Shown here: in pieces, positions 1-64,000 of the stretch | Layout of the letters: each line of letters starts with the position of its first letter | Position numbering within the stretch: the first letter of the stretch is position 1 | Virus record (IMG/VR): IMGVR_UViG_3300030012_002828 | Location: 29,844 to 93,843 of that record | DNA from: a virus | Length of the DNA stretch: 64,000 nucleotides | Direction: 5' to 3' (one strand) | The notes under the pieces: generated by a model | Told to the model about the DNA's origin: nothing | What the model saw: only the letters and a program-made list of their open reading frames with translations | Databases searched by the model: none | Translations under genes and position numbers: made by a program

Positions 1-1
1 A

Positions 2-865
2 GAAGCACTAAAAAAATCATATACAATAACAGATAATATACATGGTATTGTAGAATTAAATACAAGTATTGATACTGACGGTTTTGTTTTATCGGGATTC
101 TATCAAGATAATTTAATGGCTAAAAATGCTATTATAGATATTGATTTATGGAAACACGAATTAGGAATGCTTTACAAAAAAGATAGTGGTAAATTAATGA
201 CAGTAGTTTCTCAAATAGTTAATGAGCAAGATAGGTCTAAAAAAGAATTAATACAAGAAATAAATAAAAGAGCACCTGATATTGTTAAAAGAATGTTTAG
301 TGAAAAAGATGATAAGGATTTAATTAAGTGGGTTAATGAAAGAGCGAAGGCTTTTGGTATTTTGTATAATGAAAAAACTAAAGTTTATTATTATGATGAA
401 AAAACATTAGTTAAATTACCAGAATCAGATTTTAATAAAATAGGAAAGGCCGAAGATAGATACGAAGTTTGGAAAAGAGAAGATGGTGATTTAAATTTTA
501 TTTATGATACAAAGGGTGTAACATTTGCTTGGAGAATAGAGCAAGATAATACAAAAGATATTTATGAATTATTTGGTAAAGCCACTAAATTTTTAGCAGA
601 AATAGATGAAAAGCCTGATAAAGATAAATTATTAGATGAAGGAGAAATAAAATTAGGTGCTCAAAGAGATGGTTATCATGAATATTTATTAGAAGGTAAA
701 ATGTATAAAGGTAAATTTCATATTAGAGTAGTTCCGATATTAGGAGAAAATAGATGGATAGCATGGACAGGTTATGAAACTAAACCAACCGATAAAGATA
801 GTGATGAAGGAATGTGGAATTTAGATAAAGATAAATATAAAACTATTACATATTCTAACGATTAA
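2..865 (+). CDS. 5'-truncated protein upstream of the prohead protease; C-terminus weakly resembles the LigD 3'-phosphoesterase-like barrel
   Basis: The frame is open from position 2 (EALKKSYTITDNIHG...), so ATG116 is probably internal. The C-terminal 'DEGEIKLG..YHEYLLEGKMYKGKFHI..WIAW' recalls LigD PE-domain strands. Confidence 0.45.
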   Translation, partial: EALKKSYTITDNIHGIVELNTSIDTDGFVLSGFYQDNLMAKNAIIDIDLWKHELGMLYKKDSGKLMTVVSQIVNEQDRSKKELIQEINKRAPDIVKRMFSEKDDKDLIKWVNERAKAFGILYNEKTKVYYYDEKTLVKLPESDFNKIGKAEDRYEVWKREDGDLNFIYDTKGVTFAWRIEQDNTKDIYELFGKATKFLAEIDEKPDKDKLLDEGEIKLGAQRDGYHEYLLEGKMYKGKFHIRVVPILGENRWIAWTGYETKPTDKDSDEGMWNLDKDKYKTITYSND

Positions 866-874
866 GGGTTATCC

Positions 875-882
875 TTTATATA
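875..882 (+). promoter_or_regulatory. Archaeal TATA box (TTTATATA), probably driving a leaderless late transcript
   Basis: TTTATATA lies about 25 nt upstream of ATG907 and no SD precedes that ATG. Confidence 0.55.
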
Positions 883-906
883 GTTGAAAAAACAAATATA
901 CTACCA

Positions 907-2190
907 ATGAGTTCTCTTAAGGTTAAACCTATGAGATTAGGTAATCATTATTCAAGTGGTTCTGAATTTGCCGTACTAAAAGGTACAGGGAAAGATTTAG
1001 TTATCGCTGGTTATGCATCTGTTGATGTAGTAGACAAACAAAATGATTTAATTACATTGGAAGCATTAAATGATGCGGCTGATAAATTTATGAAGAGTGA
1101 TTATAAAAATGTAATGATTACTCATTCAAATGTACAAGTAGGAGAAGTAATTGATTCTTATACAGATACAAAAGGTAACTTGTTAAAAACAGGTTGCGAC
1201 GATACAGGATTCTTTGTAGTTATAAAAATGAGGAACGATATTGAAAAAGCGAAAGAAGTAGCAAGAGATATTAAGAGAGGCAAACTTCGTTCATTTAGTA
1301 TCGGTGGACAGGCTATTAATAAGCATAATGTTCACGACCCCGATATAGGAACATACAAAGAAATAGATAAATTAGAACTCCATGAGATTACAATTTGTGA
1401 AGAAGGAATAAACCCTGAAGCCAAATTTGAAATTGTGAAGGAAAACAAAAATAAAGGAAGTGAAAAAATGACCGACGAAATTAGTAAAGCATTAAGCGAG
1501 TTTGAAGACATTGTAGGCCAACTAAGAAATCAAATTGACAACTCAGTAGTTAAGGAAGATTTTGATGATGAGCAATCTATGGCAGAACCCGAAATGATGA
1601 GTGAAGAAGAAATGATGCCCGAAAAAGTAGATGATGAAGAAGATTTGTCATATAAGGCTGAATCAGTTGATGATGAAGAAGATATGGATGAAACAAAAGA
1701 AAAGAAAGCAGCAGATTCTATTGTTTATGGGCACAATGCAACAGGACAAAAAATGGGCGAAAGTAATCTAACAGGAAGATTTGATTCTGAATTTAGTGAA
1801 TTTATTGCTCGTAAATCAGCAACACTTGATACACTTGACCTAAGTGAAGAAAATGTAGCAAAGGCATATGCACAATTTAAGGCTGAACAAGAAGAAGCAA
1901 GAGCATATGATTTGATTAAGAATGAATTTGAAGCAAGATACAATGCTGAACTAAAGATGGAAGCAGACATGATTGCTAAAGAAAACTATGACGCAAGTGC
2001 TGAAGTTGCTGCTCTAAAAAATGAGTTTGCACAACTTCGCAAATCTCTTGAATCAAATAATGAAGTAATTGCAAAGCAAGTTACTCAAGCAACCTCAAGA
2101 CTATCTGATGATGTAATTTCAAAGATGGACAATATTGGTGAAATGTCTTGGGAAGAAATTAATGACCTTGTTAATGAGGTACAAGGCTAA
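907..2190 (+). CDS. HK97-type prohead protease fused to a C-terminal acidic coiled-coil scaffold region
   Basis: Motifs IAGYAS..VDKQND, H, 'LRSFSIGG' and 'ELHEITI..GINPEA'; located directly upstream of the capsid gene. Confidence 0.9.
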   Translation: MSSLKVKPMRLGNHYSSGSEFAVLKGTGKDLVIAGYASVDVVDKQNDLITLEALNDAADKFMKSDYKNVMITHSNVQVGEVIDSYTDTKGNLLKTGCDDTGFFVVIKMRNDIEKAKEVARDIKRGKLRSFSIGGQAINKHNVHDPDIGTYKEIDKLELHEITICEEGINPEAKFEIVKENKNKGSEKMTDEISKALSEFEDIVGQLRNQIDNSVVKEDFDDEQSMAEPEMMSEEEMMPEKVDDEEDLSYKAESVDDEEDMDETKEKKAADSIVYGHNATGQKMGESNLTGRFDSEFSEFIARKSATLDTLDLSEENVAKAYAQFKAEQEEARAYDLIKNEFEARYNAELKMEADMIAKENYDASAEVAALKNEFAQLRKSLESNNEVIAKQVTQATSRLSDDVISKMDNIGEMSWEEINDLVNEVQG

Positions 2191-2225
2191 TCCTAATAAG
2201 GATTAAAAAAAAGGAAGTGAAAAAT

Positions 2226-3527
2226 ATGAGTTTAAAAATTAGAACAATAGCAGATTTAGAAAGAGCAACATACGGTTCTTTTGGTGGAAACAGTCTTATT
2301 AAGGCAAGTACAGGACAAACAGGTGGAGTAGGAGTTACAAGAGGTATTCATTCGGATTCTAACTCAGGTGCTTTTAGCCCTAATGCTCTATACAATTTGG
2401 TTTATGGTCAAAAAGTTTGGTCTATGCTAAACCGTGAAATTAATGCATTCGCTATGCTACCTAAAAAGCCATATCAGTCAAGCGGCTGGAGAGTCATGAT
2501 TGAAAGAGCAATTGGTGGTCAAGGTGATATTCTTAATATTGCAGGTGGAACAAATCAAGGTTCTCTAACAGAAGATTTGATTGGTGGTGTTGAAGAAAAC
2601 GCTTCATTTACTACTAATGATGCAACAGCATTTGCCCCAATTGCACCAAAGTATGAAACACTTTATGTTTCTCCTAAAACAATAGCACATCAATTTGAAG
2701 TTTCTGAATTGGCTGCTGCTATGGCAAAGATTGATGATGGAATTGGTGATATTATGGCCGCTTATAGAGAAGAAGTTGGTGTAACCCACGCTGAAATGAT
2801 GAATCATATGCTTCTAACTCCATTGGAATCTAAGACTAATGGTTCAGGTACTTATGTAGGTGCAAATAATATTAAATCTCTTTATGAAATTGTAACAAGT
2901 AAGGCAGAATTGGAAGCGGCTGATGGTGGAAATCTATTTGCAGGTGCGCTACCAACAGAAATGAAGACTCTATATGGAAAAGATAGAACAAATGCTGCTA
3001 ATAATACTTGGATGGATGCTTTTGTAGATTCTTCTGCTGATGCAACAACAAGAAGACCACTAACTCTTAACTTGCTAAATACTGCTCTAAGAGAATTGCA
3101 AATTCGTGGTGCTTCACCAAAGGTTATTCTAACAGGATATGATACAATTCAAGCATTGGGAGAACTTCTACAATCTCAAGAAAGATTCATGGGAAGAACC
3201 GAAGTACTACCAACAGTAAATGGTATTAAAGGTGTAAAGGGTAGAGAAGTTGGATTTAAGGTTGCTACTTATCATGACATTCCTATTATTCCTTGTAAGG
3301 AAATGGGAAGCACAGGAACAGGTGCTGGATTGAGTGATATTTTCATTCTTGATACTGACCATTTGCACTTTGCTACTTTGAAGCCAACAGAATATTTTGA
3401 AACCGGTATTGATTCGGGTGACCCATTTTCAGTAAATGGTCTACGAAACAAGGGTATGTATCGTACCATTGGTGAAGTTGTTTGTACATATTTGAAAGCA
3501 CAAGGAAAGATTACTAACCTATCTTGA
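2226..3527 (+). CDS. Major capsid protein (HK97 fold)
   Basis: Follows the protease; about 430 aa; 'VSPKTIAHQFEVSE' and 'VATYHDIPIIP...DIFILDT...GEVVC' are typical MCP strands. SD AGGAAGTGA precedes ATG2226 (track start GTG2217). Confidence 0.9.
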   Translation: MSLKIRTIADLERATYGSFGGNSLIKASTGQTGGVGVTRGIHSDSNSGAFSPNALYNLVYGQKVWSMLNREINAFAMLPKKPYQSSGWRVMIERAIGGQGDILNIAGGTNQGSLTEDLIGGVEENASFTTNDATAFAPIAPKYETLYVSPKTIAHQFEVSELAAAMAKIDDGIGDIMAAYREEVGVTHAEMMNHMLLTPLESKTNGSGTYVGANNIKSLYEIVTSKAELEAADGGNLFAGALPTEMKTLYGKDRTNAANNTWMDAFVDSSADATTRRPLTLNLLNTALRELQIRGASPKVILTGYDTIQALGELLQSQERFMGRTEVLPTVNGIKGVKGREVGFKVATYHDIPIIPCKEMGSTGTGAGLSDIFILDTDHLHFATLKPTEYFETGIDSGDPFSVNGLRNKGMYRTIGEVVCTYLKAQGKITNLS

Positions 3528-3557
3528 GGTTTTTAATTAAACAATAGGTGATTAAAA

Positions 3558-3920
3558 ATGGCACATACAGTAGGATTATTTGCAGACCATTTGGGTTCTG
3601 ATGCACCGAGAGTTGTAGGAACAGAATATGTTGTAGATGGATATATTAATGTAACAACCGCAACAGCAGGTGGAGAAGTAATACAAGCAAGTTCTTTTGG
3701 ACTAAGTACAATAAGCCATGTATCAATAGGTGGACAAAGCACTCATTCTTCATTACAAGTTAGTGTTGAAGTTGGTGGTCATCCAGTAAATAATACAGGT
3801 GAATATGAAAGTAATGATTCTTTTGCACTAATTTTTGTAGCAAATGATGGAACAAATGCAGCAGCAGATGGCGACATTACAGATATTGTTGTTAAAGTAA
3901 GAGTACACGGACAAATTTAA
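3558..3920 (+). CDS. Putative virion structural/decoration protein
   Basis: Beta-rich 120 aa ORF right after the MCP, with a GGTGA SD. Confidence 0.55.
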   Translation: MAHTVGLFADHLGSDAPRVVGTEYVVDGYINVTTATAGGEVIQASSFGLSTISHVSIGGQSTHSSLQVSVEVGGHPVNNTGEYESNDSFALIFVANDGTNAAADGDITDIVVKVRVHGQI

Positions 3921-3930
3921 GGTGGTTTAA

Positions 3931-4269
3931 TTGGTTAAAATTAGATACACTTTAGGTTTTGCCCGCCTTTATGGTAAAGAATTTTATCAAGGTGTTTGGA
4001 CAGAAGCAAATCCACAGACCGTACTTAAAGTTACAGGTGCTGAAGGATGGGAAATAGAGGGTGAAACAATTCCTGAAACAGTAGAAGTTGTAGAAGAAAC
4101 AATTGAAGAAGTTGTAGAAGAAACAATAGAAGTTGTTGATGAAGTGGTTGATTTATCCAAACTAACAAAGAAAGAATTACAGGCTCTTTGTGATGAAAAA
4201 GGTCTTGAATACAAGGCTTTTGATAACAAATCTGTACTGATTTCTTTGCTTGCTGACGAAGAAGAGTAA
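3931..4269 (+). CDS. Small acidic protein with C-terminal HeH/Rho-N/LEM-like domain
   Basis: C-terminal 'DLSKLTKKELQALCDEKGLEYKAFDNKSVLISLL'; TTG start with GGTGG SD. Confidence 0.65.
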   Translation: MVKIRYTLGFARLYGKEFYQGVWTEANPQTVLKVTGAEGWEIEGETIPETVEVVEETIEEVVEETIEVVDEVVDLSKLTKKELQALCDEKGLEYKAFDNKSVLISLLADEEE

Positions 4270-4293
4270 ATAAATAACAATATAAATTGAATT

Positions 4294-4340
4294 GAGGGTT
4301 GTCGCTACTTTTATTAGTGGCGACTCCCTCCTTTCTTTTT
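4294..4340 (+). terminator. Hairpin plus U-tract after the capsid operon
   Basis: GAGGG..GTCGCTACT-loop-AGTGGCGAC.CCCTC followed by CTTTCTTTTT. Confidence 0.65.
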
Positions 4341-4358
4341 AACGAAAGGTGTTTAACT

Positions 4359-4652
4359 ATGGGAAGAATTCAAAGTACAAGAATAACAGGCGATACTAAT
4401 GTTCAATCAGCAAGTCCTTGTGTATACAATGGATATACTTTAAGTCCAACAGGTACAGTTAGTGATTCAAGAACAGTATCTGTTTATGCAGATAATACAG
4501 GAACAGGAACAACTAATTTAATAGCAAGATATGTAATTACTCCATCATCGACAATTCAATATCATTATACTGATGGTATTCTTTGTACAAGTGGTTTGAG
4601 AATTGAATGTTCAGATTGGTCTGATTTAGAAATGTTTGTTTTACACTCTTGA
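4359..4652 (+). CDS. Hypothetical virion protein
   Basis: Likely start ATG4359 (MGRIQS...) after AGGTG; track start 4299 lies inside the terminator. Confidence 0.6.
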   Translation: MGRIQSTRITGDTNVQSASPCVYNGYTLSPTGTVSDSRTVSVYADNTGTGTTNLIARYVITPSSTIQYHYTDGILCTSGLRIECSDWSDLEMFVLHS

Positions 4653-4665
4653 GGGGGTGTAAAGT

Positions 4666-7600
4666 ATGACAGAATCAACAGAAGTACCTCCTTTTAGGGG
4701 AGTTTTTGATGAAATGGGTACATTGTGGAATGTAGAATCTGCTTTGAATTTCTTTTATCAATTTCTAATTCCTCAAGGAGATATGCATACTAATAAACAA
4801 AAAAGAGTTAGAGCAGGTTTATTAAGATGGATGCTAACAAGTAGAAATTGGGAAGAAAGATATAAAGAAGATATTGATTTTAATAAGGCTACCTTTGATA
4901 GAATTAATAAACAGGCAATAGAAATATTACTTGATACATCTTTAGGGGAACTAAACCAAAATAGATATTATGCTTCAGTAGAGGATGGTGTTTATACACC
5001 TAAAACATTTACAGATAAAACTCATACACAAACCAACAAAGACGGTAGTACAGTTAAAATAACATTTAATTATGGTAAAAATTTAGGTGCTAATCCTTCA
5101 GGGTTAGAAACCTATGATAAAGAAGAATATACAAAATACCGTAATATGTTAATTACTTCTAAAAATGAATTAAATGCTTTAAAGGTTGATAGAGATTTTA
5201 CTAAAGGTGCTACAAAGGCAGCATTTACTGTAAAAATTAACAATCAAAAAGAAGCAATTGAAGAAGTAGAAAGAATGTTAGAAGGTGTTAAAAAACCAAG
5301 TTATGATGACAATATTAAATTAAAAGAGGTTTTAAATAATTCTCCTTCGGTAGAAAAATTTTATTCGCTATATAGTATGAACCCTGAAACATATGAACAA
5401 AAAGTAGCATTAGGTTTACTAATAGAATCAGTACATAAAAATATAAATGCTGAAGAATTTAAACAATACGAAAAAACCTTTGGTTCTTATCAAGACTTTG
5501 TTCAATTGATAGAAGACAAAGAAGCAGAATATCTTAAAATAACACAAATACCATTTGCTATTTCGCAAACAATGACAGGCATTTTAAAACAAGAAGAAGA
5601 AACAAACATAAAAGCAGACATAAAAAAATTAATTAATACAGAAAAAAGGGAAAAAGGTAAAGTTATTACACCGAGTTTAATTCAATTATTAGACTCAATT
5701 AAATATCCTATAAAGGTAGGAGAAGATGTTTCTTTAGAAGATAAAAGTGCCGTTACAAATTATATTACTGACAATTTAAAAAATGATACAAGTGGTGCAA
5801 TAAGGTTAATAGAAAGAATTACTACTAACTGGTTTAAAACTAATATTGACCCTTTATTAAACATACAATCTAAAGTTACATTTGAAACTGTATCAAGTCG
5901 CCCTGCTGAAAGAGAAGATGTATCTCGACAACCTGTTAAAATGAGCAAAGATACAATTGAAGAATTTTTATTAGATAATGTAGTAGACCCTGAAAATGTA
6001 TATATTTCAGGTAATAGAATAACAGCAAAGAAAAGAAAGGGTGAAGATAGAGCAAGAATTGATGAAGTAAATTTAGGTTATACTGATACTACTAAAACTA
6101 AATTTAAAATGCAAATTAGATTTGAAAATCAAGAAATGGATTTTGAATCAGGATATGCTAAAACTATTGGTGCCGCTTCAAGGAATGTGATTTCAAGTGA
6201 ATTAAATTATCTTAGAAAATTTAATACAAAAGGTACAGTAGTAATTAATTATAGTGGTAATATTAATCAAAATTTAGTAAAAAAATTGCCGGGTTTAAAT
6301 GCTGACTATCAATGGAAAATTATTAGAGATATAATGAATAGTTATATAACTACTAAAAAATCTTCTTTTGAAGAAAAAGTAGAAGCAGCAATTAAGAAAA
6401 ATGTTACAAGGGGAATGTTGGCAGATTTAGAAGTAGTAATAGAATTAATAGACGAAGTAGATAAAATTCAAAAAGAAAGTATAGGACAAGATTTAATAAA
6501 TTTAGAAAATCATTCAACAACATATTTTCTTAATGATGGTTTATTTAAATTTAATTTAAATGAATTTAGAGATAAAATAAGAGAAGATTCAAAAAAACAA
6601 TCAAAAAATTTAACAAAGCAACTTAGTTATGTTTCTAAAAATCTTAATAAAATTTTAGAATTTGCTGAAGATAATGAACAAGAAATACAAGAAGCATTTG
6701 AAATGTTAGAAGAAGACGATTCAAAAGAAGCAGCAAAAGAAAGAGCAAGAATAGAATTAGAAAGAATATCTGAATCGCAAGAATTACAAGAAGCAAGAGA
6801 ACTTGCTGAAAGAGAAAAAGAAGAAGAAGCAGCAGGAGAAGAAGGAGAAGGGTTGCTTGCACAAGCCCTAACTGAAGAAACATTTGATGAGTATGAAGAT
6901 GAAGAAACAGGTCTTACTATTAAAGAAATTAAAAATTTACAATTACTAAATACTATTAAAGAAGTAAATGATAATAGTAGAAGGTTTGTTGCACTATATG
7001 AAAATATTAGATTATTAGTTAGAAGTATTAATAGAATAAATAAAGTTAAGGAATCTAATATTGTTACAGAAGAATTTAAAAGATTATTAGATGAATGGGC
7101 TGAACTTGTTTCTTTTGATTCAGGCAAAATACAACGATTAAAAGAATTACTTGGTACAATTGATGAAGAAAAAGATGATAAAGGTAATTTTAAAAATCCT
7201 CAACAAGACATTAAAAATAAAGTTAGAGATTATAAATTACAAATGGAAGAACATTGGAATAGTGTAAAAACAATGGAAGAGTTTCAAAAGTTATCAGCAG
7301 GAGATATGGTTAGATTAGTAAATGAATTAGATTTAAGAAAGGCTTTATCAGAAGATTTACATAAAGATAAATCTTTTAATAATGCAAGACTTGGACAGGT
7401 TAAAGCGTCAAGTAGAAATTTAGAAATACAAATTGATTATGCTAAAAAGAAATTATTATTAAAAGGTAAAATTGATTGGCAATCTGATGCTGAATCTTAT
7501 GTGGGTTATAGAACAGCAGGTACAGAAAGTTATAACCCTTTAAAAAATACTCAAGGTATGGCAGTAGACCAAGCAAGAAAACTTAGAGGCAGGAAAGTTA

Positions 7601-7722
7601 CAGGTACAGGTAGAATACAAAGTAGAGGACTTACAGGTACAAACTTTAATGATTTAAGGTATGAATTTTTTAAAGAAATTAAAAATAGAATAAATGTATT
7701 AGTGGGGGCAGTTAGACAATGA
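4666..7722 (+). CDS. Large (1018 aa) helical, charged protein of unknown function in the head module
   Basis: Long ORF with an SD, E/K-rich coiled-coil segments and no recognised motif. Confidence 0.6.
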   Translation: MTESTEVPPFRGVFDEMGTLWNVESALNFFYQFLIPQGDMHTNKQKRVRAGLLRWMLTSRNWEERYKEDIDFNKATFDRINKQAIEILLDTSLGELNQNRYYASVEDGVYTPKTFTDKTHTQTNKDGSTVKITFNYGKNLGANPSGLETYDKEEYTKYRNMLITSKNELNALKVDRDFTKGATKAAFTVKINNQKEAIEEVERMLEGVKKPSYDDNIKLKEVLNNSPSVEKFYSLYSMNPETYEQKVALGLLIESVHKNINAEEFKQYEKTFGSYQDFVQLIEDKEAEYLKITQIPFAISQTMTGILKQEEETNIKADIKKLINTEKREKGKVITPSLIQLLDSIKYPIKVGEDVSLEDKSAVTNYITDNLKNDTSGAIRLIERITTNWFKTNIDPLLNIQSKVTFETVSSRPAEREDVSRQPVKMSKDTIEEFLLDNVVDPENVYISGNRITAKKRKGEDRARIDEVNLGYTDTTKTKFKMQIRFENQEMDFESGYAKTIGAASRNVISSELNYLRKFNTKGTVVINYSGNINQNLVKKLPGLNADYQWKIIRDIMNSYITTKKSSFEEKVEAAIKKNVTRGMLADLEVVIELIDEVDKIQKESIGQDLINLENHSTTYFLNDGLFKFNLNEFRDKIREDSKKQSKNLTKQLSYVSKNLNKILEFAEDNEQEIQEAFEMLEEDDSKEAAKERARIELERISESQELQEARELAEREKEEEAAGEEGEGLLAQALTEETFDEYEDEETGLTIKEIKNLQLLNTIKEVNDNSRRFVALYENIRLLVRSINRINKVKESNIVTEEFKRLLDEWAELVSFDSGKIQRLKELLGTIDEEKDDKGNFKNPQQDIKNKVRDYKLQMEEHWNSVKTMEEFQKLSAGDMVRLVNELDLRKALSEDLHKDKSFNNARLGQVKASSRNLEIQIDYAKKKLLLKGKIDWQSDAESYVGYRTAGTESYNPLKNTQGMAVDQARKLRGRKVTGTGRIQSRGLTGTNFNDLRYEFFKEIKNRINVLVGAVRQ

Positions 7723-8810
7723 GTATTATAAGACCATCAGATACAGCAATAAATTCACTTAGTTATGATTCGGGTGTAGGTCATTATACTGATATGACAA
7801 AAATTTGTGATTTATTAGGTATTGCACCATTTACAATAGATACTATTCCTACACTTGCTAATATTGGTGAATTAATAAGATATGCAGAAGATTATATTGA
7901 TGAATATACAAAACAATCTTGGCGACCATCTATCGTAGAAAATGAAATGAAAGACTTTGATTTAGATTTTCATAGAATGTATAGATATACTAATCATAGA
8001 TATACCGATTATGTTGGTGCTATTAGATTAAATAGAGAAGATGTGAGAAAGGTTGTAAGACTATGTGCTTGGAAGGGTGATATTTGGGAAGAGTTAGCGG
8101 GTGCTACTTGTAAAATTAATATTACTGATTATACTAATATTACTAATATTGTACTAAGGTTACCCAATAATGGTGAAATATTTACATTAGAACCACATAC
8201 AACAAATAATACTTTTAACAATACATATGGAAATGTAACTACTGCTCAAGAAATTGTTTATTTAATTAATGAACAAGTTCCATCTAATACAAGAGATTTT
8301 ACAGGACAGGATGGAAAGAAAACATTTACAGGTACAGCAGGTAATGGTATTAGTAAGTTTTTTTATGCTTCTTTAGAAGATGATAATTCAATTGTAGTTT
8401 CATCTTTATTACCTTCAGATGATGGTAAGGACTGTACCATTACAGTTAGTGGAACAGGTATTACAAAAGAAGATTTCAAAGACAATGAAAATGTTGGAAG
8501 AGATAATGATTGGTGGATAGATAATCAAACAGGTACTGTTTTCTTTAAGAGTACTTATCCTCTTCAAGTTAAACATTCTTTAAAGTGTACATATAAAACA
8601 GGTAAGCAAACTGTTCCGGCACTAATTACAGAAGCCGCTACAAAATTAGTTTGTTGTGAATTAATGTCTTCAGATGATAATACTATTCTATTAGGTGAAA
8701 ATAATAATTCAGGTTTAGATATTAAAACTAAGTTTGATACATATAGAGCCGATGTTGAAAAGATTTTAAAGATGAAAAAGCGTTTAATATATTTAATAGA
8801 TAGTGATTGA
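7719..8810 (+). CDS. Putative head-tail adaptor/connector (gp6/gp15-like) with insertion
   Basis: 'LIRYAEDYIDEYT' at the N-terminus and 'TYKTG...VPALITEAATKLV' at the C-terminus are typical adaptor patterns; position fits. Confidence 0.7.
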   Translation: MSIIRPSDTAINSLSYDSGVGHYTDMTKICDLLGIAPFTIDTIPTLANIGELIRYAEDYIDEYTKQSWRPSIVENEMKDFDLDFHRMYRYTNHRYTDYVGAIRLNREDVRKVVRLCAWKGDIWEELAGATCKINITDYTNITNIVLRLPNNGEIFTLEPHTTNNTFNNTYGNVTTAQEIVYLINEQVPSNTRDFTGQDGKKTFTGTAGNGISKFFYASLEDDNSIVVSSLLPSDDGKDCTITVSGTGITKEDFKDNENVGRDNDWWIDNQTGTVFFKSTYPLQVKHSLKCTYKTGKQTVPALITEAATKLVCCELMSSDDNTILLGENNNSGLDIKTKFDTYRADVEKILKMKKRLIYLIDSD

Positions 8811-9030
8811 TATGGTGTTTACAAAAGAGCAGGCAAGAAAGGTTCAATTAGTAATTGATTCTATACCTACTCAAGTAAATAAAATAATACAAGATAATAT
8901 GAATCTTCAAGAAATAACTAAAGAGTATTTAGGAGAATCAATGTCTGATGAAATTCTTAAAAAAATAATAAAAGAACAAATTGAAAAAGAAGTTTTTGAA
9001 AAAGTAGTAGGTGTTATGTTTGGTGAGTGA
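8803..9030 (+). CDS. Hypothetical protein
   Basis: Overlapping, translationally coupled ORF in the operon. Confidence 0.55.
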   Translation: MIDMVFTKEQARKVQLVIDSIPTQVNKIIQDNMNLQEITKEYLGESMSDEILKKIIKEQIEKEVFEKVVGVMFGE

Positions 9031-9643
9031 ATCTGGTTACCTTGTAGATTTATTAGATTCTAATTGGAACGATGCTATTACAGCATTAAATACTTCTAAT
9101 GGTAATGGAACACTATTAGATGTTCATGCAGTACACCCTATTATTATGTCTATGTCAGATTTTTCAACAGGAAGAACAGTAGATGCACAAGGTAGGTCAA
9201 GAGGTGGTAATAGAATTAATACTGCAAGTAAAAAAGAATCTACAAATGCTGATGGTTTTATTTATTCAAAAGATATTATAGTTATATCTACAACAAGTAC
9301 TTCTATTGAATATCCTACATATGCTTATGATATTAGAAATGAAACATTTACAATGTCTGTTAGTATTAGAACAAGACAAGACGATAGAATACTAAATGAT
9401 AATACAAGAGTTAATCCTACAAGTAATTTTGGTAAGGAAAGAATCCGTAGCCTTTATTTACTTGTACGATATATACTCGAACAAAGGAGAAGAGGTTGGT
9501 TTAAAACAGGTTCTGAAATTTATGAAAATATTAGTTTGATAACTGTACAAGATAGAACGGACTCAAATGATAAAAAGAATAGAATTTTTGGTTATAAAAT
9601 AAATGTTGTTATGAAAAAATTAGCAATCCCCGTAGGTTGTTAA
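9011..9643 (+). CDS. Putative tail completion/terminator protein
   Basis: Directly precedes the tail tube gene; real start is possibly GTG9023. Confidence 0.5.
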   Translation: MLCLVSESGYLVDLLDSNWNDAITALNTSNGNGTLLDVHAVHPIIMSMSDFSTGRTVDAQGRSRGGNRINTASKKESTNADGFIYSKDIIVISTTSTSIEYPTYAYDIRNETFTMSVSIRTRQDDRILNDNTRVNPTSNFGKERIRSLYLLVRYILEQRRRGWFKTGSEIYENISLITVQDRTDSNDKKNRIFGYKINVVMKKLAIPVGC

Positions 9644-9671
9644 AAAGTAAGTAAATAAACGGTGAAGAAAA

Positions 9672-12182
9672 ATGAACAATACAGAAACATGGATGGGGTC
9701 AGGACAATCGGTAACTTTAGCACCCGAAAGCGAATTATTTTTAGGATATTCGCCTTATGGCCCGACTTTTGGTAGATATGGAACGAGCAAAGCACATTTA
9801 ATTAAATATTCTTTAGGATATGGAACAGAACAAGATAATACAGAAGTTGGCGCAAATCATGGAATGACGCTTTCTGTACAAATAAATGGTGCAACTCCTG
9901 ATGATGGAGATACTACACTTACTATTTTTAATGCAGGGCATAATTTACAAGTAGGAATGTCAATATCAGGTACTAATATTCCAGCAGGTACAACAATAAC
10001 AGCAATTAATAGTACAACTGAAATTGTCATAAGTCAAGCACCGACTACTAATTTAGCAAATGCCGAAACTTTGCAGGTTGCTCAAAATACACATTTTACA
10101 GATTACTATCATTTAGTACCGGATTTGTATACAGGTTGTACTGCTAAATTTTTCTATACCGATACAAGTACTGCTGAACCAACATATAGATTTTCAGCAG
10201 TAGTAGCAGGTAATGATGCTGATGCAATTTATTTTTCAGGTAATTTATTAGATTATCCTGTATTAAATAGTGATTTTAGTGGCGATTTAAAAAGAGGATA
10301 TATTATATTAGAGGCTAATGGTTCTACTATCCCTGCACCAATATCTTTAGAAAATAGAGGTGCTTGTACTGCAATTACTGTTGGGCCGAGTGTTGGAGAT
10401 AATGATGAATCTATTGTTGGTGCAGAAGGTATTTTTAGTTCATTAAAATTAGATGATATAATTACTTCTTCAACGGGAATACAAATTGGTAAGGTTTGGA
10501 CTTATAGAAATGATGATACGGCTTCTGTATTTAGACAAGATGGTACTGGTGATGGAACACATATTCATACAATGTCAGCAAAATTAGCAACAGTTAAAAG
10601 TATTTCAGGTTCATCAACTTTTAGAACTATTGTTCTTGAAAATATAGTAAATACATCTTCTACCACAACAAAAACTGATTTATCAGGTATTTTTACTGCT
10701 GGGGATATAATTTCTTCAATAAATACAGATAATCAAGATATTGCTATTGCAAGAGGAATTATTGTTGGTCAAGCCTCAGATGGATTAACATGGTTAATAA
10801 GACCAATTGTTGCACCATTAGCAAATGACCATGTTTATTGGGGAAGAGAGGTAAGTGAATTAGTTGGAGGTGTTACTTCAGTACATACTGTTTCACCAAG
10901 AGTATTATCTAACAATTGGATAGGTTTAACAAATTCAGTAGGAATACCTCAAGTTGAACAAGAAACAAAGCAAATGAATATGTCTTTAGCAGGTAGTAGA
11001 AATTACTCATATCAATATAGAGGAATGGAAACAGCAGGGTCAGCAAGTATAGATGTTAATCTAAATCATGGTTCATGGTTGTTTTATGCTTTTGGTGGAT
11101 TAAATTCAGTATCTTTTACCCATACAGATAAAACTCAAACCAATGCTTTTGAATGTGTTGATGCTTCATCATCTGCTCATAAAACTTATGCAGGTTTTAG
11201 TACTGATGCTGATAGAAATACAACAGGTCATACTTCTAACGGTAAATTTCATAGAGTTTTAGCAGGTTCTAAATCTCTTTGTCCACCACTATTACCAAAT
11301 ACAGGTGCAGGTTTATTGACTCTTCCAAGTGAATCAGGTGGTACTTTACAACATGGAATTACTTATACTTTTAATGAAAGAAATGATAACAAACTACCTT
11401 CTTTTAGTTTAGAGTTATTAGTGCAGAAAGGTTCTGTGCTTGATGGAACAAACCGTTCTTTAATGGTTGATAGAAATACATATAGTGAAAATGTATATGC
11501 ACAAATTTATCCCGGCTGTGTAGTAAGTGATATGCAATTAACAGCAAATGAAAATGAAGAAGTTAAGTCTACTTTAAATCTTAATGTTAAGAGAGTGTTT
11601 GAAGCAGAAGGTGGATATGTAGGTAAGTGTTATGATTCAACAAATAACGATACTACGGAATTTAAAAATCTACTAAACTTTGGACAACAAACAGGAAATA
11701 ATACAAATATTGTACAGTCTTTCGTAGACCCATTCTTTTTCTCTAATGGTAGCATAAGTCTATTTGGTCAAGAATTTTTGAAGGTTACATCATTTACAAT
11801 GAACTTGCAAAATGGTCTTCAAGATAAAAGATATATAGGACAGTATAACAAACAAATTAAATCCTATGTTACAGGTCAAAGAACATATGAAATTAGCATA
11901 CAAGCATTAGTATCAGATAGAAGAATATTTGATGAATTAAGAAGGCAAAGTCCTCATAGATTTGTGCTAAACGAAACAGCAGATGGTTCAAATGCTAAAA
12001 TTGTATTGCAGTTTGTGAAACCAAATGGAGAACAAATAACATTAGAATTTGATGATTATCTTATTAGTGCCGCAACATGGCCTATACAAGATGATAGAGG
12101 CCCAGTTCAAGTTGATTTTACTATTATGCCTCTTAGAGTAGGAACATTGAATGCTACTACCCATTGGGTTATGCAATCTTGA
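9672..12182 (+). CDS. Major tail (tube) protein with large inserted beta domains
   Basis: C-terminal 'LPSFSLE..YPGCVVSDMQL..FSNGSI..SFTMNLQN..GQRTYEISI' tail-tube pattern; precedes chaperone and TMP. Confidence 0.75.
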   Translation: MNNTETWMGSGQSVTLAPESELFLGYSPYGPTFGRYGTSKAHLIKYSLGYGTEQDNTEVGANHGMTLSVQINGATPDDGDTTLTIFNAGHNLQVGMSISGTNIPAGTTITAINSTTEIVISQAPTTNLANAETLQVAQNTHFTDYYHLVPDLYTGCTAKFFYTDTSTAEPTYRFSAVVAGNDADAIYFSGNLLDYPVLNSDFSGDLKRGYIILEANGSTIPAPISLENRGACTAITVGPSVGDNDESIVGAEGIFSSLKLDDIITSSTGIQIGKVWTYRNDDTASVFRQDGTGDGTHIHTMSAKLATVKSISGSSTFRTIVLENIVNTSSTTTKTDLSGIFTAGDIISSINTDNQDIAIARGIIVGQASDGLTWLIRPIVAPLANDHVYWGREVSELVGGVTSVHTVSPRVLSNNWIGLTNSVGIPQVEQETKQMNMSLAGSRNYSYQYRGMETAGSASIDVNLNHGSWLFYAFGGLNSVSFTHTDKTQTNAFECVDASSSAHKTYAGFSTDADRNTTGHTSNGKFHRVLAGSKSLCPPLLPNTGAGLLTLPSESGGTLQHGITYTFNERNDNKLPSFSLELLVQKGSVLDGTNRSLMVDRNTYSENVYAQIYPGCVVSDMQLTANENEEVKSTLNLNVKRVFEAEGGYVGKCYDSTNNDTTEFKNLLNFGQQTGNNTNIVQSFVDPFFFSNGSISLFGQEFLKVTSFTMNLQNGLQDKRYIGQYNKQIKSYVTGQRTYEISIQALVSDRRIFDELRRQSPHRFVLNETADGSNAKIVLQFVKPNGEQITLEFDDYLISAATWPIQDDRGPVQVDFTIMPLRVGTLNATTHWVMQS

Positions 12183-12227
12183 TTCGAGTAAAATTGACGG
12201 TGAAAATTATGAAAAAAGGTGAATATT

Positions 12228-12608
12228 ATGGAACAAAAGAAAATTATAACAGAAAAAGGTAAATTATTAACAAGAATAGAAAGCGTATTACATTATGTAA
12301 GAATAGACCCTGATGAAGAAGAATATATGAAAGTGTGGGTAAAAGAGCCTACATTCTTCCAATTAGAGCAAGCGCAAATGAAACTATTTAATGTTAATAT
12401 GCAACAACAAGATGTATCATTTGATATGACTGAAGTTTATAGATACTTATTTGAAGCATTTGTAGAAAAGACTGAACCCTCTCTAAGTCCTATTGATTTA
12501 TTGAGAATTAATCCTTATGTTGGACAGCAAATTAAGGCTATCCTACCCGACCCTTTTAGTGTCGTAGAGGTTGATGGTAATTTAAAAGCGAATTCAGAAG
12601 GGCAGTAA
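12228..12608 (+). CDS. Tail assembly chaperone (gpG-like)
   Basis: Between tail tube and TMP; slippery heptamer near its 3' end. Confidence 0.75.
   Translation: MEQKKIITEKGKLLTRIESVLHYVRIDPDEEEYMKVWVKEPTFFQLEQAQMKLFNVNMQQQDVSFDMTEVYRYLFEAFVEKTEPSLSPIDLLRINPYVGQQIKAILPDPFSVVEVDGNLKANSEGQ
12581..12587 (+). other. -1 ribosomal frameshift slippery site T TTA AAA
   Basis: In-phase XXXYYYZ heptamer; the -1 frame is open to TAA at 12800-12802. Confidence 0.75.
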
Positions 12609-12802
12609 GAACAGGCAAAATAGATAATCCAAGAATAGCACACGCATTAACATATTATACTTTATCTAAAGAATTAAATATAACTCCTGATGTTGCTATG
12701 AATTTACCTATGAGTATAATTACTGACCTTTTAATGGTACACGGAGAAATTGAACAATTAAAAATGGATGAATTAAATAAACATAAAGGTGGTCTAAAGT
12801 AA
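12587..12802 (+). CDS. gpT-like -1 frame extension of the tail chaperone (SEFRRAVRTGKIDNPR...KGGLK*)
   Basis: Fills the gap to the TMP, and its stop overlaps the TMP ATG (TAATG); absent from the ORF track. Confidence 0.7.
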   Translation, partial: SEFRRAVRTGKIDNPRIAHALTYYTLSKELNITPDVAMNLPMSIITDLLMVHGEIEQLKMDELNKHKGGLK

Positions 12803-14763
12803 TGGCAGAAAGGTATGTTAAGGTTACAGAAGATATGGCTTCTAACCTTGACAAAGTTTCACAGTCATTAAAAGATATTGGTAAATTAGAAACATCCGTA
12901 CTTCAAGGCTTTGTTGAAATAACTAAAAGTAGTACAGCAACAGGACAAGCGTGGACAGGTATTGCTCGTTTCTTTTCAGGTACAGGATTTTGGCAGGTAC
13001 AAAATAAAGTAAAAGCAATTGCTAATCTCTTACAATTTCAACAAAAACTTACAGAAAAAAAGATACAGCAAGAAGAAGAACTAACTTCTCAAGTTGCAAA
13101 AACTGATAAAAATCTTCAAACTGTATTAGAAACACAAACAGCACTTCAGGGTATTTTAGATAGAACAACATCTTTAGAAGATAGAAAAGCAATATTAAAT
13201 TCTAAATATTTTAAAGTATTACAGAAAAGATACGGAACAAGACAGGCAGTTTTTAAATTATTAGAAAGAACAAATAAAGCAGAAAAAAAGGCTAAAGAAT
13301 TTAATGATGCTTTGAATAAAGGTAAAGCAAAAGAAATTAGAAGTCAGTTTAGAAAATTAGAACTGATGGAAGATGAAATAGGTTATTTAAATTCAAGAAG
13401 TGTTTTAAGTAAAGAAGAAGAAGAAAGAAGAGATAACTTAGTAAAATTAGTAAAGGATTATAATTCAGGTCTTGTACTTTCAAAAGATAATATAATACAA
13501 ATGAATAACGAACAATTAACTTTGGCTTCACAAATGCAAGATTACCAACAGGAATATTTTATAGCAAATGATAGGTATAGAGAATTGGTAGCCTCGATTG
13601 CTTCAGAAACAGATGAAAAAGAAAAAGAAAGATTATTAAAAGTTAAAAAAGAATTAGATGAAGAAAAGCAAAGAATACGAAAAGAGCAAAAAGACTTAGA
13701 AGATAAGTTGGGTGCAGAAGGAATTACAGTAAATAAAATAGGAAAAGATGTAAAAGGTTTTGATTCATCAGGTGCTAAAAAACCAAAAGGTATGTTAGGA
13801 TATTTAGAAAAAATGGCTGAAGGTACAGTAATAGAAAAATTATTTAACGCTTGGCATAAAAAACATTTGATAACATTATTTTTGTGGAGAAAGAAAAATA
13901 GTTTTTTAAGTTTGTTTAGAAATCCCGCACGATTAGGAAGGCAAATAGGAATGTTTTTAGGAAAAGCAATTACTTTCTTTATATCCTTTATGGTAATAGG
14001 TTTTCTTTTAATAGCATTTTTAGTAACACTAAAAAGTTTAGGAATTTTTGATTATATAGTTTTTATAGCCAAAGAAATATTTAGAATAGGAAAAGTAGTA
14101 ATGAGTGTTTTAGGAAAGGTATTTGCTGTATTTGCTGTATTTATTACAGACTTAGTTCAATTTATTTCTGATTTATTTTCATCTGATGGTAATTTTGTAA
14201 AATCTGGTGGGAAATTAATTATGTCGGGATTGGCAGTAGTCGGAACTATTCTTATGGGTGTTTTAGAAATTCTTGGGGCTACAATTTGGTCATTATTAAA
14301 ACTTACATTTGGTATTTTCTATGCAGGTTTTAAAGAACAAGGAGGCAAATTTGTTCTTAAATTAATTGGATTTGGTTTAGTATTATTTGGTATGTGGAAA
14401 GTTACATCATTTTTAATTGCGGCCGCAACTTCAAACGGATTTGTTATAGCAATAGGTATATTATTAGCAGGTATTATGAGTTTATTTTCTAATATTCCGG
14501 GAATGGCTGAGGGAGGAATTGCAACAGGCGGTTTAACAATGGTGGGAGAAAAAGGCCCAGAATTAGTTAATTTGCCAAGTGGTTCAAGAGTTTATAGTAA
14601 CCAAGAATCAAGAGGAATTGCGGGTACAACAAATAATATTACTGTAAATGTACAAGGTAGAGTAGGTGCATCAGACGCAGAATTAAGAGATATAGCAAAT
14701 AAGGTTGGAAGGCTTATATCATTAGAAGTTAATAGAACAACATCATCGGGTACAAGGATTTGA
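12802..14763 (+). CDS. Tape measure protein
   Basis: Coiled coil plus hydrophobic helices; C-terminal 'GMAEGG..GGLTMVGEKGPELV..PSGSRV' motif. Confidence 0.85.
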   Translation: MAERYVKVTEDMASNLDKVSQSLKDIGKLETSVLQGFVEITKSSTATGQAWTGIARFFSGTGFWQVQNKVKAIANLLQFQQKLTEKKIQQEEELTSQVAKTDKNLQTVLETQTALQGILDRTTSLEDRKAILNSKYFKVLQKRYGTRQAVFKLLERTNKAEKKAKEFNDALNKGKAKEIRSQFRKLELMEDEIGYLNSRSVLSKEEEERRDNLVKLVKDYNSGLVLSKDNIIQMNNEQLTLASQMQDYQQEYFIANDRYRELVASIASETDEKEKERLLKVKKELDEEKQRIRKEQKDLEDKLGAEGITVNKIGKDVKGFDSSGAKKPKGMLGYLEKMAEGTVIEKLFNAWHKKHLITLFLWRKKNSFLSLFRNPARLGRQIGMFLGKAITFFISFMVIGFLLIAFLVTLKSLGIFDYIVFIAKEIFRIGKVVMSVLGKVFAVFAVFITDLVQFISDLFSSDGNFVKSGGKLIMSGLAVVGTILMGVLEILGATIWSLLKLTFGIFYAGFKEQGGKFVLKLIGFGLVLFGMWKVTSFLIAAATSNGFVIAIGILLAGIMSLFSNIPGMAEGGIATGGLTMVGEKGPELVNLPSGSRVYSNQESRGIAGTTNNITVNVQGRVGASDAELRDIANKVGRLISLEVNRTTSSGTRI

Positions 14764-14767
14764 TATT

Positions 14768-15778
14768 ATGACACAGACAGGGAGTATTAGTTTAACAATA
14801 AATAATAATGTAATTACAAGAGCCACAGGTAGTTTTATTTCTGATGGTTTTCAGGTTGGTGATACTATTACTTTATTTCAATCAAGTAATAATACAGGAA
14901 CATACTCTATTAGATTAATTGATGCTACTACTATAACTACTGTTGAAAATATAACAGACGAATCTTCTTTTACAGGTGTAGTATTAACAAGCGGAGAAAA
15001 ACTATGGAATAATAGTGCTATAAATTATAATATTACAAGTGATAACACATCAAGTATTCAACATTTTGTTTTTCTAAATTTAGGCGCAAGAGATGGTAAA
15101 GGTTTAACTGAAGAGTTTTTTGCAACTAATAGAATAGGATTAAAAGCAGATTCGGTTGGAATTACCACTTCTAAAACTGTGCCTACTGTTCCAATTCCGG
15201 GTGTTGCTGCTATTACAGGAGAAGCACAAAGTTTAGCATTAGACTTAGGTATGGCTTCAAAATCAATAAATATATCGGGTACTATAACAGACCAATTTAT
15301 TACTAAGGAATTTAAGAAAACAACAGGTTTAGAAAAGAATCCTTCTGTATATATGACAGCCTTTGAAATAGCACAATTAATTCATTCACATGCAGATTCT
15401 TCCGGCCTACAAAAATATCAAACAATGAATGAAATAGTTATTCTTATGCCTTCAAGAGTAGATGGTAGATATAATTATCATAGTTCACTTGCTGAAGCAC
15501 AAGTAAGTAATCCAACAGAATTTACAAGTATAGAAGATTTACCCCTAATACCTTTTAATTATAAAGTTAGGTCACAAGATAATAGGGGTAGTATCTATCA
15601 ATTTTATCCTGATACTGAAGATGGAAAACCATTTACTAACTTTCCTTCTCCTATTCATGCCGGTTCAAAAATAAAAGGCGTTAAAGGATTTATAAGAAGT
15701 TTTAATAGTTCTATTACTGCGGGTTTGCCTTACATTACTTTTACTCTTGATTTTGAGGTAGCAGCAATTATAGGGTGA
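14768..15778 (+). CDS. Putative distal tail/baseplate protein
   Basis: Directly after the TMP; beta-rich. Confidence 0.55.
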   Translation: MTQTGSISLTINNNVITRATGSFISDGFQVGDTITLFQSSNNTGTYSIRLIDATTITTVENITDESSFTGVVLTSGEKLWNNSAINYNITSDNTSSIQHFVFLNLGARDGKGLTEEFFATNRIGLKADSVGITTSKTVPTVPIPGVAAITGEAQSLALDLGMASKSINISGTITDQFITKEFKKTTGLEKNPSVYMTAFEIAQLIHSHADSSGLQKYQTMNEIVILMPSRVDGRYNYHSSLAEAQVSNPTEFTSIEDLPLIPFNYKVRSQDNRGSIYQFYPDTEDGKPFTNFPSPIHAGSKIKGVKGFIRSFNSSITAGLPYITFTLDFEVAAIIG

Positions 15779-15784
15779 TAATAT

Positions 15785-16864
15785 ATGGTTAATTATAATA
15801 CATACATTGGTAATAAGAAATCTTTAAAATTTCCTGTTATGTCTGATGGTTATGTATCAATTCCTTATAATAAAAATGTAGCAACTACACCCTATGGTAT
15901 TTGGGAAATTTCTGATTCCTTTACAATACAGGCAATTATAACACCATATGATTGTAATGGAAATATAAGAGATACTGTTTTAGACTCAGAAAAAACTATA
16001 TCTGCTTCACCAACTTCAAGCAATCAAAGTAATCATTACTTAAATAATAATCTTAGACTTAAACATAAAATGGTTTTATTTCAATCAGAAAATGTAGAGT
16101 TGTTTTTACAGAATAATACTGTGAATAATGCCAATAACCCTGCTCATTATAGTCTTGGTATGAGGGTTAAAATTACAAACGACGATACTATATTTACAAA
16201 TAATTTAATTATACCTATTAGTAATCATACTAATTTAGATGACACCGATGATATGTATGACGGATTTCAAAAAATTAGAAGTAGAAGATTTGGGGGTTCA
16301 GGTTTAGCAACTTCAAGTAATTCTTATGATACCTTTTTACCTGTCAGTAGCACTTTAGCCCTTAATCAATTTATAATAGGTGATTTATTATATGATATTA
16401 ATAATACATTAATAGGAGAAATTAAGCAAATAGATACATCAGGTACAAAAGGATTACATCTTAGTGGTGTTTATGATGTAACTCCTTATAATAATAGTAA
16501 CTTTGAAATTTATGTAGACCCTGATAAAGAACCTGTATATGTATTAGGGAATTATCATATTGCTGCTTCATTTAATAACGCATCGGGTACAATGAGTTTA
16601 TATTTGAACGGTGTTTTAGTTAATTCAAAACAACACATTGATAGAAAAAATAATATAATAACTGACTTTAATTTTGCAGACGGTGATATTTATATTGGGC
16701 AAAACCCTGATGCTACTGTACCAAGACAAACACAATTTATGGGAGAAATACATGAGTTATCAGTTAATGACGATTTAATCACAGACTTTCCATCTCTCTA
16801 TACACTATTTCCACAAAGAAGAACACTTAAACTATATTTAACATTTGAAGAAGGTGATAATTAA
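15785..16864 (+). CDS. Tail protein with LamG/concanavalin A-like domain
   Basis: 'FTIQAII', 'YHIAASF..MSLYLNG', 'IYIG..FMGEIHEL'. Confidence 0.75.
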   Translation: MVNYNTYIGNKKSLKFPVMSDGYVSIPYNKNVATTPYGIWEISDSFTIQAIITPYDCNGNIRDTVLDSEKTISASPTSSNQSNHYLNNNLRLKHKMVLFQSENVELFLQNNTVNNANNPAHYSLGMRVKITNDDTIFTNNLIIPISNHTNLDDTDDMYDGFQKIRSRRFGGSGLATSSNSYDTFLPVSSTLALNQFIIGDLLYDINNTLIGEIKQIDTSGTKGLHLSGVYDVTPYNNSNFEIYVDPDKEPVYVLGNYHIAASFNNASGTMSLYLNGVLVNSKQHIDRKNNIITDFNFADGDIYIGQNPDATVPRQTQFMGEIHELSVNDDLITDFPSLYTLFPQRRTLKLYLTFEEGDN

Positions 16865-19800
16865 TGAGTTTATATGTTCTAAATAAGGGTAAAACTTCCT
16901 ATAATAACCCTTCTGATGCTTCATATGCTGTTTCTTCTAATGGTATTATTGTTGATACAAGAAGTTCTACTAATTGGTCTTTATCTTCTTACAGTATTAG
17001 CAAAGCAGATAACTTAACTTCTCCAACAGGTACAGGTATTATTAATAGACATTTACCTTCAACTCAAACACTTACAGATGTTTTAGAAAATCCAGTAACT
17101 ACTAAATCTTTCCAACTAAAATTACCGGTAGGACAGGCATTAACTTTAGACCCTCTTTATGATTATTTTGTAGTAATATATTCTACCGAAACATTTGATA
17201 CAAATAATTTTGAAACTCACAAAAATAAAATACATGTAGCAAAAATTACAGAACAAATACAGTTTGATTCTCCTAACGATGCCTTTGAATTTAGTCCTAA
17301 AACAAAAGTAGATAATGTAAAGGGCATAAAGTATGCCATATATAAAGGACATTTAAAAACAGATACAAATGTAGTAGCCGTAGGATTTGGTTTATTAGGT
17401 AATAGTGTTACTGGTAGATATTTTGGTAAATTGACAATTAGCACTCCTGCTGTTTATTTTTATAATGATAGACTTAAAATTAAAAATCAATTAGATTATT
17501 CTACTAAATATGCACTTAAAAAAATAAATAGTACAGAATCAGAATTAACAACTCATTTTGTTACTGAATCGAATAGTAGTGCAAGGGTGGTAGATAAATC
17601 TCCTTTTACTTATTATGTAAATTTAGTAGATAATTTGAAACAAAAAGATTTTATTAGTAATACTGGTATAAGTACTGAATCAGATTTAACTGCTATGGGT
17701 ACTGATGCAACTTATACAGTAGATTTAACTACATGGAATACTTGTTTTAAAAATATAAGAAGAGGTCTATCAGACACCTTTGCTTCATATACAGGCCCAA
17801 GTAGATATATTACTTATGCTAATTCTTCTGAAATTAATAACTTTATGCCTTTTGTATTAGATTTAGATTTAAGTAAAACCATAAATAAAGTAGGTTCTTT
17901 TGGTCAAATAAAATTAGTAGATACAAGTAAAATATTAGATGAAAAAATAAACTTGTATGATGATTTAAAGGTAAGACAAGTAATGTTTGAAGATGATATA
18001 TCTAATAGTCATAGTGCTTTGCTATTTGGTTTAGCATCTATTACATCTGGTTCTAATACAATTAACATTACTAATTTAGAAAATGATACAAGTTTATCTT
18101 TTATTAATGGTTGTGAATTAATAGAAAATAGTAATGGTAAAGTTAATATTAGAATAGGTAATTATTTATTTAAATTAGATACAAATCCAATTGCTATACC
18201 AACTTTAAACTCTACAACTAATGAATTCGAGGGAGTTTTAAATTTTACCCATTGGAGAAGATTAACAGACAAATTTTGGTCAAATACTACTTTCCCAGAA
18301 GATATAACTTTACAACCTTATTTTAGAAAAGAATGGTCTACTATCCTTTCTAATTTAAAAATAGATTTTGATATAGATGAAAATTTATTTAATAGATTAC
18401 AGTTACAACTAAAAGGCGGTCAATTTTCAGGTATGAGATTGAATATAAATACTGTTGATAGTAATAATAAAATTATAACATTAGGTAACATTCCTTCATT
18501 TTCATATCATGGTACATACGATAATATAAATTTGTTAGATTATTTTACAGGTACAGGTATATATGATAAAATTTTGTTTGATGGTTCTGTTGAAGTTATA
18601 GAAGATGAACTAAATGCAGGGGGTCAATTAGTATACAATATAAGTGGAAGAGATGATATTCATAAACTATTAGGGCCAATTATTAATAAATCATTTTTAC
18701 ATGCAAGTGATTATATTTATTCAACAGAACATCCAATACAGGATATTAAAGAAACTGGTACTCAACTTGTTTCAAGTACGAGTTTTGGTGCAAACGGTAT
18801 TTTTGCCGGAGATACTTCTGCAAGACCCTTTAATGGAACTGAATATTTATCTTGGACTTATGGTACTAAATTATATACATCAGATGGAAGATTTATTGCC
18901 GCTTTTAAAGATATAACAAATGTAGGCTTTGTACAAATTAATTTTATTGAACCGGCAAGATGCTATTATCCTAAAACTGAAAATATTTATGTAGCAACCT
19001 CAGATTATATTATTTCCGGTACAGGCATTTCTACCTATAAAGACAGCCCTAATTATGCAAATAATATTAAACACGCTGCTAATAAAGGAATTTATTTTAC
19101 TGCCGGACAAACGCATCCTTCATATGGTAATGTTGAACAACTTGTTGAAAAAGCAGGTACGACAGGTTCATTATCATTAGGTTTTGATATTAATAGTCCT
19201 ACAAATATAAATTCCGATAACGAATTCTTATTCAGATTATCTTCAGAAGGCTTAACTAATACTTATCACAATTTAAAAACTATATCCTCATTAACAAATT
19301 ATGATATTGTTTCTATATCAGGAGAAAATAATAATAATAAAGTAATATCAATAGCACCCGTATCTCCGTTTATTTTAGGAAGAATTGATGAAAATTCTTT
19401 AGATACAAGATATACAAATAGTCAAGGTATGTATTTAATTAATTCACAAAGTTTAACAAATGGTGGTTTAATAAATTATGTACATAATAAAACGCATGAT
19501 TCTATAAATTCAAAAAAATCTTTCAGTATAAATAAATATGATAATATGATATATGGTAGTCCTTTATATAAATACATTGATTTACAAAACAAAACTTCAT
19601 TATTTATAAAAGATACAATTACTCAGACTACTGAATTGGGTTCTACTAATACTTACAATAATCATTACTCTATAATTAAACCTAATTATATTAAATATGC
19701 TACATCTTTTAAGTTTAAAGAAGCATTAACTATTAGAAATTCTAATGATGTAGTTACAAGTGGAACTCCTACAATATATAATGAAGAACAATATTCTGAT

Positions 19801-22800
19801 ATTTTAAACAATACTCTAAGAAATAGTTTAACAGATGGTACTCAAACTATGTTAATAAAAAATCCTTTGTCGAGAGGATTTAAAACATACTTAGGAAGTC
19901 TAATGGCTGATTTTGAATATTATGATTCAACTAAAACAGGTACTATGCCAATATTGCCTAATATACAATATCAACTACCAAACGGTTCAGGAATAACATT
20001 TACAGAAGTATTACCAAAATATAAAATAGAAGATTTTGAAACTACCACAGGATTTTTCTTTTCAAATAATGTAACGGGTACAGGGCAAACAGATAGTAGA
20101 ACTTGGACTAAAATAGGAGATATGAAATGGCAATATGAAATAATAGACCCTAAAGCAGTTATCTATCATATACTTGCCCCATGCGATATTTACAATGATA
20201 GTTTAAATAATGAAAACCATATAGGGTATGATGGACATAATTTTAAATTTAGTGATTTTGGTTTAACATTAATAGGCGAAGGTACTGATACTAATTCTAA
20301 TATTACTCATTCTAATTATGAAGGTTCGGGTATTTCTAATAATAAATCTACTAATGATTTTACATATTCTCCTATTTTAGATTCTGATATTGCCCCACAA
20401 AATATGAAAAGAGCATCATTGGGTAGATTAGTAGAAATAGGTTTTGATTTACATTTTAATATGATTGATTTAGAAAATGTAAATCCAGAACCTTTTAATT
20501 ATGGAAATAAAAATGGGCACTATAAAAAATATGAAAAACTTAGAATGGCTGAAAAAACACCAATTAAATTTACAGAAAATACCCCAATAGGTAGCGGTAC
20601 AGTAAATGTTTCAGTAGGAGATTGGTTTTTAAATTATGCTGACGGGGGAACAAATTCAAAAGATTTAGCCTATGATATACTATTTACTGACGCAGGAGAT
20701 TTTGTAGGTATAGTTAATGAACAATATAGTGGTGTTGGTGTACCAACTTCTAATTTTTTCAATGGTATATTTACTGCTACTACTGCTAATAATGGTTCTT
20801 ATACTAATGTATCTACTTTATCTGATGGTGTAGGTACAGGAATGGGGTTTGATATAACAGTAACAGGTGGTGTTATAAGTTCTCTCGAACTTAATTTAAA
20901 CAATAGAGGTTCAGGTTATCAAATATTAGATACAGTAATTATACCTGCAAATTCGGTAATAGGTAATCCCAATGATATTTCTTTGATTTTATTTGATGCA
21001 AATTTAGTTAATTATGTTTCATTATTAACGCATAGTACTCTAACTCCTGTATCTACTCAATTACTTGGCTTAAATCATACATTAGGTGGTGACGGTAACC
21101 CTTATGCTTATACAATAAATGATTTTACTGACCCTCCAAATTATACTTTTGCTAATGCTTTAAGATTTAAATCAGACCTTAATTATGCTGGTTCAAGAGC
21201 AACAATTGTTGCGGGTACTCATGTATATGCTATGAGAGTTAAATATAAAGATTCTACTACCAGTACAGAAAGAGATAGAGATAGTGCTTCTAACTTTACT
21301 CCACCTAATATACAATTTGATATTACACATTTTACTGAATCTTGGGTTCCAACAATTATAAAAAACCAAAGCGGTCTTATGGGTCTTTCAAGAGATAATA
21401 GATATATGCAATTACATTATAATACAAGATTTTTAAGATGGACTTTAGGAGATGGAGATACTTCTTTTTCAGAAAAAGGACAAGAATGGGGTACGACCAA
21501 TGAATATTTATTTGGTTTAGTTTCTCAGTATTCGGATGAATGGAGTGGTCAATCATCTGCATTTGATGGTGTACAAGAGCAATCTTTTGTTAATTGGGGT
21601 ACATTAAATCCTCACTATCAATCTCCTAAAGTTTATTTGCCGTTTGTGTTTGTAGGTCATTATTTGTGGTCTAATACAAATAATCATGATTTAGGTTTAA
21701 TTGCTGAAGGTGGTGAGGGTGCAAGAAGATTACACCCCTTTGCTAATACATTTAGATTCAGAACGGTAGATGATGATGCCGTTGGTGCTACTGCATCTAA
21801 CGATAAAGAAAAAGGTCACCGTTCTTTTGTTGGAGGTATTATAAGAGGGGTTAATAATATGACTTTAACTGCATTTTTAAATAATGGTGATACTACCGTT
21901 AATATAAATTCTAATGATTATAATGTTAAAGATGAACTTTATTATTATGAAAATAATGATGTTAGCAAACCAAGATTTATTGGTCAAGTAGCATCAATAC
22001 CTAACTCTACAAGTCTTACTTTAACTACTGCTTATGCAGGAAGACAATTATCTACTGGTAGAGAAATCCGTATTTTTGAGCCTCATCTAAAATCTTATTA
22101 TCACCCCTCAAGAGTAATGCAAAATTTTGAAGAAACTTCTACGGGTTCAATTCCTAATGGACATACGGGCTTTGTTAAATATGGTTTAAAAAGTGATACT
22201 CAAACCAATACCTTAAATCACGGTGGTATGTATTCATCCGGTTATTTTACTTTATTAAATAAAAGACCATTATCAGGTTCTTTTAAAGATAATAATTTAG
22301 AAGCGGGTGCTTCTATAACTTTAAATTTAAAGGTAGATACAACAACAATTCCAAATAATATTATGGAATGGAGATTTCCTCATACAAAATCTGGTGGTGC
22401 TGGTTCTGGTGGGGCTGTATATCAATCAGATAAATTTGCTGAACATGCAACTCAAAATAACAATGCATTTACTGACCAAGTACACTCATGGCATATGCCT
22501 ATTCTTTCAGGTTCATATTTCTTTTCACCTCATAGATATAATGCAGAATTTGTAAGTAATACAGGTATTTATGGAGTAAATGATAATGTATTAGCAGGGA
22601 TATTTGGATTCAAACCTCATTTACTAATACATAGTGCTGAGACTGGTATAACAGTAAGTTCACAAGGAGATGATATTACACATTACGGGGTAACAGAAGA
22701 TAAATTTAGAGTTATAGATGGTACTGATGTTAGAAAAATAACTATTGATTTTAGTACAGGTCTGTTAAAAAATAATTGGTTACAGTTTTCACCTAATCTA

Positions 22801-24552
22801 ACCGGTTTATATTTAGTTAGTAACGCTGTAAGTAATGTTGAAGAAACAACTTTAGAAGAAGAATTCCAAGCACCGTCAGTAGTAAATCCAAGATATATTG
22901 GTACATTTGATAATTCAACAAATGTATATACACCTTCACCCAGTAAACCATTTTTGAAAGGTTCACATACAATACCATATCATATACATCAAATACTAAG
23001 ACATGAAATTATTTTTAGTGCTGAGGGAGAACAAATACATCATATCTTTATTGATAATGCTTCAGATGTAGATATAAGTATGCAAGGTTACAGGGTAATG
23101 AAATTATCAGATAATTGTATGTATGATTTTTCTCCTGATGAAATATTTTTAAATTCTTTGTCTACAAGGTACTCTAAGCACCCTACTAAAAAAGAAATGT
23201 TAAGTAAAATAAAAAAGATAAATGTAAGTGGTAAATTGCAAATTGATGCTCTTGATTTACAAGGTAGTGATGAATTCACAATAGATGAAGGTTTAAGCGG
23301 TGGGTCAGATGGTATTTTATCTATGTATGTATTATTAGACCCTGAACCTACAAATTCTAATTATGTTCTTTTAAGAAATAAAACACATATATTAGAAAAG
23401 TTTCCTATTGGTTCTTATAATTTATTTATAAATGATGGTAAAAATAAATATGAAACTGTTGTTAGAGTTGATGAGGAAGATATAGATAATAATAAAGATG
23501 AACAGCAAGTAAAATTATATTTTAATGAAGTGCAAAATATGAAGGGTTTAGTATCTTTAGGTGAAATATTTAATATTACAATACCTGCTTATGTAAATAC
23601 AGAAAATATAAATGTCGCAAAAATAGGTTCTACATATAATATAGGGGAAGAAGTTGAAAATATTATTAATAGTTTATTTGAAGAAAATAATATTCCATAT
23701 ACTAAAAAACAAATTACTGAAAAATACTTTGCTTCACCAACATATAATGGTTCTGATTTATATAATGCTCTAACTTATATAGCAAGATATAAAAATTTAG
23801 AACCAATTATTATTAATAAAAATATTAAGATTAGAAAATTAAATGATGAAGATGATATTACTGGTATAGAATTAGTAGAAGGAATATCCGAAATAACTTC
23901 AACAAACAGAAATCAAACTATGTTTGATGTATTTAATAATATAGTTGTTTACGGAAACGGTGTTAAAGGTTTAAAGTTTGATAGTAAAAGTATTGATGAA
24001 GTAGGTATTAAAACTCTCGAAGAAACAGATTTAAATTTAACTACACAACAACAGGTAGATGAAAGAGCATCTGATTTGTTAAATCTACATAGTCGTAATA
24101 ATAATCAAATTGATATTACTGTTGGAGATACAGGAATAGAACATTTAGAAGTAGGAGATATAATTAAAGTAGACTATCCGAGTTTAAATATTAGAGTAGG
24201 AAGATATATGATATTAGCAATAAGACATAGAATAGGTAAATTACCTGTATATTCATTAGGTTATTATAATAAAAATTTATCATACAGAATTGCTGAAGTT
24301 ATTGCTTCCGGTAAAAATGTTTCTTCACAAATTAGAGGTTCTACATTTATTGAAACGGCAGATGATTTTACCGCATCTGTATCTCTAAATATTAAAGAAT
24401 TAGAAATCCAAATAGATGAAGTGACGGGTGTATCTTCGACACAAAATGTATTAGGTTTTAATACTACATTAGGTTTTAATACCAATATAGGCTTCATAGG
24501 TACTGTTGGAAGTGAAACTTTAACTACTTTGTATAGAGAGGATTTATCATGA
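16864..24552 (+). CDS. Very large tail tip/hub protein (2562 aa)
   Basis: C-terminal 'NNIVVYG..SIDEVG..HLEVGDIIKV' tail-hub pattern; N/T/S-rich interior. Confidence 0.7.
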   Translation: MSLYVLNKGKTSYNNPSDASYAVSSNGIIVDTRSSTNWSLSSYSISKADNLTSPTGTGIINRHLPSTQTLTDVLENPVTTKSFQLKLPVGQALTLDPLYDYFVVIYSTETFDTNNFETHKNKIHVAKITEQIQFDSPNDAFEFSPKTKVDNVKGIKYAIYKGHLKTDTNVVAVGFGLLGNSVTGRYFGKLTISTPAVYFYNDRLKIKNQLDYSTKYALKKINSTESELTTHFVTESNSSARVVDKSPFTYYVNLVDNLKQKDFISNTGISTESDLTAMGTDATYTVDLTTWNTCFKNIRRGLSDTFASYTGPSRYITYANSSEINNFMPFVLDLDLSKTINKVGSFGQIKLVDTSKILDEKINLYDDLKVRQVMFEDDISNSHSALLFGLASITSGSNTINITNLENDTSLSFINGCELIENSNGKVNIRIGNYLFKLDTNPIAIPTLNSTTNEFEGVLNFTHWRRLTDKFWSNTTFPEDITLQPYFRKEWSTILSNLKIDFDIDENLFNRLQLQLKGGQFSGMRLNINTVDSNNKIITLGNIPSFSYHGTYDNINLLDYFTGTGIYDKILFDGSVEVIEDELNAGGQLVYNISGRDDIHKLLGPIINKSFLHASDYIYSTEHPIQDIKETGTQLVSSTSFGANGIFAGDTSARPFNGTEYLSWTYGTKLYTSDGRFIAAFKDITNVGFVQINFIEPARCYYPKTENIYVATSDYIISGTGISTYKDSPNYANNIKHAANKGIYFTAGQTHPSYGNVEQLVEKAGTTGSLSLGFDINSPTNINSDNEFLFRLSSEGLTNTYHNLKTISSLTNYDIVSISGENNNNKVISIAPVSPFILGRIDENSLDTRYTNSQGMYLINSQSLTNGGLINYVHNKTHDSINSKKSFSINKYDNMIYGSPLYKYIDLQNKTSLFIKDTITQTTELGSTNTYNNHYSIIKPNYIKYATSFKFKEALTIRNSNDVVTSGTPTIYNEEQYSDILNNTLRNSLTDGTQTMLIKNPLSRGFKTYLGSLMADFEYYDSTKTGTMPILPNIQYQLPNGSGITFTEVLPKYKIEDFETTTGFFFSNNVTGTGQTDSRTWTKIGDMKWQYEIIDPKAVIYHILAPCDIYNDSLNNENHIGYDGHNFKFSDFGLTLIGEGTDTNSNITHSNYEGSGISNNKSTNDFTYSPILDSDIAPQNMKRASLGRLVEIGFDLHFNMIDLENVNPEPFNYGNKNGHYKKYEKLRMAEKTPIKFTENTPIGSGTVNVSVGDWFLNYADGGTNSKDLAYDILFTDAGDFVGIVNEQYSGVGVPTSNFFNGIFTATTANNGSYTNVSTLSDGVGTGMGFDITVTGGVISSLELNLNNRGSGYQILDTVIIPANSVIGNPNDISLILFDANLVNYVSLLTHSTLTPVSTQLLGLNHTLGGDGNPYAYTINDFTDPPNYTFANALRFKSDLNYAGSRATIVAGTHVYAMRVKYKDSTTSTERDRDSASNFTPPNIQFDITHFTESWVPTIIKNQSGLMGLSRDNRYMQLHYNTRFLRWTLGDGDTSFSEKGQEWGTTNEYLFGLVSQYSDEWSGQSSAFDGVQEQSFVNWGTLNPHYQSPKVYLPFVFVGHYLWSNTNNHDLGLIAEGGEGARRLHPFANTFRFRTVDDDAVGATASNDKEKGHRSFVGGIIRGVNNMTLTAFLNNGDTTVNINSNDYNVKDELYYYENNDVSKPRFIGQVASIPNSTSLTLTTAYAGRQLSTGREIRIFEPHLKSYYHPSRVMQNFEETSTGSIPNGHTGFVKYGLKSDTQTNTLNHGGMYSSGYFTLLNKRPLSGSFKDNNLEAGASITLNLKVDTTTIPNNIMEWRFPHTKSGGAGSGGAVYQSDKFAEHATQNNNAFTDQVHSWHMPILSGSYFFSPHRYNAEFVSNTGIYGVNDNVLAGIFGFKPHLLIHSAETGITVSSQGDDITHYGVTEDKFRVIDGTDVRKITIDFSTGLLKNNWLQFSPNLTGLYLVSNAVSNVEETTLEEEFQAPSVVNPRYIGTFDNSTNVYTPSPSKPFLKGSHTIPYHIHQILRHEIIFSAEGEQIHHIFIDNASDVDISMQGYRVMKLSDNCMYDFSPDEIFLNSLSTRYSKHPTKKEMLSKIKKINVSGKLQIDALDLQGSDEFTIDEGLSGGSDGILSMYVLLDPEPTNSNYVLLRNKTHILEKFPIGSYNLFINDGKNKYETVVRVDEEDIDNNKDEQQVKLYFNEVQNMKGLVSLGEIFNITIPAYVNTENINVAKIGSTYNIGEEVENIINSLFEENNIPYTKKQITEKYFASPTYNGSDLYNALTYIARYKNLEPIIINKNIKIRKLNDEDDITGIELVEGISEITSTNRNQTMFDVFNNIVVYGNGVKGLKFDSKSIDEVGIKTLEETDLNLTTQQQVDERASDLLNLHSRNNNQIDITVGDTGIEHLEVGDIIKVDYPSLNIRVGRYMILAIRHRIGKLPVYSLGYYNKNLSYRIAEVIASGKNVSSQIRGSTFIETADDFTASVSLNIKELEIQIDEVTGVSSTQNVLGFNTTLGFNTNIGFIGTVGSETLTTLYREDLS

Positions 24553-24923
24553 CAATAACAGATAGCGGCAGAAATTTATTAGCGCAAGCAATTAGAGGTG
24601 ACTTAACTCAAGGTTTCAATGCTTTTAATAAAATGGATATTGGTGAAGCAGGAGGAAGTACAGACCCAACATTAAATGCTCTTGATGTTTCAATAACAGG
24701 TAATAACCCATTTGCATTAAATTCAGTTACAAGGTCAATAGAAAATCAAGTAGAGTTTTATTCAAGAATTTCAGGTACAACATATTCAGGTTATGTGATT
24801 AGAGAAGTAGGAATATTTGATTCTTTAGGTACTACAATGTTGTTAAGAGTACCAATAGACCCGATTGGGCCACTTGAAACAGGAAAACAATATGACATAA
24901 GAATTATTATAGAGGTAGAGTAA
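24549..24923 (+). CDS. Tail fibre/collar N-terminal-like protein
   Basis: 'ITDSGRNLLA' and 'IREVGIFD' motifs. Confidence 0.65.
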   Translation: MTITDSGRNLLAQAIRGDLTQGFNAFNKMDIGEAGGSTDPTLNALDVSITGNNPFALNSVTRSIENQVEFYSRISGTTYSGYVIREVGIFDSLGTTMLLRVPIDPIGPLETGKQYDIRIIIEVE

Positions 24924-24924
24924 A

Positions 24925-27186
24925 ATGGTAGATTATACAAATAGAGATTATATTACAAACTTAAGTGCAACAGATACAACTGATGGATTAACAGATGGAG
25001 TAGACCATCTACATTCGGGTTTAATTAAAGTTTTATCAAAAATAAATAAAGGTAATTATATTGCTGAATATGGTTCTTCTGTATTTCAGCAAATAGCAGG
25101 TAATAGCAGAACCAAATTTAAATTTAATGGGAATATAAAATATGTTAGAGATGGTAGAATATATGTTGGTACACCGACTGAGGTTGAATTAACATCTAAC
25201 CCTAATGGAACAAATGATAGATATGATTTAATTGTAATATCGGGTTCAGCCTTAGCGGTTAGAACGGGTAATGATTCTACGACACCTATTGTACCAGAAT
25301 TAGAAAGTGATGATATACCAGTAGCGATGGTAAAAGTTGTTGGTGGTTCAGGTGCAAATATAATAACAAGACCCATACAACTTTATGGCTATGATAAATC
25401 TACATTTGCAGAATCTATTGAGAAGTTATATAACAATGTGGGTACAGAATCTGTAACATTAGAAGCAAACGGAGATGTATCATTAACAGGTAGTTTAATC
25501 GTAGGAAGTAATATTATCAAAGCATCAGACTCAGGAAGCACAATTACGATGGACACCAACGATAATGTAACCATTGGGAACAACTTAACAGTAGGAAATG
25601 ACTTAACTTTAGGAAATAATACAATTAGAGCATCCGATGGGGGAACAGTAATTACAACAGATACAAGTAGTAATGCAACCATCATTAATAACTTAACAGT
25701 AGGTGGCGATTTACTTGGGCCGGTTAATGGTACATTTAATATTGCTTCAATGCGAAGTATAGTGTTTAAAGTAGATACTCAAGATAATAGTAATGAAACT
25801 TGGTCTTTTATGAATGGGGCAGGTTCTACGGTTGTTACAATTGATGAATTAGGTAATGTAAGTATGAACAATTTAGATGTCAAGGGAGGTAGTATTGATT
25901 CGTCAGTAGCAGGAACAATAACTATGCAACAACATACATTATTTGGTAAAGGTCTTACTAATTTACCAAATAGAGCAATTACAAATCGAGGTTATAGAGA
26001 AACCGTAGAAACTAAATATATGGCTTTAACGGCTAATGCTAATCAAACATCGGGTACTGTTGTTCCTGATGGTAATCCAAATGCTCTTGCTCAAAATAGT
26101 ACGGATTATGTTATAAGACAAAATATTATGGAAGCAATAACATATCCTTTAGATTGCTTAAAAGAAGTATATTATTTAGGTACAAATGAAGATGACCAAA
26201 TTTCTTTTGATAATACTATATTTAGTGGTTCATATTCAGGGGGTTCGAGTGACCCGCTTTTTGAAATGAATATAGGTTTAACAGGAACAAATTTTCAAAA
26301 TAATAATGGGTTATATGGTAGTGGTGGATTTGTATGTTTAGCAGCAGATACATTTAGTGGCGGTATAACAGATTTTGAAAATAGAAAAATTACATTAGTA
26401 AATACCAGTAATATACCTATTTATATATTTAGTTTTTTAGGTTCAGGAGAAGAAGGTTTTCAAAAAATGGTTGCACCGCTTTTTGGTAAAGGTATTTTTA
26501 CACAAAATAGGTTGGGTGGTTTTACAGCCATGAATTGTGTTAATTTACAATCTGTACTACATACTCAAACATTAAACACAATAACAGCAAATCCACATAA
26601 TATATTATTTTATACAGGTGGCGGTGGCAGTACGCTTAAAGTGCTTGATGCTTATGTGTTAAAACCAACAGAAAGTGTCACATTACAAAACTTTAGTGTT
26701 GGTACTGAACATCCTGAAGATGAAATGATGGAACATCATGGTTTTATGAATAATCAAGTAATTTCTCAATTTTATAATCCACCACAATTAGGTAATAGTG
26801 GGCCTCTTCATTATTGGATGCCTATTGCTAATGCAACAAATAGTATAACAAGTAGAGTATTAACTAATTATTTTGAAGATACTGTACTTCCTCATGTTGG
26901 ACAATCAGGTTATACACTACATATGGCAAAAATAGGCGGCAGTTCAGTTCTTTTACCGCCTCATGCACCTCAAGGAACACAATATTTTGTTTATGCTGAA
27001 ACATCAACTAATATATTATGTGCTAATCCAAGTGGGGGTCATATATTAGAAACTGCTGGTATTATTGCACAAGATGTTTTTACTAATGCTTCTTCAACAA
27101 CAACTTCAACATCAGATACTTTATCGGCAGGTGAAATGGCAACTTATGTTAAGTTATTTATTGGTAATTGGTTAAAGGTGGGTTGA
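24925..27186 (+). CDS. Putative tail fibre/receptor-binding protein
   Basis: 'RYDLIVI..PVAMVKV' N-terminus and 'TIGNNLTVGNDLTLG' beta repeats. Confidence 0.65.
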   Translation: MVDYTNRDYITNLSATDTTDGLTDGVDHLHSGLIKVLSKINKGNYIAEYGSSVFQQIAGNSRTKFKFNGNIKYVRDGRIYVGTPTEVELTSNPNGTNDRYDLIVISGSALAVRTGNDSTTPIVPELESDDIPVAMVKVVGGSGANIITRPIQLYGYDKSTFAESIEKLYNNVGTESVTLEANGDVSLTGSLIVGSNIIKASDSGSTITMDTNDNVTIGNNLTVGNDLTLGNNTIRASDGGTVITTDTSSNATIINNLTVGGDLLGPVNGTFNIASMRSIVFKVDTQDNSNETWSFMNGAGSTVVTIDELGNVSMNNLDVKGGSIDSSVAGTITMQQHTLFGKGLTNLPNRAITNRGYRETVETKYMALTANANQTSGTVVPDGNPNALAQNSTDYVIRQNIMEAITYPLDCLKEVYYLGTNEDDQISFDNTIFSGSYSGGSSDPLFEMNIGLTGTNFQNNNGLYGSGGFVCLAADTFSGGITDFENRKITLVNTSNIPIYIFSFLGSGEEGFQKMVAPLFGKGIFTQNRLGGFTAMNCVNLQSVLHTQTLNTITANPHNILFYTGGGGSTLKVLDAYVLKPTESVTLQNFSVGTEHPEDEMMEHHGFMNNQVISQFYNPPQLGNSGPLHYWMPIANATNSITSRVLTNYFEDTVLPHVGQSGYTLHMAKIGGSSVLLPPHAPQGTQYFVYAETSTNILCANPSGGHILETAGIIAQDVFTNASSTTTSTSDTLSAGEMATYVKLFIGNWLKVG

Positions 27187-27187
27187 T

Positions 27188-28036
27188 ATGGATTTTCTTT
27201 TTACTAATTTAAAAAAGGGTACTAAGATTCGTAAAAAAAGATTAGCAGGTGGTTCAAGTCCACCGCAAAACCCATCTACTAAATTACCTGTTCCTACTAA
27301 TAGCATTTATCAGTTATATTTAGGAACACCCGGTTCTAATGTTTATCCCGCAATTCATTTTACTTTTGTTAGTTTTAACTCAAATACTGTTTCAACAAGT
27401 ACAGAAAACTTTGATACTTATACAGATATTACTTCTATGTCAGTAAATCCACCAACATCAAATCCTAATAATACACAAACTCTTTTACCAGAAACAACAT
27501 ATCAACAAGAAATATCAGTACCTGCTGCAACTGCTAATATGAATATAGGTCAATCGGCAGGTATACCAATAATAATTGGTGCTTTATATAAGTTTAATAC
27601 ACAATATATTCCTTCGCATTTTTACGATTATGAATTGACAATAGTTTCTTCATCTTTAGCAAACGGTGCTCAACTTACTCCTTTTGCAAATAATAATGTA
27701 CAAGGGCCAGCATCTTCTGTTCCTAATATTAGTAATTGGCCTGCCGGTGGTAAAAGTGGTTGGCATATAGACCCATTTTTTACAAATCCAAACCCAGATA
27801 CAGGTATTTACGGACAAAATTATAGTTTTTCATTTGCTAATCCACCTGCTGTAACTAATCTTAATTGTCCAAGATTAGTAATTCAATATGGTGGTGGTAA
27901 AGGCTCTCAAATACCATTACAAGCAGGAGATACATTTACTTTAAACTTAAAAGCCGGATTAGATTTTAATGCTAATTACCCAAGCGCAACAACACCGATT
28001 TTTTATAATCATAGGATAGTGGTTACTTTAGTATAG
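27188..28036 (+). CDS. Hypothetical P/N/T-rich tail-associated protein
   Basis: Last large ORF of the structural operon. Confidence 0.55.
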   Translation: MDFLFTNLKKGTKIRKKRLAGGSSPPQNPSTKLPVPTNSIYQLYLGTPGSNVYPAIHFTFVSFNSNTVSTSTENFDTYTDITSMSVNPPTSNPNNTQTLLPETTYQQEISVPAATANMNIGQSAGIPIIIGALYKFNTQYIPSHFYDYELTIVSSSLANGAQLTPFANNNVQGPASSVPNISNWPAGGKSGWHIDPFFTNPNPDTGIYGQNYSFSFANPPAVTNLNCPRLVIQYGGGKGSQIPLQAGDTFTLNLKAGLDFNANYPSATTPIFYNHRIVVTLV

Positions 28037-28044
28037 GTGATATT

Positions 28045-28197
28045 ATGGACTATTGTATAGCGAATTATTGTTTCACAGGATATGAAATAGCAATATTAAT
28101 AGTATTAGAAATATTATTTTGGACAGGATTAGGATTTTTCGGTTATAGAAAATATAAAAAGGCTAAAATCAAAAATAAGAAAAAATGGAAAATTTAA
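28045..28197 (+). CDS. 50-aa single-pass membrane protein with basic tail
   Basis: MDYCIANYCFTGYEIAILIVLEILFWTGLGFFGYRKYKKAK...; GGTGA SD; below the track cut-off. Confidence 0.6.
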   Translation: MDYCIANYCFTGYEIAILIVLEILFWTGLGFFGYRKYKKAKIKNKKKWKI

Positions 28198-28206
28198 AAA
28201 TTTTGC

Positions 28207-28255
28207 AAAAAAAGCGGGGCATAGCCGTTTTTACACGACTACACCCCAAATTTTT
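28207..28255 (-). terminator. Terminator at the convergence of the two gene blocks
   Basis: Minus strand GGGGTGTAGTCGT-GTAAAA-ACGGCTATGCCCC forms a 13-bp stem with GU pairs, followed by GC and T7. Confidence 0.75.
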
Positions 28256-28267
28256 ATTACTCAAACC

Positions 28268-28873
28268 TTACCAATTAACTTGCAACTCACCAAATTCATT
28301 TTCTACTTCATCGAAGTATTTTACTATACCATTTTCTTGCCCATATTTCCACAAATCATATGTTAATTGTGAATCTTTTAAACAATAATCTACCACTTCA
28401 TCATATTCTCCTGCTTTCCATTTTACAACAGAATCAATACTACTCATATTTTTCTGGTCACCTATACTACATTTTACTAAATTATCTAAGTGAATTCTTT
28501 TACCATGCTCTTTTACTAAATACGCACTTGTATCTATACATCTATTTGATTTATCTTCCAAATATTTTCTTACAATATAAATATCCATAGAATCTCTAAG
28601 TACAGGTAAATCAAAAGCATTAATATTATGCCCTAATAAAATACCACCTTTTTGAAAATGGTCATCTAAATCAAACTTAAGTTCTCTTAATGATTTGATT
28701 TCTACATCTGTACCTTTTTTTAGTTCACTTAATGGTTCATCTACATAGATAATCCCTTTATTTCCATCCCATGTTGTTACACACGCAACTTTAAATAAAT
28801 GAGTATTACCCCATCCACCAATCTCATAACTTAAATTTTTTGTTTCTATATCAAACGATAAAATATTACTCAT
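28268..28873 (-). CDS. DEDD/RNase H-like 3'-5' exonuclease
   Basis: FDIET, GHNINAFD, YCLKD. Confidence 0.85.
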   Translation of the reverse strand: MSNILSFDIETKNLSYEIGGWGNTHLFKVACVTTWDGNKGIIYVDEPLSELKKGTDVEIKSLRELKFDLDDHFQKGGILLGHNINAFDLPVLRDSMDIYIVRKYLEDKSNRCIDTSAYLVKEHGKRIHLDNLVKCSIGDQKNMSSIDSVVKWKAGEYDEVVDYCLKDSQLTYDLWKYGQENGIVKYFDEVENEFGELQVNW

Positions 28874-30392
28874 CTTTTTCCACCTTTAATTTTACATATG
28901 TCTGCGTTTTTCGCACTTCTTCAAAAATATGTTTTACACTTTGCCAATGACGATAAAATTTATTTCTTCCACATTGTTCATTCTTTCTAAAAGACTCAAT
29001 CATTAACTTCTTATCTACCCAACCATTAGTGCCATTAACTTTAACTTTGGGGTTTGTTGAGTTATAAGCAGCGATATACATTTTTTCATTATTTTTATCC
29101 GAGAATCTTTTTGGTCTCTTTTTTAGTTTTTCTGTAAACCAACTTGTTATTGAGTCAAAAGATTCGTCTGTTAATTGCCTCCCTTGTTTAATATGTTTAG
29201 CAGTTATCTTTGGACTTCTTTCTGAAATTGCACATAAAGCGGCCGCAATACATATGTTATTAATCATGTTCATAAGGAAGGTATTTAACGCTTCGTATAT
29301 GGAATCATCAAAAGTATTCATATATTTTTTCATTCCACGCCATACATTCTTTAATGCTTTTTGACCATCTTCAGTCCATACTACAACTTTTCTTTTATCA
29401 CCATCAACTGTATCTAATCTTTCTTGAACCCATCTATAAGTATTATAAAGCATCTCAGAAAATTCTTCATGATAAACTGCCGAGCCATCTTCGTCTTCTA
29501 AAATTTCTCCAACCATATCAATATAGTCTTCTTCCATTTGTGCTCTTAAAGATTCAGGAACATCTCTAACATAAAGCCACATTCTTTGAAATACACCTTT
29601 TGTTAGAATAACTTTTTCTAATCCTTCAGGTGGTAATGTTGTAGCCCATAAACTTCTTTGTGAATCAACAATTAAATCTTTACCCCATTCAGTTAGTCTT
29701 TTCTTAATTAGATGACTCTTAGAATCTAAACGATTCATAAACTTTTGAAATAACATAACGGTTTCTTGCTTGTGTTGTGACTCCTTAAAAATACCAGAAT
29801 GTTCAAACTCATCAAAGGCAATAATACCACTTCCGTATAAACTACCATAAATTGTTTTATCTTCAAACTCAGGTATATCGTAATCATCATCTTCTCTTGC
29901 ATCTTGTCTATTATAGTCAGGATTAGGAACATTCATTTTCATAGTGCCTAATAGTGCTTGGTCAGTAAAACTATCAGGGTTATTCAATGTAAATTGTTTA
30001 ACACCCGATAGTGGTAAATTATTTCTTGTTGTTGGGTAAGAATTAATTAATTCAAAGGTTCTTTCCCATACAGGTTGCAAGAAATCAAACATTGTTGTTT
30101 TACCACTTCTTGAAGTTTGAATCCAACAATAGTGTATTCTTGGGTCTAACGCTAATCTACCAATTGGAACTCTTACTATATCTTTTAATATCTGCCCTAA
30201 AGATACAAAATAAGACATCTTTGCCGAATAATCATTGTATAGTGAAAACTCACCTACTACATTTTTCCATCTTATAACATCTTTAGGTAATTCAATTTTC
30301 TTTGAGCGTATAACTTCTAAACTACTATCATCAGTAACCTTAATCATCGCTTCATATAATTCCCATTCATCTACATTTAAATCTTCTGCCAT
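28866..30392 (-). CDS. MCM-like AAA+ ATPase, putative replicative helicase
   Basis: Walker A 'TSRSGKTT', Walker B 'GIIAFDEFE', arginine-finger-like 'FQRM'. Confidence 0.7.
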   Translation of the reverse strand: MAEDLNVDEWELYEAMIKVTDDSSLEVIRSKKIELPKDVIRWKNVVGEFSLYNDYSAKMSYFVSLGQILKDIVRVPIGRLALDPRIHYCWIQTSRSGKTTMFDFLQPVWERTFELINSYPTTRNNLPLSGVKQFTLNNPDSFTDQALLGTMKMNVPNPDYNRQDAREDDDYDIPEFEDKTIYGSLYGSGIIAFDEFEHSGIFKESQHKQETVMLFQKFMNRLDSKSHLIKKRLTEWGKDLIVDSQRSLWATTLPPEGLEKVILTKGVFQRMWLYVRDVPESLRAQMEEDYIDMVGEILEDEDGSAVYHEEFSEMLYNTYRWVQERLDTVDGDKRKVVVWTEDGQKALKNVWRGMKKYMNTFDDSIYEALNTFLMNMINNICIAAALCAISERSPKITAKHIKQGRQLTDESFDSITSWFTEKLKKRPKRFSDKNNEKMYIAAYNSTNPKVKVNGTNGWVDKKLMIESFRKNEQCGRNKFYRHWQSVKHIFEEVRKTQTYVKLKVEKDE

Positions 30393-31075
30393 TAATAACT
30401 CACCTCTTTTTCCGAATTTAATGCCTTTAGAATATGGTATGCGGTTTTATTACCAATTCCTTTTATCTTAGTTATATCTTGAATATCGGCCATTGATATT
30501 TCTGCAATACTTCCAAAGGACTTTAATAGGGCTTTTGCTTTTTCTACTGAAACACCCTTTATTTCAGATAGCACATCTACTCTTACATCGTCTGTTCTTA
30601 TTTTTTTTGGTAATTCTTTGTGTATAATTAATTCTTTATCTATATGTTCTGTTGTTGCTAATATTAAATGAGCCGCAGTTCTATAACTATCTACCCATAT
30701 AGGTTTAACATCTGTATGTAGGGCAATAGAAGTTATAGCACCTACAAACATTTTCTTTAGTTTAGTTCTCCAACTCATTGAATTATAATTTGTTCTATGT
30801 AAATATTCTAATGCATCGTCTAATGTTCCGTATATTAATATTATATTTTTATTATATGTCCTATCCATATTATCTAATTGATTAAATAATCTTTTATTTC
30901 TTACAGATTGTAAAAAGTCTGCGGCTGACTTTGCTTCTATACAACAATCACCTACAATATAATCTCCAATCTCTAACCATTTCTTTTCTGTTTTAATTTT
31001 TGCTTTATTTGCTATTGTTTCTAATGTTCTACTTAGTTGTGAATCTTCTCTACTATCAATAATTATCATGACCAT
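30392..31075 (-). CDS. ERCC4/XPF-family nuclease with HhH domain
   Basis: IIDSRE, GDY, IEAKS..DF and C-terminal HhH 'IKGIG'. Confidence 0.9.
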   Translation of the reverse strand: MVMIIIDSREDSQLSRTLETIANKAKIKTEKKWLEIGDYIVGDCCIEAKSAADFLQSVRNKRLFNQLDNMDRTYNKNIILIYGTLDDALEYLHRTNYNSMSWRTKLKKMFVGAITSIALHTDVKPIWVDSYRTAAHLILATTEHIDKELIIHKELPKKIRTDDVRVDVLSEIKGVSVEKAKALLKSFGSIAEISMADIQDITKIKGIGNKTAYHILKALNSEKEVSY

Positions 31076-32111
31076 ACCTCCAACATTTTCCTATACAAAG
31101 TCCTTCTTCAATTAAAGTATTACAATTAGGTGACATATATCTTCCATCTACAATAAACCTTACATGTTTTCTTGTTTCATTTGGATTATAATCTATCCAT
31201 GTATCTTCATTAGATGCTATTGTTTTGATTTCATTTTCAATAATTGCTTTAATATCTTCCAAAGCATTACCTGTAATATCTCTTGGCTTACAATCTAAAT
31301 TATCTTTTACTACTGTTAGTTCGGATAAAAACTCATTATACCATTGTACTAATAACACTCTTGCTCTATGATTAGGATTTTCAGACATAACAGCATTTTT
31401 TAAACAAGGTAATATTGGTAAATCACCCGGACTATCAACACTATCAATTTCTATATCTGCTGTTTCCATTCTTTTAACTTCAGGCCATTTAACTAATGTC
31501 TTACCATAATAAACAGGTTTTATTTTTCTTTTGCCTTCTTTTGACAGTTTATATATTGTGGGCAACCCCGCAAGTAAATCTTCATGAGTAATGGGAATAC
31601 ACCAACGATTCGCTTTTAGGTGAAAGGTATTTTGTATTCTTCTGAGTCTACTCGTATTAATAACAACTGTATCAAGATAAGGACTTCTATTTACAACATC
31701 ATAACAGATATTAAAAAATGCTTTAACTTGTCTAAATGTTCTTGCTACATTACCATATACAAATATGTGAAAACCTCTACCAGAAAAAGATATATTGTGT
31801 TTATAGTCTTTTTCTAATAACCAATTATGCATTCTCAATACATCTTGATATAACTTAGGCATAGATTCTTCATCACCATGAGCATCAAAGTCAAGAAATA
31901 TTCTGTCAATAATAATAGAATACTCTAATCCCCTATTAGGAGTAAAGTGTTTATAATCATACACCGATGTAAAAAGATTCATCTTACCATTATACATTTG
32001 TATAAAGTTTCTATATTCTTCTTCGTTTTTTACAACTATTCTTGAGGCTTCTCTTGCTTTATTTCTTAAACTACCTGCCCACATTTCTCTCGGAAAATAC
32101 ATTTTTATCAC
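31056..32111 (-). CDS. Archaeo-eukaryotic primase, PriS catalytic domain fused to a PriL-like Cys domain
   Basis: FLDFD, FSGRGFH, RLRR; C-terminal LPC..NH.AR..SPNC..C...C. Confidence 0.85.
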   Translation of the reverse strand: MIKMYFPREMWAGSLRNKAREASRIVVKNEEEYRNFIQMYNGKMNLFTSVYDYKHFTPNRGLEYSIIIDRIFLDFDAHGDEESMPKLYQDVLRMHNWLLEKDYKHNISFSGRGFHIFVYGNVARTFRQVKAFFNICYDVVNRSPYLDTVVINTSRLRRIQNTFHLKANRWCIPITHEDLLAGLPTIYKLSKEGKRKIKPVYYGKTLVKWPEVKRMETADIEIDSVDSPGDLPILPCLKNAVMSENPNHRARVLLVQWYNEFLSELTVVKDNLDCKPRDITGNALEDIKAIIENEIKTIASNEDTWIDYNPNETRKHVRFIVDGRYMSPNCNTLIEEGLCIGKCWRYGHDNY

Positions 32112-32118
32112 CTTTCAT

Positions 32119-32598
32119 TTATCTCATTCCTCTTTTACGCATTTCTTCGTCTGTTAATTGTTTAGTATCTAATTTTATTCTATCTTTTAAAGTAACTATC
32201 TTCTCATTTTCGTCAGAACCGTCTTCAAGTCTTTCCAACTCTCCTTCCAATTCTTCTTCCATTTCTTTATTAATTTCTTCAATTGGTTCATCATTAAAAT
32301 TCACCGTTGCTGTTTTTAAATACTTTGCTAATTTAGCAGTAATCCATTCTTCTAATTTATCAAATGTTCTATTATATATTGCTTTAGCAAAAGACATTTC
32401 ACCTTTTGGTAAATCTGTATCACAAATAATAAAATACTTAGTTTCTATATCCATACCAGATATTAATTCTTTTGCTAATTCTGAAACAATATCTTCTTTG
32501 TTAATAATATCAGTTAGAGTCCATTGTCTTTCCATTATTTTATCTTCTATAACACCACTTTTATAAAAATCTTCACCTGCATTAGAACCAATCGTCAT
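32119..32598 (-). CDS. Hypothetical protein
   Basis: Start ATG32598 after GGAGG; track start 32643. Confidence 0.6.
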   Translation of the reverse strand: MTIGSNAGEDFYKSGVIEDKIMERQWTLTDIINKEDIVSELAKELISGMDIETKYFIICDTDLPKGEMSFAKAIYNRTFDKLEEWITAKLAKYLKTATVNFNDEPIEEINKEMEEELEGELERLEDGSDENEKIVTLKDRIKLDTKQLTDEEMRKRGMR

Positions 32599-33460
32599 TT
32601 TGAGAACCTCCATCTGCCGCTTCACAATGGTCATAATGACCACAATGAATACACTTCTTATAGAAATATGAAGCCTTAAACTCTTCTTCTAAATATGAGT
32701 TAATTAATTTTTCAAAGGATGCTTTAACTGCGGTTTCTGAACGCTTAGAAACTTTTTCAGCATATACATAATTACTTGCTGGATAATACCAAGCCCAATG
32801 TGTAAAAGGAATTTCAGGGTCTAAACCAAAACTTCTAATTTGTTCGGGGTCAGCATTCTCAAATAGTATTTTATAAAAAGCCATTTCTTTACGCATTGTT
32901 GTTTTCTTAGAATCCTTCCATGCGCCTGTTTTTAATTCCATAGGAATATAACCATCATCCTCAAAAAATAATCTATCTATTATTCCTTGTAAATGTACTT
33001 CAATACCTGATTCTGTTGTATATCTTGCATCTAACATTATTTCATTTCCTACCGGAATAAATGTATCAAGTGTTTCTTCATGATGACATTCGATAAATCT
33101 TTCAGTATTATAGGCAGACATGGCTGTGTATAATTCCTCATAATCTTCTTTGTCTGTTTCGGGATATAAACTACGAAAATGTTTCTGTAATTTCATGGGT
33201 TCTTCTATATATTTTAAAGCATCCTCTATCTTTACTATTTTCCAAAAATCTTCTTGGGCATTGTGTACAATTGTTCCTTTAATCATAGCAGGACTTGTTT
33301 TTTGTTTTATATCGTCAATATATCCATACTTATAATTAAGATTACAAAACCCATAACTACCAATAGAAGATTTAGTAATCTTCAGTATAGGAGGTTTTCC
33401 ATCTGTATTTGCTTCCCACTTATATGTGTATTCTCCATTTTCTTTTCTCATTCTAAACAC
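32582..33460 (-). CDS. Cas4/RecB-like PD-(D/E)xK exonuclease
   Basis: C..., GTIVH, GIIDRL, ELKTG and C-terminal CxxCxxxxxC. Confidence 0.85.
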   Translation of the reverse strand: MFRMRKENGEYTYKWEANTDGKPPILKITKSSIGSYGFCNLNYKYGYIDDIKQKTSPAMIKGTIVHNAQEDFWKIVKIEDALKYIEEPMKLQKHFRSLYPETDKEDYEELYTAMSAYNTERFIECHHEETLDTFIPVGNEIMLDARYTTESGIEVHLQGIIDRLFFEDDGYIPMELKTGAWKDSKKTTMRKEMAFYKILFENADPEQIRSFGLDPEIPFTHWAWYYPASNYVYAEKVSKRSETAVKASFEKLINSYLEEEFKASYFYKKCIHCGHYDHCEAADGGSQNDDWF

Positions 33461-33489
33461 CTTTTCTACATTTTTATTTGGGAGGATTT

Positions 33490-33963
33490 TTATTTCACTT
33501 TTTTTAGTTCGTCAATTAATTGACTTGCCCCCTGTCGGGTAAGTCCTTCAGGTATATCTCCACCCAATTTTTTGATATACTTGACTTGATTTTCTGTCGG
33601 TTCTTTATCTGCATTTTCTTTAGATACTCTTGATGTAGAGTTTTCTAAATTAGTTCTTAGCATAGAAGCCGTAGTTAAGTCGTGACACGCTTTACATAAT
33701 TCAACAACATTAGACCTTGCACTAATTAAGTGTATTAGTCCTTCTTTTTTACATTTATGTTGTGAAATAATATGATGCCATTCGGTATAACCATCTGGTG
33801 CAGGTTCTAAACAAATACTACAAATGCCTGTTTTAACCCAAAGACTTTCTTCTTCGGCTTGTAACTTGGCAATTTTTTCTTCAGCCTTGTTATATTTTTC
33901 TTCCAACTTTTCCATTTCATTTTTCAATTTCTTTATTTCCTTAATATTACTTTGTTCTCTCAA
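33490..33963 (-). CDS. HNH endonuclease with N-terminal coiled coil
   Basis: CSIC..EWHHI..NVVELCKACH. Confidence 0.8.
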   Translation of the reverse strand: MREQSNIKEIKKLKNEMEKLEEKYNKAEEKIAKLQAEEESLWVKTGICSICLEPAPDGYTEWHHIISQHKCKKEGLIHLISARSNVVELCKACHDLTTASMLRTNLENSTSRVSKENADKEPTENQVKYIKKLGGDIPEGLTRQGASQLIDELKKVK

Positions 33964-33964
33964 A

Positions 33965-36364
33965 TTACCACCAACTATCTAATGTTGTTTGTCTACCATC
34001 ATTGGCTATCGCTGATAAATCCCACCTTAGAGATTCATATATTAGACTAACCTTTTTGCTTATTTCTGATTCGGCAAGTCTAACCCAATTAATCGGAAAG
34101 TTATCTATAACTTCGTCTAATTTTTTAAATGCAATATAATCTACATTTCTTATTCTTCCTTTAGTTTCATACTGTCGAGGATATTTAGTAATACCTTTAT
34201 TGTCTACTGTATAATAATAATAACTATCACCTTCTTTTATTTCTCCAATTTCTTGATTATAAAACAGAACACCTGCTGAACCACCTGCAATTGAATCATA
34301 TTCTTCTAATGGTTTTCTTAATCTACTTTGTTTAATAATAGAAGACGGTTTGTATTTTCCACCTTTAACTATTTTATACATAGCCTTAGCATATTTGGTT
34401 ACTTCAGATTCTGTTTTACCTTGCGCTACCATTTGTAATATTTTAGCCTGTACTTCTTTAGCAAGTTTAGTTTCATTAGATTTTTTCATTTCAAAACCCA
34501 TTACAAAGAATTCGTCTACTACTTTGTTATCTTTCCAAGATAAATAACCACAATAGCGATTCTTTTTCTTAGATAAGAAAAATGACTTTGCATACTTTTC
34601 AAACTCTAAAATTACATGTTCATTAAATACATCATTCTGTATGTGTTGATTTAGTAAAGCACAAAGACCTTTAGCATCATCAACATTTTTTACTTTTACA
34701 AATATAGAATCAGTATGTCCATAAATAACTTCATAGCCTAACTCTATTGCTTTAAATGCTACACTTCTCATGGCTTCTCTTGCTGAAGCAGTAATGGCTT
34801 GTGCCATTTCCATATCGCCCCAACCATAACCATCTTTTGCTAATACTCCATACAAAGCATTTACACCACGCTTGGTAGCCATTTGTGCTGAATCCCATTT
34901 TCTATATTCTTCATCAGTCTTAGCATCACGCATATTTTTCTTATATCCATCACGCATTTTCATAAGTGTTAGAACAGCATTTGGTAATACTCCTAAGTTA
35001 TCTTTTCTAAATGATACACTAATGTTTTCTCCTTTCCACTCTCTAAGATTTTTAGGTGTAGAAAAATAAACATTATGAGCATCGTCATGGTTAGATTTTG
35101 TTTCCCATGAAATATTACGACTTGCCATCATGCTTGGGTATAGTGATTTAAAATCAAATACTGCGACATTTTCATGTAATCCAAAAGTATCTTCTTCTTC
35201 AGGATTCATTACGAATGCTGCCTCATATTTTGTTTTAATACCTTTTTGACCTGTTGGTGCAATCCAATCAGAATGACGCATAAAATATGCCGCCCCCATT
35301 TGTGAATTATGAAATACACATTCAAAAGGACATACGAATAGATGTTGAAGTGCAATATCATTTTCGGTAATATTCATTTCATCATCCATTCTAACCATCA
35401 ATTCTACATCTACTCGGTTATACTCAAGGAAAACTTCTGTATCTTCTAACCATGAGCGCAAGAAAAATTCATCGTCGCCAAACTTAGCATTTGATTTTTC
35501 TTTACCAATATCTTCACCTAATAATCTTCTTGAACAATAATCTAATTTAAGAGAAGGTAGTGTTCCTCTTTGGGAATCTAACCACAATCTTTCAAAGCGT
35601 GTCATAAGACAATAAGTAATTCTACCTTTTATTGGTTGGGATGTATTGGCATAATTAATATTATAAATTCTATTATGAGAAACACCTCTAACTTCTCTAT
35701 GTGGAGATAATTTCTTTGGATTAATATTATTAGCAATTAATCTTTCAATAATAGTAGGTATATCAAAACCTAATACATACCACCCTATAATCATATCAGG
35801 GTCTTTATCTTCTACAAATTTAACAAAGGCTTCTAACATATCCTGTTCATCTTCATAAACTAATACATCTTTGTATGATGGTAATGGTTCAATAGGAAAA
35901 TGTGTCATAACATAATAGTAATCATCAAAAGAATCATAAAAAGTTAAAGCGTTAATTTGTCCATTGTATCTACCGCCAACCTGTGTTTCAATATCAAGAT
36001 ACCATTTACGCAAGTTATATTCTTTTATTTCTTCCATACAATCATTTGTGTATTTTCTTGCTAAACCTATATCGGCTTCATATGTTATAGTCCAATTCTT
36101 TTTAGCATTATGAAAATCACCAACAGTATCAAAAACAACTTTAGTTAATTCTTTACCACCTAATGATTTCCACTCACCAAATACATATGTAGGCTTTATT
36201 CTGTTAGCCCCATACCTGCTTGATGATTCTATATACTCAGGCATCTGTTCTGTTCTTTCAATAAAAAAGTATGGTTTAAAATTAGTAATAGTTTTATTAA
36301 CCCTTTTGTTATCTTTATCTCTCCATCTTAATTCTATATTATTTTTTGCTTCACTAATTATCAT
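33965..36364 (-). CDS. polB: Family B DNA polymerase
   Basis: LDIET, DFKSLYPS, KRGVNALYG, YGHTDS, KNRY; C-terminal PIP-like QTTLDSWW. Confidence 0.97.
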   Translation of the reverse strand: MIISEAKNNIELRWRDKDNKRVNKTITNFKPYFFIERTEQMPEYIESSSRYGANRIKPTYVFGEWKSLGGKELTKVVFDTVGDFHNAKKNWTITYEADIGLARKYTNDCMEEIKEYNLRKWYLDIETQVGGRYNGQINALTFYDSFDDYYYVMTHFPIEPLPSYKDVLVYEDEQDMLEAFVKFVEDKDPDMIIGWYVLGFDIPTIIERLIANNINPKKLSPHREVRGVSHNRIYNINYANTSQPIKGRITYCLMTRFERLWLDSQRGTLPSLKLDYCSRRLLGEDIGKEKSNAKFGDDEFFLRSWLEDTEVFLEYNRVDVELMVRMDDEMNITENDIALQHLFVCPFECVFHNSQMGAAYFMRHSDWIAPTGQKGIKTKYEAAFVMNPEEEDTFGLHENVAVFDFKSLYPSMMASRNISWETKSNHDDAHNVYFSTPKNLREWKGENISVSFRKDNLGVLPNAVLTLMKMRDGYKKNMRDAKTDEEYRKWDSAQMATKRGVNALYGVLAKDGYGWGDMEMAQAITASAREAMRSVAFKAIELGYEVIYGHTDSIFVKVKNVDDAKGLCALLNQHIQNDVFNEHVILEFEKYAKSFFLSKKKNRYCGYLSWKDNKVVDEFFVMGFEMKKSNETKLAKEVQAKILQMVAQGKTESEVTKYAKAMYKIVKGGKYKPSSIIKQSRLRKPLEEYDSIAGGSAGVLFYNQEIGEIKEGDSYYYYTVDNKGITKYPRQYETKGRIRNVDYIAFKKLDEVIDNFPINWVRLAESEISKKVSLIYESLRWDLSAIANDGRQTTLDSWW

Positions 36365-36372
36365 TCTATCAC

Positions 36373-37425
36373 CTAATATAATCCGTGTGGTTTTGCTTCT
36401 AATTGTCCTGCTTGTGTAACTCTACAAAACTGTGCTTTATTTTGAAATTCATCAATTTTATATGCACCTACATAACTCATAGAAGATTTGATTCCATCAG
36501 TTATATCATCAACTATTCTTCTTACCTTTCCTTTGTATGGAGTAATTTTAGAATTACCTTCTACATTTTTAGTTTCTTCGCCTCTTGCTGTTTTAGAATC
36601 AATAGATGCAGAACCTTGATACTTTTTGTATAATTGTTCATTAGGCCATTGACCCATTTTAGATATAATTCCGGGTGTTTCTTTTGTACCCGCAAATAAA
36701 GAACCTATCATAACTGTATCAGCACCGAGAGCAATTGCTTTAGGAATATCTCCTACTGTTTTACAACCACCATCAGCAACAATATATGGTATTTCATCTA
36801 AATCTAAAACTTCATTTATATGATAAGCAATATCTAATAATGCTGTTGCTTGAGGAACACCGACACCTGCTCTAATTCTTGTTTCACACATAGAACCATT
36901 ACCTATTCCTACTCTTAAAGAATCAGCACCTGCTTCAATTAATCTTTCAGCCGCACCTTTAGTTACAATATTACCTGCCATTACATGAACATCTTCAAAT
37001 TCTTCTTTAATATAAGAAATCATTTCACCGACTAATTCATGGTCGCCATGAGCAACATCAATACATACACCTTGAATATTGGTATAACCTACTAAAGAAT
37101 CAAATCTTTCTTTACCTTTTTCTCCTACACCAATAGCGGCAATATATTGTCCTCTTACTTCTGCTTCAATATCATAACATAATGCTACTTGCTCTTTAAT
37201 ACTTTGAAATCTGTGTAATACTCCAATACCACCAAGTTTTGCTAATTCAATACACATTTCTGAACCGCATACTGTGTCCATTGGTGAAGCAATTAAAGGA
37301 ACATTTAAACTATAATTCCCAAATTCAACTGATGTATCACAATAAATTCTTGATTTTATATCTGACATATTTGGTATAATACTAATATCATCATAAGTTA
37401 AACTATCTCTTTCTTCTATTTTCAT
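36373..37425 (-). CDS. guaB: IMP dehydrogenase/GMP reductase family protein without CBS domains
   Basis: [44 protein letters not shown]. Confidence 0.85.
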
Positions 37426-37678
37426 TCTTATCTCTCCCTAATACTTTATCTTTAGACATTCTAAGGTCGCCTAAAACCCATCTGAGGGAATTAATTACTC
37501 CCTCTAAACCTTTATAATTATTCCAATGAGATTGCCTTAATGGTTTTGGACAAGTTTGAAATGCTGTCCATCTTCTATTTTGTTCTCTCTCGGCTTCATC
37601 TAATAAGTTTTCAATTTGTTCCCATGTTCTATCGTAAGCAAAATTTTCACTATCTTGGTGGTCATTCATCTTTTTCAC
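37403..37678 (-). CDS. Hypothetical protein
   Basis: Coupled ORF in the operon. Confidence 0.6.
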   Translation of the reverse strand: MKKMNDHQDSENFAYDRTWEQIENLLDEAEREQNRRWTAFQTCPKPLRQSHWNNYKGLEGVINSLRWVLGDLRMSKDKVLGRDKNENRRKR

Positions 37679-37886
37679 TTTCCTCTTTTAATTGTTCTGC
37701 TTTCATTTTACAAACAGGACAACCATTATCAGCGATTAAATCTTTACACCATCCGGTATTACATAATACTCCGGCCGCTTCTAAATTAAGTGCATTTGCC
37801 ATATATTGTATCATTTGTAATAAACTTTGTACTACAACCATTAATTCTTGTTTTTCTTGCTTTTCTTCCTTTACTTCTTTACTCAT
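37662..37886 (-). CDS. Hypothetical Cys-containing protein
   Basis: CxxxxC..CPVC. Confidence 0.55.
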   Translation of the reverse strand: MSKEVKEEKQEKQELMVVVQSLLQMIQYMANALNLEAAGVLCNTGWCKDLIADNGCPVCKMKAEQLKEESEKDE

Positions 37887-37890
37887 ATTA

Positions 37891-38655
37891 TCACGCTTCT
37901 ATTCTTGGTGCTCTTAGCATTTTTATATTACCACTAATTACTGAAAGTGGTGATTCATCATTAAATGATAGAATAGTAGTTCTACCTTCTAAATATTTAA
38001 AGAAGGGCGCACTAAATTCCATACACGCTTTTTCTCCTATTGAATCAACGGGTTCTAATTTTACTTTTACTAATTCTCTTCCATTAGAAGATGAAACATT
38101 TAAATTTTCACCATCAAATTCTAATTGAAAAACTGAATTACCAACTGCTTCACAGTCTAACAATGCATTTGATAACTCTTCAGTAATAACTTTAATTCTT
38201 GTTTTCAATTGAGTTTTAGGACTTACTACAACTTCTTCATTAATATCTCTACTTACTTTTAGATTATTTTCAACAAACAAAATACTATCATTATTTTCAT
38301 GTCTATTTATAATTGGTAATCTAACAGTTTTTCTTTCATCAATTAATACAAGAGAATTATCATCTACTTTAAATATACATTCTGTTTTAGGTAAATATTT
38401 CAATAGAATATCTGAATCTATTGCTATTCTACCAGAAATAGTATCATCTATTTCAATTAGATTTAATACATTAGAAATATATGTTGAAGCATTACCATTT
38501 GTTAATACACAATTGTTATCTTCTTTATTAACACTAAACACAATATTAGCGCATAATACACTATTTTTGTTAGTATTACCATTATTCCATTTACCTTTTA
38601 GTAAAACACTTTCAATCTTATCTCTTAGTTCTTTTCCATTTAATTTACATTTCAT
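37891..38655 (-). CDS. pcn: PCNA-like DNA sliding clamp
   Basis: 254 aa two-domain alpha/beta pattern ending 'SFNDESPLSV...LRAPRIE'; lies in the replication block with RFC. Confidence 0.75.
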   Translation of the reverse strand: MKCKLNGKELRDKIESVLLKGKWNNGNTNKNSVLCANIVFSVNKEDNNCVLTNGNASTYISNVLNLIEIDDTISGRIAIDSDILLKYLPKTECIFKVDDNSLVLIDERKTVRLPIINRHENNDSILFVENNLKVSRDINEEVVVSPKTQLKTRIKVITEELSNALLDCEAVGNSVFQLEFDGENLNVSSSNGRELVKVKLEPVDSIGEKACMEFSAPFFKYLEGRTTILSFNDESPLSVISGNIKMLRAPRIEA

Positions 38656-38798
38656 ATTATCATCTCCATAGTATAGGGGGAATATTAGGATTGGAGGAAA
38701 ACCCCGTTTGCATGAGTATACCGTTTAATATTCAATTACCGCTTAACAAAACCCTATCTTCGGTTGTGTAGGTTAATTATTTAACCCGTATAACCAAT

Positions 38799-39713
38799 TT
38801 AAAGAGTACCTTCCCTTAACGCTGGTATTCCATTCCAAACAATATCTTTACCATCATTTTCCATAATAGTAAATGTTTGACCTACATTTTCTGCATTGGT
38901 TTTAGATTTTCTAACTAAACCTGATAGTTTAAATGTCTTGCCTCTTTCTTCCATTTTACATTCAATATGTTGAAACAATTTGGCTGTTGTAGATTTTTCC
39001 CAATCAGGTTTTAATCCTACAATTTCAAATCCATCATGTACTTCTTTCATATGTGTAATAAAGAATTTATGACATCTTAATTGACAAGCCGCCTTAAATA
39101 ATCTTTTATATTCTTCTGTTCTTGCATACCATTGTGTCGGCACCATTTTTACTTTATCTGCTGCTCTTGGGTCTTTACCTTTAATATGATTTAATCTTGC
39201 AATCATATTAGTAGTATCTAACCATGAATCAAGACCGTCAAATACAATAGCCTTTACGCCTTCAATTTGGACAATTTCATCACCATCTTCGATTTGACCT
39301 GTTTCTATTGCTTCTTTAACCATAGCAATAAAATATCTTGCCATATCAGCAGTAGCCATATAATCAACAGTCATATCTTCATTATACATATATGGATTAA
39401 AGATTACAATCTTTTCATCATTAGCCCAATGTTGTCGCCATGTAGGTTCAGCACCTTCATCAAAATCAAGAATAAACAACCAATGAGTTTTTCTTTCTTC
39501 TTCTGTTCTACAATCTAATGCAATTCCTGTTTTACCTGTTCCCGGATTTCCACTAATTCCACAAATCATAAATGCTGTTTCTTGCTCAAGTAATTTCTTT
39601 CGCTGATTCATAGCCCTTAATTTTGCTTCCTTAAAAGCGGATAATCCACTTTCATCTTTCACATTTTTCAATATCTTTCCTGCCGCATTTCCTTTCTTAT
39701 TTCCTATTCCCAT
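38799..39713 (-). CDS. RecA-superfamily ATPase (RadA/Sak4-like recombinase)
   Basis: GNPGTGKT, ILDFD.G, IVFDGLD, FITH. Confidence 0.75.
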   Translation of the reverse strand: MGIGNKKGNAAGKILKNVKDESGLSAFKEAKLRAMNQRKKLLEQETAFMICGISGNPGTGKTGIALDCRTEEERKTHWLFILDFDEGAEPTWRQHWANDEKIVIFNPYMYNEDMTVDYMATADMARYFIAMVKEAIETGQIEDGDEIVQIEGVKAIVFDGLDSWLDTTNMIARLNHIKGKDPRAADKVKMVPTQWYARTEEYKRLFKAACQLRCHKFFITHMKEVHDGFEIVGLKPDWEKSTTAKLFQHIECKMEERGKTFKLSGLVRKSKTNAENVGQTFTIMENDGKDIVWNGIPALREGTL

Positions 39714-39729
39714 TTATTTCACTTCCTTT

Positions 39730-39942
39730 TCAAATTATTAATTCTTTAAATTGTTCTTTCAATTCTTTAAATTGAGTTTCAAATATCTGTCGTGTGTACA
39801 TCTTACCACTTTTCATATGTATTCTAACCGAATACAAATCTTGGTCAGTAATTACTTCATCGTCATCAATTTTCTTCCATTCAATAGATTCAACTTCCGC
39901 TAAATCCATACTTAACTGATTCATTCTTACATATCTTTTCAT
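39730..39942 (-). CDS. Hypothetical protein
   Basis: Start MKRYVR after AGGAG; track start 39975. Confidence 0.55.
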   Translation of the reverse strand: MKRYVRMNQLSMDLAEVESIEWKKIDDDEVITDQDLYSVRIHMKSGKMYTRQIFETQFKELKEQFKELII

Positions 39943-40018
39943 TTTAATTTCTCCTTTAAAAGATAGGCTTCGCACCTATATGACCGTCATTAACGCCTAC
40001 GATTACACAAATAACTAA

Positions 40019-40174
40019 TCAAAGCATTTCGTCTACTCTATCTGTTAGAAGCAATAATGCTGATGCCCACAATCCAACAAAGATACCTAAGTTTTCATCA
40101 TGTAGAGCATAAATACCAATACTACCAACAATAGAAACTAAACTACTATAAAGTCCTAATTTTTTCCAATTCAT
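40019..40174 (-). CDS. 51-aa two-TM membrane protein
   Basis: MNWKKLGLYSSLVSIVGSIGIYALHDENLGIFVGLWASALLLL...; GGTGA SD. Confidence 0.6.
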   Translation of the reverse strand: MNWKKLGLYSSLVSIVGSIGIYALHDENLGIFVGLWASALLLLTDRVDEML

Positions 40175-40179
40175 TTAAA

Positions 40180-41427
40180 TCACCAATAATTCAAATCATC
40201 GTCTGTTGTTTCTGTAACTTCATTAGGCGCACCAAGAGCAACTCTCGGAAGAATACCATAAATGTTTAAAGAAACTGGGTTGTATTCATCATCAAGATAA
40301 TTACCATCCTCATCTCTCTTTTGTGTTTGGTTTGTTCTACCAATTACAATTACATCACTACCTACGCCAAAATCAATATCTACATTAGAAGGAATCCAAC
40401 ATGGTGTTGAATCAGGAATATCTGCTTCTTCAAAACCATAACTTGCATCAGCAGGTTCAATCCACAATACTCTATTTCCTGTCTTTTCATTAACAGTCAA
40501 ATTCATACTGCTAACAATTCCATCAGTAATACATAGTTTCATTCCCGGATTTGACATAATTGTTGAATGATAATCTTCAATTTCTAACAAATCAGCAATA
40601 TAATCACCCATACATTCTACAAGTAAATCTTCCATAGAAGGCAGATTACCAACATATAAATCATCATCTTCATCTAAATTAGCATTATATTGTAGAGAAG
40701 CAAGTGTTCTTCCCTTAATACCATAACAAGCGTTTCTATCATCATTAAAGATAGCATTAAGATGTAGCCATTCAAAGTTCTTTACATCCCATTCTTTAGC
40801 GGCAATATTCTTCAAACCAAAAGTCCAATATTGGAAATCGCCACCATCTTTCTTAGCAATCAAATGTACTCTTCTTCTAAATTCTTCAGCAGGTAGAGGC
40901 TTACCATATCGAGGATTAGAATCTCCACTCATAAATGCTTTAATATTATCAATAGGTACAATCCACTTATTCTCATCTACTTCAATAGCAGAATTTGGTA
41001 ATTGAGGAATTGTCTTTGTTTGAACATCACCATCAACAATTTGACTCTTTTCATAACCCGCATCAGTTAATACTACTTCAGCACATCTTTCTTCATTAAA
41101 TACAGTATTAGAATTACTGTTATAATCACTTAGCAATTTCTTTCTACTCCATTCTTGTACATCTCTTGCAGGTTCACTACCAACAACAAAGCCAAAAGCA
41201 TCATTACCATATCCACCTTTCTTTGATGATGTATTTCCTTTCAAAGAACCTCTTACAAAGTTTCTTGTTAGAGTTAGTGCAACCATAGCCTGTCGCTCAT
41301 TCTCTAAATCAAGGTTATTACTTTCAGCAATTTCATTATACTTTGCTAACATTTCTTCATCAGTCTTACCTAATTTGGTAGCCAACCCGTTCAATTCTTT
41401 TTCTATTCTTTCGTTCATTTTTTTCAC
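40180..41427 (-). CDS. Putative RPA-like ssDNA-binding protein (OB folds)
   Basis: OB-like C-terminus 'DFGVGSDVIVIGRT..SLNIYGI'; acidic-aromatic tail DDDLNYW; position in the replication block. Confidence 0.6.
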   Translation of the reverse strand: MKKMNERIEKELNGLATKLGKTDEEMLAKYNEIAESNNLDLENERQAMVALTLTRNFVRGSLKGNTSSKKGGYGNDAFGFVVGSEPARDVQEWSRKKLLSDYNSNSNTVFNEERCAEVVLTDAGYEKSQIVDGDVQTKTIPQLPNSAIEVDENKWIVPIDNIKAFMSGDSNPRYGKPLPAEEFRRRVHLIAKKDGGDFQYWTFGLKNIAAKEWDVKNFEWLHLNAIFNDDRNACYGIKGRTLASLQYNANLDEDDDLYVGNLPSMEDLLVECMGDYIADLLEIEDYHSTIMSNPGMKLCITDGIVSSMNLTVNEKTGNRVLWIEPADASYGFEEADIPDSTPCWIPSNVDIDFGVGSDVIVIGRTNQTQKRDEDGNYLDDEYNPVSLNIYGILPRVALGAPNEVTETTDDDLNYW

Positions 41428-41445
41428 TTCCTGTTTTCTTTTTTT

Positions 41446-42366
41446 TCAATTGTCAATGAATTGTGCCACAAACCATGACACAATAATTTTAGGAGTCATT
41501 GACTTACTTCTCCATTCCATTTCTCCAATATGACTTAAGCACTTAAACATAGCGGCTCTATCATATTCTTTCTTTTCTAATACACAATGATGCAGATTAT
41601 TACAAATTTCTTTTACAGAACGACCACTTACTAATTCTTTCATTAGTATCTCGTTTGCTTCAAATATTTGTTTAGCCGCAAGCATATCCAAAATCTTTTC
41701 ATAATTTATCATAAACTGTTTAGTTTTTTCTTTTAACCCATTACCACTAAATGCTGATGCTTGTAATTCATTTATTGCTCTACGCATATCACCATTAATA
41801 GCATTACAATAATATAACACTTCATCATAGGTAAAGACAGTATTTTCTTTAGTTGCTATTTCCATTAATGTTTTTGCCATTACTTCAGGTTGTAATCCTT
41901 CAAACCAATAATTAGCACATCTACTACGAATAGCATAATCAACATCGGAAATAGTATTACAAGTAATAATAAACCTAACATTGGTTGCTCTTTCCATTGT
42001 TCTTTTCAAAGCCCTTTGGGAATCTTTTGTCATACCATCTATTTCATCTAATAAACAAATTTTAAACGGTACATCATCTGTTCCTTTTGTATTAGCAAAA
42101 TTAGTAATGGTAGTTCTAATTGTTTCTAATCTTCTATCTTGACTTGCATTAATTTCTAAATAGTTTAGGGCTTTTGATTCACCTAAGAATTCATTACCTA
42201 AACAATGTCCTGCTGTTGTTTTACCATTTCCGGGATTTCCATAGATTAATACATTAGGCATATTATTTTTATCTATCCAAGATAGTGCATCTTCTACAAA
42301 TTTATTCTGCCCTACTATATCACTTACTCTTTTTGGTCTGTATTTTTCTGTCCAATTCATTATCAA
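41446..42366 (-). CDS. rfcS: Replication factor C small subunit (clamp loader)
   Basis: WTEKYRP, GNPGNGKTT, EINAS, LDEID, SRC, GDMRRAIN. Confidence 0.95.
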   Translation of the reverse strand: MIMNWTEKYRPKRVSDIVGQNKFVEDALSWIDKNNMPNVLIYGNPGNGKTTAGHCLGNEFLGESKALNYLEINASQDRRLETIRTTITNFANTKGTDDVPFKICLLDEIDGMTKDSQRALKRTMERATNVRFIITCNTISDVDYAIRSRCANYWFEGLQPEVMAKTLMEIATKENTVFTYDEVLYYCNAINGDMRRAINELQASAFSGNGLKEKTKQFMINYEKILDMLAAKQIFEANEILMKELVSGRSVKEICNNLHHCVLEKKEYDRAAMFKCLSHIGEMEWRSKSMTPKIIVSWFVAQFIDN

Positions 42367-42393
42367 TCACTTTTCCTTTGTCACAATATAAAA

Positions 42394-42522
42394 TCATAAT
42401 AAAACTAATCCTATCATAATTACAGTTAGAATATTAACAATTGTGACAATAACTAATATTCTGTTTCCTCTCTCAATGTTATCATTGAGTTTATTCAATA
42501 ACTGATTCGTTTTCTCCATCAT
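42394..42522 (-). CDS. 42-aa membrane protein
   Basis: MMEKTNQLL...ILVIVTIVNILTVIMIGLVLL*; GGTGA SD. Confidence 0.5.
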   Translation of the reverse strand: MMEKTNQLLNKLNDNIERGNRILVIVTIVNILTVIMIGLVLL

Positions 42523-42697
42523 CTGTATTCACCTTATATTCGACTCCATACATATAATCAGTACGCTTCGTTGGTTTTCCTAAAACCCACATTCTTGTAT
42601 GAATAGATTTAATCACACAATTATTGCAGACTTTATATTTACCACAATGCATCCCAATTGATTCAGCATTTTTTCTTCCACACATTTCACATTCCAT
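42491..42697 (-). CDS. Small Zn-finger protein
   Basis: CEMC...CNNC. Confidence 0.55.
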   Translation of the reverse strand: MECEMCGRKNAESIGMHCGKYKVCNNCVIKSIHTRMWVLGKPTKRTDYMYGVEYKVNTDDGENESVIE

Positions 42698-42808
42698 ATT
42701 TTTCCCTCATCTTTTTTACTTCACAAGGATAAACCCAATATGTTGTCATGCCGGATAATCCTCTTTCTGTATATCTTATACAATCTTCACTTCCACATTT
42801 CTTACATT

Positions 42809-43171
42809 TCATTCTTCTTCATCTCCATTACATTCTATACAATTTTTATGATTTTTAAAACCTGAACCATCACAGGTATTACATATTTCTTTTTTACGAT
42901 AAATCGTACTGTGTTTATTCGTTGCCTTTTTAACTAAAACATAATTAGGGTTATTACTAATATAAGAAGATATTTTTCCTTTTGTGGGTACAAAAGTATA
43001 AGTAATCTTTCTTTCTGAATTATCTATATAATTAAGAATAGCATCTAATATTAGACTTGCTGTTCTTTCTTGTCCATCATTCATGGCTCTATCAATAAAT
43101 CTTTCTGCATAAGTTTTATTCCTTTTACGCTTAACTCCCCTAATCCAATTTCTTCTGACCACTATAAACAC
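42809..43171 (-). CDS. Hypothetical protein with C-terminal DnaJ-like CxxCxGxG Zn motif
   Basis: CNTCDGSG..CIECNG. Confidence 0.55.
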   Translation of the reverse strand: MFIVVRRNWIRGVKRKRNKTYAERFIDRAMNDGQERTASLILDAILNYIDNSERKITYTFVPTKGKISSYISNNPNYVLVKKATNKHSTIYRKKEICNTCDGSGFKNHKNCIECNGDEEE

Positions 43172-43301
43172 CTTTCTGCTTCTTCGGGTGTCATGTTTGC
43201 TTCATAACATAATCTTAATTTTTTTGGTGAGATTTTGCGTATTAATTTGATTTTTATTTTACCTAACCATTTAGTATATGCTACACCCTGAGATTTTTTC
43301 A

Positions 43302-44129
43302 CTACCAATCACCTAACTTTGTATTTACAACTCTTATAGATTTCTTTCTTGGTTTAGTTAAACCTAATATTTTACATTCGTCTTTATCTAACTTTGATAT
43401 TGCCCACTCTTTATATTTGTCATCTTGTAACAATGACTTAACTAAATAGGCATCTTTAGTTTTGAGACCTAACTTATTACATATCTTAGGAACAGGAGAA
43501 TAAGAATATCTTTTAGGAAATTCTATTCTACCGCCATGATTACCAGACCAAGAATAAGTTAGTATTTCATAAAAATAATCTGTATTCCAACGCCTCATGA
43601 TATTGTCAGCAAATGCAATATTTCTACAATCTATGTTTGGTTGAATCCAACTAATTAATTGTAAATCAGAAGGCTTGTTGTGTTTGATTAATTCTAATAC
43701 CTTTCTTCTGTCCTTATTTTTTAGATATTCAACATTTAAATCATAAATAGTCCTATCATAATTTTCAATAGATTCGCAGTTAGGTGCTATCTTTTTAATT
43801 TCTAACTGTCTGTTATCTACTCTACCCATTCTTTTTCTTGTACATAAATTCATAATGGCTTTTGGTACATCTCTTTCATTTAAAGATGTCAAAGCAACAT
43901 GGGGAAGTACATACAACATTTGTAATATTTTATCTTTCTCAGGTTTATAATGTACATCTTCGATTAATACACCATGATTTTTAGGGTAAGAATAAATATC
44001 ATCAATGGTAATATTATTTGCTTGTACTATAATATATGGTCTACAACCTAATTCTAATTTAGCCTTTCTTGTTTTTCCACTACCATTTGCGCCTACATAC
44101 AAATTAAACTTTTTTGTTTTTGTTTTCAT
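43302..44129 (-). CDS. Divergent RFC large-subunit-like AAA+ protein
   Basis: GANGSGKT, LIEDVH and C-terminal PIP-like NTKLGDW; near rfcS. Confidence 0.6.
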   Translation of the reverse strand: MKTKTKKFNLYVGANGSGKTRKAKLELGCRPYIIVQANNITIDDIYSYPKNHGVLIEDVHYKPEKDKILQMLYVLPHVALTSLNERDVPKAIMNLCTRKRMGRVDNRQLEIKKIAPNCESIENYDRTIYDLNVEYLKNKDRRKVLELIKHNKPSDLQLISWIQPNIDCRNIAFADNIMRRWNTDYFYEILTYSWSGNHGGRIEFPKRYSYSPVPKICNKLGLKTKDAYLVKSLLQDDKYKEWAISKLDKDECKILGLTKPRKKSIRVVNTKLGDW

Positions 44130-44517
44130 TATCTAACAACTCTCTCAATCTTTTCATTCCGTCTTCTTCTAAATGCAATTTATTTTTTATAATATCTATT
44201 ACTGTATCAAAAATTTCCCAATCAGCGTGTGAACAAGGGATATGTTTAGGCATAATACTTCTAAGTTTATTAATAGATTCTTGCTTACCTATAATTAATA
44301 CAGGGGCTTTTCTATTTACACCTTCCATTTCTCTAAGTATAGAACTTATTTCTAATTGTTCAAACTTTCTTTGTAATGCAATTAAGAATCCTCTTTTTGC
44401 TCTAAACATAACTCTTGTTCTTATTGTCCAACCGGTTTTACTTTTTGAACGGTAAGTAGTTATTTCTGGTCTTGCTATTGTAATCAATATACCTTGTAAT
44501 TGTTCATTATTAAACAT
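44104..44517 (-). CDS. LAGLIDADG-fold protein, probably catalytically degenerate
   Basis: C-terminal 'DWEIFDTVIDIIKNKLHLEEDGMKRL'; the N-terminal helix lacks the canonical DADG motif. Confidence 0.6.
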   Translation of the reverse strand: MFNNEQLQGILITIARPEITTYRSKSKTGWTIRTRVMFRAKRGFLIALQRKFEQLEISSILREMEGVNRKAPVLIIGKQESINKLRSIMPKHIPCSHADWEIFDTVIDIIKNKLHLEEDGMKRLRELLDNENKNKKV

Positions 44518-44578
44518 AATTATATCACCTTTTCATTAATACCTTATAATAATATCTGAAATTTATTATCAAATATTA

Positions 44579-44851
44579 TTATTCTTCCTGTGTATAATCG
44601 TCTAATTTAGTTTGATGCACATCTTTTAATTCATTAGGTAATGGGTTATTTAATTTATCAACGCAAGCCATAAATAAATGTTGAGGTAATACCCCTTCAA
44701 TTCTATAAACCATTAATTTTCCTACACATCTAAGGTGATAATATGAATCTTCACCATTAGGTAATTTTTGTACTAATCCTTCTTCTACTCCATTAAACTC
44801 TTGATGACAATAATGACAATATGTTCCTTCTTTTATTTTTCTTATATCCAT
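44579..44851 (-). CDS. Zn-finger (CxxC...HxxC) protein with PIP-like tail
   Basis: CHYC..YYHLRC; QTKLDDY. Confidence 0.6.
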   Translation of the reverse strand: MDIRKIKEGTYCHYCHQEFNGVEEGLVQKLPNGEDSYYHLRCVGKLMVYRIEGVLPQHLFMACVDKLNNPLPNELKDVHQTKLDDYTQEE

Positions 44852-44856
44852 TTAAT

Positions 44857-46353
44857 TCACTCCAATATTTCTTTTAATTGTGTCGGTTCTTCTTTATCAT
44901 CTCGGTATTTAACATATCTTGGAAATCTTAAACCGTATTCTCCTGATTCATTTTTAGTAAGCATATCGCCTTTTACTTCGATAATTAAATTCCCCGCACC
45001 TAATCGGTTATACTCTTGGGTTAAAAATGTTAGGTCAGAATCTGTAAATCCACTACCTACTTTTCCAACAGAAACTAAATTATCTCCATCTTTAATAGAA
45101 ATATCATAAGCACCATAAACACCTGCTCTTTTTCCTGTTCCCATTGTAGCACCTGTAATAATAGCATCTACTTCAACCATAGGAGGTTTATATTTTAACC
45201 ATCCTTTACTTCTTGCGCCAAATTCATAAATCATATTAGGGTCTTTTACAATTACTCCTTCAAAACCTGCCTCAATAGCATCACTATAAACTTCTAACAT
45301 TTCTTCTTGAGAAGTAATTTCTATCATTTTAGCAACTAAACTATTACCAAAATGCATTTTCAAAGTTTCCCAACGAGTATCTAAATTATCTTCAAAAACA
45401 GGTTGTCCACCATACATTAAACAATCAAACAATCTAATAGTTACAGAATTACGATAAATTACTTCATCGGTTTTACCATGAATACGACTCATGATATTCT
45501 TAAATTCAGCAGGATTGCCTTCATCATCAACAGGATATATCTCACCATCAACAATCCAATCAACAGGGTCTGAATTTTCTACTATAATTGGGATTAAATC
45601 ATTAGCAAACTTAGAAGTAATATCGTCACCTTTCCTATTAAAAATTGTAATGCCATTTTCACTATTATGTATTTGTGCTCTAATACCATCGTATTTATAA
45701 TCACAGAATCTACGATTTCTTACTACAAAATCTCCACCCTTTGCTAACATTGGTTTCATATAATTACCTGCTTCGGGAACATATACTAAAGCACCATTAT
45801 TAACTGCTTGAGAAATTACATCATCAATAGGCAAGAAACTTACTGCTTTCTTTATATCGTCAGCAGGAATACCATATGTCTTTTGTAAAATCTTTTTAAC
45901 AACATTGTTACCGCATTTATTTCTTGTTTGATTTAGAAGAAAGGCCGCAAGCCATTTCTTACCCATAGCATTTACATTATCAAAACAATCCATTATTTCA
46001 GTAAATACGGTTTCCATATCATTTCCATGTAAAGCAGTATAAACATCTACTACTGTAATATCTCTATTTCCATCAGCCTCATCAAATAAAGTTTCTATTG
46101 CTTCACCTACTCCACCATGTATTTCTACTAAAGTTTCAATTGTATCAACATCTACTCCATATCTTTTTGCTACTCTTGATATAAGACCTGATTCACCTGC
46201 ACCACTATTAGGATAATTTCTCGCCCATAGGTTTAATATTTCTTCAGTATTATCCATTGGGTTTTCATCAAAATACTTTACCATTTGTGTAGGTGTCATA
46301 TTGATAAATCGTTCATTTATTTCTGCAAATTCGTTCCACATCATTTTCTTCAC
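44857..46353 (-). CDS. lig: ATP-dependent DNA ligase
   Basis: KPMLA, KYDGIRAQIH, DGEI, EGVIVK, WLKYK, LRFPR..RDDK. Confidence 0.96.
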   Translation of the reverse strand: MKKMMWNEFAEINERFINMTPTQMVKYFDENPMDNTEEILNLWARNYPNSGAGESGLISRVAKRYGVDVDTIETLVEIHGGVGEAIETLFDEADGNRDITVVDVYTALHGNDMETVFTEIMDCFDNVNAMGKKWLAAFLLNQTRNKCGNNVVKKILQKTYGIPADDIKKAVSFLPIDDVISQAVNNGALVYVPEAGNYMKPMLAKGGDFVVRNRRFCDYKYDGIRAQIHNSENGITIFNRKGDDITSKFANDLIPIIVENSDPVDWIVDGEIYPVDDEGNPAEFKNIMSRIHGKTDEVIYRNSVTIRLFDCLMYGGQPVFEDNLDTRWETLKMHFGNSLVAKMIEITSQEEMLEVYSDAIEAGFEGVIVKDPNMIYEFGARSKGWLKYKPPMVEVDAIITGATMGTGKRAGVYGAYDISIKDGDNLVSVGKVGSGFTDSDLTFLTQEYNRLGAGNLIIEVKGDMLTKNESGEYGLRFPRYVKYRDDKEEPTQLKEILE

Positions 46354-46426
46354 TCTCCTATAAATTCACCGATAAACGGCATAGTTCTGTATTCATTTAT
46401 TATTTTCATAAAATATATTTCAAACA

Positions 46427-46606
46427 TTATTCTTCACTCTCCCTTAATTCTAACATTTCTTTGTATTCATCTTCATACTTGTATGGTTTTTCTAACGCAT
46501 AAAGTAAATCTTCTACACTTACACCTTTTACATCATGTAAAAATCTACATAGTGCTACGATATTATTATGGTCTGCATACCATTCCCAATACTTTTTATC
46601 TTCCAT
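46427..46606 (-). CDS. Hypothetical protein
   Basis: Likely start MEDKKY; track start 46651. Confidence 0.5.
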   Translation of the reverse strand: MEDKKYWEWYADHNNIVALCRFLHDVKGVSVEDLLYALEKPYKYEDEYKEMLELRESEE

Positions 46607-46607
46607 T

Positions 46608-46895
46608 TTATTCATTTTCTTCATCTCCTTCATCTGTATTCCATTCACCAAATTCTAATTCTTCTTCTCTTCTTTCAACAATTCTATCATTAAAATTAAC
46701 TGATGCTAACTTTACATGATTTACTGTTAATCTTGTTTTTGTCATATCTCCACCTGCTTCTAAATTACATAGTTCAGCAAACTGTTCCAAAATCTTTTCG
46801 GCTCTTGTTTGATATTCTATAATTGCAGGTAAAGGCAATTGTCTATCCGGTGCTATTTTCTCAAATATTCTTTTTATTTCTCTTACGCTAACCAT
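46608..46895 (-). CDS. Histone-fold protein
   Basis: alpha1 'VREIKRIFEK', L1 'RQL', long alpha2, L2/alpha3 'KTRLTVNHVKLA', then an acidic tail. Confidence 0.65.
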   Translation of the reverse strand: MVSVREIKRIFEKIAPDRQLPLPAIIEYQTRAEKILEQFAELCNLEAGGDMTKTRLTVNHVKLASVNFNDRIVERREEELEFGEWNTDEGDEENE

Positions 46896-47305
46896 TTATC
46901 TACACTCTCCTTGTTGTAAAAATATTTTGGATTTTCTACTTTTTTAAGATTCAGCGCAATCCATACTGAACCACTTAGAGAATCAACTCTAATTATTTCA
47001 TAATCTTCAGAAACACAATAAGTTTCTACCGATGGTGTTTTTCCATATAGTCTTTGAATTTCACTTGCAATAATTGGTAAATTATCAACAATATATTTTA
47101 TTATCAAAGGTTGTTGGATTTCTACATACGGTGCTGAAGATAATTCATATTCCCCTGTTTGATTACAAACATTACATTCTGCCCCATTACATATAGGACA
47201 TTCAATAATTAAATTTGTTAATACGGGAAACCTTACTCTTCGGACTCTTCTAAACTCATTAGATTTGTCTTGCTTAGGAATTCCTTTCCATTGTTTTTCC
47301 ACCAT
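46883..47305 (-). CDS. Hypothetical protein with CPICNG..CNVC Zn motif
   Basis: Start MVEKQW (47305) with GGAG SD; overlaps the JAB gene by about 73 nt. Confidence 0.6.
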   Translation of the reverse strand: MVEKQWKGIPKQDKSNEFRRVRRVRFPVLTNLIIECPICNGAECNVCNQTGEYELSSAPYVEIQQPLIIKYIVDNLPIIASEIQRLYGKTPSVETYCVSEDYEIIRVDSLSGSVWIALNLKKVENPKYFYNKESVDKWLA

Positions 47306-47700
47306 TTCATTCTCTCCATTTTTCCAAGAACAATTGCTGATTCCAATATAGGGGCTTGTATATTTATTGTATTCCAATCAGTATTACTAAAATATGCAGT
47401 TCCAAATGGATGAGTATGAATCCAACATCTAAGCGGTATTTTCATTCCTTTTACACTTTCATCTTTATAGTCTACAAAACTTGAAGTTCCCTTACTAATA
47501 AACAGTTTGTTATCTCTATCTACAATTACTGAAACTTCTTTACCATCAAGTAAATCTACTGATGCTTGCCATATTGATTCGTGAAAATCCTCATCATCAT
47601 AATTATTTTCATATGCAGCATTAATCAATTCCTTGCACAATTTCCATGTTTCTTTCTCTACTTCTATATTCATTTTATTCACCTTCTTCTTCATATTCAA
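47233..47700 (-). CDS. JAB/MPN+ metallo-isopeptidase
   Basis: E...WIHTHP.....FSNTD (JAMM motif HxH-x7-S-xx-D). Confidence 0.85.
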   Translation of the reverse strand: MNMKKKVNKMNIEVEKETWKLCKELINAAYENNYDDEDFHESIWQASVDLLDGKEVSVIVDRDNKLFISKGTSSFVDYKDESVKGMKIPLRCWIHTHPFGTAYFSNTDWNTINIQAPILESAIVLGKMERMKWWKNNGKEFLSKTNLMSLEESEE

Positions 47701-47884
47701 ATCCTAATTGTTCCTGTCTTTCTTTTCCACAGTCGAAAGGATTAGAGTGAATTTGACCACTAATCCTCGAATTTATTATTTTGATATTTGGCTCACCTTC
47801 TTTAATTAGTTTACCACATAATCTACATTTTGCATTTCCTGTTCCTACACTTAATATCCATTCTGTCATCATATACACATCCAT
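47675..47884 (-). CDS. Small PARP-type-like Zn-finger protein
   Basis: 'GNAKCRLCGKLIKEGE...H...C'. Confidence 0.55.
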   Translation of the reverse strand: MDVYMMTEWILSVGTGNAKCRLCGKLIKEGEPNIKIINSRISGQIHSNPFDCGKERQEQLGFEYEEEGE

Positions 47885-48402
47885 TTTGGTTTATCTCTTT
47901 TCTTATATTCACTTCTCCAACCTTTCCATTGTTTATCACCCATGTAAAAATTACGATAGGCTTGAAGACTATTTCCTTCTACTTTATATTTATCGGGCAT
48001 ACATTGAGGTGGTTCTTTAAAACCATTATCTTCTAATCTTGATGGTGGAGTTCTCAACATATTTCTCAATAATCTATCTGATTGATGTACTTTACCATAA
48101 CGATAAGTATATTCATCACATAATGCTTCAAATACTTTATACATAAAATTGTAATGTTGTACAGATTCTCTAACCCAAATTGTTGTAGGGTGATTTAAAT
48201 GAGCAATCTTGTAAACTTTTTGCTTATCTTTGGGTAATCCTACAAATACATATTTACCATCTACTTCATGATAATATTGGTCTACAACTCTATGTGTCGT
48301 AGATAGCATTTGTGCGTACTCTAAAATCATCTTAATACAATGTGCATTATTATGACTCTTAGCAATAGCAATAGGGCAGGTTTCTATATAAAAGAAATTC
48401 AT
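47869..48402 (-). CDS. Pyrimidine-dimer DNA glycosylase (DenV-related family)
   Basis: MNFF..KMILEYAQMLST, NHP.TIW, EYTYRYGKVH, PQCMPD, AYRNFY. Confidence 0.8.
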   Translation of the reverse strand: MNFFYIETCPIAIAKSHNNAHCIKMILEYAQMLSTTHRVVDQYYHEVDGKYVFVGLPKDKQKVYKIAHLNHPTTIWVRESVQHYNFMYKVFEALCDEYTYRYGKVHQSDRLLRNMLRTPPSRLEDNGFKEPPQCMPDKYKVEGNSLQAYRNFYMGDKQWKGWRSEYKKRDKPKWMCI

Positions 48403-48660
48403 TTATTCTTCCTCCATTTTAATTAACTCTTGTTTTGGTGTATCAGGGTATAATACCCTTCCAATACAATACAATACAATCATACCCATAATTCCTATAA
48501 ATAATGTTTTCATTCTTCTTCCACTCCTTTTTTATGATTTACATACAAATCAGAAACTACCTCAGCCCCTAAAAATACGGCTACTGCTTCTACAATATCA
48601 TTTGATTCTTCTAACATAGCAATTAACTGCTCTCTTGTGTAACTTGAATAATCCATTTAA

Positions 48661-49218
48661 TCACCCATTAATCTTAAAGTGTTTTTCTACATGGTCGCCT
48701 GTAAAATATCTTTGCATCCATTGAGCACCATAACCTGCAATTACAACTTGCATAAAATTAACACCTTCAGGTTTTCCTTCCCAAGTATCTCCTTGACAAC
48801 TAAAAGAACCATCTGGGCCACTTGTAAATACAGTATATAATTTTGGGTCTTCTAAATGTGAAATCATAGCAGCGTTTCTTGCTTGTGCTCTTAAATCTAA
48901 CCATTTAATATCTGAATTATACATTGTTCTTCTAATATCTAAATTATCAGCACAACATACAACTAAATCATATCCTTTTAATTGTTTAGCAGTTAGTACT
49001 GGATAAGGATTAGCATGAACATTATATCTTTCATCCATTACATCAACCTTTTTCTTTTCAATATCTTCTTTAGTAAAGTTTTGATATGTGATATTCTTTT
49101 CCTCAACTATGTCAGGGTCATATACAGTAATATCATATATTCCTACTTTATCTAATAGTGGTATTAAAAAACTTCCAATTCCACCTGCGCCTATTATCAA
49201 TACATTTCTATTTTTCAT
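48661..49218 (-). CDS. ThiF/MoeB/E1-like Ubl-activating enzyme
   Basis: IIGAGGIGS, DPDIVEEKNI.YQ, K.K, CCADN..R and a candidate catalytic Cys in 'SCQ'. Confidence 0.9.
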   Translation of the reverse strand: MKNRNVLIIGAGGIGSFLIPLLDKVGIYDITVYDPDIVEEKNITYQNFTKEDIEKKKVDVMDERYNVHANPYPVLTAKQLKGYDLVVCCADNLDIRRTMYNSDIKWLDLRAQARNAAMISHLEDPKLYTVFTSGPDGSFSCQGDTWEGKPEGVNFMQVVIAGYGAQWMQRYFTGDHVEKHFKING

Positions 49219-49838
49219 TTTCTCACTTTCCTTAAGTTTCTTTTTAATCTTGGCAAACTAACTCCAAATTTTTCACACACTTCTTTTTGAGTATATGGTG
49301 TGTGTTCATATACATATGCCGCAACAATTCCCCTTGTCAAAGTTTGCTGCTCATTCCACGCTTTACACGCATTATTAATTTCTTTATTACTGATTTCCAT
49401 ATTATCCAAAAACTTGTCAATATCATTTAAACCAAACACTCCACTATTTGAGTAATGTCTTGCAATTCTTTTTGCAAGTCTACTTACTCTACTTGTTTTG
49501 CATCCCAAAAATTTACAATAATCTATCATTAAAGATGGTTTATTTAAATCCCTCATAGTATAGTATAAGATAGCACAAGCCCTCTCCGCTAAATCATAAG
49601 TATGATATAAATTAGTATATGAAATATATTTATCGTTTTTAATAACTTCATCTTTATCTTCAATATCAAACTCATTCATAAGCATCATTAAGTCTGTGCT
49701 AAATGTTTTTTTGTTCTTAGGTATGTCGCTTACTTCATATATTCTATATGCTTGAATACATCCACAAACTAAACAAACGGGAAGATTAATCTCTTTGTTT
49801 AAGTTCAGGTGCTTCGCTTGACAATTTACACATGGCAT
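49215..49838 (-). CDS. tfb: TFIIB/TFB-like transcription factor
   Basis: Zn ribbon CVNC..CLVCG and two cyclin repeats 'ACAILY..' and 'GIVAAYVY..TQKEVCEKFGVS'. Confidence 0.8.
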   Translation of the reverse strand: MPCVNCQAKHLNLNKEINLPVCLVCGCIQAYRIYEVSDIPKNKKTFSTDLMMLMNEFDIEDKDEVIKNDKYISYTNLYHTYDLAERACAILYYTMRDLNKPSLMIDYCKFLGCKTSRVSRLAKRIARHYSNSGVFGLNDIDKFLDNMEISNKEINNACKAWNEQQTLTRGIVAAYVYEHTPYTQKEVCEKFGVSLPRLKRNLRKVRK

Positions 49839-51039
49839 CCCAATCCAACCTTATTTCATCTTGATTTTCTTCATGCTCTTGAATATATCGTCTAACCGTA
49901 GAAACTAATTTAACAAGCATTGTATCATTCATACAAGCAAATGCTCTTGCTGCAAATTGGTCGCCAACACTTGCACCACTTGATAAATTATCAATACAAA
50001 TTGGGCCAGCCCAATAAGGTTCTTTATCAGTATTATTTATTACATTATCTAATACAGTAATTGCTTGACCTTCGCCTAATCTTTTTGTTGTCAAAACATA
50101 TGTACTAACATCTTGTATTCCACGCTTTGATTGATTATCAACAACCATCCAATCAGCATAAGTACCTCTAATAAACATAGCCAAAACTTCTTGTCCGTTT
50201 CTTACAAATTTACCTTTAGTAACATTATCATATTTATTAACCATATCATTAAATAATTGCATAGCCCTTTGTTCAGCCAAATCGCTTCTTCTATTCTGTT
50301 TCAAAAACTCTTTCATGATTTTGATTTGTGCAGGAGTTCCTTTTGTTCCAACAGTTCTAAACCAAAGTTCAGCAGGAGAAACCATATACCATTTTCCTGA
50401 ACGCTTATTATACAAATAAGAATTAACAAAAGTATTTAGATTCTTTGTACTTATTTCTCCCCAAACACCACTACTAATTTCAAGTGCATAATTATCCGGT
50501 GCAATTCTCATTAAAGACAATCTTGTATTTCTCTCTTTGACTTCTAATCCTTCTCTCTCAAAGAATTTGTATGGCACTCTATTTTCCATAGCATAAGAAA
50601 CATTTTCAGGTACTTCAATACATCTTAAGAAATAATCATCTAATGCTTCTTGTGCTTCTTCACCTTCTCCGTTAATATAAGCAGAACGCATAATAGTTCT
50701 ACTAATTGCTTTCATTATGGTATCTAAGTTAGCAAAATCACCATTAGCATTATATCTATTACCAATTTTTCTAAGACAAACCAAGTATTTACATTTACCA
50801 ATTCTCATAAACAATGTTTGTCTTTCATCTTTTCTAACCAATTGCGTTAAATTTAATGTGCCTTTCAATGTATTATGAATACTCTCAATAGTCGGTTCTT
50901 TAGAAATATTATTTCTTTGTCTTTGTGCCCAAATATCTACATTTCTATCTCTTGTAAATTTACTACAAGATAGTGTTGTTTCCAATACTGAATTTCTATC
51001 GTCGCTTGCGTGTCTTACTCTAAAAGTTACTGTTCCCAT
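49786..51039 (-). CDS. 417-aa protein with candidate E2-like C-terminal active-site motif
   Basis: 'GPICIDNL' resembles the UBC consensus GxICLxxL; two genes upstream of E1. Confidence 0.45.
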   Translation of the reverse strand: MGTVTFRVRHASDDRNSVLETTLSCSKFTRDRNVDIWAQRQRNNISKEPTIESIHNTLKGTLNLTQLVRKDERQTLFMRIGKCKYLVCLRKIGNRYNANGDFANLDTIMKAISRTIMRSAYINGEGEEAQEALDDYFLRCIEVPENVSYAMENRVPYKFFEREGLEVKERNTRLSLMRIAPDNYALEISSGVWGEISTKNLNTFVNSYLYNKRSGKWYMVSPAELWFRTVGTKGTPAQIKIMKEFLKQNRRSDLAEQRAMQLFNDMVNKYDNVTKGKFVRNGQEVLAMFIRGTYADWMVVDNQSKRGIQDVSTYVLTTKRLGEGQAITVLDNVINNTDKEPYWAGPICIDNLSSGASVGDQFAARAFACMNDTMLVKLVSTVRRYIQEHEENQDEIRLDWDAMCKLSSEAPELKQRD

Positions 51040-51040
51040 T

Positions 51041-52249
51041 TTATTCTCTCCTTAATAGTTCGCCAATCAAATCGCTGGCTTCTGTTTTTGTCATACCATA
51101 AGTTATTTCTCCGCCTAATCTTTTGATATAATTAATTTGTTTAGTTGTGGCGGGTTCATCTAATTGTGCTACTTCGGGCATAATTATTTTTATAATCCTT
51201 GTTAATTGTTTGGGCGAAAGTTGCTGTTGTCTAACAATTTTATTTTTCATGTCAGTTAAGAAAGTTCTTTCCCAATTATTTTTACCTTGCTCTACTGTAA
51301 AAGGTGGTAAATCATAATATTCACAAGCCTTTGCTAATGTTTCATTTTCTTGTTCATTAATTGCTTGATTGCGAATTTTTGATGCTTCTTCTTTAATCAT
51401 CATTCTTCTTTGTTCAGCCAATTCATCTTGCTTTGCTTGTTGTTCTCGAACATAAGATTTTCTTTGTTCTATTTCTTCCATTTGCATATCTAATTGCTTT
51501 TCAAATTTCTGTGCTTTAGCAAATAATAGTTGAACATCTCTCCATAATTTTTCATTAGGATAACCTCTTGTTTCAATTTGTCTTCTTGGATTATCAGGAT
51601 GATTCCATCTCCAAACAACAGAAGGCATTTTACCTAATGAATTGACTTTTGTTTTTGCAATAACCATTTTATCTTCATGTCTTTTTGTGGCTGGATTCCA
51701 ATATTTACCATTAGCACGAACATTGATTCTTAAATCTAATTCTTTTACTTCGTTAAACATTTCTTCCCAATCTTCACCATTTTCTTTCCACCACCATTCG
51801 GCTTTCATAGTTTTAACCGATTCTTTCATCCATTCGACAATTTTTTCTTCAGTAATTGCATTAGCAGGAATACCTTTATTCTCTTTTAAATGTCTAATAA
51901 TCATCCAATTTGTAATGTGTTCACTACCAAGAATTTCTAATACTCCATTTTCAGTATTCTCTACTTCAAAATGCCAAGCAATAGGATGTCCACAAACACA
52001 ATAATTAGGATGATTACTTCTATGGGGTTCGGGTATTTCAAGATATTCTGTATTAATATATCTCATAGGTCTATACCAAACATTACCCGTTGCTCTCCAT
52101 TCATGTTTTACTTCATCCCAATCATCAGATACACTAATTTCAGTTAATCTATTAATTAATGCTTGATTCAAAGCACCGCTTTTAATATTAATTTCATGAT
52201 TATGTTCTCCTTCAATATGATAATCTATAAAATCTTCCACATTAATCAC
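51041..52249 (-). CDS. Hypothetical protein (CxCGHPI motif; C-terminal PAT.KQ..YI..LG module)
   Basis: Long ORF in the operon. Confidence 0.6.
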   Translation of the reverse strand: MINVEDFIDYHIEGEHNHEINIKSGALNQALINRLTEISVSDDWDEVKHEWRATGNVWYRPMRYINTEYLEIPEPHRSNHPNYCVCGHPIAWHFEVENTENGVLEILGSEHITNWMIIRHLKENKGIPANAITEEKIVEWMKESVKTMKAEWWWKENGEDWEEMFNEVKELDLRINVRANGKYWNPATKRHEDKMVIAKTKVNSLGKMPSVVWRWNHPDNPRRQIETRGYPNEKLWRDVQLLFAKAQKFEKQLDMQMEEIEQRKSYVREQQAKQDELAEQRRMMIKEEASKIRNQAINEQENETLAKACEYYDLPPFTVEQGKNNWERTFLTDMKNKIVRQQQLSPKQLTRIIKIIMPEVAQLDEPATTKQINYIKRLGGEITYGMTKTEASDLIGELLRRE

Positions 52250-52488
52250 TCCATATCTGCATTAAACAACTGTTGTTCAAGATAACCGTCACACATTTGA
52301 TTTAGTTTTTCTGCTAAACTTTGTGTAATTCCCGGAATTGTACTTCTGTTTAAACTAAGCCAAATAGTATGTGCTCTATTCAATACAATAATACAACCAT
52401 TATCATGTTCATTCTTTTTAATTACCACCGGTGGCATTTCTTCGCTTTCTATCAATCTAAATTCTACTTCTTTCTTTTTGTTTATCAT
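52246..52488 (-). CDS. Hypothetical protein
   Basis: Coupled ORF. Confidence 0.55.
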   Translation of the reverse strand: MINKKKEVEFRLIESEEMPPVVIKKNEHDNGCIIVLNRAHTIWLSLNRSTIPGITQSLAEKLNQMCDGYLEQQLFNADME

Positions 52489-52494
52489 TTTCTA

Positions 52495-52710
52495 TCACTC
52501 CAAATTCATTAAGTGTGTTAAAGGGTCTGTTTTCATTAATTGTCTACTTAGTATAATGTGCGGAAACTTAGATAATAACATTGGTATTATCTTGTTCCAA
52601 TCAATTTGACTATCGTATTGTTTTGTCCAAACACTACCGTTTGCTTTTAACGATGTTATCCTTACCACTTCATATTTTTCTTCATTTTCATAATCCTTGC
52701 TTTCGCTCAT
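52495..52710 (-). CDS. Hypothetical protein
   Basis: ORF with GTGA SD. Confidence 0.55.
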   Translation of the reverse strand: MSESKDYENEEKYEVVRITSLKANGSVWTKQYDSQIDWNKIIPMLLSKFPHIILSRQLMKTDPLTHLMNLE

Positions 52711-52821
52711 TCTATCACTTCACTTTTTTTCTTTATTTTTTTAAATTCTTAAATTACCAGAAATTTTCTTTACAACTCAGAAAATTTTCGATTATTCAGA
52801 ATTTATATGACACAAAATGTA

Positions 52822-54681
52822 TCATATTTCACAAAGGCCACCTGCACACGCAATCTCGCCTTGTAAATCTGTATTATCTTCTGTTTCAATAATCTTAGTC
52901 AAGTCTATTTCTTCAAGACCTGCTATCATTTGTTCGTACTGTAATCGAGTTATTGACTCAAAAGGTGCTTGAACATATGTACCCCCATCAAAGGGCAATA
53001 CAGACAAACCATTGTAGTATTTTCTATTATTCCACATCCAATTTCCTACTTCATCCCACTCCCATTTTCTAATTGAAATTGTAGCAGAAACATTATGAGT
53101 ATTCATACCTAATGTATGACCTTTATTTACCCAATTAGTTGCTACATATTTTACCCTTTCAAGTAATTGAATTGCATCTTCAGTTCTTGTTGTAGAACCT
53201 TCGGGTGCTTTTTGAGGTAAAGAAATTACAGCAGTATCATGTGGTCTAAATTGTTCATCTTCTATTATAGAAGGATGATTATTTACTAAGTAATTATAAA
53301 TTGCTTCATTCTTACCTACTCTAACTCTTCTAATATAATAATCATCATGCCAAGCATGAATACCTGATGAAGTTCCTAATACACAAGATGTAGTTCCGGC
53401 AGGTTTAATACAAGTAATTCTTGCCGCAGGATTTATTCCTATTTGTTCTGCAATTAATTTATTAACAGACTTTGATATTTCTGCCGCTTGTTGTAAATCT
53501 AATCCTTTTAGTTTATTAGATGCAATACCTGTCATACTAACTCCAAGTAAAGCATCTTTTTCTGTTGTAGTTTTCCATGTTTCTCTCAAATAATGGAAAT
53601 CAGTATATCCTGCTTGTAAAGTTCCCAATACAGTTGCCGCACTAACTCTTGAATTTAAATCATCTTGGTCTACTACATCGGAAACATTAATTTCTGTTAG
53701 ATTACAAAATTGATTTGGTCTTAATGCAATTTCACAACAAGGGTTAGTTCCCCAATCTTTATCGTTTGAGAAATAAATCCCGGGTTCTCCAGAACCTGAT
53801 TCTCTAATTCTTTTCCATAATTTCATAAAGTAATCTTTATCAATTCTACTTCTAATAAGAACGGCTGAATTATTAGCCCTTCCTCTTTGAGGATTTAACT
53901 CCCACCAATTACCAGATTTAGCAGTTATCATATCCATATCATCTGCACTAAATAAAGAAATCAAAGCGGCTCTACGAATACCACCCGCTAAAACTGCATC
54001 AGCAATATGACACATTATATCATGTGCTTGAATAGGAGTTATTTTATCTCCAGTTTGAACATCTTTTAGTATTCCTTCTACTTTAACTAAACATTCTTTT
54101 AATGGTTGAGGGCCGGGTGCTTTTCCTCCTGAAGTAATTAATCTTTCACCTTTTGCTCGAATATCAGAATAATCAAATATTGGTGTACTTGCAAGTCTAC
54201 CAAAATAAGATTTAACTAATACCTTAATTGCATCTGCCCAACCTTCAATTGAATCACCAATTAAATATCGCCTTGTTCTTTTAGGGTTAGGTTGTTTAAT
54301 TTCCGGTAGTTTATCTATATGATTATACTGTACTGAATAACCGACACCTGTTCCACCAAGAAGTAAAAACATTGATTCCCAAAAAGCAGCAATATTATCA
54401 ATTGGTACATATGCACAATTGTATATTCTATTAGGTGCTACTTCTATTGGCTTTCCACCAAATTGTAGACTTCTCATAGAAGGTAATATTTTCTTTGGTT
54501 GTACAAAATTAGTGTATACATCCATTATCTGTTCTTCTAAATTAGGATATTTTTTAATATGCATCATCATATTTCTTGTGCATAATTCATCCCATGTTTC
54601 TCTTCTTTCTTTTTCAGGTACATATTTTGCATACTTCATATGTACAGTTACATCACTTAATATTTTACTTGCTCTTGTCAT
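52822..54681 (-). CDS. nrdJ: Class II (adenosylcobalamin-dependent) ribonucleotide reductase
   Basis: PSMR, NC, GTGVG, RRAA, TNPCCEI, IKPAGT and C-terminal CAGGLC; no beta-subunit gene nearby. Confidence 0.92.
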   Translation of the reverse strand: MTRASKILSDVTVHMKYAKYVPEKERRETWDELCTRNMMMHIKKYPNLEEQIMDVYTNFVQPKKILPSMRSLQFGGKPIEVAPNRIYNCAYVPIDNIAAFWESMFLLLGGTGVGYSVQYNHIDKLPEIKQPNPKRTRRYLIGDSIEGWADAIKVLVKSYFGRLASTPIFDYSDIRAKGERLITSGGKAPGPQPLKECLVKVEGILKDVQTGDKITPIQAHDIMCHIADAVLAGGIRRAALISLFSADDMDMITAKSGNWWELNPQRGRANNSAVLIRSRIDKDYFMKLWKRIRESGSGEPGIYFSNDKDWGTNPCCEIALRPNQFCNLTEINVSDVVDQDDLNSRVSAATVLGTLQAGYTDFHYLRETWKTTTEKDALLGVSMTGIASNKLKGLDLQQAAEISKSVNKLIAEQIGINPAARITCIKPAGTTSCVLGTSSGIHAWHDDYYIRRVRVGKNEAIYNYLVNNHPSIIEDEQFRPHDTAVISLPQKAPEGSTTRTEDAIQLLERVKYVATNWVNKGHTLGMNTHNVSATISIRKWEWDEVGNWMWNNRKYYNGLSVLPFDGGTYVQAPFESITRLQYEQMIAGLEEIDLTKIIETEDNTDLQGEIACAGGLCEI

Positions 54682-55124
54682 TGTTCCACTTCCTTTCTTG
54701 TTGGTAAATTTTCCCATGAATCAAATTGTAGTAAGAGTTTATTTGTTTTCTTCTCTACTATTATCCAATCCATTACTTGTAGCCATTCCCATTCCTTCAT
54801 TTCTCTTATTGCTTCGTCACCGTTAATTTTCACTAATTGGTCTATTTCCCAAAATTCTTTACCTTTATATTTAATTTTAGGGTGTCCACTTGCTTGAATT
54901 ATGCTTTTTCGACTTTCTGCAATTATTGTACCATCAGTATAAAAGTTTGGGTTGGTACAGATAACATTTAAGTCATTAAATTTTTCATGCAATTTTGCTA
55001 AAGATTTGCCCTCTTTACTCTTCCATCCTGATTGTTTTAAATCTAATTCAAACATCTTGGTTGGTATGAAATTGTAGGCTTCTTCGTCTATCTCGTAGTT
55101 ATTGTAAAATTCTGTTATTCTCAT
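54678..55124 (-). CDS. Hypothetical protein
   Basis: ORF with GGTGA SD. Confidence 0.6.
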   Translation of the reverse strand: MRITEFYNNYEIDEEAYNFIPTKMFELDLKQSGWKSKEGKSLAKLHEKFNDLNVICTNPNFYTDGTIIAESRKSIIQASGHPKIKYKGKEFWEIDQLVKINGDEAIREMKEWEWLQVMDWIIVEKKTNKLLLQFDSWENLPTRKEVEQ

Positions 55125-55232
55125 CTTATCACCATATATATTACCTACAATTCACATTATAGGATTTATTTTAAAAAATTACGGTTTTGATAGGCCCGTA
55201 AATACCTGTTTTTCAAAATAATTTAAAGATTA

Positions 55233-55499
55233 TCATAAGTTAGCCTTTGCCATTTTGACTGATGTTACTGATTGAAAATTAATGCCCTTTGTAATATTGT
55301 TTTTATAGCATTCATCGCATATAAAAAACATATTAACTCTATGATTGGCAGTATATCGAGATGCACCATGATTATATTTACTACCATATCCTGCATAGGA
55401 TAATAGCATTAAACCATTTTTAGGGTTTTTTAGTTCTTCACCTTTATCATCTTTCACCTTTTCTATCAATTTGTCACAGCATATACATTCATAATTCAT
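55233..55499 (-). CDS. Small Zn-finger protein
   Basis: CICC..GYGSKY..ICDEC. Confidence 0.6.
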   Translation of the reverse strand: MNYECICCDKLIEKVKDDKGEELKNPKNGLMLLSYAGYGSKYNHGASRYTANHRVNMFFICDECYKNNITKGINFQSVTSVKMAKANL

Positions 55500-55720
55500 A
55501 TTTTCTCACCTACTTTCCTAAATACTTTTCTTACTGAGGATTTAACCTCATGATAAATCCCTTTTGATTTGGGACTTCCTGAAACTGTAATTAACTTTAC
55601 AGTACTTGTCTTTGGGTTCATTACCCTAATTTTAATGTGTTTGCCGATTTGAAAATCAACAATCTTTACATTTAGGGTTTCTATTGCACTCATCATCTTT
55701 TTTATATCTTTTGAGTTCAA
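55496..55720 (-). CDS. HicA-like small basic protein
   Basis: 'GKHIKI..LITVSGSPK..VRK'; TTG start after GAGGTGG. Confidence 0.5.
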   Translation of the reverse strand: MNSKDIKKMMSAIETLNVKIVDFQIGKHIKIRVMNPKTSTVKLITVSGSPKSKGIYHEVKSSVRKVFRKVGEKI

Positions 55721-56040
55721 TTTTCCACCTCTATTCCCTTTGCACCATATTTTGCACAATAAGCATTGAAAGATATAATATTTGCAATACTGTCAATTCT
55801 TATTAGTTGATTATTTGCTCTTTTGTCATGGTATTGTTTAGCAAATTCTGTAAGTATAACCTCACATAATTCTGCGGGTAGCCATACTTCCCATTCAGTT
55901 TCAAAAACATGAAGAAATGCGCCAACCAATCCTTCTTCTCTTTCAATTCTTATTAGATTCTTTTCGTATTTTTTCTCATCCCTTAGTTCTTTAAACTTTT
56001 TAGGTAAATAACATAATGCTTTCCATAGTTCTCTAATCAT
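55717..56040 (-). CDS. Hypothetical protein
   Basis: Coupled ORF. Confidence 0.55.
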   Translation of the reverse strand: MIRELWKALCYLPKKFKELRDEKKYEKNLIRIEREEGLVGAFLHVFETEWEVWLPAELCEVILTEFAKQYHDKRANNQLIRIDSIANIISFNAYCAKYGAKGIEVEN

Positions 56041-56444
56041 TCAAAGTTCGCCTCCTTCTGGAAATAAATAAAAATATCTTTTGCATGAGCAAAAGTTTGT
56101 TTAGAATTTTTACCATTTTGATATGGAATATTCCTATGTAAATAATTGTTCAATTTTTCTATAATGTAATAGTTTTTCCATTCAAGATAATCTTCAGGGT
56201 CAGTTAAATTTCTTGGATTAATCCACCATGAATGAGTGTGTCTAACTTCTTTGTCATCTACTTCTGATAACCATTCTTTTAATAAAGTTTCAAACCCTTT
56301 ATGTTGAACGGGATATTTCATAAAATGCATTGGATGTGCATGATTTACCCATTCTATATAATCTTCTTTTTTATTTTTTCCCAATGCTATTCTTGCAATT
56401 TCAATAAATTCTTCATAGCCATCTTCTCTTCTCCAAAAACTCAT
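56037..56444 (-). CDS. Hypothetical protein
   Basis: Start MSFWRR after GAGG; the track start lies inside the terminator. Confidence 0.6.
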   Translation of the reverse strand: MSFWRREDGYEEFIEIARIALGKNKKEDYIEWVNHAHPMHFMKYPVQHKGFETLLKEWLSEVDDKEVRHTHSWWINPRNLTDPEDYLEWKNYYIIEKLNNYLHRNIPYQNGKNSKQTFAHAKDIFIYFQKEANFE

Positions 56445-56460
56445 AATAAATTCCTCAAAT

Positions 56461-56499
56461 AAAAAAAGCCCCCACCGATTCCGAAGAATCAGCAGGGGC
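56461..56499 (-). terminator. Hairpin terminator with UUCG loop downstream of the Ubl gene
   Basis: GCCCCTGCTGATTC-TTCG-GAATCGGTGGGGGC followed by a T run. Confidence 0.8.
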
Positions 56500-56558
56500 A
56501 TTAATACTAATTACTCGTAATTAGTGTGCTTATAATAATTTATATTACAAAATCTAAT

Positions 56559-56783
56559 TTAGAATCCGTCATCGAAGTCTTCACAACCACCAACAATTGC
56601 TTGAGCCAATACGACTTCATCAACCGCATTAAAATCAATGTTAGCAATTTCTTCTCTTGTAACCAATTCTCCATCAACATAAGCCCAATGGGTAGGATGG
56701 TCAATTATTTGGTCAAGTGCTTCACTTGCACTTAGAGTTAGTTCTGTGTGTCCTGTTTCATTCAATATTGTTATTTTTACCAT
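56559..56783 (-). CDS. Ubiquitin-like (ThiS/MoaD/SAMP beta-grasp) protein precursor
   Basis: MVKITIL..., 'AYVDGELV', 'DEVVLAQAIVGG' plus extension CEDFDDGF; strong SD AGGAAGTGA. Confidence 0.75.
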   Translation of the reverse strand: MVKITILNETGHTELTLSASEALDQIIDHPTHWAYVDGELVTREEIANIDFNAVDEVVLAQAIVGGCEDFDDGF

Positions 56784-56799
56784 TTTTTCACTTCCTTAT

Positions 56800-57159
56800 T
56801 TATTCTTCATTCCATAGTGGAGTTCCGTTTTCAGATAGAGTTCCGCCACTTGTAATATGTTTTACAATTGCTTTTTCCATCTTCCTTCGTGTACTATCCA
56901 TTCTCTTTTCACTTACAACATTCAAGTTAGATAGAGTGGTTAGAGTTTGATTGATGAAATCCTTTGCCAATTCAAATTGTGCATTTTGGTTTTCGTCAAG
57001 ATATACTCCACCTGTTGCACGACTCATAATTCTACGGAGTTCAAAATCCGTAATAAGTCCTGCTTCTACCTGTTCTTTCAACATTGTTTCCAATTCATTT
57101 ACATTCTTGCTCATTTCTTCACTTCCTTTGTGTTTGGACTTAAGGCAGTTCCTCACCAT
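56800..57159 (-). CDS. Hypothetical protein, probably co-transcribed with the Ubl gene
   Basis: Likely start MSKNV after AGGAAGTGA. Confidence 0.6.
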   Translation of the reverse strand: MVRNCLKSKHKGSEEMSKNVNELETMLKEQVEAGLITDFELRRIMSRATGGVYLDENQNAQFELAKDFINQTLTTLSNLNVVSEKRMDSTRRKMEKAIVKHITSGGTLSENGTPLWNEE

Positions 57160-57266
57160 ATTTACATAATAAACTGAGTCTATAAAGATTCTTGTAAATT
57201 ATGTCTGCTATAATGATAATTTATCATCATATTAAACCGCACATATTGTACAGTTTTAGAATCGCA

Positions 57267-57500
57267 TCATTTTTTCATTCTCCATATCTTTGTATCGTAT
57301 GTACTTAGAGTAATACTCGAAACTTTTCTTGTTTCAACCTTTTCAAAGTATGGGGTTTTGGCTAATACATTACACAATGCTGATGTCGTTATTCCATTTT
57401 TATCTATTCGATTAATGTGGGCATAAATTTCCATTGTAGATTTTTCACCATTCTCTTCTAAAAACTTAACAATCTTTTTCTTAATTCTTTTGTATTTCAT
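57267..57500 (-). CDS. Winged-helix DNA-binding protein
   Basis: 'FLEENGEKSTMEIYAHI...LCNVL...W' wHTH pattern. Confidence 0.6.
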   Translation of the reverse strand: MKYKRIKKKIVKFLEENGEKSTMEIYAHINRIDKNGITTSALCNVLAKTPYFEKVETRKVSSITLSTYDTKIWRMKK

Positions 57501-57664
57501 TTAATCACCTTTGCCATATAATGCCTGTATGAGAATTACCGCATTTACAACAAACTGATTTACTAAAAAGAACACTTTTCGTATCGTCATAAAATCTTTC
57601 TATATCAAGTTCCCCATTACATTTTTCCCATGCAATACCTGAACCTAATTCACCATATTTTTTC

Positions 57665-57913
57665 TCACACTTCATCTTCTTCACCTTGTAGATTAGACAC
57701 TATTTTTTCTATATCATTAACTAAGTTTTTAACTACTTCAAGTTTGTCATCTATATTTTCTTTCCACTTTTTAAGTTGCTCGGCTTTTCTAATCAAGTTT
57801 CTACCATCTACTAAACATTCAGTACATAGAAACTTTTCACCTATACTTAATTTGCAATTACAAAAAGCACAGTTAATCAGTTTGGGTTTTATTATTTTCT
57901 TCTTCATATTCAT
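57665..57913 (-). CDS. Zn-finger/coiled-coil protein
   Basis: CAFC..CTEC. Confidence 0.55.
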   Translation of the reverse strand: MNMKKKIIKPKLINCAFCNCKLSIGEKFLCTECLVDGRNLIRKAEQLKKWKENIDDKLEVVKNLVNDIEKIVSNLQGEEDEV

Positions 57914-58048
57914 TCCTCATTTGTTTTGCAATTGCTTTACATTTGTGCCAATTGCCTGCACGACCATTACAAAATATATACCAAGCGATTTTATCTTCGC
58001 TAAATCCATTTTCTAACATATAGTGAATCTTTTTCATTTTGCCCACGG

Positions 58049-58312
58049 TTATTCCTCCCTAATTTGAATTAATAGTAATGCGAGATAACCAATTAAATCT
58101 TTGACAACATCTTCATCAGATTCCATACTATCATTACCTTGCATTAATCTATTGAGTTTATCATCAATTCTAATTCTTAGCCCTTCGTCAATTCCTGCTT
58201 TTGAAAAAACCCTAATTGGGTTCATCACAGAATCGCCATATTGTTCATTCTTTTGAATTAGGAAATCCCTAATTTCATCCATCGTTTCTTTTATTTTCTT
58301 TTTTGTTTCCAT
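58049..58312 (-). CDS. Nucleotide-modification-associated domain (DUF1599-like) protein
   Basis: KNEQYGDS, RIDDKLNRL, DLIGY. Confidence 0.75.
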   Translation of the reverse strand: METKKKIKETMDEIRDFLIQKNEQYGDSVMNPIRVFSKAGIDEGLRIRIDDKLNRLMQGNDSMESDEDVVKDLIGYLALLLIQIREE

Positions 58313-58375
58313 ACAACCACAACATTCCTTGTCTTTTTCATTTAATTCAAAACTTTATCTGATACAAATTGTAGG

Positions 58376-58675
58376 CTTTTCCCATTATCCCATAGTACAA
58401 AATGTATGAGATAATATTTTGCATAAGATAATTCAGTTTTCTTAATCATTTTGATACCTTTTCCCATTATCCCACTTTTCCCACACTTTGCCCCTCTCAC
58501 ATATATACACAAATATATACACAAATAGAGAGAGAAGTAAGGTAAGTAAGTAAGAAAGAAAAGGGAAAAGGGGAAAAGATACTAAAATAAACATAATGAT
58601 TAATATAATACAATTATCTATAACAAAATGTTTTCTCATAAGAATGGGAAAAGATGGGAATTCCCATCGGGAAAA
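58376..58675. repeat. Iterated, inverted CTTTTCCCA/TGGGAAAAG motifs; candidate replication origin
   Basis: 17-bp direct repeat at 58376 and 58458, ATATATACACAA x2, inverted copies at 58563-58675, perfect palindrome 58653-58668. Confidence 0.55.
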
Positions 58676-59052
58676 TTATCTAATACAAAATGACTTAGTT
58701 CTATTAACAGAATAAAGATGAAGTAGAATAATGAATTATAAATATATTCAACCTATTAGATATAGTTTATATATTGTCTTGGTTATTGTTACATAAATAA
58801 AGCAAAACATTTGAAATATTTTTGATACTATCGAGTAAAAATCGACGCACAATCCGACCCCGACCCACTTATAAGGGGTAGCCCTCTCCTGCTGACCCTG
58901 CCATATGAAGATGTAGAACAATATCCATAAGTTTTACAACCATATGGTTACTAATAATAATCAATTATAATAGCGATTCTTTGAAAAAGCGTAAGAAACC
59001 CCGAAGGGTGGTGAATTTTACGCAGATTCACCAAAAACTGCCGTGATTCTAA

Positions 59053-59073
59053 TCACTCATCATCATCAAACAT
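59053..59073 (-). CDS. Micro-ORF MFDDDE*
   Basis: ATG TTT GAT GAT GAT GAG TGA; GAGGTG SD; TAATG overlap with the upstream gene. Confidence 0.55.
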   Translation of the reverse strand: MFDDDE

Positions 59074-59555
59074 TACTCGACACCTCTTTTTGGGATTTGG
59101 GATTGGTCACGCCATAGTGAACCATTGTCTTTGGCTTGCATAGTCCAATTTTTGATATTTTTCTCATTCATTCTAACAGCGTATGATTTACCGCTTGCAT
59201 CAATGTATTCCTTACCCTTAACTTTGAAAGTGGGCTTGATAGGTAGAGCATTCCAATATTTTTCGTTCATAGAATCCATTGAATCAGCGTCTTTCTTAAT
59301 TTGCTTAGTAGTTTCGTCATCAAGTTTCTTCAAAGGCCAACCTTCAAAATTCATTTTATGCCATTCCGAATACAGGGTATCAAAAGAAGTTAGTCTATGC
59401 TTAGCAAATTTTCGACCTCTATTGATAGTATTTTGAGTATATTCATAGGTATCAATATCCTCTTCTGTTTCCGCAGGGTTCTCTTTCATATAGGCTTCAA
59501 GAGGTGCTACGAATAATTCGTAACCCTCGTCTGTTTCGTATTTGTTTTTACTCAT
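59073..59555 (-). CDS. Hypothetical protein, paralogue of the divergent 59712-60347 gene
   Basis: Start ATG59555; shared TDE..., I.RG, WP and WN..PI motifs. Confidence 0.65.
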   Translation of the reverse strand: MSKNKYETDEGYELFVAPLEAYMKENPAETEEDIDTYEYTQNTINRGRKFAKHRLTSFDTLYSEWHKMNFEGWPLKKLDDETTKQIKKDADSMDSMNEKYWNALPIKPTFKVKGKEYIDASGKSYAVRMNEKNIKNWTMQAKDNGSLWRDQSQIPKRGVE

Positions 59556-59711
59556 GGTTATTACCACATAATAACATTAGTTTACAGGTATAGGGTATTC
59601 CCCAAAGATGCAACCATATGGTAATACTTTGAATTACCCTGAATAATAATAAATCCTAAGATTATGTGCTGTGAAAAAATATACAGCGCAAAAAACATAG
59701 GAGAAATAATT

Positions 59712-60347
59712 ATGGCTAAGAAAACAGAAAAGAAAGAAAAAGATTTGTCAATGACTGACGAAGCATGGAATAAAAGAGTAGGTAGAATTGAAGAATTCTT
59801 ATCCCATGAAGGGAATCAAGAATTTCTAAATTCTTCCGATGATATTATTGATGCTGTCGAATTGATACAAATGAATATCCGTAGAGGAAACAGAAATGCT
59901 ACAAAGCGGAAGAATTTGTGGAATCAAATTTTGATTGAAGGTAGAGATTGGACAACAGAAAAGCAAGAATTACTTGCTATTGATTGGCCTGTTGCTGTCG
60001 GAAAAGAATCAAATTTGCCTGCTCACGCTCAAGCAAGTTTGAAAGAAATGAAGAAATTGGTTCAAGAAGCATACGCAGAATTTTGGAATTCAAATCCAAT
60101 TATTCAAATGACATCTGTTATTTCTGATAGAAATAAACAATTAGGTGGTTCACCATTTGAAAATGGTTTAGAATTTGGCGAAGGTCGAGGTGTAGCAGTA
60201 AATCAAAGATTTGTGAAATATTTCACCGATGGTAGATGGGATGGAAATTTCAATCTTGAAGACGGATTTGCTATTAAACCACCACTACCTGTTGAAAATG
60301 CAACATCAGAAGAAAAAACCGATGAAGGTGAATCTGATGATTCGTGA
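59712..60347 (+). CDS. Hypothetical protein, paralogue of 59073-59555
   Basis: Start MAKKTE after AGGAG; track start 59664. Confidence 0.65.
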   Translation: MAKKTEKKEKDLSMTDEAWNKRVGRIEEFLSHEGNQEFLNSSDDIIDAVELIQMNIRRGNRNATKRKNLWNQILIEGRDWTTEKQELLAIDWPVAVGKESNLPAHAQASLKEMKKLVQEAYAEFWNSNPIIQMTSVISDRNKQLGGSPFENGLEFGEGRGVAVNQRFVKYFTDGRWDGNFNLEDGFAIKPPLPVENATSEEKTDEGESDDS

Positions 60348-60680
60348 GGATGAAGATTAATTCCCCGCCCAGTTTTGAGCAAAACTAACCCAAAAATTGC
60401 TTCAGTTAGATTTCTGTAAAAAATCACCCATGAAGAGTTTGTAAACTTAAATCATCAGGCTGTTTTTCGTTTTTCATCAATCGCAAGTGTTCATCAATTG
60501 CAAGTGTCAATACCTCCGGCATTAAAAAAATCTGAAAAGATTTTCTCTTCACCTTTTTTATATTTATTTTATTTTATTTTTTTTATTTTTTTTAGGGTTG
60601 TTCAAAGTACAACCATATGGTAAGGCTACTTTGAAGCACGAACCATAAATCTGCTCAAATAAGATTATGCGGTAATTATT

Positions 60681-60890
60681 ATGCCTTTTTGGAAAAAGAA
60701 TATTGAAGAAGAAAAAAGCGAGCCTGTGCAAAAGAATTTTGTGGTCAAACTAAAACAAGACCGTTATAAAAATTGGATTTGTGAATCTGCAAGGGTTCAA
60801 GGTGATACAATTGATGAAGTGAAAGAAAACATGGAAGCACTAATTCAAGCGGTAATTGAGAAAACAAATGAAGTAAATGGAGATGAATAA
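60681..60890 (+). CDS. Hypothetical protein
   Basis: First ORF of a small + strand operon. Confidence 0.6.
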   Translation: MPFWKKNIEEEKSEPVQKNFVVKLKQDRYKNWICESARVQGDTIDEVKENMEALIQAVIEKTNEVNGDE

Positions 60891-61119
60891 AATGGATAAA
60901 TACGATGAAGTAAAAGAAACAATAGAGCAAATAACAAGAGAACAGAAAAAAGTATATGAGGATTATTTTGATAATCAAATTAGAAAGTGGGTTTGGTATT
61001 GTTGTGGCGAAGGCTGCGTTAATATTACAGTTTCTAACCCACAAGACTCGGTTATTTTTGTAGATGCTGTAAGATATTTAGATTCAAATTGTAAAATGTT
61101 AGGTGAGAAAAATGAGTAA
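60877..61119 (+). CDS. Hypothetical protein
   Basis: Coupled ORF. Confidence 0.55.
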   Translation: MEMNKMDKYDEVKETIEQITREQKKVYEDYFDNQIRKWVWYCCGEGCVNITVSNPQDSVIFVDAVRYLDSNCKMLGEKNE

Positions 61120-61249
61120 AGTATTGGAAGAAGCACTAAGTAAAAGTCTTGAAATGTTAAAAATTGAAGAAAACCTTGCTTATCATAGATGGTTGAGAGC
61201 AAAACAAATGGTTGAATTGAAAAAATTGTTAGAGAGTGAGGAAGAATGA
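61112..61249 (+). CDS. 45-aa hypothetical protein
   Basis: MSKVLEEALSK...ESEEE*; GGTGA SD; coupled at both ends. Confidence 0.55.
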   Translation: MSKVLEEALSKSLEMLKIEENLAYHRWLRAKQMVELKKLLESEEE

Positions 61250-61431
61250 AACACGATAAAAATAAACTGATTGCCATAATTCAAGAAATATGTGCGATAA
61301 TTTATTATCAGCAAGCATTGAAAAAACAAGATGAATGGTTAAATGCAAGAATAAAAGATGGATTGTGGAATTTAGAATTATGTGAAGATGAAGAATATGA
61401 AAATGGGTTTGTTATGGAGGGTGAAGAATGA
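61246..61431 (+). CDS. Hypothetical protein
   Basis: Coupled ORF. Confidence 0.55.
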   Translation: MKHDKNKLIAIIQEICAIIYYQQALKKQDEWLNARIKDGLWNLELCEDEEYENGFVMEGEE

Positions 61432-61616
61432 CTGTTTTTCAAAAAAGACATTATACTGCTATCGCTTTGATGCTTGCTAAATTAGATGTTGAAAATTTAA
61501 CTAAAAAAGACATCGTAGAAAAGATGTGCGAGTATTTCAAGGCTGATAATGATAAATTCGACGAAACGAAATTTAGATATGCAATAAAGGCATTTGCTTT
61601 AGATTATATTCTTTAG
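61428..61616 (+). CDS. Hypothetical protein
   Basis: Coupled ORF with GGAGGGTGA SD. Confidence 0.6.
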   Translation: MTVFQKRHYTAIALMLAKLDVENLTKKDIVEKMCEYFKADNDKFDETKFRYAIKAFALDYIL

Positions 61617-61705
61617 TGATTACCCATCAGGTTTTTTCGGTATTTTTTCCTTAAAAAATAAATACCATTTTTTTATTTTTAAAAAATCTAAGGTAACTGC
61701 AAAGC

Positions 61706-62008
61706 GTTACCATATGGTAACAGATAATAATGTTCTTAACTTAATCACTCATCATCGTCAAAGAACATACTGTTCACCCTCCTGCGGTTCATAATATGCT
61801 AACGCATGAACCATATGGTAATATGTTTGGTAATAATACTAATCACTCGTCATCGTCAAACATTTAATTACCTCCCCTGTGGTGTCCATAGTCTACTATC
61901 GTGGACAACCATATGGTAATAAGAAAATAAACTAACATCACTCACAATCATCAAACATTCTTATTATCCCTCCTGCGGTAGAATATGCTTTCGCCTACCA
62001 TATGGTAA
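61706..62008 (-). repeat. Tandem array of three ~100-bp units (palindrome - hairpin - SD - micro-ORF)
   Basis: Palindromes spaced 101, 98 and 89 bp; micro-ORFs 61745-61768 MFFDDDE*, 61843-61863 MFDDDE*, 61938-61958 MFDDCE*. Confidence 0.8.
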
Positions 62009-62096
62009 GTAAAAATTGTAGATTTGCGAAAATACGCACCCTAAAAAAAGCAAGAATCAGGACTCCGAAAAGCCCTAATTCCTGCAATTCCACCAA

Positions 62097-62303
62097 TCAT
62101 TCATACATTCTTTCTTCGTTCTCCCTTAGTCTGTTTTCATTCTTTAGACTCATTGAAACGCCTTTCCAATTTTTCTTCATTCTTAATTGGACACCCGCTT
62201 GTCGAACATTAATTGATATGTCATCAAACTGTTGAAATTGGTCATCCACATTCATTAGTGCTGAAATCATCGCATCAAATGTTAATTTACTAAAGTCCTT
62301 CAT
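62097..62303 (-). CDS. Hypothetical protein
   Basis: ATGA overlap with the upstream 13-aa ORF. Confidence 0.55.
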   Translation of the reverse strand: MKDFSKLTFDAMISALMNVDDQFQQFDDISINVRQAGVQLRMKKNWKGVSMSLKNENRLRENEERMYE

Positions 62304-62341
62304 TCGTCATCATCCCTCATTACTATTGGTTTATTCATCAT
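62300..62341 (-). CDS. Micro-ORF MMNKPIVMRDDDE*
   Basis: Same DDDE* ending as the array peptides; preceded by the ATTATGTGGTAAT motif. Confidence 0.4.
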   Translation of the reverse strand: MMNKPIVMRDDDE

Positions 62342-62710
62342 AATTACCACATAATACCATATTTTTCTATATCTAAGGATTACCCCAAAGATATATCCAT
62401 ATGGTTCTATACTTAGGTTCATTCGTCATCATCTCTTATGGCGGAGGGTTCTTTTTATACTCTCTATTCATTCTTCAATCCATATGGTTCTACTTTGAAG
62501 GTTCCTAAAATTAATTTAATTGATTTTAATTCTTTTCTGTGGCAGATGCTAAATGCACCCTCCGCATAAAAACGGGTTTCTCCTATCATAAAATACACTT
62601 TTTAGCACATTATGTTAAAGTAAAATCGCATATCCTACAAAATGGTACAAATAATGCAATACATACAGTTATAACCCTTTACTTATCCTACTTATTCTGA
62701 GGATAACCAC

Positions 62711-63073
62711 ATGGTATTCAACTTTTACTTCAACAGTAATGATAAAGAAGACAAATCTAACAAAGACTTAGAGAATATTATGAGAAATCTTGAAAATCAT
62801 TTCGCAAATTGGCATGATTTCTATCAATTCTATTCTAAACATGCACCTGTACCTGATAAATTTAAAGAACAGATACAACAGTTTTATGAGGATTTGCGTG
62901 AGGAATTTGTTAGTATAATACGACAATATAATGAGAAAATTAACTATTTTGCAGATATACATGAAGAAAAAGATACAAATACACAGTTTGAAAAAGATGT
63001 TGTTAATCAAATGAAAGAAATGATGTCAAAATCAAAGAAAGATGACAATTCTAATTTTAATATGTATAATTAG
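62711..63073 (+). CDS. Hypothetical helical protein
   Basis: ORF with GAGG SD. Confidence 0.6.
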   Translation: MVFNFYFNSNDKEDKSNKDLENIMRNLENHFANWHDFYQFYSKHAPVPDKFKEQIQQFYEDLREEFVSIIRQYNEKINYFADIHEEKDTNTQFEKDVVNQMKEMMSKSKKDDNSNFNMYN

Positions 63074-63245
63074 AATAATATTCTTATTCTGGAAATAGAT
63101 TTAATTTAAAAAAATTTTTTTTGCTAATGGTAAAAAAATCTCCGGCCATTTTTTCAAAAAAGCGTCTGGTATATTTTTATACCTTAAGTTATTTTGCCAT
63201 ATAATTAAATAGTAAATATAATTTAATCCTTTACTGAGGGATATT

Positions 63246-64000
63246 ATGTGGGAGGATGTTCTGAAGAACCAAATTTCTATCCCCAAACAAAGTATTAGAA
63301 CTTCAAGGAGAGCGTTACCTGAGAAAAGTCCTGAATTATGTTATCCTAAATTTCATGATATAGTACAAAGGTTTTACGATTGTTCTAAAATATTTGGTAC
63401 TTCTTTTGTGGCTAAAGATGCAAGTAGTTTATTAACTAATGATGAATGGTGTGAAAACTGGAATTATACCTATGAGGATTCAAATAAAAATGAACGATGG
63501 CCGAGTGAAAATTTATTCGATGAAGAATATAAACCCCGTAAAATATTAGAAGTTAGTACTAACAATATTTTACAACCAACGAATACAGTCGATGCAACAT
63601 TTAGTATGTTTTTAAAATATATTACTATTGAATTACAGATTAGATGGAAATGGTCTTTAGGTAAATCAAGTGGCGCAGATGATAAAAAGGTAATTGTCTT
63701 GTCTAATAGAGCATCAATAGTTAATTCTATAACAGGAACAAGAATTAGAATGGGAACTTTTTATCACGGTTTTGATGAAACAGAAATGGATTTAGCAAAG
63801 CATATTAATTATGTTCATAAATTAGTAGATTGGATGTCATCAGTTACGAGCAAATTTGGACAACCGCATGAAAGTACAGCATTAAATAATTTTCATGAAA
63901 AATGGCAAAAAATGGATTTTGATGTTAGAACCAACAATAAATGGTATCTGGGTGGAACAATAGGTGATATTTTTAAATCAAATTTAAAGACAGGACTAAG
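63246..64000 (+). CDS. 3'-truncated hypothetical protein starting MWEDVLK
   Basis: Frame is open from ATG63246 to the window end; GAGGG SD; absent from the track. Confidence 0.7.
   Translation, partial: MWEDVLKNQISIPKQSIRTSRRALPEKSPELCYPKFHDIVQRFYDCSKIFGTSFVAKDASSLLTNDEWCENWNYTYEDSNKNERWPSENLFDEEYKPRKILEVSTNNILQPTNTVDATFSMFLKYITIELQIRWKWSLGKSSGADDKKVIVLSNRASIVNSITGTRIRMGTFYHGFDETEMDLAKHINYVHKLVDWMSSVTSKFGQPHESTALNNFHEKWQKMDFDVRTNNKWYLGGTIGDIFKSNLKTGL

What the first reader, a model, noticed from the sequence alone, without database searches (positions are those of the whole stretch)
47233..56783. Virus-encoded ubiquitin-like conjugation system: Ubl + E1 + candidate E2 + JAB
Seen: a beta-grasp-like protein ending VGG plus a tail (56559-56783), an E1/ThiF enzyme with a nucleotide-binding loop and a lone 'SCQ' Cys but no CxxC Zn pairs (48661-49218), an intact JAMM peptidase (47233-47700) and a protein with an E2-like GPICIDNL motif (49786-51039). 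All are on one strand within 10 kb. Known: E1+E2+JAB+Ubl sets form prokaryotic conjugation systems such as PRTRC cassettes and Bil-type antiviral systems, whereas archaeal sampylation uses E1 only. No thiamine, MoCo or tRNA-thiolation genes are present in the window, which argues against a sulfur-carrier role. Inference: the archaeal virus covalently tags host or viral proteins, possibly for proteasomal targeting or counter-defence. The interleaved TFB and nearby histone-fold genes are candidate substrates or partners.
Basis: partly seen in the sequence, partly recalled or inferred. Interest (0 to 1): 0.9.

Follow-up and report, generated by a model that had tools for sequence, protein, structure and literature searches.

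The report
Archaeal virus ubiquitin-like tagging gene set
An abundant marine archaeal virus (magrovirus type) carries, as strictly co-occurring core genes, a small ubiquitin-like protein made as a precursor, a stripped-down activating enzyme, a trimming protease and a protein predicted to have an E2-like fold, which looks like a virus-owned protein-tagging system that the papers I could search do not describe.

Summary
All four ORFs sit at the stated coordinates on the minus strand.

- **Ubl (74 aa):** it models as a beta-grasp. Its relatives all end in an invariant AIVGG followed by 0-11 variable residues, the mark of a processed Ubl precursor.
- **E1 (185 aa):** it is a true ThiF/E1 Rossmann core, but minimal. 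It has no Zn CxxC pairs and no cysteine after C141. The conserved Arg of the NxxRQ motif is Tyr.
- **JAMM peptidase:** all five catalytic residues are invariant.
- **417-aa protein:** residues 251-400 model as a UBC/UEV-like fold. Z-scores are weak (3.8-5.6), but all 50 top rows belong to that superfamily. The protein has a single invariant Cys, in GPICIDN, at the E2 position. No known E2 family matches it by sequence.
- **Co-occurrence:** in about 160 related viral loci with enough flank it is complete or nearly so (Ubl 41/41, E2-like 61/61, JAMM 78/78; from the Ubl side 75/75, 71/71, 70/71). In some lineages the four genes lie within about 4 kb.
- **Sulfur transfer:** no sulfur-transfer partner was found in the 94-kb record.
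- **Host context:** the virus is magrovirus-like.

Best reading (0.55): a virus-encoded Ubl conjugation cascade. The targets and the E2 role are inferred, not shown. It is not a PRTRC, Bil or CBASS member. I rate it a new variant of a known kind.

The parts
56559..56783 (-). Ubl precursor (74 aa), a ThiS/MoaD-like beta-grasp. Gly65-Gly66 are encoded at 56586-56591. The 8-residue tail is at 56562-56585.
   Evidence: AF2 pLDDT 71 with beta-grasp strand and helix order. VIA-wide best hits are MoaD (Z 4.6), TtuB, ThiS, SAMP1, CysO and ubiquitin. AIVGG is invariant, the tail is 0-11 aa, and three lineages stop right after GG. A 772-nt RNA-library contig covers the gene (weak).
49786..51039 (-). 417-aa two-part protein: an N-terminal region of about 250 aa of unknown fold, plus a C-terminal UBC/UEV-like domain (residues 251-400, nt 49840-50289). 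The invariant Cys348 codon is at 49996-49998.
   Evidence: AF2 pLDDT 83. All top-50 pdb_via rows are UEV or E2 chains, Z 3.8-5.6 with 100-127 residues aligned. In the independent wide search, UBC-superfamily chains are the largest group of the top 50, including BubCD and Cap2. C348 is the only invariant Cys. The family has 154 clusters, whose near-full-length members (about 330-490 aa) carry the domain C-terminally.
49215..49838 (-). TFB-like Zn-ribbon plus HTH protein (207 aa). It lies between the E2-like gene and E1 wherever a homologue was detected (31 of 65 loci by tblastn; also seen directly in the divergent L040). Whether it belongs to the system is unknown.
   Evidence: It has an N-terminal CxxC...CxxC ribbon. 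The 281-291 aa relatives carry the TFIIB-type ribbon. Pfam Zn_Ribbon_TF gives E 5e-4, below the cut-off, for the L040 homologue. Weak sigma-70 r4 / HTH hits.
48661..49218 (-). Minimal E1/ThiF-type adenylating enzyme (185 aa).
   Evidence: Pfam ThiF 8.8e-18. The invariant residues are GxGGIGS, D34/D36, K57, D91-N92, R96, LDLRAQ and GSFSCQG. Tyr45 replaces the Arg of NxxRQ. C141 aligns with the first Cys of a CxxC in a plasmid ThiF. 31% identity to a PRTRC ThiF over 167 aa.
47233..47700 (-). JAMM/MPN+ metallopeptidase (ORF 155 aa; likely start at 47643). The HxHx7SxxD motif is at 47377-47418.
   Evidence: E, H, H, S and D are invariant in 27 relatives. Weak Prok-JAB (E 0.01) and PADLOC JAB matches. 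It is kept in the lineages whose Ubl has no tail.
46883..47377 (-). Conserved neighbour with a CxxCxGxxCxxCxxxG zinc knuckle (about 131 aa in relatives). Membership of the system is not established.
   Evidence: Present in 74 of 76 loci with enough flank, but at a variable distance from the JAMM gene.

Best explanation
The virus encodes its own ubiquitin-like protein conjugation cascade. All steps below are inferred.

1. The Ubl is made as a precursor.
2. The JAMM peptidase removes the variable tail and exposes Gly-Gly.
3. The minimal ThiF-type E1 adenylates the C-terminal Gly with ATP.
4. The activated Ubl passes to Cys348 of the UBC-like domain of the 417-aa protein. It goes either directly from the adenylate or through E1 Cys141.
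5. The N-terminal 250 residues of the 417-aa protein select the target, as in an E2/E3 hybrid, and the Ubl ends on a target lysine.
6. The JAMM peptidase may also reverse the tag.

Shown here: the folds and motifs, the invariant residues, the strict co-occurrence and the absence of sulfur-transfer partner genes. Inferred: every catalytic step, the order of transfer and the targets (host or viral proteins during replication).
For: - Ubl: beta-grasp model. AIVGG is invariant and followed by 0-11 variable residues.
- JAMM: the catalytic residues are invariant. The gene is retained in three lineages whose Ubl already ends in GG (L028, L044, L054). This argues for a role beyond precursor trimming.
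- E1: ThiF Rossmann core with an invariant nucleotide loop, DN motif and Lys.
- 417-aa protein: a UBC-like fold is the only recurring fold for residues 251-400. The single invariant Cys sits between the beta-meander and the next helix. The architecture is the same across the near-full-length members of 154 clusters.
- Co-occurrence is complete or nearly so from both the E1 side and the Ubl side, while RNR (34/41) and ligase (71/76) come and go. The compact form has Ubl to JAMM within about 3.3-4.7 kb.
- No PP-loop, rhodanese, MoaE, ThiG or NifS in the 93.8-kb record.
- There is a precedent for prokaryotic conjugation with an E1 that lacks the crossover-loop Cys (PMC11601596).
Against: - E2 fold matches are weak (best Z 5.0 wide, 5.6 second look). 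That is below the level the tool calls typical for unrelated best hits. The domain was not folded alone.
- There is no HPN motif and no sequence match to any E2 family.
- E1 has Tyr in place of the conserved Arg of NxxRQ. It also lacks the N-terminal helices and the C-terminal Ubl-binding subdomain, so its activity is unproven.
- All relatives belong to one virus clade, so co-occurrence may only reflect a shared core genome.
- Archaeal SAMP, Urm1 and TtuB systems conjugate without an E2, and QbsE/QbsD and CysO/Mec+ show that Ubl+E1+JAMM can be pure sulfur chemistry (own knowledge).
- No target is known.
Confidence: 0.55

Rival explanations
1. E2-independent modifier, as in archaeal SAMP/UbaA/HvJAMM1, Thermus TtuB/TtuC or Urm1/Uba4. 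The Ubl, E1 and JAMM peptidase act together, in conjugation and possibly sulfur transfer as well. The 417-aa protein is an unrelated core replication-module protein whose UBC/UEV-like domain only binds partners.
For: The Ubl is closest in fold to MoaD, ThiS, TtuB and SAMP1. The host domain uses E2-free sampylation (PMC2948915, PMC4895103, listed). The best Z values for the 417-aa protein are to catalytically dead UEV domains. It has no E2 sequence signature.
Against: One invariant Cys sits at the E2-like position in a G-P-I-C-I-D-N motif across sequences down to 26% identity. The protein co-occurs with the set in 61/61 and 75/75 loci, and lies between the Ubl and E1 genes in all compact loci.
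Confidence: 0.2
2. Sulfur-carrier system only. E1 adenylates the Ubl, a host sulfurtransferase makes the thiocarboxylate, and the sulfur goes into a tRNA, DNA base or cofactor. The JAMM peptidase trims the tail, as QbsD does for QbsE, or releases an adduct, as Mec+ does for CysO.
For: ThiS/MoaD-like fold and a GG end. The best NCBIfam scores of E1 are ThiF models, though far below their cut-offs. E1 has no cysteine downstream of C141, where canonical E1s carry the crossover-loop catalytic Cys. Tail-trimming JAMM peptidases are known in sulfur pathways (own knowledge: QbsE/QbsD, CysO/Mec+).
Against: There is no rhodanese, PP-loop thiolase, MoaE, ThiG or cysteine desulfurase anywhere in the 93.8-kb record. 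The genes sit in the replication/early module, and the E2-like partner is unexplained. The host could still supply the missing enzymes, and the record may be incomplete (CheckV 50%).
Confidence: 0.15
3. The E1-like protein is not a Ubl activator but a nucleotide-binding or peptide-modifying enzyme (MccB-like or other). The 74-aa protein is a non-conjugated beta-grasp adaptor, so the set is only syntenic.
For: The best PDB sequence hit is MccB. The Arg-to-Tyr change lies in the phosphate-binding motif. The best long plasmid match lies beside an MFS transporter and a monooxygenase.
Against: An invariant GG with a hypervariable tail and an intact JAMM peptidase are hard to explain without C-terminal chemistry. 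The DN motif, Lys and nucleotide loop are invariant.
Confidence: 0.07

Closest known systems
Bacterial Ubl conjugation operons used in antiphage defence (Bil type, Bub, CBASS type II Cap2/Cap3)
   Same: The same parts list: Ubl, ThiF-type E1, UBC-fold E2 and JAB/JAMM peptidase. Non-canonical E1s without a crossover-loop Cys occur there too (PMC11601596). BubCD and Cap2 chains appear among the fold neighbours of the E2-like domain.
   Different: It is encoded by a virus of archaea, not by a bacterial defence island. E1 is a stand-alone 185-aa core, not fused to E2 or JAB. PADLOC E1-E2 models match only the Rossmann part, and no E2 or effector model matches. The E2-like protein carries a 250-aa N-terminal region and forms its own family.
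Archaeal SAMP / UbaA / HvJAMM1 sampylation, and the Caldiarchaeum-type E1/E2/RING operon
   Same: Archaeal setting. A ThiS/MoaD-like modifier with a GG end, an E1 and a JAMM isopeptidase. A link to proteasomal turnover is known there (PMC4895103, PMC5654768, listed).
   Different: Sampylation uses no E2. The UbaA model scores 34.5 bits against a cut-off of 450. No RING protein was identified. The viral E1 lacks Zn sites and the C-terminal subdomain.
Sulfur-carrier sets with a JAMM peptidase (QbsE/QbsC/QbsD, CysO/MoeZ/Mec+)
   Same: A small ThiS-like carrier with extra residues after GG that a JAMM enzyme removes (own knowledge).
   Different: Those E1s carry rhodanese domains or sit beside sulfur-acceptor enzymes. 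None is present here.
PRTRC cassettes of plasmids and ICEs
   Same: The viral E1 shares 31% identity over 167 aa with a PRTRC ThiF, including the W-L-D-L stretch. The gene order is similar: small protein, roughly 430-aa protein, roughly 240-aa protein, ThiF.
   Different: PRTRC_ThiF scores 43.3 bits against a cut-off of 144.75, and no PRTRC A/B/C model matches. hhalign of the Ubl, E2-like and JAMM profiles against the cassette proteins is negative. There is no ParB.
E1-like genes of Asgard 'Nidhogg' viruses
   Same: Archaeal viruses that carry ThiF/E1-like genes, proposed to exploit ubiquitin-like modification (10.1101/2021.07.29.454249).
   Different: Only E1-like genes are reported there, proposed to use the host's own E2 and Ubl. 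Here the virus carries the modifier, the peptidase and an E2-like candidate itself.

Membership tests
ThiF/E1 adenylating enzyme superfamily (PF00899) | Rossmann nucleotide loop GxGxxG and a family score above the cut-off | tested here: met
   64.8 bits against 28.1. GxGGIGS is invariant.
ThiF/E1 adenylating enzyme superfamily (PF00899) | Mg/phosphate residues: Asp of the DN motif, the conserved Lys, and the Arg of NxxRQ | tested here: inconclusive
   D91-N92 and K57 are invariant. The Arg position is Tyr45 (Phe in one relative), as seen in the HMMER alignment to MccB.
Canonical Ubl-activating E1 (thioester-forming) | Catalytic Cys in the crossover loop | tested here: inconclusive
   The only candidate is C141, which aligns with the first Cys of a CxxC Zn site in a plasmid ThiF. 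No Cys lies further downstream.
JAMM/MPN+ metallopeptidase | E ... HxHx7SxxD active site | tested here: met
   E36, H76, H78, S86 and D89 (numbering from the start at 47643) are invariant in 27 sequences.
JAMM/MPN+ metallopeptidase | Pfam Prok-JAB score above the gathering cut-off | tested here: not met
   16.1 bits against 25. PADLOC JAB E 0.0074.
Beta-grasp Ubl / ThiS-MoaD | Beta-grasp fold | tested here: met
   The model has beta-beta-alpha-beta-beta-beta order, pLDDT 71. The top 50 VIA rows are almost all beta-grasp; best is MoaD, Z 4.6, 63 residues aligned, rmsd 3.9. The Z values are modest, as expected for 66 residues.
Beta-grasp Ubl / ThiS-MoaD | C-terminal Gly-Gly available for activation | tested here: met
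   VGG is invariant (Ile63 in all but one sequence). Tails are 0-11 aa and variable. Three lineages end at GG.
Beta-grasp Ubl / ThiS-MoaD | Sequence match to Pfam ThiS (PF02597) | tested here: not met
   No match at E <= 10 in six frames of the record, and none in hmmscan.
UBC/E2 superfamily | UBC fold (helix, four-strand meander, Cys loop, helices) | tested here: inconclusive
   Residues 251-400: all top-50 pdb_via rows are UEV or E2, Z 3.8-5.6, rmsd 3.4-4.5, 100-127 residues aligned. The wide search gives a best Z of 5.0. The Z values are low and the domain was not folded alone.
UBC/E2 superfamily | Catalytic Cys after the meander; HPN motif upstream | tested here: inconclusive
   The invariant C348 lies right after strand 340-347 and 10 residues before helix 358-370. 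No HPN is present. The residue-level superposition was not available.
UBC/E2 superfamily | Sequence match to UQ_con, Prok-E2, UEV or RWD models | tested here: not met
   No Pfam or NCBIfam hit at E <= 0.1. UQ_con gives no six-frame match. The profile finds no PDB sequence and only its own family in 1.84 billion representatives.
PRTRC system | PRTRC ThiF plus proteins A-F and ParB above the NCBIfam cut-offs | tested here: not met
   43.3 bits against 144.75 for the ThiF; no other PRTRC model matches. hhalign is negative.
CBASS type II / Bil-type defence systems | Fused or paired E1-E2 models together with an effector or CD-NTase | tested here: not met
   PADLOC E1-E2 models match only E1 residues 1-117. 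The Ubl, the E2-like protein and the neighbours match nothing.
Magrovirus-type archaeal tailed virus | HK97 capsid related to halovirus capsids, an archaeal-type replisome and a genome of 90-100 kb | tested here: met
   The MCP hits only haloarchaeal and Methanofastidiosa tailed viruses. PolB, RFC, ERCC4, ATP ligase and RNR are present. Relatives are 90-98 kb and carry a chaperonin. Compared with PMC5434244. No direct sequence comparison with named magrovirus genomes was possible.

The most novel reading that the evidence does not exclude
Magroviruses, among the most abundant marine viruses, carry a complete self-contained ubiquitin-like conjugation cascade. It has a new E2 family fused to its own substrate-recognition region and a minimal E1 without a cysteine in the usual crossover-loop position. 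The virus uses it to tag host proteins, for proteasome/Cdc48 destruction or to disarm defence, or to tag its own replisome. This would be the first such cascade owned by a virus of prokaryotes, and a viral counterpart of the bacterial antiphage Ubl systems.
Probability: 0.3. Interest if true: 0.9.

Novelty: new variant of a known kind. Interest (0 to 1): 0.72.

Why it matters
Ubl conjugation in prokaryotes has recently been tied to antiviral defence. A virus-owned cascade would show that the other side uses the same chemistry.

It would also provide a very small E1 (185 aa) and a sequence-novel E2-like family for mechanistic study.

Finally, it would give a testable handle on how uncultured Poseidoniales viruses take over their hosts. 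The genes are core to hundreds of marine viral contigs, so the function is probably important for the virus.

Tried and rejected
- **Sequence searches with the E2-like protein:** Pfam, NCBIfam, PHROGs and PADLOC gave nothing useful. The only hit was a PHROG 'tail protein' at E 9e-4, which I judged to be noise. The PDB sequence profile found nothing.
- **ESM Atlas on the E2-like domain:** scores of 0.80-0.84, noise level, with one cluster 13% UQ_con. I treated it as a lead only.
- **Foldseek against PDB:** no hit at E <= 0.001 for either model.
- **PRTRC homology by hhalign:** negative, but the templates were single sequences, so this is weak.
- **Search for longer, fused E1 forms:** none found, weak evidence.
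- **Genome-contig scan with the E2-like family:** two contigs labelled as bacterial MAGs. The 24-kb one (L085) carries the viral synteny, and the 2-kb one (L086) carries p417 next to an RNR fragment. I read both as mis-binned virus, not as a cellular origin.
- **RNA evidence:** contigs of one metatranscriptome from the source sample cover the Ubl gene. Contigs cannot rank expression, and DNA carry-over is possible.
- **Other checks:** the ThiG match (13.4 bits) is a TIM-barrel cross-hit in the IMPDH/GMP-reductase gene. There are no tRNAs and no Rfam families in the window. The 'histone-fold' neighbour has no Pfam match.
- **Not run:** The E1, the JAMM peptidase and the isolated E2-like domain were not modelled, and no complex could be predicted.

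Full report
**1. What the window is**

The window is the last 64 kb of a 93,843-bp virus record.

- The plus-strand left part encodes a tailed-virus head and tail module: prohead protease, an SU10/HK97-type capsid protein and a tail tube.
- The minus-strand right part encodes an archaeal/eukaryotic-type replication set: family B polymerase, an RFC-like clamp loader, an ERCC4-HhH nuclease, a PD-(D/E)XK nuclease, an ATP-dependent ligase, a class II ribonucleotide reductase and a GMP-reductase/IMPDH-like enzyme.
- In the phage collection, the capsid protein matches only haloarchaeal tailed viruses and one Methanofastidiosa virus.
- Relatives are marine (Tara, JGI) contigs of 90-98 kb, and some carry a chaperonin beside the locus.

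This fits the published description of magroviruses, the viruses assigned to Marine Group II (Poseidoniales) archaea (PMC5434244). So 'archaeal virus' is well supported, although the host assignment itself is inherited from the literature.

**2. The observation**

All four ORFs are present at the stated coordinates on the minus strand.

*Ubl (56559-56783).*
- Forty-odd distinct homologues from related loci share three invariant stretches, N-E-T-G-H-T, H-P-T-H-W and A-I-V-G-G. After the GG they carry 0 to 11 residues with no conservation.
- Three lineages stop right after GG.
- An AlphaFold2 model built on 30 sequences has moderate confidence (pLDDT 71). Its element order is strand-strand-helix-strand-strand-(short helix)-strand, with a disordered tail.
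- Foldseek finds nothing significant, but its weak list is almost entirely ubiquitin, NEDD8, ThiS, TtuB and MoaD.
- The Foldseek-independent search gives MoaD (Z 4.6, 63 residues aligned), TtuB, ThiS, SAMP1, CysO and many ubiquitin-like domains among the top 50.
- Pfam ThiS does not match.
- I conclude that this is a beta-grasp modifier or carrier of the ThiS/MoaD kind. Its C-terminus is under the selection pattern typical of processed Ubl precursors.

*E1 (48661-49218).*
- Pfam ThiF matches residues 2-100 well above the cut-off.
- 641 near-length homologues exist. The best 120 are all 179-203 aa.
- The invariant residues are the nucleotide loop, D34/D36, K57, D91-N92, R96, an L-D-L-R-A-Q stretch and G-S-F-S-C-Q-G.
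- Three things are unusual:
  - The protein starts right at the first Rossmann strand. It ends soon after the region that aligns with the first Zn-site CxxC of longer ThiF proteins. By my own comparison with MoeB from memory, it lacks the N-terminal helices and the C-terminal subdomain.
  - The Arg of the N-x-x-R-Q motif is Tyr45, as seen in the HMMER alignment to MccB.
  - The only Cys outside the C-C-A-D-N strand is C141. It aligns with the first Cys of a CxxC in a plasmid ThiF, and no Cys follows it.
- By score, the E1 does not favour sulfur-type or conjugation-type E1s. ThiF, PRTRC, MoeB, Cap2, UBA5 and MccB all match the Rossmann half at similar levels.

*JAMM peptidase (47233-47700).*
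- The family score is sub-threshold.
- The catalytic Glu and the H-x-H-x7-S-x-x-D motif are invariant in 27 relatives that fall to 36% identity.

*417-aa protein (49786-51039).*
- No library matches it.
- In thirty homologues, down to 26% identity, C348 is the only invariant Cys. It sits in G-P-I-C-I-D-N and is followed by an invariant G-D-Q...R...N-D helix.
- The model (pLDDT 83) shows, for residues 251-400: a helix, four strands, a variable insertion, a strand ending at C348, then three to four helices.
- In the shortest homologues the distance from the fourth strand to the Cys is about 16 residues. From the Cys to the next helix is 10 residues. By my recollection this is close to the spacing in UbcH5.
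- Foldseek's weak list contains UbcH5, UBE2D2 and UBE2E1 repeatedly.
- In the wide VIA search, UBC-superfamily chains are the largest group of the top 50 rows for residues 251-399. They include UEV domains, FANCL, E2S, Ubc9, UBE2F, RWD domains, the bacterial BubCD complex and Cap2.
- In the second look, all 50 rows are UEV or E2 chains. Whole E2 cores (for example UbcH5 1-147) align to 251-398.
- The Z values (3.8-5.6) are low by the tool's own yardstick. I therefore treat the fold call as probable, not proven.
- A profile of this domain, read against 1.84 billion representative proteins, finds only 154 clusters. The near-full-length ones are about 330-490 aa with the domain at the C-terminus, and no known E2 appears.
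- The family is essentially virus-restricted. The only hits in 185,579 species genomes are two contigs labelled as bacterial MAGs. The longer one carries the viral synteny of E2-like, E1, JAMM, zinc-knuckle protein and ligase.

**3. Linkage**

- From 82 E1-centred loci with enough flank, the Ubl is found in 41/41, the E2-like gene in 61/61 and the JAMM gene in 78/78. RNR (34/41) and the ligase (71/76) are dispensable.
- From 80 Ubl-centred loci, many on other contigs, the E2-like gene is found in 75/75, E1 in 71/71 and JAMM in 70/71. The one miss is not explained.
- All are on one strand in the order Ubl, E2-like, TFB-like, E1, JAMM.
- In RNR-less lineages the Ubl start lies as little as 0.7 kb from the E2-like match and 3.3 kb from the JAMM match. 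L040 shows the compact layout directly.
- The three lineages whose Ubl needs no trimming still keep the JAMM gene.
- The caveat is that all these genomes are one virus clade, with E1 identity of 54-93%. The data therefore show core-gene status and persistent clustering, not independent re-assembly of the set.

**4. Sulfur-carrier alternative**

- Six-frame searches of the whole record find no PP-loop thiolase, rhodanese, MoaE or cysteine desulfurase. ThiG gives only a sub-threshold TIM-barrel cross-hit in the IMPDH-like gene.
- Pfam scans of about 50 ORFs show none either.
- The host could supply such enzymes, and CheckV rates the record at 50% complete. This weakens the sulfur reading but does not exclude it.

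**5. Mechanism proposed**

The proposed sequence has five steps:

1. The JAMM peptidase trims the precursor.
2. E1 adenylates the exposed Gly-Gly.
3. The Ubl is transferred to C348 of the E2-like domain.
4. The N-terminal region of the same protein chooses the target.
5. The JAMM peptidase may reverse the tag.

A direct adenylate-to-E2 hand-over, or some other non-canonical intermediate, is plausible. Bacterial Bub pathways work with an E1 that lacks the crossover-loop Cys and use oxyester intermediates (PMC11601596). All of these steps are inferred.

**6. Comparison and novelty**

- The parts list matches prokaryotic Ubl-E1-E2-JAB systems.
- Every curated membership test fails: PRTRC, CBASS/Bil PADLOC models, UbaA, UQ_con and Prok-E2.
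- The magrovirus papers I could read do not mention ThiF, JAB, MoeB or ubiquitin. A review of archaeal tailed viruses does not either.
- The nearest precedent is E1-like genes in Asgard 'Nidhogg' viruses, proposed to use host E2 and Ubl.
- Within the searchable library, a complete virus-encoded set therefore looks undescribed.
- I rate it a new variant of a known kind. The chemistry and parts are familiar. The owner (a virus of archaea), the minimal E1 and the E2-like family are not.

**7. Weak extras**

- In a metatranscriptome from the sample that probably yielded this genome, a 772-nt contig covers the Ubl gene and its upstream neighbour. This is compatible with transcription but is not proof of it.
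- The scan's earlier notes on the Ubl precursor and the E2-like motif, on this same window, agree with what I found.

Noticed in passing
window 56559-56783 (Ubl) and homologues in L002-L082: Three His are invariant (H12, H29, H32, in N-E-T-G-H-T and H-P-T-H-W). They lie in two loops that should sit at one end of the beta-grasp, so they could form a metal or partner-binding site. I know of no similar site in characterised Ubls.
   Followed up: no
window 49215-49838; L040:8767-9630; L027, L077: A TFB-like gene (Zn ribbon plus HTH; 207 aa here, 281-291 aa in other lineages) lies between the E2-like gene and E1 wherever it was detected. Only a sub-threshold TFIIB ribbon match supports the name.
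   Followed up: partly
window 47233-48656 and elsewhere on the minus strand: Many genes end in Glu-rich tails (for example EEE or ESEE) immediately before the next start codon. They include the JAMM gene and two tiny ORFs at 48403-48513 and 48510-48656. The likely cause is an SD-like GGAGG embedded in the upstream gene's end.
   Followed up: no
L085 (NZMJ01000151.1, labelled a Maricaulis MAG) and L086 (labelled a Balneolaceae MAG): Contigs binned as bacterial MAGs carry viral genes. L085 has the E2-like, E1, JAMM, zinc-knuckle and ligase synteny. L086 has the E2-like gene next to an RNR fragment. They are probably mis-binned magrovirus contigs.
   Followed up: partly
window 59664-60347 (+): RNA-library contigs from the source sample reach their highest depth here (about 89 in one run and 25 in another), far above the rest of the 16 kb that was laid. 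This may be a strongly transcribed early gene.
   Followed up: no
window 46883-47377 (-): A core protein with a DnaJ-like CxxCxGxxCxxCxxxG zinc knuckle is found in 74 of 76 loci. It is adjacent to the JAMM gene in this lineage and 2.5-3 kb away in others. Its ORF overlaps the JAMM gene's 3' end here.
   Followed up: partly
window 36373-37425 (-) and G000:C1:5130-6008 (+): The virus carries auxiliary metabolic genes: an IMPDH/GMP-reductase family enzyme (E 4.8e-92) and a PAP2 phosphatase.
   Followed up: no
ESM Atlas neighbours of E1: A cluster of 211-aa ThiF proteins labelled 94% Archaea, mostly Thermoplasmatota, is a near neighbour of the viral E1. It could be a host homologue or a provirus. 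This is a lead for the origin of the gene and for the host link.
   Followed up: no

Follow-up and report, generated by a model that had tools for sequence, protein, structure and literature searches.

A capped ubiquitin-like precursor predicted in magrovirus-type archaeal viruses, together with E1-like, candidate E2 and JAB partners

Precursors of ubiquitin-like proteins (Ubls) are familiar from eukaryotes, where polyubiquitin has a one-residue cap, SUMO and NEDD8 have tails, and processing is mainly carried out by cysteine DUBs. In Haloferax volcanii, the SAMP, UbaA and HvJAMM1 proteins combine small beta-grasp modifiers with a C-terminal Gly-Gly, an E1-only core, and a JAMM peptidase. Closest to the genes described here are systems that rely on a JAB/JAMM protein: the CsUb precursor is cut after Gly-Gly by CsRpn11 (PMC6043591), BilA is preprocessed by the JAB protein BilC with the removal of one C-terminal residue (PMC10557695), and QbsE and CxnE are trimmed by QbsD and CxnF (PMC5925218). 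Iyer and co-workers predicted roles for JAB proteins and described bacterial polyUbl proteins and Ubl-E1 fusions (PMC1779556). The principle of JAB-matured Ubl precursors is already known. What is new here is a conserved set of such genes in archaeal viruses, comprising a Ubl family that matches no known one by sequence, an E1 of very small size, and an E2-like domain on a large protein, with relatives from the host lineage that are fused or organized in the style of polyubiquitin.

The DNA that we analyzed, referred to below as the window, is a stretch of 64,000 nucleotides with about 30% G+C, taken from an IMG/VR record of 93.8 kb. It belongs to a tailed virus of the magrovirus type whose hosts are Marine Group II archaea (Poseidoniales), and the Ubl homologues sit on marine contigs of 90 to 110 kb. 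The window encodes a prohead protease, an SU10-type capsid protein, PolB, an RFC-like ATPase, and nucleases, while two further large open reading frames (ORFs) look, by their motifs, like an ATP-dependent ligase and a class II ribonucleotide reductase. A full-length gene of the IMPDH/GMP-reductase family, which belongs to nucleotide metabolism, adjoins PolB (36373-37425, minus strand; Pfam E 4.8e-92). Magroviruses are among the most abundant viruses of the ocean. The magrovirus literature that we searched makes no mention of ubiquitin, ThiF, or JAB, and our literature search returned nothing that joins archaeal viruses, Ubls, and JAB. The features discussed below are collected in Table 1.

Table 1. 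Positions of the Ubl precursor gene, its signals, and its predicted partners in the window, and of a pseudoknot-like element in related loci
Feature	Position	Strand	Description or basis
Ubl precursor gene	56559-56783	minus	74 aa; core 1-64, Gly65-Gly66, 8-residue tail, stop
Gly65-Gly66 codons, predicted mature C terminus and scissile site	56586-56591	minus	invariance; edge of DNA conservation
Tail codons (CEDFDDGF), predicted removable cap	56562-56585	minus	tails of homologues variable
TAA stop of the Ubl ORF	56559-56561	minus	
SD-like motif GGAAGTGA	56788-56795	minus	4 nt ahead of the Ubl ATG
Terminator-like hairpin with T7 run	56461-56499	minus	14-bp stem, UUCG loop; stem-loop itself 56468-56499
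p417, candidate E2, 417 aa	49786-51039	minus	invariant Cys348 (GPICIDN); C-terminal domain (about 252-400) putatively UBC/UEV/RWD-like
Minimal E1-like adenylating enzyme, 185 aa	48661-49218	minus	Pfam ThiF, PDB matches, motifs
JAB/JAMM metallopeptidase, 155 aa, predicted trimming and deconjugating enzyme	47233-47700	minus	JAMM motif
Pseudoknot-like element	L001:10310-10351, L003:10313-10354, L004:4683-4721, L005:10304-10349, L006:7088-7129, L009:10306-10347, L017-L022, L056:3530-3576		

An earlier, sequence-only reading of this DNA had proposed that the Ubl is made in a blocked form, in which eight extra residues follow a diglycine, and the ORF translation bears this out, as the C terminus reads AIVGG and then CEDFDDGF. 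That reading had also anticipated that homologues would conserve the Gly-Gly and differ in or lack the tail, and this is the pattern that we obtained. The protein database yielded 142 homologues, and 80 viral loci were gathered as well; the comparison of C termini covered about 190 homologues, of which 158 are distinct. Throughout these, the Gly-Gly is invariant in every complete relative, and in an alignment of 48 diverse homologues the preceding A-I-V is invariant along with both glycines. The tails that follow measure 0 to 24 residues and take 68 distinct forms among the 158 distinct sequences. A single residue makes up the tail in 29 of these and two residues in 91, and three distinct sequences, found in six loci, end exactly at the Gly-Gly. 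CEDFDDGF is unique to the window genome among the about 190 homologues; relatives whose cores are more than 90% identical to that of the window carry SV, NL, DDNDY, a 15-residue acidic run, or other tails. The same edge can be seen in the DNA, since the closest loci are conserved up to the Gly-Gly codons, cannot be aligned just after them, and realign only at a conserved intergenic word beyond the tail region. A profile search of 1.84 billion representatives returned 147 family members; many of the more distant ones have GG, or in some cases AG, as their very last residues, whereas others run on for one to four residues.

Variable as they are, the tails show recurrent features. Cys occupies tail position 1 or 2 in 16 of the 67 distinct nonempty tails, against 1.2 expected, and Tyr is the last residue in 15 of the 67, against 2.8 expected; the tails are not phylogenetically independent, so binomial p-values for Cys and Tyr overstate the enrichment, and the pattern recurs in tails that otherwise differ and among the wider family members. 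Asp and Glu together account for 42% of the residues of long tails. The enrichment of Cys and Tyr suggests that the tails are not purely neutral and that the tail may do more than block. An intein-like N-to-S shift at GG-Cys, considered as a general means of activation, was ruled out because the first residue of most tails is S, N, D, Y, or Q. As for the four minus-strand MF(F)DD(D/C)E minigenes of the window, they are real (starts at 61958, 61863, 61768, and 59073) and recur in two close relatives (L003:4293 and L003:6915; L005:4533). Their suggested relation to the peptide released from the Ubl was not supported, because L003 has two such minigenes and a two-residue SV tail; the likeness to the window's tail is not conserved, and the presence of the minigenes is independent of the tail. 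The sequence-only reading is thus supported in describing a capped precursor that has its functional end at the Gly-Gly and is tied to E1 and JAB, and is not supported in relating the tail to the MFDDDE micropeptides.

The gene had also been credited with its own Shine-Dalgarno sequence and a UUCG terminator, as would suit a product that may be abundant, and both are present. A purine-rich motif comparable to GGAAGTGA stands ahead of the Ubl gene in 66 of 74 related loci. The UUCG hairpin, with its 14-bp stem and T7 run, starts 60 nt past the Ubl stop, and a 111-nt stretch that contains it folds at -34.4 kcal/mol (z = -5.6 relative to shuffled sequences). Only 16 nt separate the stop of the upstream ORF from the start of the Ubl gene. 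This gene thus carries a ribosome site and a terminator of its own, lacks the space for its own promoter, and closes a transcription unit. In relatives, a pseudoknot-like element lies 23 to 108 nt past the Ubl stop and is immediately followed by T6 to T9. It is built from interleaved stems of 4 to 7 bp and 4 to 6 bp with an A-rich third loop, and compensatory substitutions are found in both stems between loci, the register of its MAFFT alignment being poor. We found no such element anywhere in the window, where the plain UUCG hairpin occupies its place. Several loci (L001, L004, L005, L006, and L009) also share the intergenic word AGTTAGTATGCGACTATGGCATAT about 60 to 90 nt past the Ubl stop, beyond the divergent tail region; in DNA alignments with these loci, the window does not share it.

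The AF2 model of the Ubl (pLDDT 73) has a bb-a-bb-a-b topology, and its best structural matches (MoaD, TtuB, CysO, SAMP1, and ubiquitin) are all beta-grasp proteins, at weak scores, with the matches to MoaD and those of ubiquitin type tied within 1 Z unit. We accept the predicted beta-grasp fold mainly because topology, Gly-Gly end, and gene context agree. Following the invariant G65-G66, the tail has a pLDDT of only about 51, which points to a flexible Gly-Gly end. At the level of sequence, the Ubl forms a family of its own: neither it nor any of the 48 homologues matched the ThiS/MoaD or ubiquitin families of Pfam at E values up to 1, Pfam and PHROGs gave no match for it, and its family profile had no match among PDB sequences at E values up to 10.

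The proposal that the Ubl and the JAB gene, some 9 kb apart, belong together is supported by linkage across the 80 viral loci. On the same strand and downstream of the Ubl gene, p417 is found in 76 of these loci, E1 in 75, and JAB in 72, and in all eight loci that lack JAB the available sequence ends before the place where it would be expected. Wherever a locus extends far enough, Ubl, p417, E1, and JAB share one strand. Ubl and JAB are 3.5 to 9.8 kb apart, so that the 8.9 kb of the window lies near the long end; the spacing is shorter in viruses without a ribonucleotide reductase gene between Ubl and p417, and in some viruses the entire set from Ubl to JAB fits within 3.5 kb.

The E1-like protein scores 64.8 bits with the ThiF family (PF00899; cut-off, 28.1), its PDB matches are MccB, ThiF, MoeB, Cap2, and Uba1, and its invariant residues comprise GxGGIGS, D34, K57, D91-N92, R110, and Cys141 in SFSCQ. 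CxxC zinc pairs are absent from it. Tyr is invariant at its residue 45, a position held by Arg in MccB and in the NLxRQ motif canonical for this enzyme family, and by His in the host E1. As the protein begins at the Gly loop, it lacks the N-terminal helix on which the arginine finger of MoeB-type enzymes is located. In the JAB protein, E55, H95, H97, S105, and D108 are invariant among 35 homologues, corresponding to the motif E...HxHx7Sx2D. Its family profile matches AMSH-LP at an E value of 1.2e-4 and CsRpn11-like chains at 0.05, and the single sequence, at 16.1 bits, falls below the Pfam Prok-JAB gathering score of 25. For p417, no H-P-N appears among the invariant or near-invariant columns of the alignment, a Foldseek search with the whole model returned no significant match, its profile found no match among PDB sequences, and the atlas search gave noise-level scores only. 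We also observed that many genes of the window (for example, those ending at 47233, 46608, 46427, 44579, and 58049) and nearly all JAB homologues have Glu-rich C termini (EE or EEE). Probably, the purine-rich ribosome site of the following gene falls within the end of the coding sequence in these cases, which would amount to translational coupling.

Relatives from the host lineage carry the argument for processing further. The window's Ubl is a single unit, and the tandem form, which occurs only in host-lineage relatives, consists of three units (P0121, P0124, and P0125) or two (P0137 and P0143). Every unit closes with a hydrophobic residue, V (or Q), and GG, a linker of 3 to 6 residues follows, and the last unit is capped by 1 to 4 residues. 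The cluster of tri-unit proteins has 320 members, of which the source-named ones are Candidatus Poseidoniales or Poseidoniaceae and some lie on contigs of up to 789 kb; a species-genome scan detected tri-Ubl genes in 32 loci, mostly metagenome-assembled genomes labeled Poseidoniales or Poseidoniaceae. Fusions of the Ubl2-E1 and Ubl-E1 types exist as well (P0140 and P0172), and the E1 part of the fusion aligns with the viral E1 profile at an hhalign probability of 99.6% (E 1.4e-23). In one Poseidoniales locus (L112:9941-11589), two Ubl units are fused ahead of E1, and a JAB gene lies directly after the fusion. Since tandem and fused forms can yield a reactive glycine only through a cut after Gly-Gly, they argue more strongly than any other comparison that the Ubl is processed and that JAB is responsible. 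Neither the tri-Ubl nor the Ubl2-E1 fusion was found in scans of viral contigs.

The minimal viral-type E1 (E 1e-25 to 1e-30) was present in all five host genomes searched (G001-G005, L114-L118). The host E1 has 209 to 214 aa and overlaps the JAB gene in four of them, by 4 nt in three and with a longer annotated overlap in L115, and in the fifth it is a Ubl2-E1 fusion. The host genomes also carry another E1-like gene, which is more distant (E about 1e-9). The tri-Ubl gene is separate from the host E1-JAB genes and stands alone in L107. The p417 profile had no match in the five host genomes, which is not proof of its absence. Two further arrangements were noted. P0133, P0179, P0149, and P0165, on contigs of up to 1.66 Mb, place one or two GG-ended Ubl units ahead of a domain of about 300 aa; the idea that P0133-type proteins are Ubl-E2 fusions was dropped, as this domain aligned with p417 at an hhalign E value of 0.3. 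P0243 (2,042 aa) and P0252 (727 aa) contain seven and four Ubl-like stretches, respectively.

These data lead us to consider it likely that the gene encodes a magrovirus beta-grasp Ubl precursor with a C-terminal cap. In this model, the flexible eight-residue tail would block the carboxylate of Gly66 until a JAMM metallopeptidase, most likely the viral JAB, cuts after the Gly-Gly. The minimal E1 would then adenylate the freed glycine and probably take it onto Cys141, and the Ubl would be passed to protein targets, probably via Cys348 of the E2-like p417. JAB probably also strips conjugates. We infer the cleavage, the enzyme that performs it, and protein conjugation in preference to sulfur transfer. 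Trimming cannot be the sole job of JAB, because genomes with tail-less Ubl genes keep it (L045, L060, L065, L075, and L077), and the JAB homologue of the hosts could also do the trimming.

Three other explanations have to be weighed. The Ubl might be a sulfur carrier of the ThiS/MoaD/TtuB type, trimmed by JAB and adenylated by E1, whose thiocarboxylate would feed the thiolation of tRNA, a cofactor, or a modified base. MoaD, TtuB, and CysO are its top VIA matches, with 21 to 22% identity to MoaD, some homologues were named ThiS by JGI, JAB-trimmed sulfur carriers are known (PMC5925218), and a Cys directly past the Gly-Gly recalls the GG-CF end of QbsE. However, the tie between MoaD and ubiquitin-type matches takes weight from the structural likeness, the E1 is without a rhodanese domain, and a scan of about 30 window proteins turned up no rhodanese, desulfurase, PP-loop, or ThiG/MoaE-type partner. 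A conserved partner that has an invariant Cys and a putative UBC-like fold travels with the gene set, and the host tandem poly-Ubl genes resemble the way in which eukaryotic ubiquitin, a protein modifier, is encoded. We regard a sulfur carrier as unlikely.

A different possibility accepts the precursor but not the viral JAB as its maturase: a host JAMM or another protease would trim the Ubl, and the main job of the viral JAB would be to strip conjugates such as host Ubl marks as a countermeasure. The persistence of JAB beside tail-less Ubl genes fits this, hosts encode a homologous JAB beside their E1, and in 120 of the 158 distinct Ubl sequences the tail is only one or two residues long and could be removed by many peptidases. 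Yet Ubl and JAB are strictly coinherited, the host JAB in L112 directly follows a Ubl2-E1 fusion that needs Gly-Gly-specific cuts, and both tasks fall to the cognate JAB in the systems that have been studied (PMC6043591, PMC10557695), which makes a separate maturase, in our estimate, quite improbable. The tail could, at the extreme, be retained and have a function, such as that of an acidic docking peptide, on a protein that acts noncovalently and conserves its Gly-Gly for structural reasons only. The acidity of long tails and the Cys and Tyr enrichment, which implies some selection on tails, agree with such a role, but length and sequence differ even between cores that are more than 90% identical, some viruses and many distant members have no tail, conservation stops at the Gly-Gly, and the tandem and fused forms imply cleavage. 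We consider tail retention very improbable indeed, and favor the capped precursor that is matured, most likely by the viral JAB, for conjugation to proteins.

A more far-reaching version of the favored model, which we put forward tentatively and which we do not expect to hold in full, is that magroviruses possess a complete private cascade (Ubl, E1 with Cys141, E2-like p417 with Cys348, and targets) that is separate from the Ubl, E1, and JAB of their hosts. JAB-mediated maturation would be its gate or timer, and the recurrent Cys by the scissile bond and the terminal Tyr would not be neutral caps but selected features of this gate, perhaps an element that binds zinc or serves recognition.

If the capped-precursor model is correct, archaeal viruses tag proteins themselves, using their own Ubl precursor together with activating, carrier-like, and trimming enzymes, a design otherwise known from eukaryotes, Caldiarchaeum, and the bacterial Bil systems. 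The capped precursor defines a mature end, AIVGG, that can be searched for in metaproteomes. Moreover, the tandem GG-ended units and Ubl-E1 fusions of the hosts represent a polyubiquitin-style organization in Euryarchaeota, which bears on the origins of such precursors.

Among the known systems, CsUb and CsRpn11 of Caldiarchaeum subterraneum (PMC6043591, PMC5654768) offer a close parallel to the viral set: an archaeal-lineage Ubl bears a nine-residue extension after its Gly-Gly, the cognate JAMM cuts precisely after the Gly-Gly and also deconjugates, and E1 and E2 partners are present. In contrast, the window's genes are carried by a virus of Euryarchaeota and its Ubl does not match ubiquitin by sequence, the E1 measures only 185 aa, no RING E3 was seen, and the E2-like domain, which is without the HPN motif, makes up the end of a 417-aa protein. 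The BilABCD or Iyer-Aravind class 6 operons (PMC10557695, PMC1779556) likewise combine Ubl, E1, E2, and JAB, and polyUbl proteins and Ubl-E1 fusions are known from class 6 as they are from our host-lineage relatives. Those are bacterial defense operons, whereas here the set belongs to an archaeal virus, in which neither p417 nor the Ubl matches any protein family by sequence and the genes occupy as much as 10 kb, interrupted by a ribonucleotide reductase and a TFB-like gene.

QbsE/QbsD and CxnE/CxnF (PMC5925218) resemble the viral pair in that a ThiS/MoaD-like protein carries extra residues after its Gly-Gly (CF or a decapeptide), which a JAMM protein removes to expose the Gly-Gly, and a Cys directly after the Gly-Gly is shared with viral Ubls. 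These systems feed sulfur to small molecules and their E1 has a rhodanese domain, whereas the window has an E2-like partner and, among the proteins scanned, none for sulfur transfer. With eukaryotic ubiquitin and Ubl precursors, the viral Ubl shares a conserved Gly-Gly followed by a short, variable, lineage-specific cap, and the host relatives are arranged head to tail like polyubiquitin; the viral gene, however, is monomeric and has no detectable sequence homology to them. Finally, sampylation comes near in structure, as SAMP1 of M. acetivorans is among the structural matches of the Ubl (22% identity), and differs in its components, as the viral set adds an E2-like protein and the hosts carry both a viral-type E1 and a more distant E1-like gene.

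What the first reader, a model, noticed from the sequence alone, without database searches (positions are those of the whole stretch)
61706..62008. Tandem array of hairpin + SD + hexapeptide minigenes (MFDDDE*)
Seen on the minus strand, each ~100-nt unit reads: TTACCATATGGT palindrome, then a stem-loop closed by GGT...ACC whose sequence varies while pairing is kept (one has a GAAA tetraloop), then a strong SD (CCGCAGGAGGG or CAGGGGAGG), then ATG (TTC) TTT GAY GAT GAY/TGT GAG TGA. The peptides are MFFDDDE, MFDDDE and MFDDCE. Most differences between copies are synonymous GAT/GAC changes, which suggests selection on the peptide. Gene callers miss these ORFs. Inference: an amplified micropeptide or RNA cassette. 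Options include an acidic-aromatic mimic of protein-interaction tails, a signalling peptide, or a ribosome/peptidyl-tRNA sink like the lambda bar minigenes. I know of no description of this element.
Basis: partly seen in the sequence, partly recalled or inferred. Interest (0 to 1): 0.88.

Follow-up and report, generated by a model that had tools for sequence, protein, structure and literature searches.

The report
Viral minigenes for acidic micropeptides
An ocean archaeal virus carries a tandem set of tiny self-contained genes, each only six or seven codons long, that encode a hydrophobic-then-acidic peptide; related viruses keep the peptide, not just the DNA, and the same peptide also occurs as the tail, attached or detached, of one conserved viral protein family.

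Summary
On the minus strand, 62008-61706 contains three about 95-nt units and a fourth closing palindrome. Each unit has an ACCATATGGT palindrome, a covarying stem-loop, a near-perfect Shine-Dalgarno and a 6-7-codon ORF (MFDDCE, MFDDDE, MFFDDDE).

I found at least 30 such cassettes in 23 related contigs. The start (ATG/GTG/TTG), the Shine-Dalgarno, the frame and the stop are always kept. Changes are synonymous or Asp/Glu swaps. One genome encodes the same Ser-containing core with TCT in one copy and AGT in another.

G-U pairs place the hairpin in sense-strand RNA.

- **Link to a protein family:** all 27 examined genes of one helical family (window p227 and p160) either carry the same kind of mini-ORF on their stop codon or end in an acidic run themselves. 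A third of 124 family representatives have the fused tail.
- **Best reading (about 0.45):** translated cassettes that supply a detached acidic tail peptide, in excess, to the partner of that family.
- **Not shown:** transcription and translation of the array. The target is unknown.
- **Rivals:** a ribosome or peptidyl-tRNA sink, or a non-coding regulatory module.

I found no description of this element. The first-stage scan had already noted the palindrome family and the fourth minigene in this genome, and the palindrome family in one other genome.

The parts
61997..62008 (-). Palindrome 1 (TTACCATATGGT), upstream boundary of cassette 1
61977..61999 (-). Cassette 1 stem-loop: outer stem GGTAG/CTACC, inner GC-GAAA-GC, 3' bulge AUAUU
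61968..61976 (-). Cassette 1 Shine-Dalgarno (GCAGGAGGG), 9 nt before ATG
61938..61958 (-). Minigene 1, six codons plus TGA (Cys-containing type A)
61908..61919 (-). Palindrome 2
61881..61910 (-). Cassette 2 stem-loop (longer stem, different sequence, pairing kept)
61843..61863 (-). Minigene 2, MFDDDE plus TGA; SD at 61879-61871
61810..61821 (-). Palindrome 3
61786..61812 (-). Cassette 3 stem-loop (GGTTCAT/ATGAACC, inner GC-GUUA-GC)
61745..61768 (-). Minigene 3, seven codons plus TGA (type B, MFFDDDE); SD at 61785-61777
61692..61720 (-). Palindrome 4 with a canonical CTTTG stem-loop arm; closes the array, followed by T6 (61686-61681) and a bidirectional terminator hairpin
62043..62049 (-). T7 run after the hairpin of the upstream 68-aa gene: its terminator and possibly the TATA-like box of the cassette-1 promoter
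   Evidence: inference
59053..59073 (-). Fourth copy of the hexapeptide minigene, start overlapping the TAA of the 160-aa gene (TAATG)
   Evidence: conserved in L004 and L128
59073..59555 (-). p160, member of the helical protein family that always carries an acidic mini-ORF or tail
   Evidence: RNA contigs 59082-59565
59712..60347 (+). p227 (211 aa from the ATG at 59712), paralogue of p160
   Evidence: RNA contigs 59668-60461
60337..60360 (+). +1-frame acidic mini-ORF over the TGA stop of p227 (seven codons, ends Glu-Asp-Glu-Asp)
59613..59622 (.). Canonical bidirectional palindrome site between p160 and p227; RNA contig ends at 59565 (-) and 59668 (+), each the last G of ATTATGTG

Best explanation
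The array is a set of three self-contained expression cassettes for 6-7-residue micropeptides. Each peptide is Met, then one or two aromatic or hydrophobic residues, then a run of four acidic residues that usually ends in Glu. In one cassette type the run also holds a Cys.

How a cassette works:
- Shown: each cassette sits on one arm of the ACCATATGGT site, the virus lineage's own regulatory site.
- Inferred: transcription enters at or just upstream of the GG of the palindrome.
- Shown by covariation and G-U pairs: the RNA starts with a 5' stem-loop.
- Shown as sequence: a near-perfect Shine-Dalgarno lies 7-9 nt before the start codon.
- Inferred from comparative data: the mini-ORF is translated.

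What the peptide is: a free-standing copy of the acidic C-terminal tip of one conserved helical protein family (window p227 and p160). In that family the tip takes one of three forms:
- fused to the protein;
- encoded as a separate mini-ORF that overlaps the stop codon (ATGA, TGATG or TAATG);
- placed in the +1 frame directly on a TGA stop.

Most likely function (inferred): the free peptides occupy the site that binds this tail, on the family protein itself or on its partner. The tandem cassettes raise the dose beyond the one-to-one amount made by translational coupling. This would be a small trans-acting competitor or ligand.
For: Cassette structure is kept across relatives:
- I found 29 cassettes by structure and three more in loci reached through the protein, in 23 contigs. 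Every one keeps an SD-like purine block, a start codon, an open frame of 5-11 codons and a stop right after the acidic run.
- Among 29 ORFs (26 non-redundant cassettes plus 3 stop-coupled copies), starts are ATG 16, GTG 11, TTG at least 1. Stops are TGA 23 and TAA 5 (one of the 29 was mis-extracted in each tally).
- Length differences are always whole codons.

The variation follows the genetic code:
- At positions -2 to -4, 62 of 70 GAN codons are GAY. GAT and GAC are used about equally.
- The last codon is GAR in 24 of 26.

Selection acts on the amino acid:
- In L026 the coupled ORF and the cassette share the same Asp-Glu-Asp-Ser-Glu core, but Ser is TCT in one and AGT in the other.
- In L017 and in the window, the coupled and cassette copies differ only at synonymous sites.
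- A Cys (TGT or TGC) is kept in the type A cassette of seven genomes, at shifting positions.

The hairpin is an RNA structure on the sense strand:
- 91.7% of cells are paired, against 24-40% when partners are slid. Five pairs carry compensatory changes, and 0 of 500 shuffles reach the covariation score.
- About five genuine G-U pairs occur, against no genuine A-C pair.
- The hairpin and the SD are therefore in sense-strand RNA.

The cassette is self-contained: in L128 the single cassette is exactly inverted between two palindromes and is still intact.

Link to the protein family:
- 18 of 18 family genes in the first loci have an alternate-frame mini-ORF ending in hydrophobic residue, acidic run and stop, at their stop codon.
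- 6 of 9 loci found independently through the protein have one too. The 3 most distant instead have proteins ending in an acidic run.
- 44 of 124 full-length family representatives end with at least 3 of 4 acidic residues.
- An unrelated 158-aa protein next to the L014 array ends in the same motif.

Clustering: (GAN)3+stop occurs 14 times in the genome against 4.1 +/- 2.1 in shuffles, and 7 of them lie in 59053-62419.
Against: - No RNA, ribosome or peptide evidence exists for the array.
- A TATA-like box (ATAWT) in the hairpin loop lies 20-25 nt before the start codon. This is the same geometry as at the three sites where RNA contigs begin. A start at the ATG would leave the SD untranscribed.
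- In the window-like clade the ATG and the hydrophobic residues of the +1-frame mini-ORF could be by-products of Asp/Ser-rich codons in the main frame. There the tail might be added by +1 recoding instead of being made as a free peptide.
- A GAN-repeat nucleic-acid motif would give some of the same third-position freedom.
- The family protein has no recognisable fold or binding site.
- Binding of the peptide to anything is pure inference.
- Cassettes were found with patterns taken from the window, so the sample is one lineage.
Confidence: 0.45

Rival explanations
1. What matters is the act of translation, not the peptide. Very short ORFs with a strong SD and an acidic run straight after the start make ribosomes abort or stall. 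This would release peptidyl-tRNA (Asp/Glu), tie up ribosomes, tRNA or peptidyl-tRNA hydrolase, and damp or reprogramme host translation early in infection. It would be a natural, amplified counterpart of the lambda bar minigenes that also uses intrinsic ribosome destabilisation.
For: - The SDs here are the strongest in the region, the ORFs are 5-11 codons long, and the cassettes are tandemly amplified.
- Acidic runs in N-terminal regions abort translation in bacteria and eukaryotes, and the products are cleared by Pth2, the archaeal/eukaryotic type of hydrolase (PMC9718836).
- Toxic 3-8-codon minigenes act by tRNA sequestration (PMC2490762).
Against: - A sink does not need an aromatic second residue, a conserved Cys-containing cassette type beside a Cys-free type, a last residue that is Glu in 24 of 26, or the same Ser reached through two codon families.
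- It explains neither the fused acidic tails in the protein family nor the one-to-one coupling to those genes.
- The runs are only 3-5 residues. From my own recollection, the published cases use longer runs.
- The virus needs the same ribosomes.
Confidence: 0.2
2. The units are non-coding regulatory modules and the ORF is incidental. They would be extra arms of the palindrome-centred promoter/operator system, for example tandem promoters, a sink for the factor that binds the palindrome, or short regulatory RNAs. The GAN run would then be a nucleic-acid motif.
For: - The palindrome with stem-loop arms is a lineage-wide motif at divergent gene starts. In 56 arms, within-arm pairing is 103 Watson-Crick cells against 51 in shuffles.
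- RNA contigs begin about 52 nt from the palindrome centre and about 24 nt after a TATA-like box at three sites. The cassette loop box would put a start at the ATG.
- An abundant small RNA from a neighbouring palindrome (62403-62452) contains a degenerate, start-less copy of the acidic-codon block in antisense.
Against: - The sequence between start codon and acidic run varies in content and in length (0-4 codons) but never breaks the frame.
- Non-ATG starts, variable SD sequences at fixed spacing and a stop directly after the run are all unexplained by this reading.
- The Y/R partition of third positions follows the genetic code.
- The copies coupled to protein genes have no palindrome or hairpin, yet keep the same peptide.
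- Some clades have no UGAUGA-type motif at all.
Confidence: 0.15
3. An intracellular receptor-peptide signalling pair. The helical family proteins would be regulators that bind the palindrome. The micropeptides would be their ligands, and peptide build-up from the cassettes would time the switch between early and later expression. This is the logic of arbitrium/RRNPP, but without secretion.
For: - The peptide gene sits directly on the 3' end of the putative receptor gene, as in RRNPP pairs.
- The family genes are the first genes on canonical palindrome arms, and the cassettes sit on the same sites.
- Peptide type tracks protein clade and genome.
- The proteins are all-helical with a conserved basic motif.
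Against: - There is no evidence that the family binds DNA or peptide.
- No TPR or HTH fold was recognised.
- The fused-tail members would be permanently 'liganded'.
- This is a special case of the best explanation, not an independent one.
Confidence: 0.15

Closest known systems
Phage lambda bar minigenes (toxic minigenes)
   Same: A virus-borne, SD-led ORF of a few codons with no downstream cistron. Gene callers miss it.
   Different: As far as I recall, bar ORFs are two sense codons long, are not amplified as cassettes, and show no peptide-level conservation. Their effect is seen in Pth-defective hosts. Here the peptide sequence is conserved across diverged genomes and is tied to a protein family.
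mccA, the 21-bp heptapeptide gene of microcin C
   Same: One of the smallest known genes. It has an SD-led seven-codon ORF whose product, not its translation, is functional. RNA structure lies next to the ORF.
   Different: From my own knowledge, MccA always ends in Asn and lies in an operon with the E1-like MccB. Here the peptides end in Glu or Asp, and the only ThiF-family gene (48661-49218) lies about 12 kb away beside a ubiquitin-like gene.
polished rice / tarsal-less polycistronic micropeptide genes of insects
   Same: Several tandem mini-ORFs encode near-identical short peptides with a conserved core.
   Different: That system is eukaryotic, has 11-32 codons and one mRNA without SD or hairpin units, and its motif is unrelated. 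I cite it from my own knowledge.
RRNPP / arbitrium receptor-propeptide gene pairs
   Same: A small peptide gene lies immediately downstream of, or overlapping, the gene of an all-helical cytoplasmic protein. The arrangement occurs in viruses (PMC10075063).
   Different: Those propeptides are 30-60 aa, secreted and processed. Here the ORFs are 5-13 codons with no signal sequence, the host is archaeal, and the protein fold was not recognised as TPR.
Acidic C-terminal tails used as interaction or auto-inhibition modules (bacterial SSB tip, HMGB1 tail, EEVD tips of Hsp70/Hsp90)
   Same: A short acidic tip, with or without a hydrophobic residue, at the extreme C-terminus. It is fused in a third of the family here.
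   Different: In the known cases the tail is never encoded as a separate, amplified gene. The order here is hydrophobic first, then acidic, which is the reverse of the SSB tip. I cite these cases from my own knowledge.

Membership tests
Lambda bar-type toxic minigene | SD-led ORF of only a few codons, not followed by a coupled cistron | tested here: met
   5-11 codons, SD 5-10 nt upstream; the array ends in terminators
Lambda bar-type toxic minigene | Acts by peptidyl-tRNA drop-off and tRNA or Pth depletion | not testable with these tools
   Needs cell-free translation or genetics
Lambda bar-type toxic minigene | Peptide identity unimportant (only length, last codon and SD matter) | tested here: not met
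   Peptide-level conservation, code-shaped third positions, TCT versus AGT for Ser
Microcin C (mccA/mccB) | C-terminal Asn on the peptide | tested here: not met
   The last residue is Glu in 24 and Asp in 2 of 26 cassettes
Microcin C (mccA/mccB) | Adjacent E1-like adenylating enzyme gene | tested here: not met
   Neighbours have no Pfam match; the ThiF-family gene is about 12 kb away
RRNPP / arbitrium | Peptide gene next to the receptor gene | tested here: met
   Only for the coupled copies
RRNPP / arbitrium | Propeptide with export signal, processed outside the cell | tested here: not met
   The ORFs are 5-13 codons, which leaves no room for a signal peptide
RRNPP / arbitrium | TPR-type receptor fold | tested here: inconclusive
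   All-helical model, pLDDT 74. The best Foldseek E-value is above 1, and the best Z is 7.3 on a generic four-helix bundle
Leader peptide / attenuator uORF | Short ORF upstream of a regulated gene on the same transcript | tested here: not met
   After cassette 3 come palindrome 4, a T6 run, a terminator hairpin and a convergent gene
Intrinsic ribosome destabilisation sequence | Run of Asp/Glu within the first codons of an ORF | tested here: met
   Runs of 3-5 start at codon 3-6. The effect itself was not tested
Archaeal C/D box sRNA | C box RUGAUGA plus D box CUGA, and a k-turn | tested here: not met
   No CUGA in the units. Some clades lack UGAUGA. No Rfam match
Magrovirus (virus of Marine Group II archaea) | About 100-kb tailed-virus genome with family B polymerase, ATP-dependent ligase(s) and, in group B, ribonucleotide reductase | tested here: met
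   compared with PMC5434244. This is gene content only; no marker phylogeny was done

The most novel reading that the evidence does not exclude
A virus makes the acidic tail of a regulatory protein family as free hexa- and heptapeptides from amplified, independently expressed minigenes. These would be among the smallest functional protein-coding genes known. They would act as a diffusible intracellular ligand or competitor that times the infection programme of an uncultured, abundant ocean archaeon. In different relatives the same tail would be fused, split off by translational coupling, or possibly added by +1 recoding on a UGA stop.
Probability: 0.3. Interest if true: 0.9.

Novelty: categorically new. 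Interest (0 to 1): 0.82.

Why it matters
- If the peptides are made and act as proposed, genes of six codons can be conserved, amplified and mobile units of a viral genome. Every gene caller in use overlooks them.
- It would also show a new way to regulate a protein: by supplying its interaction tail in trans.
- The finding gives a first handle on gene regulation in magroviruses. These viruses infect one of the most abundant archaeal groups of the surface ocean, and neither virus nor host has been cultivated.
- Three things are directly testable: a defined promoter/operator motif, candidate start sites, and a peptide-protein family pair.
- Even the rival readings would be of interest to people who study translation. 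A natural, conserved minigene that exploits ribosome destabilisation has not been described.

Tried and rejected
Searches that gave nothing:
- DNA and protein searches against cultured phages gave nothing close. The polymerase reaches only 25% identity to haloviruses.
- Rfam gave no family at gathering score and only one chance-level row at E below 1. There are no tRNAs.
- Scanning 185,579 prokaryote genomes for SD plus the hexapeptide ORF found nothing. The plain ORF pattern in viral contigs found one relative and two unrelated protein ends.

Ideas rejected:
- C/D-box or k-turn RNA: see the membership test.
- 'Start plus Phe codon is really an initiator element TGTT': rejected, because several cassettes begin with other codons yet keep the frame.
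- 'Acidic tails are common in this virus': rejected. Only 8 of 157 ORFs have them, with no shared motif.
- The small RNA at 62403-62452 as an antisense regulator of the minigenes: its best predicted target is the start region of the 68-aa gene instead (z -6.0, against -0.9 to -3.4 for the minigenes).

Inconclusive results:
- Metatranscriptome contigs of one sample (two runs) leave 61409-62402 uncovered. Short, repeated RNAs are easily lost, so this says nothing about expression.
- The fold of p227 gave no significant match with Foldseek or VIA-align, and the ESM Atlas had no usable hit.
- Complex prediction was not used, because the peptides are far below its 30-residue minimum.

- Two single-protein locus searches found nothing.
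- The full family alignment was too diverged for a locus search.

Full report
**1. The observation**

Read on the minus strand, 62008-61706 holds three units of 89-101 nt and a closing palindrome. Each unit consists of:
- the palindrome TTACCATATGGT;
- a stem-loop whose outer stem begins with the GGT of the palindrome and ends in ACC;
- a purine block complementary to the 16S 3' end, 7-9 nt before an ATG;
- a six- or seven-codon ORF ending in TGA.

The palindrome and the ORF pattern are far above chance: 9 hits against 0.59 expected, and 5 against 0.00. All palindromes of the whole 93.8-kb virus record lie in a 3.2-kb stretch. Two further acidic mini-ORFs lie outside the given coordinates:
- 59073-59053, whose ATG overlaps the TAA of a 160-aa gene;
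- 60337-60360, in the +1 frame over the TGA of a 211-aa gene.

**2. The setting**

The window is the last 64 kb of a linear IMG/VR record.
- Its gene content fits the published description of magroviruses, the viruses of Marine Group II archaea (PMC5434244). It has a head protease, an SU10-type capsid protein, a family B polymerase, an ATP-dependent ligase and a ribonucleotide reductase.
- Earlier notes of this scan said the same. I did not build a marker tree.
- No cultured relative exists in the phage collection.
- The region 58.9-62.7 kb lies between the replication block and the contig end, and it holds only small genes.

**3. The palindrome is a lineage-wide regulatory site**

A scan for two palindromes 75-105 nt apart found a dozen related contigs with 6-12 copies each.
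- A typical site lies between divergent genes. On each side it has a stem-loop arm (GGT, three variable paired bases, a loop with CTTTG, then the paired bases and ACC), followed by a TTATA-like box.
- In 56 arms the three positions inside GGT/ACC are Watson-Crick paired in 103 cells, against 51 in shuffles.
- Metatranscriptome contigs from one sample end at 59565 (minus strand, two runs), 59668 (plus) and 60671 (plus).
- Each of these is the last G of an ATTATGYG element, about 52 nt from the palindrome centre and about 24 nt after the A/T box.
- Contigs cannot prove an RNA end. Still, the same motif position three times is a fair hint of archaeal-type promoters (TATA box, then initiator) placed beside a shared upstream site.
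- Oligo-T runs follow the genes, as expected for archaeal termination.

**4. The cassettes in relatives**

I used three unbiased handles: the palindrome pair, palindrome plus SD, and palindrome plus inner hairpin loop. These gave 29 cassettes. Three more came from loci reached through a neighbouring protein. Together they span 23 contigs, including a TARA Oceans contig and several other metagenome and IMG/VR contigs.
- Every cassette keeps the order palindrome, stem-loop, SD, start, short ORF, stop.
- The ORF is 5-11 codons long. It has Met, mostly Phe next (or Ile, Lys-Tyr, Tyr), sometimes one to three further residues, and then a run of mostly four Asp/Glu that can hold one Cys or Ser.
- Among 29 ORFs (26 non-redundant cassettes plus 3 coupled copies), starts are ATG 16, GTG 11, TTG at least 1. 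Stops are TGA 23 and TAA 5, and never TAG.
- The last sense codon is GAR in 24 of 26 cassettes. The three codons before it are GAY in 62 of 70 GAN codons, with GAT and GAC about equal. That partition is the degeneracy of the genetic code, which a nucleic-acid motif has no reason to follow.
- Two cassette types persist side by side in several genomes. Type A contains a Cys, coded by TGT or TGC at shifting positions. Type B has two Phe and no Cys.

The clearest single piece of evidence comes from L026. The mini-ORF coupled to the family gene and the free cassette encode the same Asp-Glu-Asp-Ser-Glu core with identical flanking codons, but Ser is TCT in one and AGT in the other. This cannot come from copying of DNA, and it points to selection on the amino acid.

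**5. The hairpin is RNA on the sense strand**

On an alignment of 26 cassettes:
- The nine-pair structure is 91.7% paired, against 24-40% when partners are slid by one to three columns.
- Five pairs have changes on both sides.
- No shuffle reaches the covariation score.

After setting aside cells that are misaligned by one column, about five genuine G-U pairs remain and no genuine A-C pair. G-U pairs on this strand would be A-C mismatches on the other. So the structure is selected in RNA of the minigene strand.

It follows that transcripts start at or upstream of the GGT and contain the SD. This agrees with the many GTG and TTG starts, which leaderless mRNAs would use poorly.

The inner part (GC, a GNNA loop, GC, then AUAWU) is conserved in sequence and occurs nowhere else in the window. 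It may be a protein-binding site.

A caveat remains. The AUAWU box lies 20-25 nt before the start codon, which is the promoter geometry of section 3, so an internal start at the ATG cannot be excluded for ATG-type cassettes.

**6. The cassette is modular**

- Copy number differs between relatives: three, two or one.
- In L128, the closest relative, the single cassette is exactly inverted between its two palindromes while the flanks are unchanged and the ORF is intact.
- The first cassette of an array is regularly preceded by a mirrored canonical arm with a T-rich box. This could fire inward through the palindrome.
- An abundant small RNA contig that begins at the first G after CCATAT of a neighbouring palindrome (62403) and stops before a conserved T5 shows that RNA does arise at that position in at least one site.

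**7. The link to a protein family**

The 160-aa and 211-aa proteins are distant paralogues. Their family has 145 clusters at 50% identity, and nearly all members are 150-220 aa.
- In all 18 family genes of the first loci, a short alternate-frame ORF lies on or just after the stop codon. It ends in a hydrophobic residue (Phe in 13), four or five acidic residues, and a stop. An SD-like block lies upstream.
- In p160 and in the distant clade the starts overlap the stop as TAATG, TGATG or ATGA. These are the usual signals of termination-reinitiation.
- In the window-like clade, 14 of 14 genes end in TGA, and four acidic codons begin at the second base of that stop. This fits either a separate start a few codons upstream or a prfB-like +1 shift.
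- Loci fetched through the protein alone repeat the pattern in six cases.
- In the three most distant cases there is no mini-ORF, but the protein itself ends in an acidic run.
- Among 124 full-length family representatives, 44 end with at least three acidic residues in the last four.

Fused in some genomes and split in others is the classic sign that two parts work together. Within a genome, the coupled peptide and the cassette peptides resemble each other (L026, L017, L007, the window). An unrelated 158-aa protein beside the L014 array ends in the same motif.

**8. What it most likely does**

I read the cassettes as genes for free copies of this tail. Coupling gives one peptide per protein, and the cassettes add an adjustable surplus.
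- The simplest function is competition for, or occupation of, the site that binds the tail. That site could be on the family protein (auto-inhibition or assembly) or on a host or viral partner.
- That the product matters, and not only its synthesis, follows from sections 4 and 7.
- The target is unknown. The family model is all-helical with a conserved basic motif and matches no solved fold above noise.
- I put translation of the cassettes at about 0.8, and the tail-in-trans function at about 0.45.

Rivals:
- A ribosome or peptidyl-tRNA sink that uses the known instability of ribosomes on N-terminal acidic runs (PMC9718836).
- A non-coding regulatory module.

Neither rival explains the amino-acid-level conservation or the fused tails.

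**9. Comparison and novelty**

- The element shares single features with lambda bar minigenes, mccA, insect polycistronic micropeptide genes and RRNPP peptide-receptor pairs. It fails a defining feature of each (see the membership test).
- Papers on magroviruses do not mention promoters, palindromes or small ORFs.
- I found no description of amplified minigenes that encode a detachable protein tail.

Noticed in passing
window 59565(-), 59668(+), 60671(+); motif also at 62346-62355(-), 47813-47822(-): Metatranscriptome contigs end exactly on the last G of ATTATGYG at three sites. Each is about 24 nt after an A/T box and about 52 nt from a palindrome centre. This is a candidate initiator element and promoter geometry for this virus lineage.
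   Followed up: partly
window 62403-62452: An abundant 50-nt RNA contig in two runs of one sample. Its reads join 62446 back to 62403 (period 44, through a 6-nt repeat), which suggests a circular RNA or template switching at a 5' end. It starts in a palindrome and stops before a conserved T5. It carries 16 nt complementary to the start region of the 68-aa gene (62303). The locus is conserved in L004, L128 and L014.
   Followed up: partly
L128 2140-2250, compared with window 61709-61821: The single cassette is exactly inverted between two palindromes while the flanks are unchanged. The palindromes may be recombination or inversion sites, and cassette orientation may vary within populations.
   Followed up: partly
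window 60345-60360 and 13 homologous gene ends (L004, L128, L014 x2, L130, L006 x2, L147-L149, L151-L153): The stop is always TGA, and four acidic codons start at its second base. This geometry resembles the +1 frameshift site of prfB, so it is a candidate recoding site.
   Followed up: partly
window 59091-59085 (minus strand): A canonical -1 slippery heptamer (C CCA AAA, in the zero frame) lies 9 nt before the stop of p160. The -1 frame runs into the hexapeptide ORF. It is not conserved in L004 or L128.
   Followed up: partly
window 58850-58925 (minus strand); L004 5860-5960: A G+C-rich conserved block downstream of the palindrome at 58939, in a 30% G+C genome. It may be a structured RNA.
   Followed up: no
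window 60424-60560 (minus strand); similar in L004, L006, L007, L017, L018: A conserved element begins AAAAAGGTG after a long A-rich tract on a palindrome arm. An RNA contig ends at 60552. A 17-nt tandem repeat lies at 60473-60507.
   Followed up: no
window 56559-56783 (minus strand): The ubiquitin-like protein ends in Gly-Gly followed by an eight-residue extension rich in Cys, Glu, Asp and Phe. Its composition resembles the minigene peptides. A link is possible but was not tested.
   Followed up: no
proteins P0067 (1844 aa) and P0107 (2886 aa): Two giant proteins contain six and four stretches that match the p227/p160 family profile.
   Followed up: no
window 62300-62320 (minus strand): Within the leader of the 68-aa gene, a short ORF ends in Arg, three Asp, Glu and a stop. 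The stop overlaps the gene's ATG (ATGA). It has no clear SD.
   Followed up: no
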